DNA from: Rhynchobatus australiae
Taxonomy: Eukaryota
NCBI GenBank assembly: GCA_034780895.1
Contig: JAUZTB010000064.1
Location: 114,743,110 to 114,807,109, forward strand
Direction of reading: 5' to 3'
Length of the DNA: 64,000 bases
Below the pieces are notes generated by a model, which was given only the letters and a program-made list of their open reading frames with translations, searched no databases and was not told the origin of the DNA. Below, one piece after another: positions 1 through 64,000 of the stretch (position 1 is its first letter; every line of letters starts with the position of its first letter). The translations under genes were made by a program, and so were the position numbers.

Positions 1-19
1 AAAAGATTTAATGAAAATC

Positions 20-150
20 AAAAGAACTGAAGATGTTGGAAAACTGAAATAAAAACAGAAAATGCTAGAAACACTTAGCAGGCCAGGCAGCATCTGTGAA
101 AGGAGAAGCAAAGTTAATGTTTCGGGTTGAAGACCCTGTATTTGAAGCTT
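20..150 (-). mobile_element. Penelope-like terminal repeat (pLTR end) fragment
   Basis: aatgctagaaacacttagcaggccaggcagcatctgtg...gttaatgtttcgggttgaagaccct is the same repeat that abuts GIY-YIG/RT sequence at 19.1, 27.0 and 36.9 kb. Confidence 0.7.
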
Positions 151-819
151 TAATGTATTCTTTCTCTACACACAACCATCTTCTTTTGTATTGTCACATT
201 CTGGATATTCTGTGGGTCTATACTTTTTTGATGCTGGACTGGAAGTTTTAGTGGAAAAGGTGGAAGGACAAGAGATGTGATCTGTCTGCAGGAAGCTAGC
301 CCATTCAGACCTACAATGCAAAGCAATGGGGGGAAATAGCTAAGGAGGTGAATCCCCAGAGGCAAGAGCAGAAGATGTAGATACACTGCTATTAAAAGCT
401 CACTAATCTCACATGTATGGTCAAAATGAGTTGATACGTTAATAAATCATATTTGCCATCAATTGCGCCATTGGCCTGACACACATTTCAATACAGTACA
501 CAGTCATTCATCTATCAATAAACTTGACTAATCAAGATTTCTGCCACATTCTCTGAAAATCAGCACTGCTGTGAGTTTCATCCCCCAAATTCCTAGCCTG
601 TACATACTTTCAATTATTTTCCCATTACAGCTACATCACTCTGATATCTCCTGGGATATCCTCAAACACATTCCCTCTAACTTGTAGGACAAGGTGTCAC
701 ATAATTGCCAGGAGCAACAACTAATCTGCAAGGAATGAGCAGGGGTGTTGTTGTAATCGGGAGGTCAGTATTTGTGGCTCAGCCCTATTCTGCACTGAGG
801 ATAATGAACAGCAAACCAT

Positions 820-1400
820 CTGTTCCACTGCTCTGCTTGCAGTATGGGAACCTTGAGGTTGCTGTTATATGGGCAGCTCATATATTGTGAAGGAGTAAGC
901 AGACTCAAGATAAGGAAATACTATTTGCAAGTGAGGGTGGTGTGTGACTTGTCACACACCTTGCAGTTGTTGGAATTCCCAAGAGACAGCTGCCTTTGTT
1001 TTGCTAGGTGGTACAGGTGGATGGGATGCGAAGAGACACTGTGATGGGAAGAGACACTGCAAATTATTTGAGACATGGCATGCACTTCAGGCATTGGACC
1101 AGTGGTAAATGCAATGAAAGCTCAGGTTTGTTAACGGGGTGGCAATGCAGTTGGCTGCTTTGTGCTGAATGAGGTAAGCCATTCTGCATACCCCATTATA
1201 GCCATTATAACTTACTCCAAGTCTAAGTGGTGGGAAGCTCTTGCTGCGTTCAGGTACAAGTTGCTCCACAGCTTATTCCATGAGCTTGTGGAGCAGGCAA
1301 TCTGTGGGAACTTCTGGTCTTTAGTGTTTGCCCTGACAGCATGTTCAGATAGGGTCTCAGTCAACACATTCCTCCCTCTGCTCTTTCTCTCATATTTCAG
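820..1400 (-). mobile_element. Old CR1-group LINE 3' fragment
   Basis: Minus-strand peptide LIQHKAANCIATPLTNLSFHCIYH and the 3' sequence (ccacctagcaaaaacaaaggcagc...caagtcacacaccaccctcacttg) parallel the element at 62.9-64 kb. Confidence 0.55.
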
Positions 1401-1828
1401 ATAAAAATTTACCGTCACCTTGTGTTCAATGACAGTTATTCCACTACTCTACCAAAAGTCTTTATCCCTGTCAATTTTGCAGACTTCCAGACTCAATATC
1501 AAGTTCTCCAACGTTAGGTTACTCACTCTTTCCTTCAGTCTGCATCAGAACTGGTCGTTTCTGCTGTCATCATTTTGCCTCAGTTTTACTTTTTCTATTA
1601 GCATAGTCTGGCCTACTGGGCATGTCTCATGGTCCTGCTATTGGAAACACAACACAGACAGGAAAGCATAATTTGATTCTAACTGTGATTGTAACACATT
1701 TGATCTTACTCCATCAGAGATATATCCTTTGTTCTATCCACCAACATTCCTCCCCCTAACCACCCACNNNNNNNNNNNNNNNNNNNNNNNNNNNNNNNNN
1801 NNACTGAAAATTAATTTTTCTCTTTCCT

Positions 1829-1860
1829 AGTTCTGATGAAAGGTCTCAGACTTGAAACAT
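1829..1860 (+). ncRNA. Minimal hammerhead-ribozyme core (3' side deleted) within a Penelope-like terminal repeat (~1700-1920)
   Basis: AGTT-CTGATGA-AAGGTC-TCA-GACTT-GAAAC has an intact CUGAUGA box, stem II and GAAA box. The cleavage triplet and 3' strand of stem I are missing. It is followed by the pLTR motif ttccacagatgctg. Confidence 0.6.
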
Positions 1861-2259
1861 ATTTCTTTCCACAGATGCTGTCTAACCTTCTGAGGGTTTC
1901 TATAATTTTCTACTTATTTGAGCTCTGCTCCAAGTGAGTTCTCAAAAACAAACCATTAACAGGGCAGATGCCAGGCTTGTCTTTCCTGTTAAAATCCAAT
2001 TTCCTGTGATGTGTGCTAGTACTTTATATGTAAATCAGTTTCAAGGGGAGGGATTAATTGCACAATGCAAGAGTATAGGCATCACCACTGTATGCTTTGA
2101 ATATTTTGTACACCTTACTTGCATGGAACAATGCTACTGAAAACTGTATCATGTGTCAAAGTGCAAAACAACTCCATCATGTGTCACTAGCAATCTTACT
2201 GTATAGTTGAATCCCACATTACATAAAATATATGTCCTGCAGGGCTGAACATTATAATT

Positions 2260-2960
2260 GGTGTTTTGCATGGGTTCTTAAATGTCTAATGAGGCCAATG
2301 TGGAAACCACAAACTGCTCCGCATATGGGACAGGACGTAGCTTATGGAGCAGGTAGGTGGAGAAGTTTGTGACATGGTGCACTTCTTTTGTGTGACGTAG
2401 GGCTTCTGTGTGCTCCCAATGCGTAGTTTTGAGGTTCTCAAACACCCCAAATGTTCCTTCTTCAAGATGAGGAGTCGTGGGCTAGATATTCCCAGGAATC
2501 AATGATGACTTTGCACTTCATCGGTGTACCTTTGAGCATATCCTTGAATCTTTTTCTCTGTCTGTCTAATTACTTCCTCTCACAACAGAGCTCAGACTGA
2601 CCGCTTGGGGAATGCTGGTTAAGCAAATGACGTGACCAGCCCAAAATAGCTAACTGAGTGTAACTAGAGACTTGGTGCTGGGGATATTGACCTGGATATT
2701 GACAATGATTGGAGAAAGATTGAGAAAGGTGTTGGAGCAATGACATGGGTCTTCACTGAGGCTGGTTCTGCTGTAGATCCTGTGGTTAGTATAACGCCAT
2801 GACAGGCATGACAGGGTTTCTCAAACCTGTGGAATTCACATCTTGCGACAAGTGGGAACTTCAGAAAGCTTTGCACATTCTGAACACCCATCAGTTCCGG
2901 ATGCATTGTCAGCTAGAGAATCTTGAGCTTGGGTTTTAGTTCTTGAGCAACAGCTGATGT
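2260..2960 (-). mobile_element. RTE-clade LINE 3' fragment
   Basis: Minus strand reads LFWAGHVI...KRFKDMLK and a terminal C2H2-like finger CPICGAVCGFHIGLIRHLRTH; same family as 46.0-46.9 kb. Confidence 0.7.
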
Positions 2961-3789
2961 CACTCTAGCCCTTCAGACTGAGTATTTCAGGAGACATCCA
3001 CACAGCTTTAATATGTGCAAGCAGAGAGAAACTGGATAACTGCCAGACAAATAAAAAAACAACAGGCAGATATGTCAGTACTGAGGATAGGAACGAGAGG
3101 AAGAACAAGGTATTCAGCACATACTGTCTGTGGATGATATCCTGAGGGCACCTTCCTCTCTAACCATTATTTGGCTCTATATATTGATGGGAGAAAGATT
3201 TCCCTTGGAAAGGTGCAGACAGAGAACAAGCCATTGTAATGTGGAATATTCTGAATTATATAAGGAGCTGAAAGGTCAAGTGAGTAAGGGTAGAGCAATG
3301 AGCAACATTGAGGGAGCAACAGTGGGACTAAAGTTGCTGTGTATATTAGCTATGCACATATACGTGTACAAATAGAGGCTCCGCTTACTTTAACTCCCAG
3401 AAGAATGGTGGTTACTGATTCTGAAATTGTAATATTAAGTGATGAAGACAACTTCAGTCTCTGAGAATATGACATGCTTCCTTGTGGTTACATATTACTG
3501 AACATTGAAAAAGTGACCACAGTGGCAAATTTCCCTCCAGAGGGCTAATAGAGACATATTCTCCCAAATGACTTTATGTTTATGCATGAGGCAGATAAGT
3601 GATGGATTGTTTCCCAGGATCGGTAATTGTGTCAATTTTGCCAGATCCCAAGCACTGTTCACGTATGTTTGAACTTGTATTTCCAGATTGCTTCTCAAAA
3701 TTACAAGCTCCATCAATTTCACACACAATGCAATCTGAGAACCCATTTGTCAACGAAGAATAATCATTAATCATGAGGGATCATAGTTG

Positions 3790-4770
3790 ACCAACTTACT
3801 GCATATGCACAAGGTAAGATCTTGGAGGTGTGCTTAATTTCGGGAGATGAGGCATTCTGCCAAATAGTTTTGACAATATGCTTGAGAAACCATCCCACAG
3901 GATCCATTGTGTCCTTCTCCCGCAAGGCCTGCAGGATGTTTCGTGCTGACCACTGCCTGATGGACGTAGTCAGAGGTGTTTTTCTTGAGAAAAAAGAATT
4001 TTTCCATGAAGGACAGGCAAAGTCCAACTGAATGGAACATTGCATGGTAACAAGGCCAGGTCCATCCTTTCTAACACTGGGGATAGGTAGAACCTCAACA
4101 TGTAGTGACACCTGGAGCTTGTGTAGTTCCATGCACAGCTTGATGCAGCCACACACAAAGCTGGCCAGAAATGATGAGGGCAATATTGGGTACATTTTTG
4201 CCCCCCTTATCTGTGGGCTTGTGCACAGTGACCTATCGGACATGCTCCATCTTCAATTTCCTGATGAAATGGAAAATGGCTCAGTTGACTGTCATGGTGG
4301 AGGAGTGGGGATGACACAGATAGCAACACCAAGAGCATCTGATGACCAGATTCTTGCCAATTGAGAGGGTGTGCCACTCTCACAGAGGCAATTTTTTGTT
4401 TAACTTTGCTATCTGGTCCAGATAATTTTTGTTACATGCCTCGGCCCCTCGAACCAACTCTTCAGCACCTTCAGGTAGTCGGACTTGATGGTAAAGGGAA
4501 CAATGGATTGATGGGGCCAGTTGCCAAAGAGCATGGCCCCACTCTTTCTGTGGTTGACTCTGGCCCCTGGGGCCAGCTCAAACTGATAGCAGATGGTGAT
4601 CAATCTGCGCACTGACCTTAGAACCAAGCAAAAGATGGTGATGTCATCCATATACAGGGAAACTTTGATCGGAATGCCTCCACTGCCTAGCATTTTCATC
4701 ACTCTTATGCCCACATCTATCCTAATGGATTCAGAAAAGAATTCTATGCAGTCCTGCAACTATCCAAGCT
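3790..4770 (-). mobile_element. Tx1/L1-clade LINE ORF2 fragment (RT catalytic region and C-terminus)
   Basis: KVSLYMDDITIF...YQFELAPGARVNHRKS (YxDD RT motif) and WSARNILQALREK...IWQNASSPE, in broken frames. Confidence 0.8.
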
Positions 4771-5904
4771 CCTTAATTACCTTGGACCTGCAAGTACATT
4801 TTAATGGTGGTTAGGATACAAAGGAAACCCCCTTAAAACTCAGCCAATGATATGAGAGATGAGTAGTGGTGCAGTGGCACTAAGGGCCACTAGGGAAGCC
4901 ATTTGTCTGCTAAAGATGTGCTCAGGTGTCTGGATAATTCTGGAGCCCACTCTTCTGTGCTTGTCAGTGGGTGTCTCCAGAATGATTCGGTTGTGAAGTA
5001 GTGAGGATATGAACTTGAGGAAGAACAAGGCGATCAGTACATAATGTCTACAGATGATTCCCATGGGGAGGATTTGGACAATAAAGGCTATGCCTCTGTT
5101 CCTGCACTAGCCGCTCACATTGGTCTTTGAGGTTTTAGATATTATTTTCATAACTGTAGAACTCACTTTGTCTGGGGCAATGTAACTATCCAATGGCTAT
5201 TGACTCCTATCCCTCTTCTCCACAGCCCACACTCTTTCTGAAGCACTCCATTTCTACAACTAATTGCCTACTCATTGCATCACCCCATCTTTAACCCTGT
5301 TAATTCATGTCTTCTCATTTAGCAATATGCAAGTTAAAAGGGGATTTTCTAGATGGCAACTGTAATTAGGCAATACAGTGCTTATGCAAATAAGAAATTT
5401 TAAGTGATTCTGGAAAACAATAGAAATCCTGTTCACCACAGGATGTGGATGAAATGTGCAGCTTTGCTTACCTTTCCTGATTTGTTTAAGTCATTAAAGT
5501 ACTTCCTGTGATGAATGAAGGAATGTGCTGCTCTGATTATGCTGCTGACCTCCTTTACTACTTACAGCTACAACACTTTGTTGCAGCCACAACTGTTTTG
5601 CTTCCATTGCTCTGGAAGAGTGACTCTCTGCTATTCTTCACTGCGCCAACAGAACACTGAGCATTAACTCTTGACGTAATCCATGGCCATCCTGAATTCA
5701 TCAATGAACATCTCCTTCCTAACAACTCCAAACTCCTCTCTTGAATTGATTCCAAATATGCATTCAAGTCATTTTGCTTCTCACAAAAGTCTGTGGCTAA
5801 GAGTATTTTCCTAACATGAGGGATTGGGCATACACTACAAATCATTGGAGTTTTCTGTCTCAAAGAACTGTAGATATCCAGTTGGTGGCGACATTTATGG
5901 CTCA

Positions 5905-6030
5905 TGTTTTCATCAAAGGATAAGGGAATTGGGAAGGAAAGTGGATGAGACATAGGATCAGCCATGAACATACTGAATAGTGATTGGGCTTGAGGGTTGT
6001 ATAGCCTACTCTGCTGCTATTTTCTACATT
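5905..6030 (+). mobile_element. CR1/HER1 LINE 3' tail remnant
   Basis: atcaaaggataaggg...ggatcagccatga...gcctactctgctgctattttcta resembles the other CR1 3' ends in the window. Confidence 0.55.
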
Positions 6031-6728
6031 TTAATTCAACAGAATATAAACTGACAGACAATTAAAAATGAACAGGTAACTGTATGCTCCAAACTCAATT
6101 TCTCACAATTTCCAAATCTCAGCTGCAAGGTGGAACAGGCACATTCCTTAGAAAGATGGGGATTCATATATTTATGCAAGTCATAGTGCTATTACATCAA
6201 TAGGAATCCAACTGAGTTTCAGCCATGGTCTGGGTGGAAAGTACACCACATTATTTCCTGTAATGCCATCCTGTGAACCTCAACTGAAACTTCCTATTCA
6301 CTATTTACCTACAAACTGGCAGGCATGCAAGAGATGCCTGATCTTTTAAAGCCATAGCCAATGATGGAAAGTGTGACAAACAGCTTTAAACTTAGACCAG
6401 CAAATAGTTTTTACTTGTCTTTCCTTCACCCTCCCAAAACCCATTCTAAGTTAACCACAAATTGTCATCGATGACAACTGTCTCTAGAATATTTTAATTC
6501 CAGTCTGCATGTCTTCATAAAAATACTGTGGAATACTGCCCAAATTCTTATCATTTACCACATATTTCAAGCACATCAGCTCAAATACTCATCAGCTGCA
6601 CTCCACGGTTCAATATTTGTTCTTGATATAACACATGCTCCATGTTATCAAATATTACATCACCTTCATTTAAGCTAAAGCCTGTAAACAGACAGAAGAG
6701 AAACAAGGAGAAAAGACTGATCTTGATC

Positions 6729-7908
6729 TAAGGTAGATGAGGGTAGGGCAGTGGATGTTCTCTATTTGGACTTTAGCAAGACCTACAACAAGGTCCTACA
6801 TGGTTGGTTAGTCTGTAGGGTTAGGACCCATGGAATCCAGAGAGAGCTAGTTAGGTAGAGTCAAAATTGGCTCAGAGGTAGGAAGCAGAGGGTGGTGGTT
6901 GAAGGTGGTTGAATGGAGGCTGATGACTAGTGATGTGCCGTAGGGGTCGGTGTTGGGACTCTTATTATTTGTTATTTACATCCTTGATTTGGATGCAAAT
7001 ACACAAGGCTTGATCAGTAAATTTGCAGATAACATGAAATTAGGACGTGTTGTTGATCGTGAAGAAGGTTATCGTAGATCACAGGGGATCTTGATCAGTT
7101 AGGGAAGTGGGCCATGGAGTGGCAAATGGATTTCAATACAGATAAGTGTGAGGTGGTGCAGTTTGGAAAGTCAAACCAGCGTAGGATTTATATTATCAAT
7201 GGTAAGACACTAGGGAGTGTAATGGAAAAGAGGGACCTAGAAGTACAAGTGCATAGTTCATTAAAAGCAGCTTCACAGGTAGACAGGGCAGTGAAAAAGG
7301 CATTTAGCATGCTGGCCTTCATCAGTCAGGGCACTGAGTTTTGGAGTTGAGACATTATGTTGCAGTTGTATAAGTTGTTGGTGAGGCTTCACTTGAAGTA
7401 CTGTGTACAGTTTTGGTCACCCTGTTATTGGAAAGACATGGTTAAGTTGGAAAGAGCACAGAAAAGATTTATGAGGATGTTGCCAGGACCAGAGGGCCTG
7501 AGTTATAGAGGTTGGCCAGGCTAGGTCTTTATTCCTTGGAACGTAGTAGAATGAGGGGCAACCTTGGATAGAAATGTTTATAATTATGAGAGGCATAGTT
7601 AAGGTGGATGGGTCATAGTCTTTTCCTCAGGGTAAGGGAGTCCAAAACTAGGGGGCATAGACTTAGGGTGAAGGGGTAAGATTTAAAAAGGACCTAAGGG
7701 GCAACTTTTTCATGGTGAGTAAATGGAACAAGCTGCCAGAGGAAGTGGTTAAGGCAGGTACAGCAGTATAATTTAGGAAGCACTTGGATAGGTACATGGA
7801 GGGGAGGGGCTTAAGAGGGTAATGGGCCGAACACAGGAAATTCAGTGTCAGCATGGTCTCGTTGGGCCAAAGGGCCTGTATCTGTGCTGTATTGCTCTAC
7901 GATTCTAT
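6729..7908 (+). mobile_element. CR1 (HER1-like) LINE, 5'-truncated: RT plus 3' UTR
   Basis: VDEGRAVDVLYLDFSK, VP*GSVLG, SKFADN, WQMDFNTDKCEV, RDLEVQVHSSLK, LHLKYCVQFWSP, with several stops and frameshifts. Typical 3' end gggccaaagggcctgtatctgtgctgt...ctacgattcta. Confidence 0.92.
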
Positions 7909-7989
7909 AAACTCAAAACTACAACTCACCAACCCATGGCTGGTGCCTATTTTCATGCCCTGATTCAGTGCTACAGTACCAATAGAACC

Positions 7990-8520
7990 AAAATCAGAAT
8001 TATTATCACTGACATATGACATGAAATTTGTTTTATGGCAGAAGTGCAGTGCAAAGGCATAAAAATTGATACATTACAAATATAAATACAGTAAATAGTG
8101 CAAAAAATGGAATATTGAAGTAGTGTTCATGAGTTCATGGATCATTCAGAAATCTGATGGCTGAGGGGAAGAAGCAGTTCCTGAATCATTGAGTTTGGGT
8201 CTTCAAGTTCCTGTAATTCCTCCCTGATGGTAGTAATGAGAAGAGGGCATGTCTCGGATGGTGAGAGTCCTTAATGATGGATGCCGTTTTCTTGAGGCAC
8301 TGGCTCTTGAAGATATCCCCAATAGTGGGGAGAGTTGTGCTCATGATGGAGTTGGCTGAGTCTATAACCCTCTGCAGCCTCTTGCGATCCTTTGCATTGG
8401 AGGGTCCATACCAGGCTGTGATGCAACCATTTAGAATGCTCTCCACTGTACATCTATCTTTGGTGACATACCAAATCTCCTCAAACTCATAACGAAGTAG
8501 AGCCGCTGGCATACCTTCTT
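7990..8520 (-). mobile_element. Rex1/Babar LINE 3' fragment
   Basis: ESILNGCITAWYG...RKRLQRVI...IIKDSHHPRHALFSLLPSGRNYR is the characteristic Rex1 ORF C-terminus. Confidence 0.88.
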
Positions 8521-11500
8521 AGTGATATTGTACTATAAACCGCAAAGACTTTGGAAACGGAACTTCAAGTTTTATTAGATACTCGTCTCAGGTGCAAACA
8601 ATGGTTCTGATTCAATGAACAACTTGATCCAATGAAGCAATGTTGGATTTCATGCCTCATTGCCAATACCTGGAAGTTCAATCCTTGAGGCGGAGATGGT
8701 TAGAAGTATTGTTAGTATTGAGGTGGCCTACAGGGAAGGGGTGATCCTAATTGTTCTGGAAGTGGAGAAGCAAACAAGATACTTAAAAAGAAGGCCCTCG
8801 TGATTTTAACAACTGATGCACAGCTTTGACTCCCATTGCTGCTTTGGTATATTTTAAGCCTGTTTTCTCAGTAAAATATGTTCACCATACATATAATTTT
8901 CTACTCTAATAATCCTTGATGAAAATTTTTATCTTTGACTGTATAAAGTTTCAGTATTGTAATTTTAATCTTAAAAAGTTTTTTTAACATCACTTATATA
9001 GCACAGATATTTTGCAAATATTTCCTACCAACAGCTTATAAATGTTTGATTAGGTTTTGCAGTATGTATTATTAATTTTCAATAAACACTGACTACAAAA
9101 CATTTTAAAAACATCCAGCAGAGGCAAATGCATCTTCTGACTGTGGTTGAGCTCCTAATTCTGCACTATGTGGGATCAGGAAGCTTCACTGAATTTTATT
9201 TTCCATGTAGAAGATGCTAATTTGCATCAGGATGAAATTGTGATATGGTAAAAGAAAATTCAGAGCATGGAACTAAATTATGTATTAGAATGTATTAATC
9301 CTTTGAATGACTGTAGGCAACCAAACATGAAAGTTGCACGTTGATGTTTAAAAGTGGTGTTTAATAAAGAAACGCTGCAGGCAGTGTTTAAGTAGAATGT
9401 GACCAGTGGATTACCAATAATGGTCTATCTATCTGAGGAAAGATCTAATGTAACCCCAAGATACATTTGATATTCAAACCATATTTTCCTCATTACTTTC
9501 CTCTGCATCATTGTTATAAATGATTCTTAGCAATAGAAACAAAAACACACACAATAAAGAGGATTTGAAGAAGTGTGATGCATGTGTTCAGCTACTGGTT
9601 GGGAATTTGGAGGCCAGCTGCCACATACCATTTCATTCGAGTGTTTTATTCTAGTTGATTCAGCTGGGTTGATTCACCTCTTTGATCGAGGCATGCTGTT
9701 AATTTCAACATGCTAATTACTCTATTAATTACAGCAAAATCAACATGAGATTTGCACTTTCACATTGGTTCTATGACAGGCATTAAACTGAGCTTCAAAT
9801 TTGAGTGTTTTTGGAAGAGCAGGTTGAACACAAATGTAACTAGCTGTAATGTGTTTCATAATTATTGGTGGGGCATGTGCCCTTACTGCCACACCCTCCC
9901 TCTATGTGTACCTTCTTGGCTAAGGATTATTCATGATATTATTGGCCACAGTGTAGGTCACTAACTGAGGTGTTCGGGAGTTGGTGAGGCAAAAAGGATG
10001 AGATATAAGCATAAGAGTAATGCTCAGTGTTGAATGGATGAATGGAAGCATTTGCTGAAGTTGACAATGAGGATTATGTGTGGCATTATTGTGCTGCAAT
10101 CTGAACAGTTTCTGGGTAGTTTGAATCTGATGTCTTGCATCACCATAAATCTGCAGCAGGCAGATTGGCCAGTTCTATTTAACTAGAGCCCAGCCTTCAA
10201 ATGTTTCCTTGTCGCCTTGGTGGATGAGTGCTCCAAAAGTCAGTTTACAAAAATAAACTCCACCCAATATAAATTGGCAATGGGGGACGGGAGAGAGAAA
10301 TAGTCGATATATGATTGGAAGTGGAGATAGAGATGCAGAAGGTTGCAAAGACAAATGAAAAATCTGGATAAGAACAAGCACCTCAAAGATTATTCTCTAT
10401 TATTATCAGCTATGGAACATTTTTATATTCGTGTGAAATTCCATGCATTGCTATTTCAACAATGATATCAACCAATAAGGGGATATAAGAAATAGGGGCT
10501 TATAACCTGGAAAATGAAGGAAAAATAGACCAAATATAGACATGAAACATTCTTATAAAGTGATTTATGATAATTTCTCCACTTACTCCTCATTCTGGTG
10601 ATTCTGGAAGTAAATCAAGAATCCTGCTGTGAAACAGAACCTTTCCATTTCATTGTGGAAGTCACACGCCACCACTACAATACGTAAGGGAGTCAAGTTT
10701 AGAATGTGTGGTCTTCAATTTTAGCAGAAGTTATTGACATTTCCAAATGCACTAACCTCAATAATTTCCATTCACTTTATGGAGACCCACAAGCCACAAG
10801 GGAAAACACAAGCCAGAAGGTTAAGGTGAAGTAAAATCTAAATTTAGAGAGTTGAAACTACATGTATGTTTCTCTTCAATGCATCTTCCTCAGTGTAGAA
10901 AGCATGGAACTAGTTCAACATGAAAATTTAAAAAAAATAGGTTTAATAATTATTTAATCCTAATCTTTAAATATCATATGAAAGATCAAAGATTAGATCT
11001 TTGGAACAAAATAGAAAACTTTTGTTGAAACAAAATGTAGAGGTTTGATCTCAAAAGTCCATCTGCTAAATGCTCTTCTCTTAAAGCTTACAACACTTTT
11101 ATTGCTCCTCCAACTAGAACAAACGATGTGGTTCAGCCACAAGCTTTCTTTCACTATATCTTTAATAACAATGAAATATTAATACATGTCCAAACATCAA
11201 AATAAGCAACTGGTATGCTTCAATCAATACAAAGTTTTTACAGAAATTGACAAAATGATTGAATGGTGTCCACAAATGGGACTTGATGACTGCAGTAAGT
11301 ACTTTGATAATTTGACTAGGTCTGCAAGTGAGGAGATAAATCACAGCAATGTCCTCAGCAATGGGAAAATAACAACAAAAAAAAATGTTCTTAACTACAG
11401 GTGAGGTGATAGGCCTAAACATCAAAAACTGAGTGGTGATGTAATCTGATCAGTAGGAATCTGGGGGAAAAAAAAGATATATGATGAACAGCTAACTAAT

Positions 11501-11619
11501 TGCAAGTAATATCTGTCTGTAATCCAGGTGATGTCTCTTCCACTGTTGAAGGTGTGGAGGTCAACATGAGAGCCTGAGTGGTAAGGTGGTAAACTTGTGT
11601 AAATTTCTGAGTGAATACT

Positions 11620-12450
11620 TTGCATTTGTCTTCATGAGAAACTAGAAATGGAAGGCATATTAAGAGGCCTAACATGTTTAAAAATCACCAGGCCCATGTA
11701 AAATATATTCCAGGTTGCTAGAAGAAACTAAGGAGGAATTAGTCTAGGTTAGTAGTGTAATTTTTCAATGCTATAGGTGTGGTGCCGGAGAACTGGAAAA
11801 TTGCTTATGTAGTATCCTTATTTAAAAAAAGAGAAAAGGATGGACTGAGTAACTACAAACTAGCCAGTCTGATATTGGTAGTTGGCAAATTGTTGGAAAA
11901 CAATTCTGAGGTACTCTGTAACTGCACTTGGTTTAGCATTGTTATGAAATGAGAAAGGAAGACCAGGAATAAAAATTCTACACTGGGGGAGAGCCAATTT
12001 TATTAAGCTGAGATATGAGTTAGCAGAAGTGGAACTGGAAAAGCTACTTTAATGTAAATTGAGCTAATCAAGGACAGTCAGCATAGATTTGCTAAGGGAA
12101 GTTTGCACCTGACTAACCTAATTGAACTTTTTGAGGAAGTAATAAGAAGTGCTGGACAAGGGTAGAGTATTTCATGTAGTCTGTATGGATTTTAGTAAGG
12201 CATTTGAAAAAAATCCCACATGGTAAACTGATCATGAAACCAAAAGCCCATGGGAACAAAGAAGAAGTGACAAGTTGAATTAAAAGTTGGCTCAGAAAAT
12301 AAAATGTAATGGTTTGTGTGAATTTTAGTGACTAGAGGGGTGTATACAGTGGGGTTCTACATGACTCAGTACTAGGCCCCATGCTTTTTGTGGTATAAAG
12401 TATTTGGACTTAATTGCAAGGGCCTCACTTAAGAAGCCTGCCAATTATAC
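11620..12450 (+). mobile_element. Degenerate CR1 LINE RT fragments
   Basis: KSPGP, VPENWKIAYVVSLFKK, NYKLASL, SQHRFAKGSLHLTNLIELFEEV and VVCMDFSKAFE motifs. Confidence 0.85.
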
Positions 12451-12959
12451 CAAAGGCAACAAAGAAACTGGATCACATAGTACTGTGTTTTTCAGTGCTA
12501 CTTGATCAAAAATCATGTTGATCTGGAAGAAATCACAGTTGCAATGCGAATTCACAACAATCATGACATTTCAGAACTGCTTTCAGAAATGCACTTCTAG
12601 TGGTGATTCACTTTAGTGAACCTGATGTTTTCAGAGTCAAATATTCACACCTAATTATATCAGTTATAATGCAGATAAAGTTCAGCCTATACAAACAGTT
12701 TTCAATGCATTTCTCTTTCCACAGATGCTGTTGGACAGTGAATGTTTTTTATTTCAGCACACACTACCTTAAATTGGAGCTCAAATCTCCAAACAATAAT
12801 CATCATGCAATGGCTTAAGAACTAGGAGCATAGCACTCTACATTCTGTTTTACTCATGATTAAATGTGACTCTGCAAAGTGGAGAAGCAGCATCTGGGAT
12901 GGTATTGAGGGTCTCACAGCCAATCATCGGGAGCACACAGTTAGAGTAAGACCTTTTTT

Positions 12960-13500
12960 ACTTGCATACTCAAGTCCTCTTACAATGCATACTCACATTC
13001 ACTTTATCTTTCTAATTGCCTCTTTGACCTGCAGGTTAACTTTCAGTGGCTAGTGTACAAGGACAGCCAAGACACATTGAATGTCAACATTTCCCAGTTT
13101 CTCATCATTTAAAAAATGCTCAGCATTTCTCTTTTTTTTAAGCCAAAGTGGATAAACATTTTGTTTTCCATATTATCTCTATCTGCTATACTGTTGCCCA
13201 CTCGCTCAGACAATCTATATCCCCTTGAAGCCTCTTTACATCTTCAGCACCACTCATATTTGCACTTGGTTGTCATAAGCAAACTTGGAAATGTTACATT
13301 TCATCCTCTCTCCCAAATCATTGATATGGATTGTGAATAACTGATGCCCAAGCACCAATCCCTTTGGTAGCCCACGAGTCACAGCCTCCCAATCTGAGGA
13401 CACCTCTATTCCTACTCTTTGGTTTCTGTCACATAACCAATTCTCAATCCACACCAGTATGTTGCACCCAATTCCACGTGCTCTAACCTTGTTCGCTCAG
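12960..13500 (-). mobile_element. Degenerate CR1 LINE RT fragment
   Basis: WIENWLCDRNQRVGI...GLPKGLVLG...INDL...ISKFAYD. Confidence 0.85.
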
Positions 13501-13869
13501 TTAAGTACCCATATTGTATGAAATGCACATGACCGTTTAAATAATTGANNNNNNNNNNNCATCTGATATGACATTTGACACATTATTATACCAGACACTG
13601 CTATTAGTTGAGAGTTGACTGTCTTTAATGGAGGATGTTACGTCGATAGCTCTACCTTGTTATTTGCCTTGGTAATAAGCAGCACTAAAGAAACAATGCT
13701 GCCATTTAACAAAAAACAGAGGTGTTAAAGCAAGGCATTTAAGTATTTAATTCAGTGATTCATTCATTAATTTTGTACATCTTTTTTATAATATACACCA
13801 TTCAGTTCATCATGTCCACGTTAGCTCCAAACAGACTACTCCCATCAGCTCCGATCCTCATTTCCCTGC

Positions 13870-14200
13870 AGCGTTACATGTTATTCTCTGAGTACATAAG
13901 TAAAGATGTGGTGTAGCTGTGGTAGATTGGTAGAGGTCCTTGGTCTGGTGGATGTTAACTGTGAGGCTCATCCTCCTGTATGCTTCAGAGAATGAGGTGA
14001 CAATACTCTGCAGTTCGGCCACTGAGGGTATACGTTGCAAGGGTTATCTGCACACTCTAGCTTGACTACTGAGGTTCAGGTGACCTTGTTCTGGAATATT
14101 GTTTGCTTAGGCTAAACAATTTGCTATCAGTACTGAAGATTGACTTCACTCCACAGAATGTTTGTTGGAAGTGAGGTGCAACATTGCAAGGAGAAATATT
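13870..14200 (-). mobile_element. RTE-clade LINE RT fragment
   Basis: ECADN...AELQSIVTSFSEAYRRMSLTVNIHQTK corresponds to the segment after the YADD motif in RTE RTs. Confidence 0.65.
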
Positions 14201-14349
14201 GAATGAAGTATTGGGGCAATGCCTCAACCTTGTTTGACATTGGTTCAATTGTAGACCAGTTGATTAGTATCAGGGCTTGCTTACCAATGTAGAGCAAATG
14301 AAAGATGGAAATGAATTTCTATGGATAGCTGAATTGGAGGCAGGTCCCT

Positions 14350-15165
14350 CCTCAATGATATAGGGCCTTCGTGAGAACCTACCAAGAGTATTGTGTACAA
14401 TTTTGGCATCCTTCCTTGCTATAAAAGGAGTACAACTAAGATTCATCAGACTGGTTCCTGGGTTAGTAGGTCTGTCAGAAGAGATTGAATAGACTAAGCC
14501 TCTATTTTCTACAGCTTAGAAGAATGAAAGGTGTCCTCACTGAAGTGTATAAAATTCTTACAGGGCTCAACGTGACTGAGGAATCTTGTTTATATTTTCT
14601 GACATCGGAAGCCATTCAGCGCATTAAGTCCCTTTTGTCTCATTCTCTCTATTGCTCACACAAGTCCATTACCTCCTTTTTTAAAAAAAATGCTTTTTGC
14701 AATTAACTTTCACTAGGGGGCAATGTACAACCACCAATTAACCAACCAGTGGATCTTTAGGATGTGAGAGGAAACTTGTATTCATGGAGAAAATGTGCAA
14801 ACTCCACATCAAAAACTCAAGGTCAGGTTTGCACCTGGGTCCCTAGAGCTGTGAGACATTAGTGATAACTGTTGTGCCACTGTGATGCCTACAACTAGTT
14901 TATTACAGTATCAAAATAAGAGATAGGCCATGTAGGATTGAAAAGAGAAGTGCCTTCACTCAGAAGATATTGTACTTTGGAACTCTCCACCCTGATGGAT
15001 TGATTGCAATTAAAACAAGGATTGACAGATTTACAGATATTAGAGGAATCAAAGGATATGGCAGGTAAATGGTGTTGAGGTACAGGAGTGGCACTAATCT
15101 TTTCGAATGTGCAACAGGGACAAGGGACCACATAGCTTATTCCTGTTCCTATTTCTTATGTGTTA
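14350..15165 (+). mobile_element. CR1 LINE 3' fragment interrupted by an antisense SINE
   Basis: EYCVQFWHP and LRRMKGVLTEVYKIL at 14385-14570; CR1 3' UTR at 14960-15165. Confidence 0.75.
14610..14890 (-). mobile_element. HE1-type V-SINE (tRNA-derived)
   Basis: The reverse complement starts ggcatcacagtggcacaacagtt...ctcacagctctagggacccaggtgcaaacc (tRNA A/B-box-like), followed by gtggagtttgcacattttctcc (V-domain). Confidence 0.8.
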
Positions 15166-15684
15166 AATACAATGTATACTCATGTTACAGAGGGTTTGCA
15201 TTCCTAGAAAACCATCCATATCGCAATTTTCTGTAACATGTATCCTTCTCTCCCCATTGAATCCCATGTTATATATGGAAATGCTTTATGATGGGAAATT
15301 TTCTTCTCAACAGTAATGCCCCAACACTGCGTGGTCTATGGGCAAGGGAATTCTGATTGTATTTTTTGGCAGAGGAGAAAGGATTGCTGTTATGTGCATT
15401 ACATTATTGGATAAAGTATTGTTGTACAAGCATCAATAGAAGAGATTGCCTCGTCAGTTTCCAAAGCAAATCTCTTATGTGGCTTTGCACTGTGAACTGG
15501 CAGCCTGCGACTGTTGACCATGGTAAACTAGTTTAGTTTTCTGTATACATTCATGTTTATCTTTTTTTGGCAAAAATTCCATAAAAGCATATTTTAATTT
15601 TGTATCTCAATTTTCTTGGCAGTGATTTGTGAATTCCATTAGAGTAGATTTCTATCACCCAATCTGCCATGAAGCAGGGGTACA

Positions 15685-16285
15685 CTATTGGCAGGTCAGG
15701 CAGCATCTGAGAATCTGAGTTAATATTTTAGATCAATGACCTTTTGTCAAAACAGAGAAAGTTTAGAAATCAAGCATGTTTTAAGTTGCAGAGAAACTGG
15801 AGAGAAGAATGGGAATGTCCACAATAGGGTAGAGAGTGAGAGAAAAAAAACAACACAGATTGGGGCTGACTGACAATGAGTATTGAAGGTTTGTTAATGG
15901 CAGCTGACCCATTTAGAGTAGGTGTAAATAGAGAGAAAGCACAGGACCAAAGAATGAAGAAGCTGGATCTGTAAGGTACAGAGCATAGCAGCTTCTGTAA
16001 TTCTGAAATAAAGGAGACTGTGGGGAATATCCAGTAAATCAGGAAGCATTTGTGATGAGATACATAAGAATCGGCCCAGGATTAGAAAGCAAAGAAGAAA
16101 TTTGCAGCTGTTGCAAATCTGAAACAAAAACAGAACATGCTGGAGATACACAGCAATATAGGCAATTTTCAAAGAAAGACTAACAGAGCTAACACCCCAG
16201 GACTATGACCATCCCCACCTCCAAAAAGGTCCTTGAACCGAACTGCTAACCCTCTCCCCACAGAAGCTGCCTGATGTTCCCCCAC
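15685..16285. mobile_element. Cluster of degenerate Penelope-like terminal repeats in both orientations
   Basis: gcaggtcaggcagcatctg at 15691, ctgaaataaagg...tccagtaaatcaggaagcatttg at ~16000, aaacagaacatgctggagatacacagc at ~16130, and opposite-strand ctccccacagaagctgcctga at ~16255. Confidence 0.6.
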
Positions 16286-16994
16286 CTCTTCCGAGAACTC
16301 CCAGTATACTCTGTCCTTCCAACAGAAATGGCCAGTGCCAACACAAAATGGAAATACTGATTATAATTAATTATTGAATCAGATCTCAGTGAGTGCCTCA
16401 CTGGAAAACCTTAGCCTCCAAGCGCTTACTAAAACTATCAGAATTAAAACAATAAATTAAGCTAGCAGTTGTGTGTATTGTGGACATGTTATTGATTGCA
16501 GGCATCATCAGTAATATTTTGCAGGCAATCCTTTCTTTTCATGGGGAACACCTGAATAAACGGCTGTGTTCTGTGTAAGTATTTGAGATCGCCATAACTG
16601 TTGAACTCCTCACAGCTGCAGATACTACTCTGGCAACAAAGGTAGGATACAGCAAAAACCCAAGTCACAGAGCAGAAAGCTTGCAATTAAAAGCAGGTAA
16701 AAAGAAAAGATGGATGGCCAAGAATCAGACACAGATAGCAGAAGGTTGGGAAGCTACAGTATGATGCAGGAGACTTTGCAGGCATACCTAGAGTGGATAG
16801 AATTGGTTTATCATGAAAATAATGTAAAGGAAGTAATGGGAGTAAGTAACTACAAATCAAATAAAGTGATTCACGAGTGAAAAAATAACATCCTTTTGGA
16901 CAACATTGGTCCATATACCAATGCAACATTAATTGGTTTATTCGCACCATGTAAAGCTAGATGATCTATTCAGTGAAACTGTTGAGTAATTGTA

Positions 16995-17420
16995 AACAAA
17001 CAAGATGCTGGAGGAATTCAGCAGGTCAGGAGGCATCTGTGAAAGGAAATGGATAGTCCATGTTTCAGGTCGAGACCCTTCATCTAGACTGAAAGGTAGA
17101 GGGAAGATAGCCAGTATAAAGAGGTGAAGGGGTGGAGCAAGAGCTGGCAAATGCGAGGTGGAGCCAGGTGAGGGGGTGATCGGCAGATAGAGGAGGAAAG
17201 AGTGGAAATAGCGACAGAAGCTGGGAGGAGGCAACAAATGANNNNNNNNNNNNNNNNNNNNNNNNNNNNNNNNNNNNNNNNNNNNNNNNNNNNNNNNNNN
17301 NNNNNNTGGGGAGGCAGATGGAGGGAGTGGCAGAGGGGAAGGAAACAGGATGATGGGGTGGGTGGGTGGGGTTGATGCAGAAGGTACTGGGTAGATCAGG
17401 AGGAGAGGGAGAAGAGACAG
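16995..17420 (-). mobile_element. Penelope-like terminal repeat (pLTR), an inverted copy of 18750-19180
   Basis: Shares sequence with the + strand copy (ORF track shows SPGSTSHLPALAPPL in both 16938- and 18419+) and contains the hammerhead-like motif. Confidence 0.8.
17055..17090 (-). ncRNA. Minimal type I hammerhead-ribozyme motif, mutated
   Basis: Minus strand AGTC-TAGATGA-AGGGTC-TC-GACCT-GAAAC-ATG-GACT. Stem I (AGUC/GACU), stem II and the GAAA box are intact. The CUGAUGA box has 2 substitutions and the cleavage triplet is altered. Confidence 0.6.
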
Positions 17421-17599
17421 AAGGGAAGAAGTTTACAAACTCCACAGCCAATTTGACCCAGTGCCCTCAGAAATTTTCAGGAGTTTTAAATTTAAAAGTT
17501 AGTCAGAGCCGGGAAAAGTGATCAGAGACTATACTGCTGAAGAAACTGGCATGGTATTGCAACATCAGGACTTTTTTCACTATGCCTTGCAAGATCAAT

Positions 17600-17800
17600 T
17601 TGTGCAAGTTCGTTGTCAATATGCAATAGTGGGAGTCGTGTCATTGGATATATTCAAGGCAGAGACTGACAGATAATGAAACACAAAGGAATCAAGTGAT
17701 TTGGGAGAGAGCAGGAAAGTGGTACTGAGGATAAAACTGGATCAGCCAAAATGGCAGAGCATGCTCAAAAGGCCAACTAGCTTTCCCCATCTTATGCTCT
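17600..17800 (+). mobile_element. CR1 LINE 3' tail
   Basis: gtcattggatatattcaaggcagagactgacag...gagagagcaggaaagtgg...atcagcc...atggcagagcatgctcaaaaggcc. Confidence 0.7.
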
Positions 17801-17809
17801 TAAGAAATC

Positions 17810-19180
17810 TGGTTGAGATTTCCACAAAACCACTCTCCATTACCTAGACTATACCTCCTCCCACCCTAACTCTTATAAGGATGGTCTTCCTCTCTCTCTC
17901 TCTCTGGTTCTTCATATGAAGCCTCCCATTCCAGGACATCTGAGATGACCTCCTTTTTCAGAAAACAAGGGTTCCTCCCCTGTGGTTAACGGGAGCCCTC
18001 ACCTACATCTCCTCCATTTCCCACACTCTGCTCTTACCCCATTCCCACTCAGATGGAAAAGGGATCAAGTTCCCCTGGTCCTTACTTATCACTCCACCAG
18101 TCCATGCATCCAGAACATCATTCTTCAACATTCCCATCAGCTGCAATGCAATCCCACCACATCTTCCCCTCCCCACCCACTTCTGCTTTTCACAGGGACC
18201 ACTCTCTTTATGCCTCCCTGATTCACTCATCCCTTTCCCCTCCCTAAGCAGTTTTCCCCGCAACCATAGGAGTAACATCTGTCCCTACACCTCCTTCCTC
18301 ATCACCATCCCTGGCACTAAACAGCCCATCCAGGTGAGGCAGAGATTCAACCTGGTTTGTTGCATTCAGTGCTCTTGACGTGGTCTCTTCTACATCGATG
18401 AGACCAAGCACAGATTAGGTGACTGCTTTGTGGAGCACCTGTGTTCCATCTGCCATGGCCATCTGGAACTGCCGATTGCTAGCCATTTTAATTCGCCTCT
18501 CCCNNNNNNNNNNNNNNNNNNNNNNNNNNNNNNNNNNNNNNNNNNNNNNNNNNNNNNNNNNNNNNNNNNNNNNNNNNNNNNNNNNNNNNNNNNNNNNNNN
18601 NNNNNNNNNNNNNNNNNNNNNNNNNNNNNNNNNNNNNNNNNNNNNNNNNNNNNNNNNNNNNNNNNNNNNNNNNNNNNNNNNNNNNNNNNNNNNNNNNNNN
18701 NNNNNNNNNNNNNNNNNNNNNNNNNNNNNNNNNNNNNNNNNNNNNNNNNATCTGCCCATCACCCACACCTACTGGGTGCCCACCCCACATCCCTTATTTG
18801 GTTCCATGCTTCACCTTCCTTTCCTGTCAGATTCCATCATGTGCCGCCCTTTAATGCTTCCATCCATCACCTCCCAGTCTCTGGTCAGTATTTCCACTCT
18901 TCCATCTGCCCATCACCCCTCCTCACCTGGATCCACTTCTCACTTGCCAGCTCTTGCTCCACCCCTTTGCCTCACCTCTTAATAGTGGCCATCTCCCCAA
19001 ACTTTTGGTTGATACACTCCAACTTTGTAACACCGTTTTTATCCCCGTTATGTCTTAACTTGCAGATTGCTATAGGAGAGAGTGTTCAAATACTTTCCAG
19101 ATGAAACGTCAACTTTCCATTTCTCTCCACAGATGCTGCCTGATCCGCTGACTTCCTCCAGCAGTTTGTTTTTTTGCTCA
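17810..19180 (+). mobile_element. Penelope-like retroelement, 3' half: RT C-terminus, GIY-YIG endonuclease and pLTR
   Basis: YLDYTSSHP, RDQVPLVLTYH, IFPSPP..AFHRDHSL, CPYTS and GLFYIDETKHRLGDCFVEHL...PIASHFNSP (decayed YIG-ET-R...EH). pLTR end gaaacgtcaact...ccacagatgctgcctga at 19103-19160. Confidence 0.88.
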
Positions 19181-19299
19181 CTTGCAGAGTTGAATTATGC
19201 CTCTTTTTTACCTAATAGTAAGCTGATAACATCTGAAAAGCGTGAAGATGCCTTTCACATCAGTCACATTAAAATTATTTGTAAATGCTTTGCGTGGCC

Positions 19300-20400
19300 T
19301 GAAATTAAGTAGAGGAGTACAGCGTATAATACGGCATATACTCGCATCAACTCCGATTTAACACTGGAGGACGCTGTTGTATCGCGCACGATTAATTCTC
19401 TGCTTGCGATTTGCTCCATTAACAGAAAGAAATGCTGCAGCGAAAGGCTCAGGATATTTTTGGCAATATGGTACTTTTAAGTTTCGGAAAGTTGCTGGCG
19501 CTGCTGCTTTATAAAACTTAAATTCTTTAACCGGGTTAAAATGGTTTTCAGTGGTCAACGTCTGCTCTCTGTAAAACTTCGCCACACGGTATCGAACTCG
19601 CTCTTATTATTAACTGGAGTTCAACTTATTTTCTCTCTTATTTACATAGTATATTTTGCAAAATTAACATCGACTGGCATGTTAGTTATTTATCAAGTGG
19701 TAAAGAGATGACAGCTGAAAACAAATCTGAGTGAATGGCTGCAATGGGTCCAGTCAGGCTGAGAGTTTGACATTCTTCGCTTGAAAAACTATGTGGAACA
19801 CGTAACGGTCCGGCTCACATTCAGCGCTCTTTCTACTAGTATTTTCACCACATCGCAGGAGTTGATCAGAGTAAAAAGGCACGGCATTTAAATTGGATAT
19901 TGGTACATAGTGGCAAATTTAACTTTCACTTTAAAAAATGTCACCACCCCCTGCGAAACACATCGCCCGCAACCCATTGCCACATAAACCAGAGCCGCAA
20001 ATCCTTAAGTTATTCCTGTAACCAGCTAACGGTTCCAATACACGGCCCCATTAACCACGCCCCCCTTCTCATTCTCGGCCCTCACCTTACATCACATGTT
20101 GGCTCAACCTACGTTCCCGGGAGGGGGGGGGGGGGGACCCGCCGCCACTCATTGTGATTGACGGCAGCATTGCCCGCAGGGGGACGAACACAATTTGGGA
20201 AGGGGGGAGCGGTGGGATGCAAGTACGAACCAATGGTCAGAGCGGCAGCGGCAGATTGAGGGGCGGGCGGAGTCTTTCCTGTGCTGTGGAGTTTGGTTGT
20301 GTTGGGAGAGAGTGGAAGAAAGCAAGATCCCGGGGAATGACCAAAGCGAGTCATGTCTTTATTGGTGCCGGAGCGAAAGCGGCAGTGTGCTGAAACTGTA
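19300..20400 (+). promoter_or_regulatory. CpG-rich FAT4 promoter region
   Basis: CpG density rises sharply against CpG-depleted flanks. CCAAT at 20035 and 20230, ATTGG at 20361, KLF/SP site CCACGCCCCC at 20055, GC box GGGGCGGGCGG at 20260 and a G14 run at 20123-20136. The motifs lie 0.35-0.7 kb upstream of the ATG; the TSS itself is not determinable. Confidence 0.75.
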
Positions 20401-20725
20401 TCTGAACACTCTCTCCCATTGCAATCTGCAAGTTAGGACATAACAAGGGGATAAAGACGGTATTACAAAGTTGGAGTGTATCAACCAAAAGTTTACAGAA
20501 ACTTTATGAAAACGCCTAAAGCTGCTTTGAAAAACTTTCTGAAGAGAAGCGGTTGAAGAAACACAAACTAGCTTTTTCTTTCTCTATAAATCGTGGAGAC
20601 GGTGCTCGTTTACAAGGTACTCCAACGTACCTTTGCTAGGATTAGCCCCTAGGTTCGCTCAGATTTGATGCATTTTGGAAGAGCTATATCTTGCTGGAAA
20701 GGTGATCTGAGAACACTCCTGTACC

Positions 20726-22936
20726 ATGGTACCGTTAGGTAGAAGCTGCAATCTTCTCGCCGTCTTGCTGATGCTTCTGAGTTTTTGCTGGGATGCCGCG
20801 TCCAACCAACTCCGCCAAGTGTTTCAGATCGAGGAGGAGCTGCCGCCCGAGACCCTGGTGGGCACCATACTCACCAAGCCCGACTTCACCTACCGCTTCA
20901 GCGAGAACCACGCGTTGTTCGCCATCAACGCCACCACAGGTGTCATCTGCACCACCTCGGTGATCGATCGCGAAACCTTGCCCAGCGACGTGATCAACAT
21001 CGTGGTGTTGTCCAGCCAGCCCACCTACCCCACCGAGGTCCGCATCATCGTGCTGGATGTCAACGACAACGCGCCCGTCTTCCCCGAGCCCAGCATCGTG
21101 GTGAGCTTCAGGGAGGATCCCAGCGGCGGGCGGCAGGTGATCCTGGACACCGCCACCGACGCGGACATCGGCTCCAACGGGGTGGACCACCGCTCCTACC
21201 GCATCGTGCAGGGCAACGAGGAAGGGAAATTCCGCCTGGACATCACGGTCAACCCGAGCGGGGAAGGCGCCTTCCTGCACCTGGTGTCGACCGACGGGCT
21301 GGACAGAGAGACGGAGCCTTTCTACCAGCTACTGGTGGAGGTGGAGGACCGCGGGCAGCCCAAGAGGTTCGGCTACCTGCAGGTCAATGTCACCGTTCAG
21401 GACACCAACGACAACTCGCCGCGCTTCTCGCAGGCTCACTACCAGGCCAGCGTCTACGAGAGTGTGCCGGTCGGCTCCAGCGTGCTGCAGGTGACGGCCA
21501 GCGACCTGGACCAGGCGGCCAACGCCGACCTGGTGTACTCGGTGGACGAGGGCAGCCCCTTCCACATGGAGCCGCTGACCGGGGTGCTCACCGTCAAGGA
21601 GGAGCTGGACTACGAGACGAGGAAGGAGTACTCGCTGGTGATCCGGGCCAGCGACGGCGGCAGCCCCTCGCTGAGCGGCCGCACCGAGGCCACGGTCAAG
21701 CTGCTGGACGTCAACGACAACGACCCGCTGGTGAAGTTCCGCTACCTGCCGGCCAACTCCCGGTTCGCGGCGGTGGACGAGAACGCGCCGATCGGCACGG
21801 TGGTGGCGCTGCTGACGGTGAGCGACGCCGACTCGTCGGCCAACGGCAACATCTCCGTCTCCATCCTGGCGGGCAACGAGCAGCTGCACTTCTCGGTGCA
21901 GCGGTCGCCGGTGCCGGGGCTCAGCCTGATCAAAGTGGCCAGCGCCCTGGACCGGGAGCGCATCCCGGCCTACAACCTGACCGTGTCGGTGTGCGACCAC
22001 GGCCTGCCGCTCGGCCGCTCCTCGCTCGCCAGCCTGCTCATCTTCATCAACGACATCAACGACCACCCGCCCGTCTTCGAGCGGCCGCTCTACCAGGTGC
22101 AGGTGGCCGAGGACGTGCCGCTCGGCAGCTACATCGGCGGCCTGAGGGCGACCGACGGCGACTCGGGCCTCAACGCGCAGCTCCGGTACTCGGTGGTGTC
22201 CGGCAACCGGCTGGGCTGGTTCAACATCAGCGAGGAGAGCGGCCTCATCACCAGCGCCGCCGCCCTCGACCGGGAGACGGCGGCCGAGCTCCGGCTCAAC
22301 ATCAGCGCCCGCGACCAAGGCCTGCAGCCGCGCACCTCCTACACCACCCTCAGCATCACCATCGGCGACGTCAACGACCAGGCGCCCACCTTCACCCGGC
22401 CCTCCTACAGCTCGGCCATCGCCGAGCACTCGCCGCCGGGCACGCCGCTGGCCGCCCTCACCGCCGTCGACAAGGATCTGGGCGCCAATGGCACCGTGCG
22501 CTACCTGCTGGCCCCTGACACCCCGCCCGCTTACCGGCAACTCTTCCGCCTGGACCCGGTGTCCGGCCTCCTCACCTGCCTCACCGAGCTGGACCGGGAG
22601 CAGCGGGCCGACTACGTCCTGTGGGTGCAAGCCCGGGATAAGGGCGAGCCGCCGCTCTCCTCGGTGGCCCGGGTCAACATCACGCTGCTGGACATCAACG
22701 ACAACAGCCCGACCTTCTACCCGCTGCAGTACTTCGCCAACATTAAGGAGAACGAGCCCCCCGGCGCCTACATCACCACCGTGTCGGCTGCCGACCCGGA
22801 TCTGGGCAGCAACGGGACGGTCAGCTACACCATCACGGCGGGAGACACCTCCAGGTTCCAGATCAACCACCACACAGGGGTCATCTCCACCAGGCTTTCA
22901 CTGGACCGAGAGGAGAGGACAGCTTATCAGCTGCAG
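20726..22936 (+). CDS. FAT4: FAT4 (FAT atypical cadherin 4) first coding exon: signal peptide, cadherin repeats EC1-EC6 and most of EC7 (737 codons)
   Basis: Strong Kozak accATGG and a hydrophobic signal peptide. Repeated DRE/DYE and DxND[N/H/Q] motifs. Peptides such as INIVVLSSQPTYPTEVRIIVLDVNDN, GRQVILDTATDADIGSNGVDHRSYRI, LDITVNPSGEGAFLHLVS and YPLQYFANIKENEPPG match vertebrate FAT4 as I recall it. The exon ends CTG CAG|GTTAGA (phase-0 donor at 22937), where cadherin-like sequence and the GC3 bias stop. Confidence 0.96.
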
Positions 22937-23576
22937 GTTAGACCATTTGTAGCGAAATTTTGTTTTCACTTAGCATGCGGCATTAGTACGTAACGACAAC
23001 AAAGTAGCGACCCAATAGTACACACTGTAGAGTGGAAGCGTGAGGAGGAGCTGAAATCCTCCCAGGCTGCTGTTAACAGGCGTCCCAACGTTAAAAGCCT
23101 TGTTTCAGGGACATGCTGCCACAGCTGTTGTTCCTCCCCCATTACTTTTGGAAGCGCTCCAAACACATTTTCAAGGTATGCTTCTTGAGCATGTGCAGAT
23201 GACTTTTTCACAATTTTCCATGGAGATTGGCCCTAATCAGCCATTGAAGTTTGCACTGTGCGTTACATGTTGTGCCAGAAACTGCTTCAGTTAGAGATAA
23301 AATTGATCTAGTTGGAGATGAAGGGTCTTGGAAAATTAATGATGACTTCTGTGTTATAACCTCATTTTGAAGAAACTGTTATGTCCTAGCTATTTTGCTG
23401 GTAATGATTTTTTTATCAGTGATCTTTTCATCTATCATTCATGTTCAATCCTTCACAAGAAGCTGGATGGCTGGATCTCTGATTCCCACACCCTTGTTGC
23501 AGGGAGGTATCTTAGTGAGTTTGAGTCACTGATCTTCGCAATCTACAAAGAGCATAATAATGTAACAATGAGGCAT

Positions 23577-23934
23577 AAAGACAGAGATACCACACGGAAA
23601 CAGGCCTTTTGGCCCATCAAGTCCGTGCTAACCATCAACCACCTGCTTACATTAAACCTACATTAATTCCATATTTTGTTCTCCCCACATTCTCACTAAT
23701 TCCCCCCAAATTCTATCACTTGCCTACACACTAAGGGCAATTTACAGTGGCCAATTAACCTATCAGGTGATAGCATGTCTTTGGGATGTGGGAGGAAGCT
23801 GGAGTACCTGGAGAAAACCCACATGATCACAGGGAAAACGTTTAACCTCCACACAGACAGTAGCTGAGGTCAAGATTGAATCAAGTATTTGGTACCATGA
23901 GGCACCGGCTCTACTACTTGTGTCACTGAGCCGG
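23577..23934 (-). mobile_element. HE1-type V-SINE, near full length, in the first FAT4 intron
   Basis: Minus strand has a tRNA-like head, V-domain (tctgtgtggaggttaaacgttttccctgtgatcatgtgggttttctccagg...ttcctcccacatcccaaagac) and CR1-derived tail (gggccaaaaggcctgtttccgtg). Confidence 0.88.
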
Positions 23935-26900
23935 TCTAAATATTCTATGCCTCAGCTAATGAAAGTAAGTATCCCATACCCCTTCTTCACTACCTTACCT
24001 TACTTGTCCAGCCACCTTCAGGGATCCTTGGACTTCTACACTGATGATCCTTTGTTCTTCAATACTCCCTTAAGGATGTTTATTAATAGAAAACTTCACA
24101 TTGAACTATAGTCAAGATTGACAGAATGACACATGCCTGTCATTCATTCCTCAATGGATTAGATACTATCTGATGTTAAGCAGTAGCCTGNNNNNNNNNN
24201 NNNNNNNNNNNNNNNNNNNNNNNNNNNNNNNNNNNNNNNNNNNNNNNNNNNNNNNNNNNNNNNNNNNNNNNNNNNNNNNNNNNNNNNNNNTCTGATGTTA
24301 AGCAGTAGCCTGTTTCTAGACCAGCTCTAATGCTGATTATGGGCCACTCACCAGGAAACATCCTACTGGGTTATGACTTGCTTAAATTTCCCAGACTTTC
24401 CACAGAGAGTGGAGAGTCTCCAATCAGCATCTTTCATCTAGAATGATCAAGACTGGGTGCTCAAAAAAAATTAAAGAAACTCATTGATAAATCCTAAGCA
24501 TTTGGTGGTGACTTAATATTTTCCTTCGCTTGTCTATTCCCACTATGTTACTCCCAGAATGCAATTCCACAAACAGTGATGGTCCTTTGGCATCTTAACC
24601 AAACAGCAAATTTTCCTGGTTCAGGTTTGAACAATCTTGGCCTGGAATTGAGATCTGCCCAGGAGAGAATTTAACAGCAGGAGTCCTTTCGGGTGGGAGC
24701 CTTTCCAGAATGCAAACACTTGAGTGCAATTAGGCAGAAAATCATCGTAGAATCAGAGAAAGAGTTCCCAGATCAAGGGAGGAAGTCTAGATTCTGTGGA
24801 ATATCTTCTTTGGAGAGGGTTGGATTTCGGGTTGTGGAATATAGACTCAGCTCGCAGGGCAAGAGGTCTGGTTTTAATTGTGGCACTGCAGAGGATTCTA
24901 GAGGTGGGGTTCTGATTGAAATGGAGATGGCAACATAGGACATTCAGATGGTTATTTGGGTGTGTGTGTATTTGTAGCTTCTTGGTTTTGGTGTTTCTGG
25001 CCCACAAGCTTCATTATCAAGATATTTACCAAACATATTCAGTCCTCTTCATCATCTTTCATCTGGCAGGTTTCCCAAGGAATGGGAAATGCTGTAACTT
25101 GTGGTTTTTAAAAAAAAGACCATTAAAATGAAGACAAGCAGCCTTATTATAATATTTGAGACCAGCTTGTTTCCTGGGAGTAGATTGGCTGCATGATACT
25201 CTTCTTGCTGCCATTAAAACAAAATGTAAATTCAAGGTACTGTAAGTTCCCACTGCAGATTTTTTGTAACTCATCCATGGACGTGACCCCAGTCCACCAG
25301 ATTTTTGGGACGCAAGATTTAGACCACTGTTTCCAATTGTGTTGCCTTAACTGTTGGCCAACTGAGATTAGTTAATTCAGCACAGGCAAGGGATCATAAC
25401 TCAGTAACAAAGAACACACTGCACTTCTTGAAAGTCACAGGGTGATGATAACTTTTTTTTTCACATATGAGAAAGTGAAATAGCTCTGTGATTTATTTTC
25501 ACACCATGCTAAATCCACATCAGGATCTAATTATGATATACCAGACTTGATGTTCCTTCAGTTTTACAAAGCAGGGTTTTTTAATATAAAGTCGTGGTTA
25601 TGCAGCCCTGTTAAACAAGTTCTTAATTACGATAGATTTAACAGTTGCTATTCCAGCTATTCCAATTGCAGTAATGTGAAACTAAATATTTATTTCCTAG
25701 AGAGGAAACCTTTTAATAGATTGTCAGTGTGCTATGGTAGAGAAAGGACATAAACATGATTCCTCGTAATCTACTGAGTTCCTGAATCCAGGTGCTTGGT
25801 TGCTGGAAACACAGAGGTGAAATGAGGCACTATCTCACATGGAGACTAAAAGGAATTTTAAGACATTGCTTTGAAGTTTCCAACAAGGAGAAAGGGGTGA
25901 TGTTTGTGGAGAGCTAGCTCATCTTTATTAGCTGAAGGCAATTCCGTTGTCCAGAAAGGACTGCATAAACAGGTAAAGGAAATATATAATTTCAGGCCAC
26001 CAAAAAGTAAATGATGATGATAAGCATCATTTTTTTACCTTATATTTTCCTTAGTCCACACTCCAAACTCCTGTTAAATCACAACACAATGTGTAATCAT
26101 GTAACTAAAGATGTACTATTATGAAATACAAAGTCATTGCATCATGAAATCCAATGAAGAAGTTGAACCTCAAAGCATTTTCTAAATTCTTGAGTATAAT
26201 GATTCAGGCAAAGCACTTGTTCAATTCATAATCCAAATTTCTGTAAGTTAATTGTTGAGTCTTTTCATATTGTTAGTAATATTTAATATATTCTATCTTG
26301 CTTTAATGGCTTTTAAAGTTGCATCAATATATTCACCTTGAGGAAAGATGACAACATAAATGCAAAATATTAGGAAATATGTGATATAGGAGTTTTGGAA
26401 GACTTGGCTACTGAACTTTTAAACTAACTTTATAATATCACTAAATGCTCAAAATTGGTATAAAAAAGTCTTCAGTGGTGAAATAAGGAATACTTTTATT
26501 AAAGTGATTATCAAATAAACTTAAAACTAATGCATTTGGACATTCCATCTTCACATTGTGTACTAAATTCCAAAGCCTGGATCTGCGTTGTCCTTAAGAT
26601 TTTCCAAAGGGACGGAGGCGAGACACGGGTTTTCACTTTGGTGAAAAAGTCAGTGTGTACGCAAAGTGATTTGTTTTTAGAAAACCTGATAACCAAGTGA
26701 ATAAATGATAAAAAAAACATTTTCTTTGTTTTTAAAATTGAAGTTATTCTTTTGTCTAACTTATCTGGAACCTTTATTGTTGTCAGTTACTGTGATCACA
26801 TGGTGCAGGTAGTTGTGGCCTTGAGCTCCCAGTCCATTGTGTAATTAAGCTGGGTTGGACTAATTATTTTCCTATCTTGTTCTAATGTAAGTACTCATGT

Positions 26901-27014
26901 AAATTGTAGTCACTGAAATGTTATGCATGATTCCATGATTCAAATTATGTAGAGAAATTTGTTCCCGATCAACAAAATAATCATATTGTTTGTTGTAAGA
27001 AAAATACTTTATAT

Positions 27015-28480
27015 GGACAAAAAATTGCTAGAAATACTCAGCAGGACAAGCAACCCCTGTGGAAAGAGAAATTACATTAATGTTTTGGTTCAATGCTCCT
27101 GCTCAGAATGAGGGAAGAGAGAAAGCACGATAGTTTTAAGTTGCAGAGAGGGTGGGGGAGGAAGGAAGGGATGAATAGGTCAAAGGAAATAGCTCTGATA
27201 GGGTGAGGCTAGGATTGCCATGGTTCTAAGATGTTGATGAAGGGTTGTGGTTTACAAATTAATGAAGGCAGTTAAAGAGAGAAAGAAAAGAACAAAGAAA
27301 CATGTAAAGGATGTGAAATGCAGGTTAAAGTGGCAGTAAGTGCCAAGCAGATCATGTAGTATTAATAGAGAGAGAAAAGCCGAGTCATTATTACAGGTGG
27401 TTAACCAACAATAGAGCCAGCCAGTTCAGATACAAACAGAGAAAGCAATTTACCTGAAATTGTTGAATTTGATATTGAATTTTGAAGGCTGCAAAACCCC
27501 AGACAGAAGATGAGATACTGTTTCTCAAGCTTACATTGGGCCTCATTGGAACAATGTGGGAAGCAGAGTGGGAATGTGATGGAGTACAGGCAAATGGAAG
27601 CTCAGATGGACTGATTAAAGGTGCTCTGCAAAGCGGTCATGCAAGCAATGTTTGTTATTTCCTGGAGACCACATCATGAGCATTGAATATAAAACACCAG
27701 ATTAGTAGCAGTGCAAATGAATCACTACTTCACCTGGAAGGACTGTTTAGTTTCTTAGATAGGAGGGAAATCAGGGAGTCGCAAAGGGCACGATCCCTTC
27801 AGAGTGCTGTGAGGGGAGGGGAGGGGAGGGAAAGGTTCGTAGTGAAATCTCTTAGATGGCAGCTGAAATTAGGAAGGATGATCCATTAAATGTGGAGTCT
27901 GCTGGGGTCCAAGGGACTTTGCTATGTTCAGGAGGAAAGGAGGTGAGAATAGAGTTGCAGAAAATAGATGAGGCATGGTCAAGAGCTGTAACAACTCAGG
28001 TGGAGGGGAAGTCACAGATATAGAAAAGGGAAGATGTATCAGAGATACCTGTGGGGAAAGACTCCTCATCAGAGCTGATATGACAGAGACAGAGAAACTG
28101 AGAATTAAATGGAGTCCTTTCAGGAATTGGGGCAGATGATAGTAATAGCCAAGATAGCCGTGAAAGTCTGTGGGCTTGTAATGGGTAGATGTTGTGGTGG
28201 TTGGGACTAGGAAATTGGGAACTATCAGTGGTGGGCATCAGAGGTGCATGGAAGGAAGTGGGAAGAGACTGAACCAGAGAGAAAGGATGGAGTCAAGGTA
28301 GGAAGAAATAAGTTTAGTGGGGCAATTGGCTAGCCTGAATTGTTCTTATTCTGAATCTTGGGCAGGAGGTAGAAATGGGTTGTATGGGGTTGGGTGCCCA
28401 TACTGCTAGAGGCTGTGGATGGAAGGACTCCCCACAGAAATGAAGTCTGTGACTGTCAGGAAAGACAATGCTCTGATATT
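27015..28480 (-). mobile_element. Degenerate Penelope-like retroelement in the first FAT4 intron
   Basis: pLTR end at 27020-27160 and GIY-YIG C-terminal region at ~27450-27750. The RT motif FYLLPKI lies on the minus strand at ~28353-28375. Confidence 0.8.
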
Positions 28481-30313
28481 CAATGGCGGAGCTGTGGCTG
28501 CGGAGCTCCAGGCATCTGAAGTTTTTAGGTTTTCAAATATTTTATATGAATATCACTCAGTATATATTTTTCTCCCACTCTTCTGCTGTGTACTTCTTTG
28601 CTCTCCTTTTATTTAAAATGTAATTTTGACAAAAATAGTTATAATATAAATATTTTCATATTCTAGACTTCCAAATTTTATGCCAATTTGCACAACATAA
28701 AATTCTGTGATGTTTGACAAGAGTATGAAATACACATAAAAAACAAAAGACATGGGTACAATTACAGGAGATATGGTATGGGGAAAAGAGTGTTTTTTTA
28801 CTGCTTGTGAATCCCCCTCAGGCTAGTCAGAATACATCTTTGAGCTTTAGGCCATGTCAACTATTCCACTGCTCTCCTAGCTGTGCTCTTGTCTTCCAAC
28901 TTCCATAATTCAGCTACCCCCATCTTAACCCTCTCTTCCCCCTTTAAGGTGAAACTTAGAGTACACCTCTTTAACCGACCCATTATTTTACCTGGGCTAG
29001 CATCTCTTTCTTTGGACCTGTGCCAGTTTTGCTATATAATGATTTTGTGAAGGAGTGCAGGACAATTTTATTGAAAATATCGTAAAAATATATGTTGTTG
29101 TTACCATAGTTAAGTGACAAAAAAAGACGTGATACTTTTCATTTGGATAAAATACTCTTCAGTTCTTTTACATTGCTTCTTGTGGTTTCGGGGAAGCACT
29201 ATGGGAGGTTTGAAGCAGGATTCTCCAACAACAAATCAAACACAGAAAAGTTATGGAGCGAAAAATAATTTTATATCAAACAAAATTAATGTATCAATGG
29301 AAATCTGTTTACAGATTATCTCTTGAGATTAATTTTTTCATGAAAAGAAACTTGAGTAAGGGATAAGAGAGAAAAAAAATCAGATGTATGAAGGGAGAGT
29401 GCTCATCAATTAAAAAATAAGCCTTGGAAAGTTCAGAGGTATAGTGGATTAGATCATTGGTACTTGAGCTCAGATTAAAATCAGATTGACACTCTTAACA
29501 CCTTTACAGTAACAAGACCAAGACGAGGAGAATTGAGGTATTCCCTGGACATCTGGCAAAGTGTACTGTAATTAAATTTGAATAAGATTGATAGAAATCA
29601 TTAAGTGCAGATAGAAAGCTTTGTGCTGCCTTTCCTGTAATTAATAAGATGAAAATCTTCTCTGCCTGCTAGTTATAAGGGTTGCATGAAATGCCTAATG
29701 TACATGGACCTAAGGCATAAAATTGTTTTAATTTGGAACTTCCCAGTAATGCCATTTAGACAAGGTCTGATTAGTGTGAAGGTTGAAAAAATTGTGTTGT
29801 GGGAATTAATTTTCTGAAACACTGTGTTGGGAGGCAAAGTAAAGAAATCTTTTCTCTACATTTGGCTGTACCATTCCTCACTAGAGATTCTAATACTTAG
29901 TGCATGAAATGGAAATTGTTTCAGGACCATTTGTGTGTTGACCTTAGTGGGAAAGGGATGGGAGTAGTGGGGAGGGGCTGGGGGGGTGTTGCTTGAGAGG
30001 ACCACCCCTTTTTTTAGTTTAAGCAAGCTTAGTTCTGTGCATTTGGGGTATTCAGGAAATCCTGATGGAAAATAATTGAGTAGGTGCCATGTTAAATAAT
30101 TCTTCAGAATCATTAAATGTTCAGCTTGACATTATATATTTATTCTAATCAAATAAGAAAATTAGATTATCTCATATAGTGTTTTGTGTCTTATTCTTCC
30201 TGTAAACCCAAAGATGCTTTCATATTATCCTTTGTTCTTTTGGTAACAAAACACTAAAGGCTTTTCCCTTCAAATCATCATCTAATGTTTTTCCATGTGA
30301 TTTTTGATTGCAG

Positions 30314-33300
30314 GTGGTTGCTACAGATGGTGGAAATCTCCGCTCGCAGACACTAGCTATTGTAACCATCACGGTTATTGACACACAGGATACACCTCCA
30401 TCATTCAGCCAGAGCAGCTACAGTTTTGTTATTTTTGAAAACATTGCTATTGGTTCCCTTGTCGGCACGGTATCTGCTTCTACACTTGATCTTAATACCA
30501 ACATCACTTACCTCATCACTTCAGGAGACCAGAGGGGCATGTTTACCATTGGTGGATCAACAGGTCAAATTAATACTGCCAGTATGATAGACAGAGAAGA
30601 AATGGCATTTTATCAGTTAAAAGTTGTGGCAAGTGGTGGTACAGTAACTGGGGAGACTTTAGTTAATATCACGGTCAAGGATCTGAATGATAATTCTCCA
30701 CATTTCCCTCATGTGGTTGAAAGTATTAATGCAGTTGAAAACTGGGGTTTGGGGCACACTATTTTTCAAGCTAAAGTTAAGGATCCTGATGAAGGCATCA
30801 ATGGCATGGTTTCATACACCTTGCGGCAGAATCCAAAAGGTCTCTTCCACATTGATGAGAAAACTGGAATAGTAACTTTAAATGGACCTCTTGACATAAA
30901 TGCAGGTTCATACCAGGTGGAGGCAGTAGCTTCTGACATGGGTGTTCCCCAGCGATCATCCAGCTTAATTTTGACTATCTATGTGCATGATGTGAATGAT
31001 AACCCACCTGTATTTGACCAGCTTTCATATGAAATCACTATTTCAGAAGCCGAACCTGTGAATTCTAGGTTCTTCAAAGTCCAGGCTTCTGACAAAGATT
31101 CAGGAGTGAATGGAGAGATCACCTATGACATTATAGAAGGAAACAAGGAGAAAAGATTTGGCATTTTTCCTGATGGGCAATTATACATTAAAGCTGAATT
31201 AGACCGTGAAACTCAAAGCCATTACGTCTTGATGGTTGTTGCTGCAGACAGGGCAGTGGAGCCTCTGAGTGCAACTGTGAATGTGACCATAATACTGGAA
31301 GATGTAAATGACAACAGACCTTTATTTAACAGCACAAATTATGTATTTCATTTTGAAGAAGAGCAGAAAGCTGGTTCGACTGTTGGATACATCAATGCTG
31401 TAGACAAAGATTTTGGATTTAATGGTGAAGTGAAGTATACATTTGAAACAGCCCAGCTTGATTTTGAGCTGAATGAAGTCACTGGAGAATTAACCAGTAG
31501 ACACCAGTTTGACAGGGAGGCTTTAATGAGGCAAAGAGGAGCTGCAGTTTTTAGCTTTAAAGTAACTGCATCAGACCAAGGATTGCCCAAAATTCTCCAG
31601 GATCATGCTACTGTACAAGTATACATCACAGATACAAATGATAATGCACCTAGATTCACCAAGGACCTATATCTGGCTACAATATCAGAATCAGCAGGAA
31701 ACTTGACACAAGTACTCCGTGTGAGTGCTTCAGATGTAGATGAGGGACATAATGCTTTGGTACACTACTATATCATTGAAGGAAATGAAGAAGATCAATT
31801 TATGATTCAAAGTACCACAGGACAGGTGACTTTGATAGGAAAACTGGACCATGAAGCTACAGTTTCCTATTCCTTAACTCTTCTCGCAGTCGACTTGGGA
31901 AGTGATCCTTTGAGTTCCACATGCACCTTAATTATCAGTGTGCTGGATGAAAATGACAACACTCCTTCATTTCCAAAAGCTGTGATGCACATTGACGCAT
32001 TGGAAAATATGAGAGTTGGAGAGCTTGTAGAATCTGCAACTGCCACTGATTCGGATTCTGGAGACAATGCTGAGATTCATTACAGCATTACAGGAAGTAA
32101 CAATCATGGAACCTTTAGCATCAGTCATAATACAGGTAGCATTTTCCTTGCAAAAAAAATGGACTTTGAAACCCAATCTGTTTACCATTTGAANNNNNNN
32201 NNNNNNNNNNNNNNNNNNNNNNNNNNNNNNNNNNNNNNNNNNNNNNNNNNNNNNNNNNNNNNNNNNNNNNNNNNNNNNNNNNNNNNNNNNNNNCTGTTTA
32301 CCATTTGAACATAACAGCAAAAGATAAAGGAAGACCCCCAAGGTCTTCAACAATGTCAGTAGTGATTCATGTTAGAGACTTCAACGATAATGCACCTAGC
32401 TTTCCCCCTGGAGATATTTTTAAATCTATTGTAGAAAACATTCCTATTGGTACATCTGTACTGACTGTAGCTGCCCATGACCCTGATGCTGATATTAATG
32501 GAGAATTACGTTATTGTATAGCTCAGCAAATACCAAGAGGAAACCATTTCGTGATCGGTGCTTCAGATGGAATACTGCGGACAAATGCGGAGATTGATCG
32601 TGAATTTTCCAATCTCTTTGAACTCACCATTAAAGCCATTGATCAGGCAGTTCCACTTGATTTCAGGCGTTTTGCTTTAAAGAATATAACCATCTTAGTA
32701 ACAGATCAGAATGATAATGCTCCAGTGTTTATATCTCAGAATGCTCTGATTGCAGACAGTGCTCTTGTGATGGGCTCCATTCTCACAACCATCAGGGCTA
32801 TTGACCTGGATGAAGGAACAAATGGAGAAGTTGAGTATGAACTAGTTAGTGGAGACAGTGACACATTCATGATGGATCGATATAGTGGAGATATTAGAGT
32901 AATAGCACCTTTAGTTCCTTCTAGACTCACCTATCAACTTGTTGTGTCGGCTATAGACTTTGGGCGGGAGAGAAGATCTACCAGCACAGATATGACTGTT
33001 ATTCTTCAGGGGACGGATGGACCTGTCTTTACCCAGCCAAAATATATCACTGTTTTACGAGAAGGAGAGCCTGTGGGTACCAGTGTGATCTCCTTAAAGG
33101 CAGCCAGTCCAAGAGGTTCTTCAGCACTACTGGAGTACTACATTGTTTCAGTTCATTGCGGTGGAAAATCTGTTGGACGCCTTTTCACAATAGGACAACA
33201 AAGTGGTATCATCCAAACAGCTGCTGTGCTGGATCGAGAGCGAGGACCAAATCTTTACCTTGTGGATGTCTACGCAGTTGAGAAATCTTCTAGTCTGCCC

Positions 33301-33318
33301 AGGACACAAAAAGCAGAG
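30314..33318 (+). CDS. FAT4: FAT4 second coding exon: end of EC7 to most of EC16 (963 codons after removing the spurious gap and duplicated overlap)
   Basis: Acceptor tttttgattgcAG|GTG GTT GCT continues AYQLQ-VVATDGGNL in phase 0. Peptides such as FFKVQASDKDSG, FGIFPDGQLYIKAELDRE, GRPPRSSTMSVVIHVRDFNDN and GPVFTQPKYIT match FAT4. The exon ends PRTQKAE GAG|GTAAGT, a perfect donor. 3005 nt minus 116 nt (100 N + 16-nt overlap) = 2889 nt, divisible by 3. Confidence 0.95.
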
Positions 33319-36300
33319 GTAAGTGGATATGATTTTAATGGTAATAATGGTCTTTCATAAAAGGGGTTTTGTTGCAGATCAAAGTAAATGGATTAATAGA
33401 TACAATTTGTAGCCACCATGGCTGAGGAGGCATTTTTGTTAATTTAAAAGCACGTTGCAAGTGTACACTTTTAAATAATGGGAAGGACACACTAACCAGG
33501 ATTTATGTGAGTGACATTTACATCTCATGCTTATTATAATGTAAGTATTGAAATTAATTTTACTTTTTGCTATCCTTACTCTGAGAAAATGAAGTTTTTT
33601 ATAATAATTGCAATATTTTACCTTTATAAAGCTCTCATTTTCTATGAAAGTACATTTGCAGACTATGCTTTGGATAATCCAGGAAAATGCAGATTTTGTT
33701 TGACAGTAAATGTTTCCACTTATTATATCAAATTTACATCTTTTTCAAATAGACCTTTATATATAAATGCAAAACATTTGCAAATTACAAAGTGAGCTAC
33801 CTGATTCTATAAACTGAAAACAGTGGTCTAAGTAACTGTTGTGTGATGCCATGCTTCAACAGATGGGTTGATCTGGACAAATCCAGAGACTGACTGTGAA
33901 TGTGGATCTAATTTTAACCTGTGAGTCAAGTTAACCTTTGAACCCATAAAGGGCAAAGCAACAAGTGAATATATTTAGTTTCTACTGACCACCATTGTAT
34001 ATTCTATTCTCACCGCAGAGTAGGAAAGATAAGGAGCATTTAATTTTAAATATATCTTTATTTATAAGACTAAATATTTTACTTTAACAAAATAAAAATG
34101 CGTGTATATAAAGACCATGTGAAGACAAAAATGATAACCAACGTTGCACAGTTTCTTGATCACATTGATTACATTCCTGGTTGTAAATCTTGGAAACCCT
34201 TTTCAAATAATACAAAAATTGGGACTTTGAATATACTGTAAGGGATGAGACAATGGCCTTGCTTAGTAGCTTTTCTCCTAAACCTTTTATATAGCATGCA
34301 CCTTGCTTAATAACAGCTCATATTCCTGGTCTTTGAAGCCTGCTAGTTTACAACACTCTGATATGGACATCTCTTTAATTTTACTTGTATTAATAGGCTG
34401 TTTTTTGGTGTGTTTTGAACTTTGTGGAAAAACATGATGTAGCTTAGTAAACCCAAAAGACATGTTTGCGAAGTCAAGAGAAAAAAGTAGTATGAAATAT
34501 GCAAAGGTTTACACTAATGAAATGTGCACTGTCATACAAGTGACACAATGCGGAGAGACTAATGTCTGCTGATGGATAACAAACAGTGGAGCAAGGCCAG
34601 TGGTGCCAGACTTTTGACAGGAAAAGCATTGTTGTTTCTTTCATACTTTGTTAATTTGTGTTTTTAAGTAAAATGTACTGGAGAATGGAAATGACATTTG
34701 ATTGCTAATTATATTTTATGATTGCTAATTTGTTCTTATGTGGTTTTGTCACATTGTATAACAGGAGTAATTTTTTTCCCAACAAATTTATTGAAGTTTA
34801 ATTGAATAATTAAATAATACAATATTTCTGTACATATGTCATGGTTATGTTTATAATACAATGAAGAATTTTTGTAGGATCTTTCTGCTCTGCACTGTAA
34901 AACTGTTGAAAGTGTTTTTCTTTTACAAACTTTCTCAGTCGTGAAGTTGGTCATTGCTATATCTTAAGATATTCTTATGGCCTGTAATTAGTGGGTTTAG
35001 AATGAAGAATAATGATAATTGGATTTTACATGCAGGATCTATATACTATTAAAGTGAAGGCATGCTTGTAAGTAATACCATAAAGGATATGTGATATGAC
35101 CCATTACATACAGTGGGACTCATTTAATATTGTGTAACAAACCATTGTAATGAGCAGAATTTCACACATTTCAATTAATTATGCACAAATGTCACAGATA
35201 ATATTTTGACATGTAAAGAGATATAAATATCAATAATGAGTATCTAATATTTGTTCTGAAACACCACAGCAAATTTTCTAATTATAAAAGTTACCAGCCC
35301 AGCCAATCCATCACCAGGCCCTCCTTAATCCCTTCTCCTTCACCATGTTACCCATATCCCTCCCCCTCCTTCATATTGTTCAGCTGTTCCTGAGGAGAAA
35401 TATGCGGTCCTGAGAAAGAGCTTCATCACTGGTGTTATAGTTTTAACATTGCTTCAGTGGAATTACAGATAACACTGGGCCACAGGAAGAGGATTTATAA
35501 ATAATGGGTCTAAGGTATGAGTAGCTGAAAGTTATATAGGCAGAAAATTAGATTCTTATCAGTTTTTCAACATAAGGTAAATAAATTAGAAGAAATTCTG
35601 AGCTAGTGGTATTGTTTCAATGAAACAGTGTTTTTCTGGGGCACGGAATAAACTGTTTGACAATGACTTTGTTATTCTAATTGGAATCAGGCTGCCAGCT
35701 AGGCCTGAAACATGCCTACTTGTAGGAGATGGTCACTTGACACCAGACTGTTAGAAAAATCTCCCTGGGCAATGTTATGTTAATACCAGTTCTAACAGGA
35801 GCTGTAGGCCAATTGTGGAAAGTAGAGGAGTCCTAAATATCTGTAACAATCATGTAATTACCAATGAGGGAAAAAAGGGAAATATAACACAAGGGGTAGT
35901 TGCATCTTATCCAAGTAACAGCAAAGTGTATTAGTAGGTTAATTGTAAGAGGAATTTTAAGCTCTTTTCCTAAACTGATGGGATTGTAGGTACCGCCAGG
36001 TTTTACTCTCCATGAAGTCAATAGAAGTATATGGCAAACAGCCAGCCACTGCAATTCTCTCAGTATCGTGCTGAGCAGTCTTAAGTTAAACTACCCTTAA
36101 ATTACAATTATATTCAAAGCGTTTCTTATCAAGGAAGTGCAATATTATTGTTATGGCAGTCATACAATGTATTCTCTCAGTACATTTACTGTGTCACAGT
36201 ATTGAGTGAACTTGGAATATCTTTAGGCTGCAGATGAGCTGCAAAACAGCATTTCCCAGACCATGCCTGGAGCATTGGCACTGGAGATCTACAGAATACT

Positions 36301-36934
36301 GAAATAAAATTAAAGAGCTTATTAATATTAATTTCTTTGTTGGTTCTCTCTGTCTCTCATTTTAGTTTCAGTATGAGATCCATGAGAACACCAGAAATAA
36401 CATGGATGATGCCTTGGGATTTCTGCCAATGTACAGCTGGCGTTCTAAGTGGCAGTCAGGAAAAGCTCTCAAAATTCTATCCCTTAGAACTCATTTCTTT
36501 TTTGAATTTTCTTTCAGAAGAGATTAGAGCCATGCAGGGTTGCAGTTGTGCTTATTCTGTTGACAGCATGAGACGTGATTTATATAACTTGTATGATTTA
36601 CATAAACAAAAGGGCTGAGTGACATGTACCTCTGAAGATGCGGATTATTTACGCTTGGGCAAGATTACAGAAATGTGCTCTTTTCCTTAAAACAAAGATC
36701 TTTATTATGAATTGTCTGCATTTCAAAAATCACAATTACCTATGCTTCAAAAATCCTTGGTATTTCAAATCCCTTGTGAATAAGGGAATTGGTAGTGAAT
36801 GATTTTGAAATTGGAATGTAAAAGAAGCTCTTTCATTGCCGAAGATTTTTGGCTGATTAGATTCTGTTGTAATGGCTTATGATCATTTTAGCATATTAAT
36901 AACTATTTGTGATACTAACGCTAAATATGGTTTT

Positions 36935-37950
36935 ATTGAAAATAAAAATAGAAAATACTGGAAACACTCAGTAGGTCAAGCAGCATCTGGCAAAAGAGAA
37001 ATAGAGTCAACAGTTCAGGTTGGTGACCTTTTTTAAGAACTAGGAAAAGTTAAAAATAAAAGATGTTTTAAGTTGCAGAGGTGGGACTGAGGGGTAAGGA
37101 ATACAAAGCAATGTGCATGATGGGTTGGAGACTTGACACAAGTGGTAGTGGTTGTTGAAAGGTTAGTTATCTGAAACAGTTGAATTTAATGTTGAGTCCT
37201 CAAGCTTCATTGGAAAGTATAAGAGGCCAAAAGCAGAGAGATTGGAGTGGATGTGGTGCGGAGAATTGAAGTGACAGGCAACTGGATGCTCAGTTTGTCC
37301 TTGCAGACTAAACACAAGTGTCGTACAGAACGGATACCCAGTCTGCATTTGGTTCTTCTATTGTAGAGACCAAATCATGAGCATTGAATGCTGTACTAAA
37401 CTGGAAAAAGTACAGTTGAATCACTTTTGCATTGAGAAGAATGTTGGGTCCCAGAATGGTGGGAAGAAGTGAAAATGGGGCAAGTATTACATCTCCTGAG
37501 GCTTCATGGGAAGGTGGCGTGAGGTGAGTGGGTATTGGTGAAGATTGAAGAGTGAGCCACAGTAATGGAGAGGGAATGATCGCTTCGGAAAACTGGGAAG
37601 GGAGAGGAAGATCTCTCTGATGTTGGTGGTGTCATGTTGAAGATGGCATAAGTTATAGAGAATAATGTGTTGAATATGGAGGCTGGTGGGTGCAAGGTGA
37701 GGACAAAGAGGACACTATCTTAGATGGAAGGAGAAGAGTTGAGAACAGAAATGCTAGAATGGAACAGAAGTATTTGATAGCCTTATAAACTATGGTGGAG
37801 AGGAAACCCACAGGTAAGGATAAGGGAAGACCTCTCAAAGGCACTGGTGTGAAGGCTATCATTTACAGAATAGGTACAACTGAGAAGCAGGAGAATGGAA
37901 TAGAGTTCTTAAAGTAAGCAAGGTGGGAGGAGGTTTAGTCGGCTTGTAAG
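36935..37950 (-). mobile_element. Degenerate Penelope-like retroelement
   Basis: pLTR end aaatactggaaacactcagtaggtcaagcagcatctg. Minus-strand peptides EHPVACHFNSP and FPVFRSDHSL parallel the element at 17.8-18.5 kb. Confidence 0.82.
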
Positions 37951-38619
37951 ATTCACAAGTTTGGCGCTTCCGCATGTTCATTGTGGTAGCTGAGAAGGAC
38001 AACACAAAAGTATCCAGTTTTTGTTTGACTGATTAATGGCACTTTTGTATTATTACAAAGAATTATGATAGAGGCAGTAAATTGAGACTGACCTACTTCT
38101 TGCATTCTACTTTCACGTTTTCTCTTGTACCACTTCAGTCTGGAGCACCCACCAGTCCAATTGCTGAAAGAAGAAAATCCAGAATCTGAAATGGAAACTA
38201 GATTATGCTTTGTAAGATTCATAAATTTGGGTCTCCTACCTGGTGGATGGGGAATCTTTAGAGTATGCCGTTGACAAGGAGTATCATGAAATGTAAAACT
38301 CTGTTCAGAAACTATAAGTAACAATAATCCATAGAAGCATTGGTGAACACTCTCCTAAGTTATTTGAAAGATTGCCTAAAGGCAGCTGTGGAAAAGGTCC
38401 CATACTTGGGTAAAACAAATTACATATCTGAGTTTTTGGACCATTCTGGAAAAAAAAACTTCCCATATGCAGAGATTGCATTGCTTGGTATGTGTTTTCA
38501 AAATTAAATTTTGATGATGTGGTGGCAGCTGTAATTTACATCCACTGCCACAATGTCTACAAATAAATCCAGTCTAATCAACCTAGTTGTAAGAGAATAT
38601 ATTATCTCATATTTCTTAA

Positions 38620-38806
38620 TGATATAGAAGGAGGTCACTTGGCCCATCAAGACTATGCCGGCACTCAGAGCATTCCCATCAATTGGATTCCTTATGTATT
38701 TCCCTATTTTCTACTCTCCCAATTACCTGTTAGCACTGCCCTGATTCTGCTCTTACCCACCTACACTAGGGGCAATCTACAGTGATAATTACCCTACCAA
38801 CCAAAC
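38620..38806 (-). mobile_element. HE1-type SINE 3' half
   Basis: ggcccatcaagactatgccggc...cacctacactaggggcaatctacagtgataattaccctacc, as in the 23.6-kb copy. Confidence 0.65.
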
Positions 38807-41800
38807 ATATACATACCTCATTAAGCATATCCGAAGAGGTCCTGAGCCAATCCTGTACCATTGGACCAATCTAGGGTTCAGAACAGACCTGATGAGAAAG
38901 GGTGTGCTCCATTTCTGTGGTGCCTTGCCTGAATTTCTGTGCCATGTTTTGAAGTTATTTTGGTGTTCAAGGCAAGGGATGCACATGTGCTCATAGATGC
39001 ATTCTTTGAATCATGTTAGTGACCCCACATATGTAACTTGGGATGGCACAGTGACTTGGAATTTAGCATCTTAGCCCCACTCTCCCTCACTTCCAGTACC
39101 AGAATATGACCATATAGAGCTACCAGTGTTGCTGTGGTTCTTGTTTTCAACCCAGTGAAAGTGTAGGATGATTTTGGTAATGTTGGACAATTTGTAAAAA
39201 GGTTGAGAAGTAATAATTAAATGAGACATTTTCCAACTTGTCAGCTGTTTTTGTTTACAGGGCCAGATTTTCTTTCTAGCAGAAGTTAGTCATTAGGATA
39301 TTAACTGGTTTGGCATGTAGACCAGTCATCAGAAAATGCCAGAAACTGTAAATATTTTGAGGATTTGTCATTTGCTGTNNNNNNNNNNNNNNNNNNNNNN
39401 NNNNNNNNNNNNNNNNNNNNNNNNNNNNNNNNNNNNNCAACAGTCCCACTCAGTGGCTCCCTTTGAGGAGTTTAACATGTAGATGTTAGGGTAGGGTTCA
39501 ACTCTTCATTGTGAACTAGGATGATGTCACTTGCTTTCTGGACGAAGAATTGTAAATGGAGTGAAGTAGGGAAGTTTAGCTCTGTTTATTTGTCCTCCCA
39601 ACCAAAGACAGCATACAATGTGTTTTAAAAAGGAAGTCCAGATAATAGTAATTATTTTGCATCTTAAAAGATATATTTTGATGTTAAAGTTTGATGGTAA
39701 TGCTGTCCTTGTTACACTGTAGGTAAGTTGGAGATATACACTGTTCACCAGCAGAGGGAGTTACACACATGTTTCTTGGAATAAGGAAATCAAAAAAAAG
39801 ATTGGTATAAGAAGTGTAGTAAATGCATAAGTCTCTGTTTCTGAACTATCACAGTACTCCCCACCATCCCCAACCTACCCACTGCCAGAACTTGCTTGGC
39901 AGCTACATCTTTGGGTATCACCAGTGCATGAGGCCCTATGCCAAGGTAGCAGGCAGATACAATTCTGCAAATGGATGCAATGCAGTTGATTCACATACCT
40001 CGATCTTTCTACACCAAGGTGTTCAACAAAGTCAGTTGTACTATATTCCAGGTGTTCTTACAAGCAGTGATATCATGTTCTCTCACAGCCAGGACTGATC
40101 AACAGTTCATAAAGAAATGAAGAACCTTCAAGCTGTCCCCCCCCCACCTTCCTGCCTACACTGGGAGAGCATTGTGTTTTATACTTCCTTAAAATGACAC
40201 TTACCCTGGGCACTACAGTTTAGGTGCAGCTTCTAACTCAATACAACTCAAATGCCATGCACAATCCACAAATACCTACCACAACTCCTCATCTCCTCAA
40301 GCTTCACCTCTCCCAATACTATTTTCCATAATTGACTGTTTTATGCATACACATACAACCTTCCAACCTTGTGAAGTCTTGGATTGGAACAGAATAATTG
40401 TTTACTTTGTAGTATGCTGGATATCAACTTGCTATGTATGAAAGTTGTAGTGAGTAGACCACCGTTCAGAAGGTTTGGACTTTTTTACCCAGATGAGGAA
40501 TCCTGGCAAAATCAGCTTCAAACCTTCTGGAAGGAGATGTAGAAGAAGGTAAGGCTGAGGTGCTGCCACTGCATTTGCTTAATCAATAAAGAGATTCATC
40601 AGAATCTGTACTCTCATGTCCCTTGTAGCAAAGAGTGAGAGTATTTGCTGATCTGCGTGCGAAATAAGCTTGACAGTTAGAGGCTGATTAGTGGTGCTTT
40701 CACTGCCTGGTGTGAAGTACCGAGGGAGCATATGGCTTGGGGATTTCAGGGATGTTGCTGACTCCCTGCTTAAAGTGAAGCTACAGTGAGGGATTTCAGT
40801 CGCTGGATGAAAGAGAGCATCTGTCACTTGCAAGATATATACACTTGTTAATATTATAGTGATCTACATTTAGCAGCCTGGAAAAAAAACAGAGTCAGAA
40901 AGCTTGTCAGCTTTAATGGCCAAGGGGGTGGAGTGAATCTGCAGACTGCTGTATTGAAGTTGGCAAATATGTCCTTTAGTATTCTTGAACAAGTGCAGCC
41001 ATTGGATGCACAACTCAAAGAGGTCCTTGTAGGATCTGTATAACCTGAACACAGAAGGAGCTATCCTTGGCTAAGTTGCCTGATTCTACCAGCAATATTG
41101 TGCTGATGTAACTTGTCCACAGCCCTTAGGATCCTAGAAGGTAAAGGAAGTGAGAAGGGCTGAATTCATCAGGTAAGTATTTATTGCCAGAATAGCAGTG
41201 TTTCCCTCAGACCTGTCAAGATTATTATCATACATCTGGAACCTTGTGATCAGCCAGCCGCCCCAAAATGTGTGATTAGTCCCCTAAACCTACAAGTCTG
41301 AATTTCTTCAACCTCCTCCCCTCCCACAGGAATTTCAGAATACCTCACCTCCCCTCTTGCTAATGGACTTGCTTGGCATCCACCTATCCACTCTCCTGCT
41401 GCTTTTGAGCTCGATTCACAGACAGTCAAACAATTTGGATATTGTATGGGAAATCTGTTNNNNNNNNNNNNNNNNNNNNNNNNNNNNNNNNNGGATGCAA
41501 TGTGTGTTTCCAGCCATAAATTCTCCTCCTACCACTCGCTGACTTCCTGGCTTTGAATAAATATATGGACCAATGTATTTTAGCAGAGGAGGACAAGAAG
41601 TAAATGGTAGGATGCCAGTTGTGGAGAACCAGGATGAGCTGTGTCATGGTAAATGTTATGCAGTTCATGGTTGTTTCAGAGTAATAACATGTCCACCAAG
41701 CCACTTTGGCCCAAATATTCACTTGGATCCAAAAAAGATGGTGAACTGTCGAGGAAAAACTGAACTGATGCTGTGGTTTTGAATATGTTGAATAAAATTC

Positions 41801-42264
41801 AGTCATAATTTTTTTGGTAATGGCTGATTTTCCGGGTGTTTGTCAAAACTGCAACTTGGCTTAACAGAAGACCAATGTATTGCTCTGGAGGCCTGGAAAG
41901 TTTATTTGTTTATTTGAGATGGTTAAAGAAACAGCTGCCCTGTGTACAGCAAATATTTCAGCTTTCAACCGTCTTGGTTGAGAAGCTAAACGATTGTTAC
42001 CAATCAGATGGGCAGCAATACTTTAAAATGCCACATCTTCAAATAATACCAGATCCAAAAGATTAGTGTACAGCTGCTAAGTTCTCGGGTTAATGGGTTT
42101 GCGGAGTTATTGAAAATGACGTTAACTGAAGGACTGCGCTGCTGGAAAAGGTCATCAAATGAAACTGTGACTCAGAGTGCTAATGTAGTTTTGCACTTCT
42201 CTTTGCATTCTTGGGCACAGATTTGGAGATATATTTGAAGTCTCTTTCCTTTTCTGTTGACTCT

Positions 42265-42610
42265 GTGGCTTCACTAATAGCACTCTTGCCTCAGAGTCAG
42301 GAAGTTGTATGTTCAGACTCACACACCAGTGCAGTACTAAGGAAGTATCATCTTTTGGATGAGGCAGTAAACTATGGTCTATTTGCTTTCTTAAGTGAAC
42401 TTGAAAAATCTGATAGCATTCCTAAGAAAAGCAGTGCCCTCATCACCCAGGTCAATACTTATTCTTCACCGAACAGCACTAAAGGTAATTATCTGGTCTT
42501 CATCACATTGCAGTTTGTAGATGCTGCGGCACTCCCAGTATTACAGTAATGACTACCCTTTGATTCTGAAGCACATTGGGATATGACATATGCCACATAA
42601 ATGGAAGTAC
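42265..42610 (+). mobile_element. SacSINE1/AmnSINE1-like DeuSINE
   Basis: Collinear blocks gcactcttgcctcagagtcag, cagtgcagtactaagga, tcttttggatgag...taaac, caatacttattcttcacc..cagcactaaa, attatctggtcttcatcacattgc and gaagcacattgggat match the Deu-domain consensus as I recall it. Confidence 0.75.
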
Positions 42611-45600
42611 CCATTTGATTTGTGAATGGTACCAACTTGCTTCCTTGTGAAGTTATAAAGCTGCTCCTTGTTTGGAATTCTGTGTGGCGGTGTCATGGTT
42701 ACACTTTGTAGAATGCGACAACTTTAAGAAAGTTGAAGAGGTTTCGGTTGTCTGTACTATACTGTACAAAAATGGGAATATATGGAAAAATGTCATGGAT
42801 GCAGACAAAAAATTACTGAGGAAAATTCTCCTGTAGTTGGATGAATCATGTGGCAGTATATTCTGACAATATGATTTTGGTGTTAAGCTTGTAAGGCATA
42901 ATAATTTCTTAAACGTGCCTAATGTAAGTAAGTTGTAGGTAATAAAATAAAATTAGTTGTGAAATATTAAGAACAAGAAAATGCTATTCTTAAAGCATTT
43001 GTTGCATTTAAATAATGGCTTGTAAAATATTTTCTTTGAATTGCGTTTTATGACTTTTCCTGAAAGTAACATTTACATCCTGGTGCACAGATGTATTTTC
43101 AGGGTAATTGAGTGAGATTTATGATTACCCTTTGCTCTTAGCTGTCTGCAAAAAAAAAGAGCCTGCTATTAACATTGTAATTAGAATAATAAAAGAACTA
43201 AGGAGGGGTAAAGCACAATAGTTTAAAGATTGGCTATAAGAATGTATGTAATGATAATGAAACCTTAAAAAGATTTCAGTCTCCAGATTTTCCTTTTCAA
43301 ACTTACTTGGGCTCTTGAATCTTGGGAGATGTCTTATTTAATAAAGCTTATGCAGAGAGTCATACCCAGATGTGTGTATGTATAAAAAAAAGTCTTACTT
43401 CTCAACCAAAGCAAAGTCAGCTGCAGTTCAAGCCAACAATTCCCCTTAGGTTAACAGAGGTATGTACTGTATCCATGATAATAGCAATGATGCAAGCAAA
43501 TGTGCAAAATATTTACTTGGCTAACTCCATATGTAGAGTAATATTAGATATTTGGGATAGTCAGATGAGGGAAGGGGGATGCATGTTTCTGGCAGGAAGT
43601 TCCTCTGGTAGGGTAGCTGGATACTTCATCAGTTTCAATAATGGACTTCTTTTAAATTTTACTGGTCTACTTCTCACCCAAGATGGTTGTGAAGAGAACA
43701 TACCTCCTGTACGTGAAATTTGGAAGTCCCTTGATTGATTGACCTCTATTTTAGAGGCGTAGAGGGGTTAATGGAGTGTCTTGGAGGAGGGAATATCAGC
43801 TTGTGGCAAAGTAGACTGACTTTTGCAGTGAGCTTTGGAGGAGGGGGGGGATCTATAAAGAAAATTTTTACATTTATCTTAAAGGCCCCTTTTGTCTGCA
43901 AACCAGCTGCAGAGCTGCTTTAGCTGAGCAGGAAAGTCACTAGCAGCTTTCCCCCACAGGGCCCCTGTTAAAATGTCATTGGGGTCCAATTGATGCCTTA
44001 GGACCCCAATTAGTATTTATGCATGAGGTTCCTGCTTGATTTCAGCCAAACAAAGTGTACTAAAATCAGAAATTGGCAGGAACTGAAGAGGAAATGGAGC
44101 TGCTCCAGTTTAACTGCCTGCCTGCTCCTTTCCTGAGCAGAGAGAGTAATAATCCACTACCAACCACCCACGATCCACCCAACCCCCTTTTAATGACATT
44201 CCCAGTTAGTTGACTGTTTAAGGATAATGTGGCCTGTTCATGGTAGAAAACAAGGAAGTGACATAAATTTGACATCGAAGGGTTGGCTTGTGTTTCAGTC
44301 TGACATAGCTGTACACTCCAGATAATGAAGGCTAGACTGAAAGAACACAGATGGTCAAAGCNNNNNNNNNNNNNNNNNNNNNNNNNNNNNNNNNNNNNNN
44401 NNNNNCTCACTGCAACTTCTACTGCCGCTCCCCCCTCTGCTTTCCCTACCTCAAGATCTTATAGCAGACTCGATGAATAATAAACTAGTGTTTTGATAGC
44501 TTTGTGATCAGGAAAAGGTGTCAACAAATCACTTTCTGGAAATGAGCCTTGTTCCAGGTCTTTACTCCTAGGAAGCAAAATATTCTTCAATTTCCAGAAC
44601 AAAGGAAAACTTGACTTTTAGCACTTGCAAGAAATATGTGAGTGTACTAGCTACCAGTTATACTTAGATCCTTAAATACAATACCATTGAAGTCAACAGA
44701 ATCAAATTTGGGGAGGGAGGTGCGGCCTGTGGCCAAAACTCACGAATATTTAGAATTGGTGCCAAAACTTAATTTCTTTTCCATTGTTCACTATTCTTAT
44801 TTTTACATGGAAGTGTATACTAAGCTAATGTAATATTATTGTAAATTAGAAAGTTTAAAAAGCACAGAACCCTTTACTTCGGATTATTATTACTGACCAA
44901 ACTGGCAACTGACAAACCTCTGTGATATGTTAAATAAAAGGCACCTTTGTTTGTAAGCAAACCTTCTCTCAATAAAACTGAGAAATCTTGTCAACCTGTA
45001 GACCATGCACAAACTACACTTTGTCCTGCAAACCAGAATACAATTAGTTATTGGAAAAATTCATCAGATACGGTTAACAGTGAATGCTGCGCCTCATTCT
45101 GCATATCACACATGATCAGTATTAGTTTCCATTAAGCGCTGTGAATGAGTGTCACTACTTCTTGGCCAAGTGATATAGCATCAACACAGTTAACATTTCC
45201 ACTGGGATTAATGTCAACAAAGGAAATGGCAATGCCTAAAACAGAATTCTCTCTCACTGGGGACTCACTCTAATGATTTGATGGAGAGTGCATGCTAATC
45301 AGTTGTTATAGTTTCTACATGTTAAGAACAGAAGCTGGGCACATCATCTTCTCTTAATTTGCTAATAACTTTGAGAAAAAATATTCAGAAAAAATTTAAA
45401 ACAAAACTATCTTACCACACTTCAAAGAACCTATTTCAGTAAATAGAACCAAACTCAGGAGGGCAACAACTGTTCATATTGGATGGTTATATTATTTTAA
45501 TCTGTCTCTCAAGCAAAGCATCAAAGTAAAATAAAACAAAGCTTATGAACTTCCAAAATATGTTCCATGTAATTGTACAGTGAGATAGTAGGTACACAAT

Positions 45601-46029
45601 ATCACCTTTTTGCCGTTCTTTGATAGTATCATTAGATACTAAGAATCCTTCAAGTACAGAACATATTAATTCATTTACAAAATTTCAACATTCTTAATGT
45701 GGCTACTATTTTCTGTATTGGAAAATGGGCCAAGATCTGCAGCATAAAATACATTAAAACTTTTCTCAATCTTTCTCATCGCAATGCCTCACCTTGCCTT
45801 TAACAAGCTTCCTTCTGGAGAGTTGCTAATCCATAGGACAAATAAGAAGCCGTTCAAATGTGAAACAATATCACTCGAACTTCAGTCATCAAGTTGCAGT
45901 GTGCAGATGACACTTGGAATCAAAAAGTCATCATCAACGAAGCATACAAGAGATGGGCCTACAATTGTCATTCTCAAAATAATTGTTCTCTACCAACCTG
46001 TCCCTGACAAATAACATTACCCTTTGGTA

Positions 46030-46860
46030 ATATGGGTCCACAATGGGACCTCAGAAAACTTGGACCACTTGCCATATCTTGAGCCAGCCCTTAATGAAGG
46101 ATGACATGAAGGATTAAATTTTCCACTGCCTTCAGTGTACCAGAATAGACTTTGGCTGTTTCAATGTATATTTGACTAATAAAGAGATCTCATCTCAACA
46201 CTGCAATCCAACAGTAAGCTCATGGTTTGCTGATAGGAGTTATCTCTGCCTTCCTGTATGCTTCTGACATATGGAATACCTGTATTATGCACCTCAACAC
46301 ACTGGAGAGAATCCACCAATGCTGTCTCTGCAAAATCAACCAAATCCATTGGGGCAAATGAGTGAATTAAAGTCAGAGTCTTCTACCAGCCCAACACCCA
46401 GCATTAAGACCCTAATTATGGTCGGTCAACTCAATTGGGCAGGCCACATCATTAACATGCATGAAACTAGACCTCTGAACCAGACACTCTATTTTGATCT
46501 TTTTGGGAGAAGAGATTACCAGATGGATAGAGGAAAAGATTCAAGGATGTTCTCAAAGTCTCCTTGAATGAATGTAATATTCCGACTGATTCTTGTGAAT
46601 CCCTGGCCGACGACTGCTCAAAATGGATAAGGAGCATTTGGGATGTCATTGAAAACCTTAGGTTAATTTATTGGGAACGCAGAGAAACCCAGCATAAGCA
46701 GTGAAAGGGGCACTAGTTCCAGACTATGCACTCATCTGTCTCATCAAGCTCCTCCTTTCCCATCTGTGGAAGAGTATGTGGGTCCTCATCAGTCACCTCA
46801 GAACATATACAACTGGAGTGGAAGCAGGTCATTCTTGGCCCTGAGGGACCACCTAAGAAG
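46030..46860 (+). mobile_element. RTE-clade LINE 3' fragment
   Basis: TPSIKTLIMVGQLNWAGHIINMHETRP, KRFKDVLKVSL and the terminal PICGRVCGS finger remnant. Confidence 0.82.
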
Positions 46861-49800
46861 AAGAGAACACCAAAAATAAACATCATGGCAGATAAGATAA
46901 AGCAATTAGTTTATATTTAACAGAAAGGTTGAGTTTTAAAAGGTTGGTTTCTTTTTAATACCATGTCTTCAGATGATGCCTAAAGGCACCACCTTGTGCA
47001 ATGATTAAAGTGACAATCATTTACCACTCGTGGGTAATGTCTTTATATATTATTCTTCTAATTTATCAGCTCTGGTTTCACAGGGTTTTTGGACTATATT
47101 ATAGACGTTTGTGTATGGAAGATTTTGTCTTTGCACTTTGCAATAGCTTCTCTGAGCCTTTTCCCTTTACTCTAACTGATTAAAGCCAGATCACGTGAAT
47201 GAGAAAAGTGATAAATAAATAAATGAGAAAAATGTATTCATTCAGAAAAATGATAAAGAAAGTTAGACATTTTGGAATTATTTATTTATAGAAGTGTGCC
47301 CATCATTCTTCATTTATTTCCTAGGTCAACTGAGAACCTTTAGGGATGGCTAATGAAACAAAACTTACTGCTGTTCTTACTGTTTATTTTTGTTCCACAC
47401 CAGTTCACAGTACATTAATCTTTCAGGTTGATCTTTACATTTGTTTTCTGCTTCTTCAGCCTCCATAGTGCTTCTTTCTTCAAGGTCGGACTTTGCCTGC
47501 CGTGTATTTCATTGTGGCCACCATCAATCCCATTTCCTGGTCCTGGTAGTTTTACTGCCTCCTAAGAATCAAGCTAAATCAAATCACTAATATATTCAAC
47601 TTAACCGCCTTAGTGATAACTTCTGGAAAGGAGAGTAGCTTGACAGCAGAAACCATGGTAGATCTTGAGCTTGGGGGAATGAGTCTAATGTTGTACCTCT
47701 TCAACATGATGAGATTATGTGTTTTTTATATACAATTGACTTCTACTTATTTAAGTAAATACTAACTGCAGTACTGGTAAATGGACACCAAAAGTAATTA
47801 ATCTGAATTCTGGTCACATTTGGAATGCCATTATGCACTGAAAATTACAATATGACATCATTTATAAAAGTACCATGAGTGACTTCATACTTCTGTGTTC
47901 TTTAAGGCCCTGGACCTCCATAACAGTGAATTTCAAGAGTTAATTGTTTCATTATGTTCGATTTTACTGAGCCCTGAAGACAGCTCAGTGGGAGGTGAAT
48001 GTAAACAAACTTTGGCATGTTCCACAGCTCCTGATTGTGCCATTGATAACATTTCAGGAAGCTAAGAGCATTACCTGGCTGTGGTCCCTGATGTATCATT
48101 TATAAACAGAAAATAATATATTCATATATGAAAGAAGAATATCCAGTCAATTCTTTGTTTCCTGTAAATGCATACACTCCTCATGTAATCCAGAGGATGT
48201 TTGAAAAATCAAATGCAAGGAAGACATTTTAAAATGTAAATAAATTATAAAGTAAAAATAATGAAGGGACAAGGGCATGGATCTTTGTTCCAAGGAAAAG
48301 CTGATCCTGTAATGTAGAACTTTGAAAGAGGAAATGTTGGAAAACATAAGGTTTTAAATTGTCATTAAAAACAATAGTTAATTTTCTGTCAGTTGTTTCT
48401 GAGGATTGATTGAATTATTTATGCACATGTCATTTAGTTAATGGATTTGCGTTTGTCTTTCAGTTGGAATACAACAGTTTAATAAAAACTGCAAATTTTA
48501 ACAGAAGATTCCAAAAAGTCAAAAGTATAGTCGGTCTTCCAAGGATTATAGAACAAACAAATCTGGAGCAAAACTGTCAGCACCATTGCAAAAAATTTGT
48601 TGCTTGACATTTTCCTTGAGAATATATCATTGCCAGCAGTTCTTTTGTTCCCCCAATGTTAAACATCTCCAATCAGTTGGTATCCGTCTTCAGTAAACTA
48701 AATCATGAGGAAGCCCACAATTACAGCCTCTGAATGAGATGGGTGCAGTTACTTCCAATTCCAGATAAAGTTAAGGATATTGTCTTCATTTGAAGATTAT
48801 AGATCCTTTCAGAGGTTAACAAGTTCAAATTATTTGCCAAGCCTTGGTGGAAATTGAAATAGACAGTCTCCTGGCATTGTGTTCTTGCTGAAGAATGAAT
48901 GTATTTTCTCTCCATTTAGTTCAATAAGCCTTTGTCTTTTGTTTTGGAATGCAGGAAACTAAATCAGTTTTTATATCATGTCTCCAGTTTCCAGCAATAT
49001 GTTTCGTGTAGCCCAGAACAGGATTTTACTTCCTCTGGACAGGTTTGTAGAATTCTGGAATCTTCATTCTTATTTAGAGAAAATCTCTGTCTCACAGTTC
49101 AGAGGTATAAATAGGAAGTAGGACCAGTGCCCTTGGCGATCTTTATGATCATCAATTCATCTGTTCTTGTTAGAGCATTTCAGTTGAATCTACGCTGCCT
49201 ATAGGGTTCTCACAAACTTTACAATGACCTATCTGCAGTTTCTCTTCAGTTAATGCATTAAAAATGATAGATATATTTCTGTTGGTTGGGGAGCATGTCT
49301 TTGATCAGAAACATTTGACTATCCAACATGTTAATGCTGGTGGAGTTATGCAGCCCCCTGTTTAGGCCCCTACTTGAAGCTAACCATTACTGTGAGCAAC
49401 TAAACTGGAGAGTTCTCAGCAGTGATAAACATAAAGAAAGTCTTGACAGAACAGAAAGGAGAACTTATCTGGAAAAATAATGTAGCCGTCATGAAGAAGA
49501 AATTTCAAGGAGGAAATATGGTGAACAAACCTGGTTTTAAGCAACAATACTGGAAAGAAAAAAAGTGAAATACAAGTGTAACAACAGGATGAAGCCATTA
49601 ATCAAATTCATAAAGATAAAAACAATGAGGATATGAAGGATTTAAAAAATATACTTATTATGTAGTTAATAGTGATTTTTGGCCAAGTGATTGGAATTCC
49701 TATCTACTTCATTTTTAAACCAATTTTACTTTTAGATAGATTAATTGAAGGAATAAAACTTTTTATCATGGAAGGTTTTATGACTTGTATTGCGCAATCA

Positions 49801-51099
49801 CTTATCAAGCTTGTGATTACATTAGAAATCCACAGCTTATATTTCTATCAAATAAAATGCAAGTTTGTGCTGATTTGAATTTTACATTTTGTTACCAAAA
49901 ATAAAATGGCTTATATTGGCCATTCAACAAAGTTGCTTGCTGAATTCCTTTCAGGAGGTTTATTTTTAAATCATGGGTAACCTTGCTTTCTAATGTATTT
50001 CTGACTTCAAGCCTCATTAGTAATCTATGAGTACACATATGGCTAGTGTACATTATTACTGCCTGGTGCATATTTTCTTCTCTGTGGGTCATTTGTCCAT
50101 CTGGCATTGGTATGTGTGAATACAAAAATAAGGCACCTATGGGGAAAATCAGCTTAGACCTGCTCTCTTTTTTACTGAACTGTTTCTCTTTGATTTTGTC
50201 AAGTTTTAACTGTGAATATTAGAATAATTTGTGAGTGACAGGAATGAAAGGCACAAAAGTTTTGTAAATGTGTTCCCTTCTACAGTATCAAGATTAATTT
50301 TTAGCCTGGAGTAATACAATAAAAGATTCTTCTGTAATGTTCCCATGTGAAGTCTGTTTAGGCAGTTTCTCCTTAGCTGTTCATAAAAATATGCTGTAAT
50401 TTTGTACTAATTGGTGCTAAATCTCACTCAGGAGGTTGCAAGGGCAGCTATTGTTGAAAACGGAAGTAGGATTGTGTGTGTTCCAATGGGATTTAAGAGG
50501 AACAGGGTAAAGGGAACCTTGGTTTATGTTTGACCTGTGCTATCTTTGATCCTACTGTGCTTGATCCTGCATGAATACTGACTCATACTAACTGTAATCC
50601 ATTCAATAACTCTGGTGGTCAGATGAATTTTGTCTGAGGAAGGCAAAGACAGTATGTAGTTACACATACAGTTATTTCCATTATACTGTATGCCTCCTCA
50701 GCAGTTCACTGAATTAGGCTAATATGCAGAAATATATTTTATACTCTGTGGAATTGATAATGTTTAGCAAATTAAACATTTTCTCTTAGGAAAAGGGTCC
50801 TTCAGTATGATCTGCTTGCTTCTATTTTCTGTGCCTCGGCTATAAAGACGTGTCCCATTTGCTATCTCATCCAACTGACATACCAGTCCTGCTGCTTCCA
50901 AGGTGCTGTGTGCTTGCAGTTCAAAGCCTTTTTGCTCTACACTTAGAACCATAGAAATATAAAGCACATAAATGGCCCTCTTGGCCTACCTCATTCATAC
51001 TGACCGTGATGCCTGATTTGTCTGCATTAGGCCCATGTTGCTCCATACATTTCCTAAGTACCTGTCCAAATGCCTTTTAAACGCAGGAATTGTTTCTGC

Positions 51100-51830
51100 C
51101 TATGTCTTGGTACATGTAGCTACCAATGACATAGGTAGAAAAGGAGTGGAGGTCCTGAAGGAAGGTTACAAGGAGCTAGGCAGAAGGTTGAGAAGCAGGA
51201 CCTCCAAGGTAGTAACCTCAGGATTACTACCTCTGCAACATGCTAATGGAAGTAAGAATAGAAAGATTTGGCAGATGAATGCGTGGCTAAGTGACTGGTG
51301 CAGGGGGCAGGGCTTCAAATTCTTGGATCATTGGGACCTTTTTTAGGAGAGGTATGACCTATTCACAAAGGATGGGTTACACCTGAACTCCAAGGGGTCC
51401 AATATTCTGGTGGGAATGTTTAATATAGTTGTTGGGGAGTGTTTAAACTAATTTGGCAGGGGGAAGGAAACCAAGATGTTAGGATAGAGGAAGAGGTATA
51501 TAGGAGCAAGTCCAAGACAGTGTGCAGTGAAGATGGAAAGAAGGACAGGCAGGTGAAAAGACAGGATAATTTGCTGAANNNNNNNNNNNNNNNNNNNNNN
51601 NNNNNNNNNNNNNNNNNNNNNNNNNNNNNNNNNNNNNNNNNNNNNNNNNNNNNNNNNNNNNNNNNNNNNNNNNNNNNNATTGATAGGTATCTAATTAGTC
51701 AAGGTATCAAGGGATATGGGGATAAGGCCAGAAATTGGGGCTAGATAGGAATAATATTAGTTTAGCTCATGGAGCAGACTCGATGGGCCGAATGGCCTAC
51801 TTTTGCTCCTTTGTCTTGTGATTTTGTGAT
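51100..51830 (+). mobile_element. CR1 LINE with ORF1 SGNH/GDSL esterase and 3' tail; interior lost in an N gap
   Basis: VLVHVATNDIG...VVTSGLLP...MNAWLSDWCRGQGFKFLDHW...KDGLHLN (block III GxND-like and block V DxxH). A clean CR1 3' end (gatgggccgaatggcctacttttgctcct) follows the gap. It abuts an antisense CR1 tail at 50945-51100. Confidence 0.85.
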
Positions 51831-51887
51831 TTATATTCTTAGCGTCTTACCACTTATTATATGTTCCTTTGCTTTGTCTGCTCTTCC

Positions 51888-52536
51888 AAAAATATAATAT
51901 CACAGTCTTCTAGATTGACTTCCCTTGACCATTGTTCTGCCCATCTGACTGATCAATTGATAAATTTCTGCATTCTAGCTTTCTTCCCTTATATCGAATA
52001 CACCAATTTTTGTATAATCTGCATGCTTTTTAATCTTGACCCCTACTTCTAAACCCAAAGTCCTTAATACATGCAATGAAAAGTGAGAGACCTACAGTAT
52101 ATTGAGCCCTAAAGAATAGTCATTCAGCCACTGAATCACTGGTAACTTATTATTTAGTTCCCCCCACTGAGCCAAATTTGGAATCAACTTGCTACATTCT
52201 CTTGAATCCCACTGGCTTCTATTTTTTCTGATCATTTAATTATTATCTGATCATTTCTTCAAATGCCTGGCCACCTGGCCAAAATCTAGTGGCTGAATGA
52301 CTATTTGGAAAAGGGTTCTTCAGGGCTCAATATAAGTCCCTCACTTTTCATTTTATGTGTTAATGACTTAAGGTTTAGAAGTTGGTGTCAAGATTAAGAA
52401 GCTTGCAGATGATACAAAATTTGGTGTATTTGATATAAGGAAGAAAACTTGAGTGCAGAAATTTATCAATTGACCAGTCAGATGGGCAGAACGGTGGTCA
52501 AGGGAGTCAATCCAGAAAAATGTGATGTTATATTTT
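51888..52536. repeat. Inverted repeat: two ~245-bp arms (51888-52132 and 52288-52536) derived from a decayed CR1 RT segment
   Basis: Arm 2 reverse-complemented aligns along arm 1 (ORF track shows SLDHCSAHLTDQLINFC on + and SLDHRSAHLTGQLINFC on -). Arm 2 encodes KKLADDTK. Confidence 0.9.
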
Positions 52537-55500
52537 ATGCAGTATCCCAACTGTGGCCGCAGTATCTATAAAATGCATGGCATTTACTTGTCAAGGCGAC
52601 TTCAACGCCACCTCCTGTAGCTGCAAACTCTCTGCCGAACAACATTGCCTGAGAACCTTCAGTGGCAGTTCAGGGGGCAGCTCACCAACACCTTAAGATA
52701 AATTAGCAATAGACAATAAGTGCTGCTCTTGCCAAGGATACCCACATATTAATATTGAAAAAAGCTTCATCACTGTCTTTTAGGTTCTGCTCCTTAATCT
52801 TTTTTCCTGCTTCCTTGTAATCTGTTCACAGTACCTCATTCCTCTCTTTGCCAGTGTCAATGGTACTGATGTGGACCGTGCTTTCTTACTGTTCATCTTC
52901 TCCCTCAAAGTTCTGTAGTTGCTCAATAATAGCTTTGACCCTGACACCAGGGAGGCAGCATACCATTCTGGAATTATGTCAGTGGCTGCTGGAATACTTG
53001 TCTGTTCCAAACTTGATAACTTACTTATAACTTCTAAATCTTGCAGTAAGTTCAGACTTAAATTTCTGCCTCCTCCAAAGCAGCTTCCTGTCTGCTGTTT
53101 TTTTATTTTTCCTTCCTTTTGAGTCACTTCCCCTTTGAGAAAATACTTGCCTTTAGATTTATACCCTTTATATTCCCAGGCATCTTTGTTTATCCACAGT
53201 TGAGAAACCTGATTGTACACTCCTTCCTCGGTTCCTCCCTCTGCAAAGACACAAATGTTTACCTTCAACTCACAATAATCCACATTGAAATGATGTGATA
53301 TCAGCTGCGATCTGTTTCAAAATAACTGGAAAATAAAGAAAACTTACTGAAACAAAGGATGGGGGAGTTATCTTTGGTACTTTACCAGCTGAATGTTATA
53401 ATGCGATTTAAAGTGCCATATGGCTTATGTCTTGAAAATGTAAAAGCATTTTGCTTGACTTCTTTAGATTTGAAAAGCACATTGATGAATTTGTGTGTGT
53501 GTTTTAGGGCTGCATTACGATGGGAAACAAAGTGCAGATTAGAGGAGGATGAAGGCAGTGGTTGTTAGGAAGGAAGGGGAATGATCTAATACAATATAAA
53601 GAATAGAATGTAACATTAAAATGATTTTTAATATGAAGAATAGGTTGGCATCATATTTTAAATCCTGCCTTTTTACTGTTAATGCCTTGGCTTCAATCCA
53701 CTACAAATACAATTAGTAAAGTTCTGGCAATTACTAATGTTCTCTCCCTAGTCCAAGAAGTGGGGATCATCTACCAGCAAAGAGCAACAGATTCTGGTTG
53801 AACAGTGGTTTTGAATAACACTTATGCTTAACTTTCCAGAACATTTTCTGCAATGGTACATATGGAGTTGTTACAATTAAAACCTGAAAATGAAATGAAA
53901 TTCTAATATCTGTGAAGATCCTAATGTCACAACAGGCAGTTATTTACCTTTGTGATTTATAAGTTATAATACTGTCATAAATTAGATTTCATTTCAACTA
54001 AAAACTGCAAAGATGAAAAGACATGCTTTATTATTTTTCTGTTTGTTGGATAAAATGCCACACACATACTGATTAGCCAAATTGTCAGAATGGCCATGAC
54101 AGATTTTGGTCTGATTCATGATATCTCTGATCCTCAGTTCTTACAATGACAGTCAAATTTCATTCCCTTATGTCCAAAATAACTTCTTAAAAAAATTTAC
54201 TACCCTGTGTTTGAAACGAAAGGTGATGGCAGACAGATTGTTTAGGTAAGGCCTCGGTGGAAATATCTCTTTGTAATTTTTATGGTTTAGATTTCCCTCT
54301 TGGTGATCATGCATTTTTTTTTACCCTTTCCATGCTCCTAGCTGTGATCATGAAAAATGGCCACCACTCTATGAGAAATCACCTGGCATACATTAGATGC
54401 TAATTTATAGTGGTTACTGTCAAAACTGCTAAAATGCTACTTGTCTGGTCAGCACCAAATCACAGGCAATGCTAATCATTCACATCTTTAGTAATGGCCA
54501 CAGCAGCTATCACACTGTATCTGAAAGTAAAGGGTTACCAATGTGAGACAGAGTTACGTCAGTATTTCCCATCATTCATTCCTCATAAGGGTACACTCAA
54601 AATGTAGTTACTTTTTCTAGTGGGATTAAAAATGAAAAATGAGTCAAATATTAACTCTTCTTTTATGACAGACAGATGTGTGTGTCTCCTTAAAGGGTAA
54701 TATTTTGTATTTTTCAAGTTATAAATTTTAAAAAGAGCAATGAAACTACAATGTGATGGATATGAATATGTATTAATCATGAATTTTGGAAGCAATCTCC
54801 TTTTGTCCCATGAAGAAAGCTTTCCTGCTGAAAATGTATCATCCACTAAATAAAAGTTTTGGAAAAGTAACATTGAGGTATCCTCACCGAGGAAGGACTT
54901 CGATGGCTAAGCATTTACACATATTTAGTTCAGTTATTTTGGAAGCAGTATTTTAAGATTTGCTCTGCAGAGACCGGAAGGAGATCCCTTTGGTATATTA
55001 AAAGTCAAACAGACTAATTGATGATGACTGTTAAAGATATCCCCATGGAGTGTGTCAGCTGTCTTGAATCGGTATCAAATTGGTCTCTTTACAGACCAAT
55101 TATGAATTTTCTTTGTTTTTATAAATTTGTTTCAACTTAAACTTTTTTGTGCTCTCCTTTAAAGAAAAACTTGGATTGCCAATAAAAGATTTTCAGAAAA
55201 GGAGAAATTTCTACTCAAAAATGACTGTTAAGACATATTTTCTGCACAGAATTTGCAAGCTGATGTGGATACTACTCGGGTCAACCTTGTAAAACAAATT
55301 AATGACACCATATGTAACTGAAGCAGCTGTTATAACCAAAGCCAGAAATCTTGCTGGTTAATAGTAATGTTCCTCTGTTGAATTTCAGCTCTGGGTGCTC
55401 ATTATTGCTGATTCCTTTTTTATTTTGCTAACAGCAAGCAATTGACATGATTAATGAAAAATTTAGTGTGTAGTCTTCCAAGTAAGATGATTCCCTTGGT

Positions 55501-55677
55501 CCTTGAGTAATTAATAATGTTTGTATATTCATTGCCTGTGACTGTAGGGTTCTTTGAAATGTCAGCTGGAAACATCTCACCTTAGCCAAATAGATAATTC
55601 AAAATCTCCTTGTGTTTTAGTAAAGGTGCGGTGCCTTAATAATTATCTCAGCAAATTGTAAGAGTGGACATGAAGGT

Positions 55678-56020
55678 AATAGAGTCATACAGCATAGAAA
55701 CAGGTCTTTCGGCCCATCGAGTCCACACTCACCATCAAATACCCATTTACATTAATCCCACACTAATCCCATTTTATTCTTCTCATATTCCCATCAAAAC
55801 CACCCAGACTTCACCACTCATCTACACAATAGAGGTAATATACAGCAGCCAATTAACCTAGCAACTTGCTTATCTCTGAGATGTGGAAAGAAACCAGAGC
55901 ACCTGGAAGAAACCCACAGAGTCACAGGGAGAATGTGCAAGCTCCTCACCAAGGTCAGGATTGATCCATGTTGTTGGACCTGTGAGATGGCAGTTCTGCC
56001 AGTTATGCTACAGAGTCGCT
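55678..56020 (-). mobile_element. HE1-type V-SINE
   Basis: Collinear with 23577-23934 (acagcatagaaacaggtctttcggccc...gaaaccagagcacctggaagaaacccac...gagaatgtgcaagctcc...caggattgatcc). Confidence 0.85.
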
Positions 56021-57199
56021 CAAGATATTGAGAGTTTTGGGATGGATGATAAAACCTGAGTGAATGTTGCCAGTGCACTAAGTTAACATTTCTGTTTCCT
56101 TGGATATTTAAAAAGGCATCCTCAATGGAATGTGCACATTTGTGGGGCAAATCATACAGGATGACATTATGGATAAGAGCAGAGAGAGCAGATATTGGAA
56201 TTATGCAGACAACACAATAATACCTTTTAGTGTGGAGTGCTGATTATGCACCAACATTTCTGCTTTGGAGCTCATTGCCTTAGTTAACATTCTCTTTACA
56301 TAGCTTTATCTCTGTTTGGCAGCTGGAAAGAGCCCTATTTAAAAGGGTTAATTAGAACTGTTGAGTAATATCTATTGTTGTTCCAAGTTGCAAAAGTATC
56401 CAATGTGTGGTGCGCAAATGCTGGAAGAATTTCTGCTAATTTTAATGTTTTTCCACAATCGATTTGTACTGAAGTATGACTGTATTAGTAGCCATTGCAA
56501 AGCAGTGTGATTGGGTGAATAATCAGAGGGGATGCAGATTAGGACAAACTGCTGAAAGAGAAAGAAGGAGATCCTCGCTGAAATCTGACATCCACTGCAG
56601 GCACAACTGCAACTCGGAGCAAAGCAAGGACCATATTACCAGTGGCTATCAAGACAACTGTTTCAATCAACTTTTGCTAAGTTCTTGGCAATTTTCAAAC
56701 CAAGTGCTTAGATGTTTGCGATAACTCTCACTTTGCTGTAGTTTAAGTGCACTCTGAGACTGTCAGTACAAAGAATGTTAAGGAAAAGTCATTCTCTATT
56801 GTTGGATATTATCAGGCAGAGAGAGCATATGGCTTTGCTGGATTGCAAGGCATCATTGGAACCACAATATAACTTTGACCCATATCAGAACAAAAAAGGG
56901 GCTCCACTGAATTAGTGTCTACCTGTTGTGCAAGGAAATCATGCAGGGCACTGCCCTGTATCCTGAAGGAAGCCTGCTAAACCAACTGCAATAGAACCAC
57001 TTTGGCAAGCCAAAAAGACAGCTATTGGACAATAAGGTGTAGTTACTGAAGAAAGAACAGTTGTCTCTGGTACTGAATCCATGTATATGCCCACAGCGTA
57101 CATTAGAAGAATGCCATTATACTTTACAAAATCTGATAGAGCAGGAGTTTCAATGTCTTNNNNNNNNNNNNNNNNNNNNNNNNNNNNNNNNNCCAACTT

Positions 57200-57420
57200 C
57201 CATGCTAGTGCACACTATCATGTGATCTGGTTTCCTCTCACATCCCAAAGACGTGGCTAGACAGGTTAGGTGGCCACTGTTAATTGCCCCCCGTGCATAA
57301 CAGAGTGGTAGAGTCCGGGGCAGTTTATGGGACTATGGGGAGAGTAAAAATGGGACTATTGTAAATGTGTACTTGAAAATTGGTGTGAAACAGGAAAAGC
57401 TGTGCTATATGACTCTATGG
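57200..57420 (+). mobile_element. HE1-type SINE, partial
   Basis: ctggtttcctctcacatcccaaagacgtg...ggccactgttaattgcccc. Confidence 0.7.
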
Positions 57421-57554
57421 CTGTTGAAGAGTTCGGGGATGCTGTCATGGTAGGGGAACAAAGCAAACTGCACACGTATTAGCTGAACGTACTGCCTCTG
57501 AAGATTCAACAAAACTCCGTAGCATGGTCCTTTTTCAGATTTGTTCAGAAAATA

Positions 57555-57962
57555 TAGGAATCAGTGACAAGGCCAGAATTTATTGCCCATCCCTGACTGC
57601 TTCGAGAAGGTGGCAGTGGAAAACCTTCTTGGCAATTGAATGACTAGCCAGGCAATTTCAAAAAGCATTTATGAGTCAACTACATTTCTGTGGTTCTGGT
57701 ACTACATTTAGGCTGGGCAGGGTAAGATGACATATTTCCTTTCCTAAGGGACGTGGTTAACCAGAAAGAGTTTTAAGGACAACGTGGTAGCTTTATATTA
57801 ACTATTACTGATACTTGTTTGTTTTTAATTCCATATCTATTGATTTAAACAAATTCAAATTCTCAATTTGAAGTTGAATATGGGATTTGAACTTGTATGT
57901 CCAGATCTTTAGTTTAGGCATCTGGATTACAAATCCAGCAAATTAATCACTGTGTTGCTGCA
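57555..57962 (-). mobile_element. tRNA-derived SINE with a CR1-group LINE tail
   Basis: Minus strand starts with a tRNA-like head (cagtgattaatttgctggatttgtaatccaga...agttcaaatccca, B box) and ends in gggatgggcaataaattctggccttg, the tail also seen on the LINE at 62.9 kb and at ~52.7 kb. Confidence 0.7.
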
Positions 57963-59948
57963 CTTTATCCCTGATATGTATTTGCTTGACAACAATGCAA
58001 AAAAAATTCCAACAAAAAATAAATATTCCAAGTCAAATTTGTGAATAATATCATGTCGAAGTCAACCAATCACATTATTGCANNNNNNTGTGTCTTTGCC
58101 TAACTCATGCTTGAATGTAGTGCAACCCCAGCAATTTTTCAGTTTCAATGATGGACATGATCTCGAGCAGCTTTGGCCCTTGAAAGCCTGTGGATCAGCT
58201 TCACTTTCCCTGCATCTGAGTGAAAAGTCCACTGACTGGCTGATAGAAAACAGCATGGGCACTGGCAGAAGGGTAGCAAGAATGAAAGTCAGTTCATATT
58301 TGGTGAAGCCACCATTGCTCCTGTTGGGTAATGTCACAATCATCCTTGTATTTGAGAACAGGTTGCTGGATAGTTGTGGCAGTCAAAACCTCTTGCAACC
58401 TTGAAGGCTGCAATCTCACCTTCACGGCAGGAGTCTTGCTCTGTGGCACTCTGAAATTATGTGGTGCTGCGTGAGCTGCAATTGAAGTTGGAAAGTTGGT
58501 CTTCAGACATTGTCTTATTGTTGAGTCCAAAAGTATACCTGGCCATCACAACTATGTTGGCCCCCTGAGGATAGAGCTCATTAGTCCTAATTCACATCTC
58601 TTCCATTGAGGTCTCCAATGCAACATGTGAAAAATTTGGAGCCTAATCTCAGCCATCTTGTTTACCAAGTTAGAATAATATGTAGAGTGATTGCCTTTAC
58701 CGTACCAGTAAGAATGCGGAACCTTTCAGGCCATCTTTAAATACAGCAGACCTTATTTGTTGAACTGGAGCTAACCACACACAATAGTAGTCTCCTGTTG
58801 AAGTGTTCTGCCATTCTGTATCTGGGTTAGTACTGGATGAATGCCTAAATAATCAAAATAATCAGACAGCATTTAGTTGGCTTGCTGCCTGTATTCCCCA
58901 CAAATGGTGCAGGTTAATTGTGCATCAAGATCTTTGTACCCATTTTTGAGGTTTATTGAATTTGGCCTCCAGTGAATCCTGGTGGTTCGAAGTAGAGTTT
59001 GAGTCCAACTCTGAGGCCTATACTTTTGGGAGAAAGTAGCATTTGCAGGAGTGTTGAACAGCATAACAACAGGTTTAGTGCTTCTTGGTGGTGTGCCACC
59101 ATTGTGGTATTAGTGACTAATAACAGAGCAGGCAGAAGAAAACACAGTAAACCAATCTATCAAGCTTATTTCTTTCAGTTCATTTTTATAGTACAAAGAA
59201 CCTCCAGGAGATGAGCTGGGTTTGCACACCATATGCATATTATTTAAGTGGTCAACTTCATTTTTTATTGCTTCATGCTTTTACAGGAATAAGGGTTTAA
59301 GTAAATTCAGGCTGTTTGTACTATTATAAATTACAGCAGTTTTGAACAACCTCTAGCAGTGAAACAAATAGTAATTTATGCATTGGTTGTGACTGCTTTG
59401 TGTGTTTATTGAGGGAAGTGTGAATAGTCTTTTGTGGTCATCATCATCTACTAAAGAAAATACAGTTATCTGTTTTTTTGACTGCAGGACTGTGACCCTG
59501 TAAGTGCTCTCTTGAGAAATGGGGCCTCCTGGCCTAGAATAGTATCAGAATGCATGTTATATTGTTCCTGTTTTGTAAAAAAAAAGTACTTGCATAATGA
59601 TACCAAAATGATTTGGAAAAAAAGCACTGCAATAGCTGGCTAACTGCCAAGAAATTCTAAGCACTCTTAAATCATATTACTTTTTAATCAGCATTTTTTG
59701 TGGGCCGTTGCAGCCTTAATTTGTTCAACGTGTGGTTAATGACTATGGTTATAANNNNNNNNNNNNNNNNNNNNNNNNNNNNNNNNNNNNNNNNNNNNNN
59801 NNNNNNNNNNNNNNNNNNNNNNNNNNNNNNNNNNNNNNNNNNNNNNNNNNNNNNNNNNNNNNNNNNNNNNNNNNNNNNNNNNNNNNNNNNNNNNNNNNNN
59901 NNNNNNNNNNNNNNNNNNNNNNNNNNNNNNNNNNNNNNNNNNNNNNNN

Positions 59949-60290
59949 CATAGATCGAGTGGACAGTCAGAGACTCTTTCCCAGAGTGACAATGGCTAAC
60001 ATGAGGGGGCATAATTTTAAGGTGGTTGGAGGAAGATATAAGGGGGATGTGAGTGGTAAGTTTTTTTTACACAGACAGTGGTGGGTGTGTGGAATGCACA
60101 GCCGGGAGAGGTTGTGGGGGCAGATACATTAGGGATATTAAAGAGACTCTGAGATTGCCACATGAATGATAGAGAAATGGAGGGCTATTTGAGAGGGAAG
60201 GGTTAGCTAGATCTTAGAGCAGGTTAAAATGTCGGCACAACATTGTGAGCTGAAGGGCATGTACTGTGTTGTAATGTTCTATGTTCTATG
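59949..60290 (+). mobile_element. CR1 LINE 3' end
   Basis: gggggcataattttaaggtg...acagacagtggtgggtgtgtggaatgc...gaagggcatgtactgtgttgtaatgttctatgttctatg with a tandem terminal repeat. Confidence 0.85.
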
Positions 60291-62129
60291 CTAAGAAATA
60301 CCAATTTAGATTCAGCCCCTCTTCAATCACAGGCTTACACGCATTCACTGCTCTCGTCTCATGTCTTCACAAACATTACTTTGGGACTAGTATCTTCCTT
60401 CTTGTTATGATGCAGGACCAGCAGATATTGCCAGCCTCACTGCTCCATATTCTTCTGAATTATGACAATTTTTATTGACTCTAAGCAAAGATTTAAGACT
60501 TTATTCTGCTTATCAGTTGCTAATGGAGCTAAGAAGCAAATAGCGGAGAGAAATGTATAATAAAGTATAATTTTAATTTATGTTTGTATAACTTAAAATA
60601 TTATATTTTATTCAATAACAATGTTGGTACAAACCAATAATAAGAAAGTGTACTGGTGTCCTCTTCACAAAATAATTTCCTTAAGTATTTCAGTGTTCAG
60701 AATTCAGTAAGTGATATTCTTTAGGTACTCTAACAGGAACACAGATGTGGGCTGGATGGCAGTCCATTGCTCAATTCATGCTCAGAGGCCTCACTCGCCC
60801 CCATTTCCTTCCTCCAGCTCTGTGAGTTGACCTTCTGTATCTGAGGGGTGTCAAATGAGGTAGGGTGGCCTTTGAGCAGCAAGGAGGCTTCAGGTGTTGT
60901 ATCCTAAGGCCCTGCCTCCAGCGCATCCTGCAAGCTCTGACAGTTCACTGGCTGTTAAATGTTTTTTAACTATTTTTTTAAAAGTTCCTGAGAGTCATGG
61001 ACATTTAAACATATTCAACAAATGAAAAAAAGTAGAAATAAATTGAATTGAAAGCACATTAAAGTACAAATAAATAAGTAAAAACATTAAAGTAAAATCA
61101 GTAAAAGCCATTTTACACAGGACTGCCTTTGGACTGAATGGATTTGCTGTTCACTTGCCAGGTTTACAGACATAAAACTGAGGGCTGGTTGCAAAGCAAA
61201 TCTGGACCCTCTCCAGTAAATTACCAACCACTGCAGGGCACAGTGTGCAAAGTGGACTTTCAGATGCACTGGCAGAACAACTCAGATTGCCACCTTTTTG
61301 CCTGACATGTATGGAAATTGGAGACGTGCTGAGGTGCAAGTGGCCAATAGTTGGTGCTTTCCTTTGAAACTGCCAGATATCATTTAGCAAAATTCAGGCC
61401 AACAAACTGAGAAAGGCTATTCATCCTGTCTTAATTTAAGATGTAGAAAAACACTACAGTTTCCTGATCACAATGTTTTATCAATATTTTATGTTGATTA
61501 ATTATATCAGTTCTTGATGAATAAATCCATATAAATAATAATGCATTTTACTGCTTTGACCAAGCTTCTACTCCTGCAATCAAATTGCATTTATCCCAGA
61601 ATAACTTGTCTTAATCAGATTATTTCAACTCACTCTCATAATTATCTAAATATCACCTATGTAGTTTCTTCTTTCTAACCTAAAAAAAATGTCAAAACTG
61701 TGACATTTAGTTGCACTGCATCCTTATTTTGGATCTACGAGACAATTTGCTTCACATTTTCTGTGTAATGTGTGAGGCACATTGGCAGTGTCAGACATAC
61801 TGTTTACCATATCAATGAGTGCAGTACTGTGTGCAACACTCATGGATGCTGGAAATATGGAGAACAGACAGATGCTGACAATCCTCATGCGCTACTGATT
61901 TCACAACCACGACAAATTAATTATATGTCGTGAGCACGACAGATTAATACTACGTTTTTAATTTGTACCAGTGTTTACCAGCAGGTGAGACCTCTGACCT
62001 GCCCATCAGATACATGCAGGTGATTGACTGAAGGAAGTGCTGGCTCTAGTGAAATATTGCTTCATGTTTTCAGAACTTTTAATGGTTACTGAAGCCTGCA
62101 GGAAGCAAGAATTGTGTATTGTTTTCCAG

Positions 62130-62680
62130 GGATAATCTCAACACTTTTGTACCCAGTAAAGAGACTTTGGTGTCCAGTCCTTGGTCTTCAGCATAACAGG
62201 GAGAAGAAGATGGCTGCAGAGGAGAGAAAGCTAGTTAGAAGAGTGGGTAGAAGAGCACAAGTGACAACAGTGTCGTCACAGGAAGAGCTATTTACAATGG
62301 GATTTTCAGTAGTAGTTTTCTATGATATTTCAGTGAGGAGCAGTGCTTGAAGCAACACAGTTTCTCCAAGTGGGTCTGATGGAACCATACTATATACTTA
62401 ACCACAACTGCAGTCAGAGAAGAGGACTAGGATTGTAATGCCAGTGGTCTAAAATCTACGCACTAGAGGATGTTTTGCCTATACAATGTACTGTGGCAAG
62501 CGCTGCAGCCACACTTACAGCTAGACAACAGGTTAAGCATTTACCAGCCATTTTGGATCAGGAGAGCAGGGGAGGGGGAGGTGGAGGAGGAGGGTAAGGT
62601 GGTGTATGAAGAAGAGGGAAGGAGGAAGAAACACTATGAACCACTTTCTGGAGATGTACTGATCCATTGACTGTTTCAGT
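62130..62680 (+). mobile_element. Internally deleted, decayed PIF/Harbinger-like transposase
   Basis: FSEEQCLKQHSFSK...PQLQSEKRTRIVMPV resembles the HARBI1-type N-terminus. It is followed directly by CLYNV and an acidic EGEVEEE tract (the C-terminal CxLHN region); the DDE core is absent. Confidence 0.5.
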
Positions 62681-62919
62681 AAATTCAATTTTAATTCTTC
62701 ATTCCACTGGATTTGTCATTTACCTTCCCACTGTTTGTGACCATCACAGTGTTCACTTGACCACAATCAGAGAATAGAGGCCAACACCAAATTATTAATC
62801 CAAACTGTAATTACACACTCAACCATGACAAAATCCACACAAACATTAACTACACACCCATGTGCATTTCTTTCGTGCCTGTGATCTGTATGCCTTTTCA
62901 AATTTACATCTGTGATTTG

Positions 62920-63965
62920 AGTATTTTAGCAAAGCCATCAATTATGGCCTATCCCAAATTGCCCCTAAGAAGGCAGTGGTGAGAACCTACTTGCTCTGCT
63001 AATAGATATATGGTCGATATGGTGAAAGTACTCTGAACCACTGCTGAGTGCAGAGTTTCAGTATTGAGATCCAATGATTGTGAAGGAATGGCAATATACT
63101 GGATACTGCTGATGGTGTATAATGTGGAAGGGCAGCTTCGGGTGTGGTTTTCCAGTCACCCTCCAACTCCTGCTGTTTCTGGTAGTGATGGTCATGAATC
63201 TGAAAGGTTTGATTAAAGAAGCCTTGACGAGTTGTTGCAATGCATTTTGCAGATATTACACACTGCAACCATGGTGCACTTGTAGTAAAGGCAATGAATA
63301 CTTTATGTGGTAGATTGGATCCCAGTTAAGTACACTGCTTTGTATTGGATGGTCTTGAGCTTTGAGTGTGGTTGAAGCTTCACTCATCTAGGCAATCGTT
63401 CAGACAGGGATTTGAGGAAGTTTTGCAGTAATTTCCTGGGACTGAGATGATTGATCTCCAAAAATCACAACTATCTATGCTTGTGTTCACTGTGATTCCA
63501 CTCACTGGAGATTTTTCCTCTTAATTGTTGTTGTTACCAGCTTTACTAAGATTCTTTCATGCCACACTCAGCCTATTGTTGCTTTGATGCAAAGGACAGA
63601 GTCACCTTCACCTAGCTCTGGAATTCTGCTGTTTTGTCCATGCTTAGACAAGGTAGTAATGAAGTCTGCAGCCCTAACTGAGCATCAAAGTGCAGGTAAA
63701 TAGTGAGTAAGTGCCACTTTATAGCACTTTCCATATGCTGATAATTGAAAGAAGACTGATAGAACAGTAGTTAGCTAGATTAAAATTGTCATGCTTTTTG
63801 TGGATACAACATATCAAGGCAAATTGCCCCATTGTCAGATAGCAGTACTGGCTAAGTTGCAACTAATTTTGAGGCACAAGTTATCAGCACAGAAGCCAGG
63901 ATGTTGTCCTGTTCCAAGGCTCTTGGTATATTCAGTGATCTTGCCTGTTTCCCCATCACAATGAG
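62920..63965 (-). mobile_element. CR1-group LINE ORF2 RT and 3' tail (family distinct from HER1)
   Basis: Minus strand shows decayed RT motifs (ALEQDNILASVLITCASKL, remnants of NYRPISLLS, VWHERILVKL) and the 3' tail cttaggggcaatttgggataggccataattgatggctttgc. Confidence 0.75.
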
Positions 63966-64000
63966 TCAATCCAATTGACATTTACATTTACACTGCCAAC

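What the first reader, a model, noticed from the sequence alone, without database searches (positions are those of the whole stretch)
22930..30320. Extra intron splits the giant first coding exon of FAT4, with the same 7-mer at both junctions
Seen: a 7.4-kb phase-0 GT-AG intron interrupts EC7 (AYQLQ|VVATDGG). The donor context is cTGCAG|GTtaga and the acceptor context is tTGCAG|GTggtt, so TGCAGGT spans both boundaries. Recalled knowledge: in human FAT4 the whole region up to ...PRTQRAE (~aa 1725) is one ~5.2-kb exon, and the downstream donor here (KAE|GTAAGT) matches that boundary. Inference: this is either a lineage-specific intron gain or an ancestral intron lost in bony vertebrates. A duplicated CAG|GT is what a target-site-duplication or tandem-duplication origin would leave. 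Intron gain in vertebrate coding exons is rare. Caveat: CAG|GT is also the ordinary splice consensus, so the repeat alone is weak evidence.
Basis: partly seen in the sequence, partly recalled or inferred. Interest (0 to 1): 0.72.

Follow-up and report, generated by a model that had tools for sequence, protein, structure and literature searches.

The report
Extra intron in ray FAT4
In a cartilaginous fish (likely a ray), a real 7-kb intron cuts a giant FAT4 exon that is unbroken in insects, spiders and land vertebrates; it was likely gained in cartilaginous fishes, ticks likely gained one at the same codon boundary on their own, and the seven repeated letters at its ends are ordinary splice signal.

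Summary
The intron is real: window 22937-30313, GT-AG, phase 0, inside cadherin repeat 7 of FAT4. RNA of a close relative joins the two exons, and DNA of two relatives runs into the intron. It is old: shared with a species about 8% diverged and holding a decayed repeat. The shared TGCAGGT is not a usable target-site duplication: 3 of 12 other FAT4 acceptors end in TGCAG, 2 of 10 other introns share 6 letters, and no exon relic or terminal repeat remains. The site is intron-free in raw genomic ORFs or DNA of insects, crustaceans, spiders, two unnamed invertebrates, a snake and a bird-like amniote; nearly all of these end at the same downstream donor, so the ~5.2-kb exon is ancient. Tick gene models break at exactly the same Q|V boundary (protein evidence only). 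Best reading: gain in cartilaginous fishes at a CAG|GT proto-splice site, with a parallel gain in ticks (0.5). Rivals: earlier gain with loss in bony vertebrates (0.22); bilaterian intron lost at least four times (0.2). Sharks, chimaera, lamprey, amphioxus and teleost DNA were not tested. The protein is unchanged.

The parts
20726..22936 (+). FAT4 coding exon A (signal peptide, cadherin repeats 1-6 and most of 7; 737 codons); CpG island, GC3 about 0.95
22932..22938 (+). donor-side TGCAG|GT (L-Q codons, then GT donor)
   Evidence: RNA of organism C leaves here
22937..30313 (+). the extra phase-0 GT-AG intron, 7,377 letters as assembled (one 100-N gap inside)
   Evidence: its first 664 and last 814 letters matched only themselves in G000
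27060..27750 (.). decayed dispersed repeat inside the intron; best other copies 67-80% identical; not at either intron end
   Evidence: 41 other places among 40 scored of 5,116 candidates
30309..30315 (+). acceptor-side TGCAG|GT after a T-rich tract
30314..33318 (+). FAT4 coding exon B (end of repeat 7 to KAE; about 963 codons, with a 100-N scaffold gap whose 16-letter flanks are duplicated); GC3 about 0.5
33319..33324 (+). KAE|GTAAGT donor of the next intron (134.7 kb, beyond the window); same position in insects, spiders and amniotes

Best explanation
This is an ordinary spliced GT-AG intron that splits an ancient ~5.2-kb FAT4 exon without changing the protein; it was likely gained in the cartilaginous-fish line at a ready-made CAG|GT site, and ticks likely gained an intron at the same codon boundary independently. 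Shown: position, phase, splicing in a relative, presence in three related organisms, and absence in arthropod, other invertebrate and amniote genomic frames. Inferred: the gnathostome ancestor had Gln-Val here; an insertion that duplicated the AG|GT core (staggered-break repair, an element insertion or a local duplication, no longer separable) gave a working donor and acceptor in one step; the intron then grew by repeat insertion. The two extra shared letters (TG) need no special cause.
For: Splicing and presence: 4 RNA reads plus 1 contig join the exons; DNA contigs of organism C (X3) and organism F (X16, 170 other letters over 2,210) cross the donor and run about 570 letters into the intron. 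Absence elsewhere: 85 of 90 raw-contig ORFs among the 120 top hits read through the site (the other 5 were not scored because my motif missed them; one search shows them running through), and 82 of 90 end just after the KAE-homologous donor. Three such ORFs cluster with a named spider Fat4 piece. Genomic DNA without the intron: bird-like L041, marine invertebrate L045 (one 1,741-codon frame), insect and crustacean loci L042-L048, and intron-rich L066, whose exon spans the site. A 1,785-aa Logan ORF in the snake cluster also spans it. Ticks: 5 draft models of 4 species leave homology at YEIQ|, a sixth begins at (CFVQ)|VAARH, and the full-length tick protein reads YEIQVAARH; the boundary aligns gap-free with AYQLQ|V. 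With spiders and pancrustaceans lacking it, two gains replace at least four losses. Target: 29 of 29 fetched bony-vertebrate proteins carrying the motif have Q|V or Q|I; none of the 85 intron-free arthropod ORFs has Q|V. Background: patchy shared patterns are often parallel gains (PMC2151770, section 10); vertebrate gains occur at AG|GT (PMC3265369, passages).
Against: No shark, chimaera, lamprey, hagfish or amphioxus gene could be read, so the branch of the gain is not fixed. Teleost and amphibian absence rests on gene models and one Logan ORF of unknown DNA or RNA origin (P0034). The tick intron is inferred from protein break points, not DNA. Only 2% of positions shared between deuterostomes and flies were estimated as parallel gains (PMC2151770, Table 1). 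The elephant shark shows fewer intron changes than any bony vertebrate (PMC3964593, passages), so a gain on this branch is rare a priori. Hitting the same site twice is unlikely by chance: the two exon halves hold 12 other CAG|GT and 58 MAG|G sites. L054, L056 and L066 show that some invertebrates have several introns in this region, and L054 ends about 19 codons short of the site. Q|V in ticks and rays could be a result of an old intron, not its target. No trace of the insertion mechanism was found.
Confidence: 0.5

Rival explanations
1. The intron was gained earlier, on the chordate or vertebrate stem, and was lost once in bony vertebrates (or only in tetrapods or amniotes); ticks still gained theirs separately.
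For: Nothing read here lies between rays and non-chordate invertebrates. The intron is old: alignable between organisms about 8% apart and carrying a repeat about 30% diverged from its best copies. Intron change is reported as low in the elephant shark line. Direct DNA-level absence in vertebrates is shown only for amniotes.
Against: It needs one gain plus one loss where one gain will do. Loss of the 5'-most coding intron of a ~15-kb message, with the next intron kept, is not what reverse-transcript loss favours (recalled, not tested). 29 of 29 bony-vertebrate proteins run through the site (weak, as most are spliced models).
Confidence: 0.22
2. The intron is an ancestral bilaterian intron kept only in rays and ticks and lost separately in spiders, pancrustaceans, at least one other invertebrate line and bony vertebrates.
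For: Exact position and phase match between rays and ticks. Most shared positions reflect ancestry, about 92% overall (PMC2151770, abstract and section 10). The neighbouring KAE intron is shared across bilaterians. Some invertebrate Fat loci are intron-rich in this region.
Against: It needs at least four independent losses of one intron while the next is kept in every giant-exon lineage read. Ticks seem to have added another intron in this exon at a second Q|V (3 Logan ORFs), so ticks gain here. Intron-rich L066 has none at this site.
Confidence: 0.2
3. The TGCAGGT repeat is a preserved 7-letter target-site or tandem duplication that records a recent element-driven insertion.
For: 7 letters is the longest junction repeat among the 11 FAT4 introns with both ends placed.
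Against: The other ten give 3-6 letters, two of them 6. TGCAG ends 3 of 12 other acceptors of this gene, so given the exon's CTGCAG|GT the match has roughly a 1-in-4 chance. No similarity of intron ends to flanking exons or to each other (p 0.11-0.99 against 300 shuffles) and no cadherin relic in six frames. Intron ends found once in G000 (that search skips very common words). The intron is old.
Confidence: 0.07
4. The split is an assembly artefact.
Against: Contigs of two other organisms cross the donor into the same intron sequence, and RNA joins exon A to exon B. The end of exon A has one full match in G000.
Confidence: 0.01

Closest known systems
Vertebrate intron gain at an AG|GT site: ATP2A1 (Hellsten et al. 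2011, PMC3265369, passages)
   Same: A single extra U2-type intron at an AGGT motif that splits an ancestral exon without changing the protein; old, with no recognisable source left.
   Different: ATP2A1 is shared by tetrapods and teleosts and has intron-less paralogues as control; this one is seen in ray-like fishes, is absent from amniotes, is phase 0, and has a probable twin in ticks.
Lineage-specific and convergent intron gains in ray-finned fishes: slc26a1/slc26a2 (PMC12357937, passages)
   Same: New introns in otherwise large exons, with convergence of insertion sites.
   Different: Those are in teleosts, where turnover is high, and some retain transposon-like sequence; here the host is a slow-changing cartilaginous fish, the convergence is with an arachnid orthologue, and no element marks the ends.
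Parallel intron gain at proto-splice sites (Carmel et al. 2007, PMC2151770, abstract and section 10)
   Same: Same position and phase in two distant lineages with absence in between.
   Different: A single-gene case in an exon that is otherwise unbroken over about 1,750 codons in insects, spiders and amniotes; the ancestral state is not yet fixed.
Human FAT4 and arthropod fat gene structure
   Same: Same KAE donor; exon count here equals the human 17 (PMC5138043, passages) plus one; CpG island over promoter and first exon in both.
   Different: One extra intron in cadherin repeat 7. The human exon-1 size (about 5.2 kb) is recalled; one search listed no paper with c.5175 or c.5176 among the 25 shown of 61.

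Membership tests
FAT4 orthologue | FAT4-type N-terminal cadherin domain and colinear full-length match | tested here: met
   PF25374 154 bits; PDB Protocadherin Fat 4 best hit; colinear with tarpon FAT4-like from residue 5 to 4965
U2-type spliceosomal intron | GT donor, pyrimidine-rich tract and AG acceptor restoring the frame with no residue gained or lost | tested here: met
U2-type spliceosomal intron | removed from RNA at the predicted junction | tested here: met
   4 reads of X21 and 1 contig of X13, organism C, not the window's own species
Lineage-specific intron gain | absent in the sister group (bony vertebrates) | tested here: inconclusive
   met at DNA or raw-ORF level for amniotes; teleosts and amphibians only by gene models
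Lineage-specific intron gain | absent in the nearest outgroups (cyclostomes, amphioxus) | not testable with these tools
   no such DNA or raw ORF came up; the representatives search never ran
Lineage-specific intron gain | absent in distant outgroups | tested here: inconclusive
   absent in insects, crustaceans, spiders, L045, L066 but probably present in ticks
Intron born by tandem duplication of an AGGT segment | AG|GT at both junctions | tested here: met
Intron born by tandem duplication of an AGGT segment | intron still resembles the flanking exons | tested here: not met
   age could have erased it
Transposon-derived (introner-type) intron | terminal inverted repeats or multi-copy element ends at the splice sites | tested here: not met
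Transposon-derived (introner-type) intron | junction direct repeat longer than splice consensus explains | tested here: inconclusive
   7 letters against 3-6 in ten other introns; TGCAG ends 3 of 12 other acceptors
Parallel intron gain (rays and ticks) | same position and phase in both lineages | tested here: inconclusive
   protein break points of 6 tick draft models agree; no tick DNA was read
Parallel intron gain (rays and ticks) | absent in lineages between them | tested here: met
   spiders, pancrustaceans, L045, L066, amniotes

The most novel reading that the evidence does not exclude
A ~5.2-kb Fat/FAT4 exon that has stayed unbroken since the bilaterian ancestor in insects, spiders and land vertebrates was cut twice, independently, at the very same letter: once in cartilaginous fishes, a group with almost no intron turnover, and once in ticks. 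That would make this CAG|GT a true insertion hot spot and a clean natural case of parallel intron gain between a vertebrate and an arachnid.
Probability: 0.45. Interest if true: 0.55.

Novelty: new member of a known kind. Interest (0 to 1): 0.42.

Why it matters
Documented intron gains in cartilaginous fishes are scarce, and well-resolved parallel gains between a vertebrate and a protostome are rarer still; both bear on how often shared intron positions mislead ancestral reconstructions. The intron is also a possible rare genomic marker for rays, elasmobranchs or all cartilaginous fishes once its range is mapped. A side result is that the giant first FAT4 exon and its 3' boundary are shared by insects, spiders and amniotes. 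It does not change the protein, and no function or insertion mechanism can be read from it, which caps the interest. None of the ten literature searches listed a paper on this intron; the library is incomplete and genome annotations may already show it.

Tried and rejected
Target-site or tandem duplication signature: rejected as evidence; two of 13 introns (i14, i15) were dropped from the count because my boundaries there were not canonical. Element ends: none. Structured RNA in the intron's 3' 6.1 kb: no Rfam match at gathering score. Tandem repeats: one 20-letter unit near 29,945 only. Misassembly: rejected. Shark, chimaera, lamprey or amphioxus genomic frames: none among the 120 listed hits of each (length-limited, candidates capped; full-length proteins were not searched) or among 79 metagenome loci; genome contigs gave 5 weak hits, not examined further, and viral contigs none. 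The search of protein representatives never ran, so remote deuterostome frames were not sampled. No run on record as RNA was listed as a holder; RNA evidence comes from a run added by species label. Placing L045, L054, L056 and L066 in a phylum failed: long branches, weak support, unnamed clusters. A first quick tree put P0329 beside pancrustaceans; its cluster then showed a spider, which I follow. The elephant-shark paper's supplement gave no hit for FAT4 or intron gain in the 1 file searchable; its note on intron changes was not seen and may bear on this. FAT4 did not occur in the main text of bioRxiv 443036 or PMC12124190; their supplements were not seen.
Full report
1. Observation. The ORF from ATG 20726 runs 737 codons to AYQLQ and is followed by GTTAGA; the frame resumes at 30314 with VVATDGG after TTTTTGATTGCAG. 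The intron is 22937-30313, phase 0, 7,377 letters as assembled, with one 100-N scaffold gap whose flanks are duplicated. It lies in cadherin repeat 7. The gene is FAT4, and homologous proteins cross the junction with no residue gained or lost. TGCAG|GT stands at both ends. The next donor is KAE|GTAAGT at 33318.

2. Host and reality. Exon A branches apart from both teleosts and sauropsids (quick trees). A globin exon of this genome had one PDB match at E <= 1e-12, haemoglobin chain 1cg5_B, which I recall as a stingray haemoglobin; the host is therefore likely a ray. The stretch 21300-23600 was laid with four runs. Four raw RNA reads of organism C and one contig of a probable RNA run leave at 22938, and their loose letters match the start of exon B in 29 of 30 places. 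DNA contigs of organism C and of organism F (170 other letters over 2,210) cross the donor and follow the intron for about 570 letters. So the intron is spliced, is not private to this assembly, and predates those splits. A repeat inside it is only 67-80% identical to its best copies.

3. Gene structure. With 280 kb of the same contig fetched, a full-length tarpon FAT4-like protein maps to 16 exons; two stretches of the query (part of 1818-1950, and 4049-4075) found no match and are taken as two more exons. That gives 18 coding exons against 17 known human exons (PMC5138043, passages).

4. The 7-mer. Ten other introns of this gene with both ends placed share 3, 3, 3, 3, 4, 4, 4, 5, 6 and 6 letters across their junctions; two further introns were dropped because my boundaries were not canonical. 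TGCAG ends 3 of 12 other acceptors. Intron ends resemble neither the flanking exons nor each other (p 0.11-0.99, 300 shuffles), and six-frame profile search finds no cadherin relic. The first 664 and last 814 letters matched only themselves in G000 (a search that skips very common words). The repeat is one letter above this background and carries little information on origin.

5. Who lacks the intron. A profile search returned 120 top hits of about 1,650-2,200 residues; 90 come from raw contigs. Of these, 85 read through the site (5 unscored, seen running through) and 82 end just after the position of the KAE donor in non-homologous tails, the mark of genomic DNA. Nearly all are closest to insects or crustaceans; P0329 and two cluster mates group with a named spider Fat4 piece. 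Fetched DNA agrees: a bird-like amniote locus (L041, CAG|ATC, frame open to RAE|GTAAAG), a marine invertebrate (L045, one 1,741-codon frame ending at a GTAAGT donor), and insect and crustacean loci. A 1,785-residue Logan ORF in the snake cluster does the same. L066, a divergent intron-rich Fat locus, has an exon across the site. All 29 fetched bony-vertebrate proteins that carry the motif continue in frame, but most are spliced models; teleost absence is not shown at DNA level. The giant exon and its 3' end are thus shared by arthropods, at least one other invertebrate line and amniotes. Against a universal giant exon: L054, L056 and L066 have several introns in this region, and L054 stops about 19 codons before the site.

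6. Ticks. Five draft models from four tick species leave homology exactly after YEIQ, two by reading V-G-S into a stop. A Haemaphysalis draft model begins its homology at CFVQ|VAARH, as an in-frame acceptor would, and the full-length Haemaphysalis protein reads YEIQVAARH. One more tick model ends 57 residues earlier and is uninformative. The boundary aligns without gaps to AYQLQ|V. This is protein evidence for a phase-0 intron at the same place; no tick DNA was read. Three Logan tick ORFs stop after VLQ-VR, hinting at a second tick intron at another Q|V.

7. Mechanism and history. Presence in rays and ticks with absence in spiders, pancrustaceans, L045, L066 and amniotes needs two gains or at least four losses. 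Q|V or Q|I is kept across bony vertebrates, so a CAG|GT target likely existed before the insertion; intron-free arthropods have K|I, T|I and the like. I commit to insertion at that proto-splice site with duplication of the AG|GT core, on the cartilaginous-fish side, and a separate gain in ticks (0.5). The known model for one-step birth at AGGT was shown experimentally for ATP2A (PMC3265369, passages), but tandem duplication, break repair and element insertion cannot be told apart here. Counterweights: shared positions are mostly ancestral, about 8% parallel overall and 2% between deuterostomes and flies, though patchy patterns reach 0.8-0.99 (PMC2151770, abstract and section 10); the elephant shark has the fewest intron changes (PMC3964593, passages); and the exon offers 12 other CAG|GT and 58 MAG|G sites. 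Hence 0.22 for an earlier gain with loss in bony vertebrates and 0.2 for an ancestral intron lost repeatedly. These odds are judgement, not a computed likelihood.

8. Composition. Exon A has GC3 near 0.95 and CpG observed/expected near 1, fading about 150 letters before the donor; exon B has GC3 near 0.5. The intron-free L041 shows the same fall, 0.75 to 0.36, and the human gene has a CpG island over promoter and first exon. The step in composition is therefore an ordinary island edge, not a sign of mixed origin.

9. Literature and verdict. Ten searches listed nothing on this intron. Read as passages: PMC12357937, PMC3964593 (supplement search empty), PMC5138043, PMC3265369, bioRxiv 443036, PMC12124190; as abstract and one section: PMC2151770. 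Verdict: a real, old, protein-neutral extra intron; likely a rare gain in cartilaginous fishes with a probable parallel gain in ticks; the 7-mer is ordinary. New member of a known kind; interest 0.42.

Noticed in passing
window 20726-22800: Exon A is an extreme CpG island (GC3 0.90-1.00 over codons 50-700) that fades just before the donor; a bird-like locus without the intron shows the same 5'-to-3' fall.
   Followed up: partly
proteins P0239-P0358; L045; L041: The ~1,750-codon first Fat exon and its 3' donor are shared by insects, crustaceans, spiders, an unnamed marine invertebrate and amniotes.
   Followed up: yes
proteins P0222-P0224: Tick Logan ORFs stop after VLQ-VR-LL where the full-length tick protein goes on VLQVRATDAD: a possible second tick intron at another Q|V in the giant exon.
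   Followed up: no
L054:1661, L056, L066, L058:1480: Unnamed invertebrate Fat loci with introns inside the giant-exon region at other positions; L054 has one at CAG|GT after VIQ. Phylum not resolved.
   Followed up: partly
window 24191-24290 and 32194-32293: 100-N scaffold gaps with exactly duplicated flanks (22 and 16 letters); the second breaks the frame of exon B as assembled and is an assembly feature.
   Followed up: yes
window 20225-20275: CCAAT and GGGGCGGGCGG boxes about 470 letters before the ATG, a likely promoter; no acceptor candidate was found near the ATG, so exon A may be the true first exon here.
   Followed up: no
window 33319 onwards (G000:C64): The next intron is 134.7 kb and a later one 44.7 kb; the coding gene spans about 293 kb.
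   Followed up: partly
window 59950-60132: Open frame resembling the 3' end of a CR1-type LINE (family name recalled, not tested).
   Followed up: no
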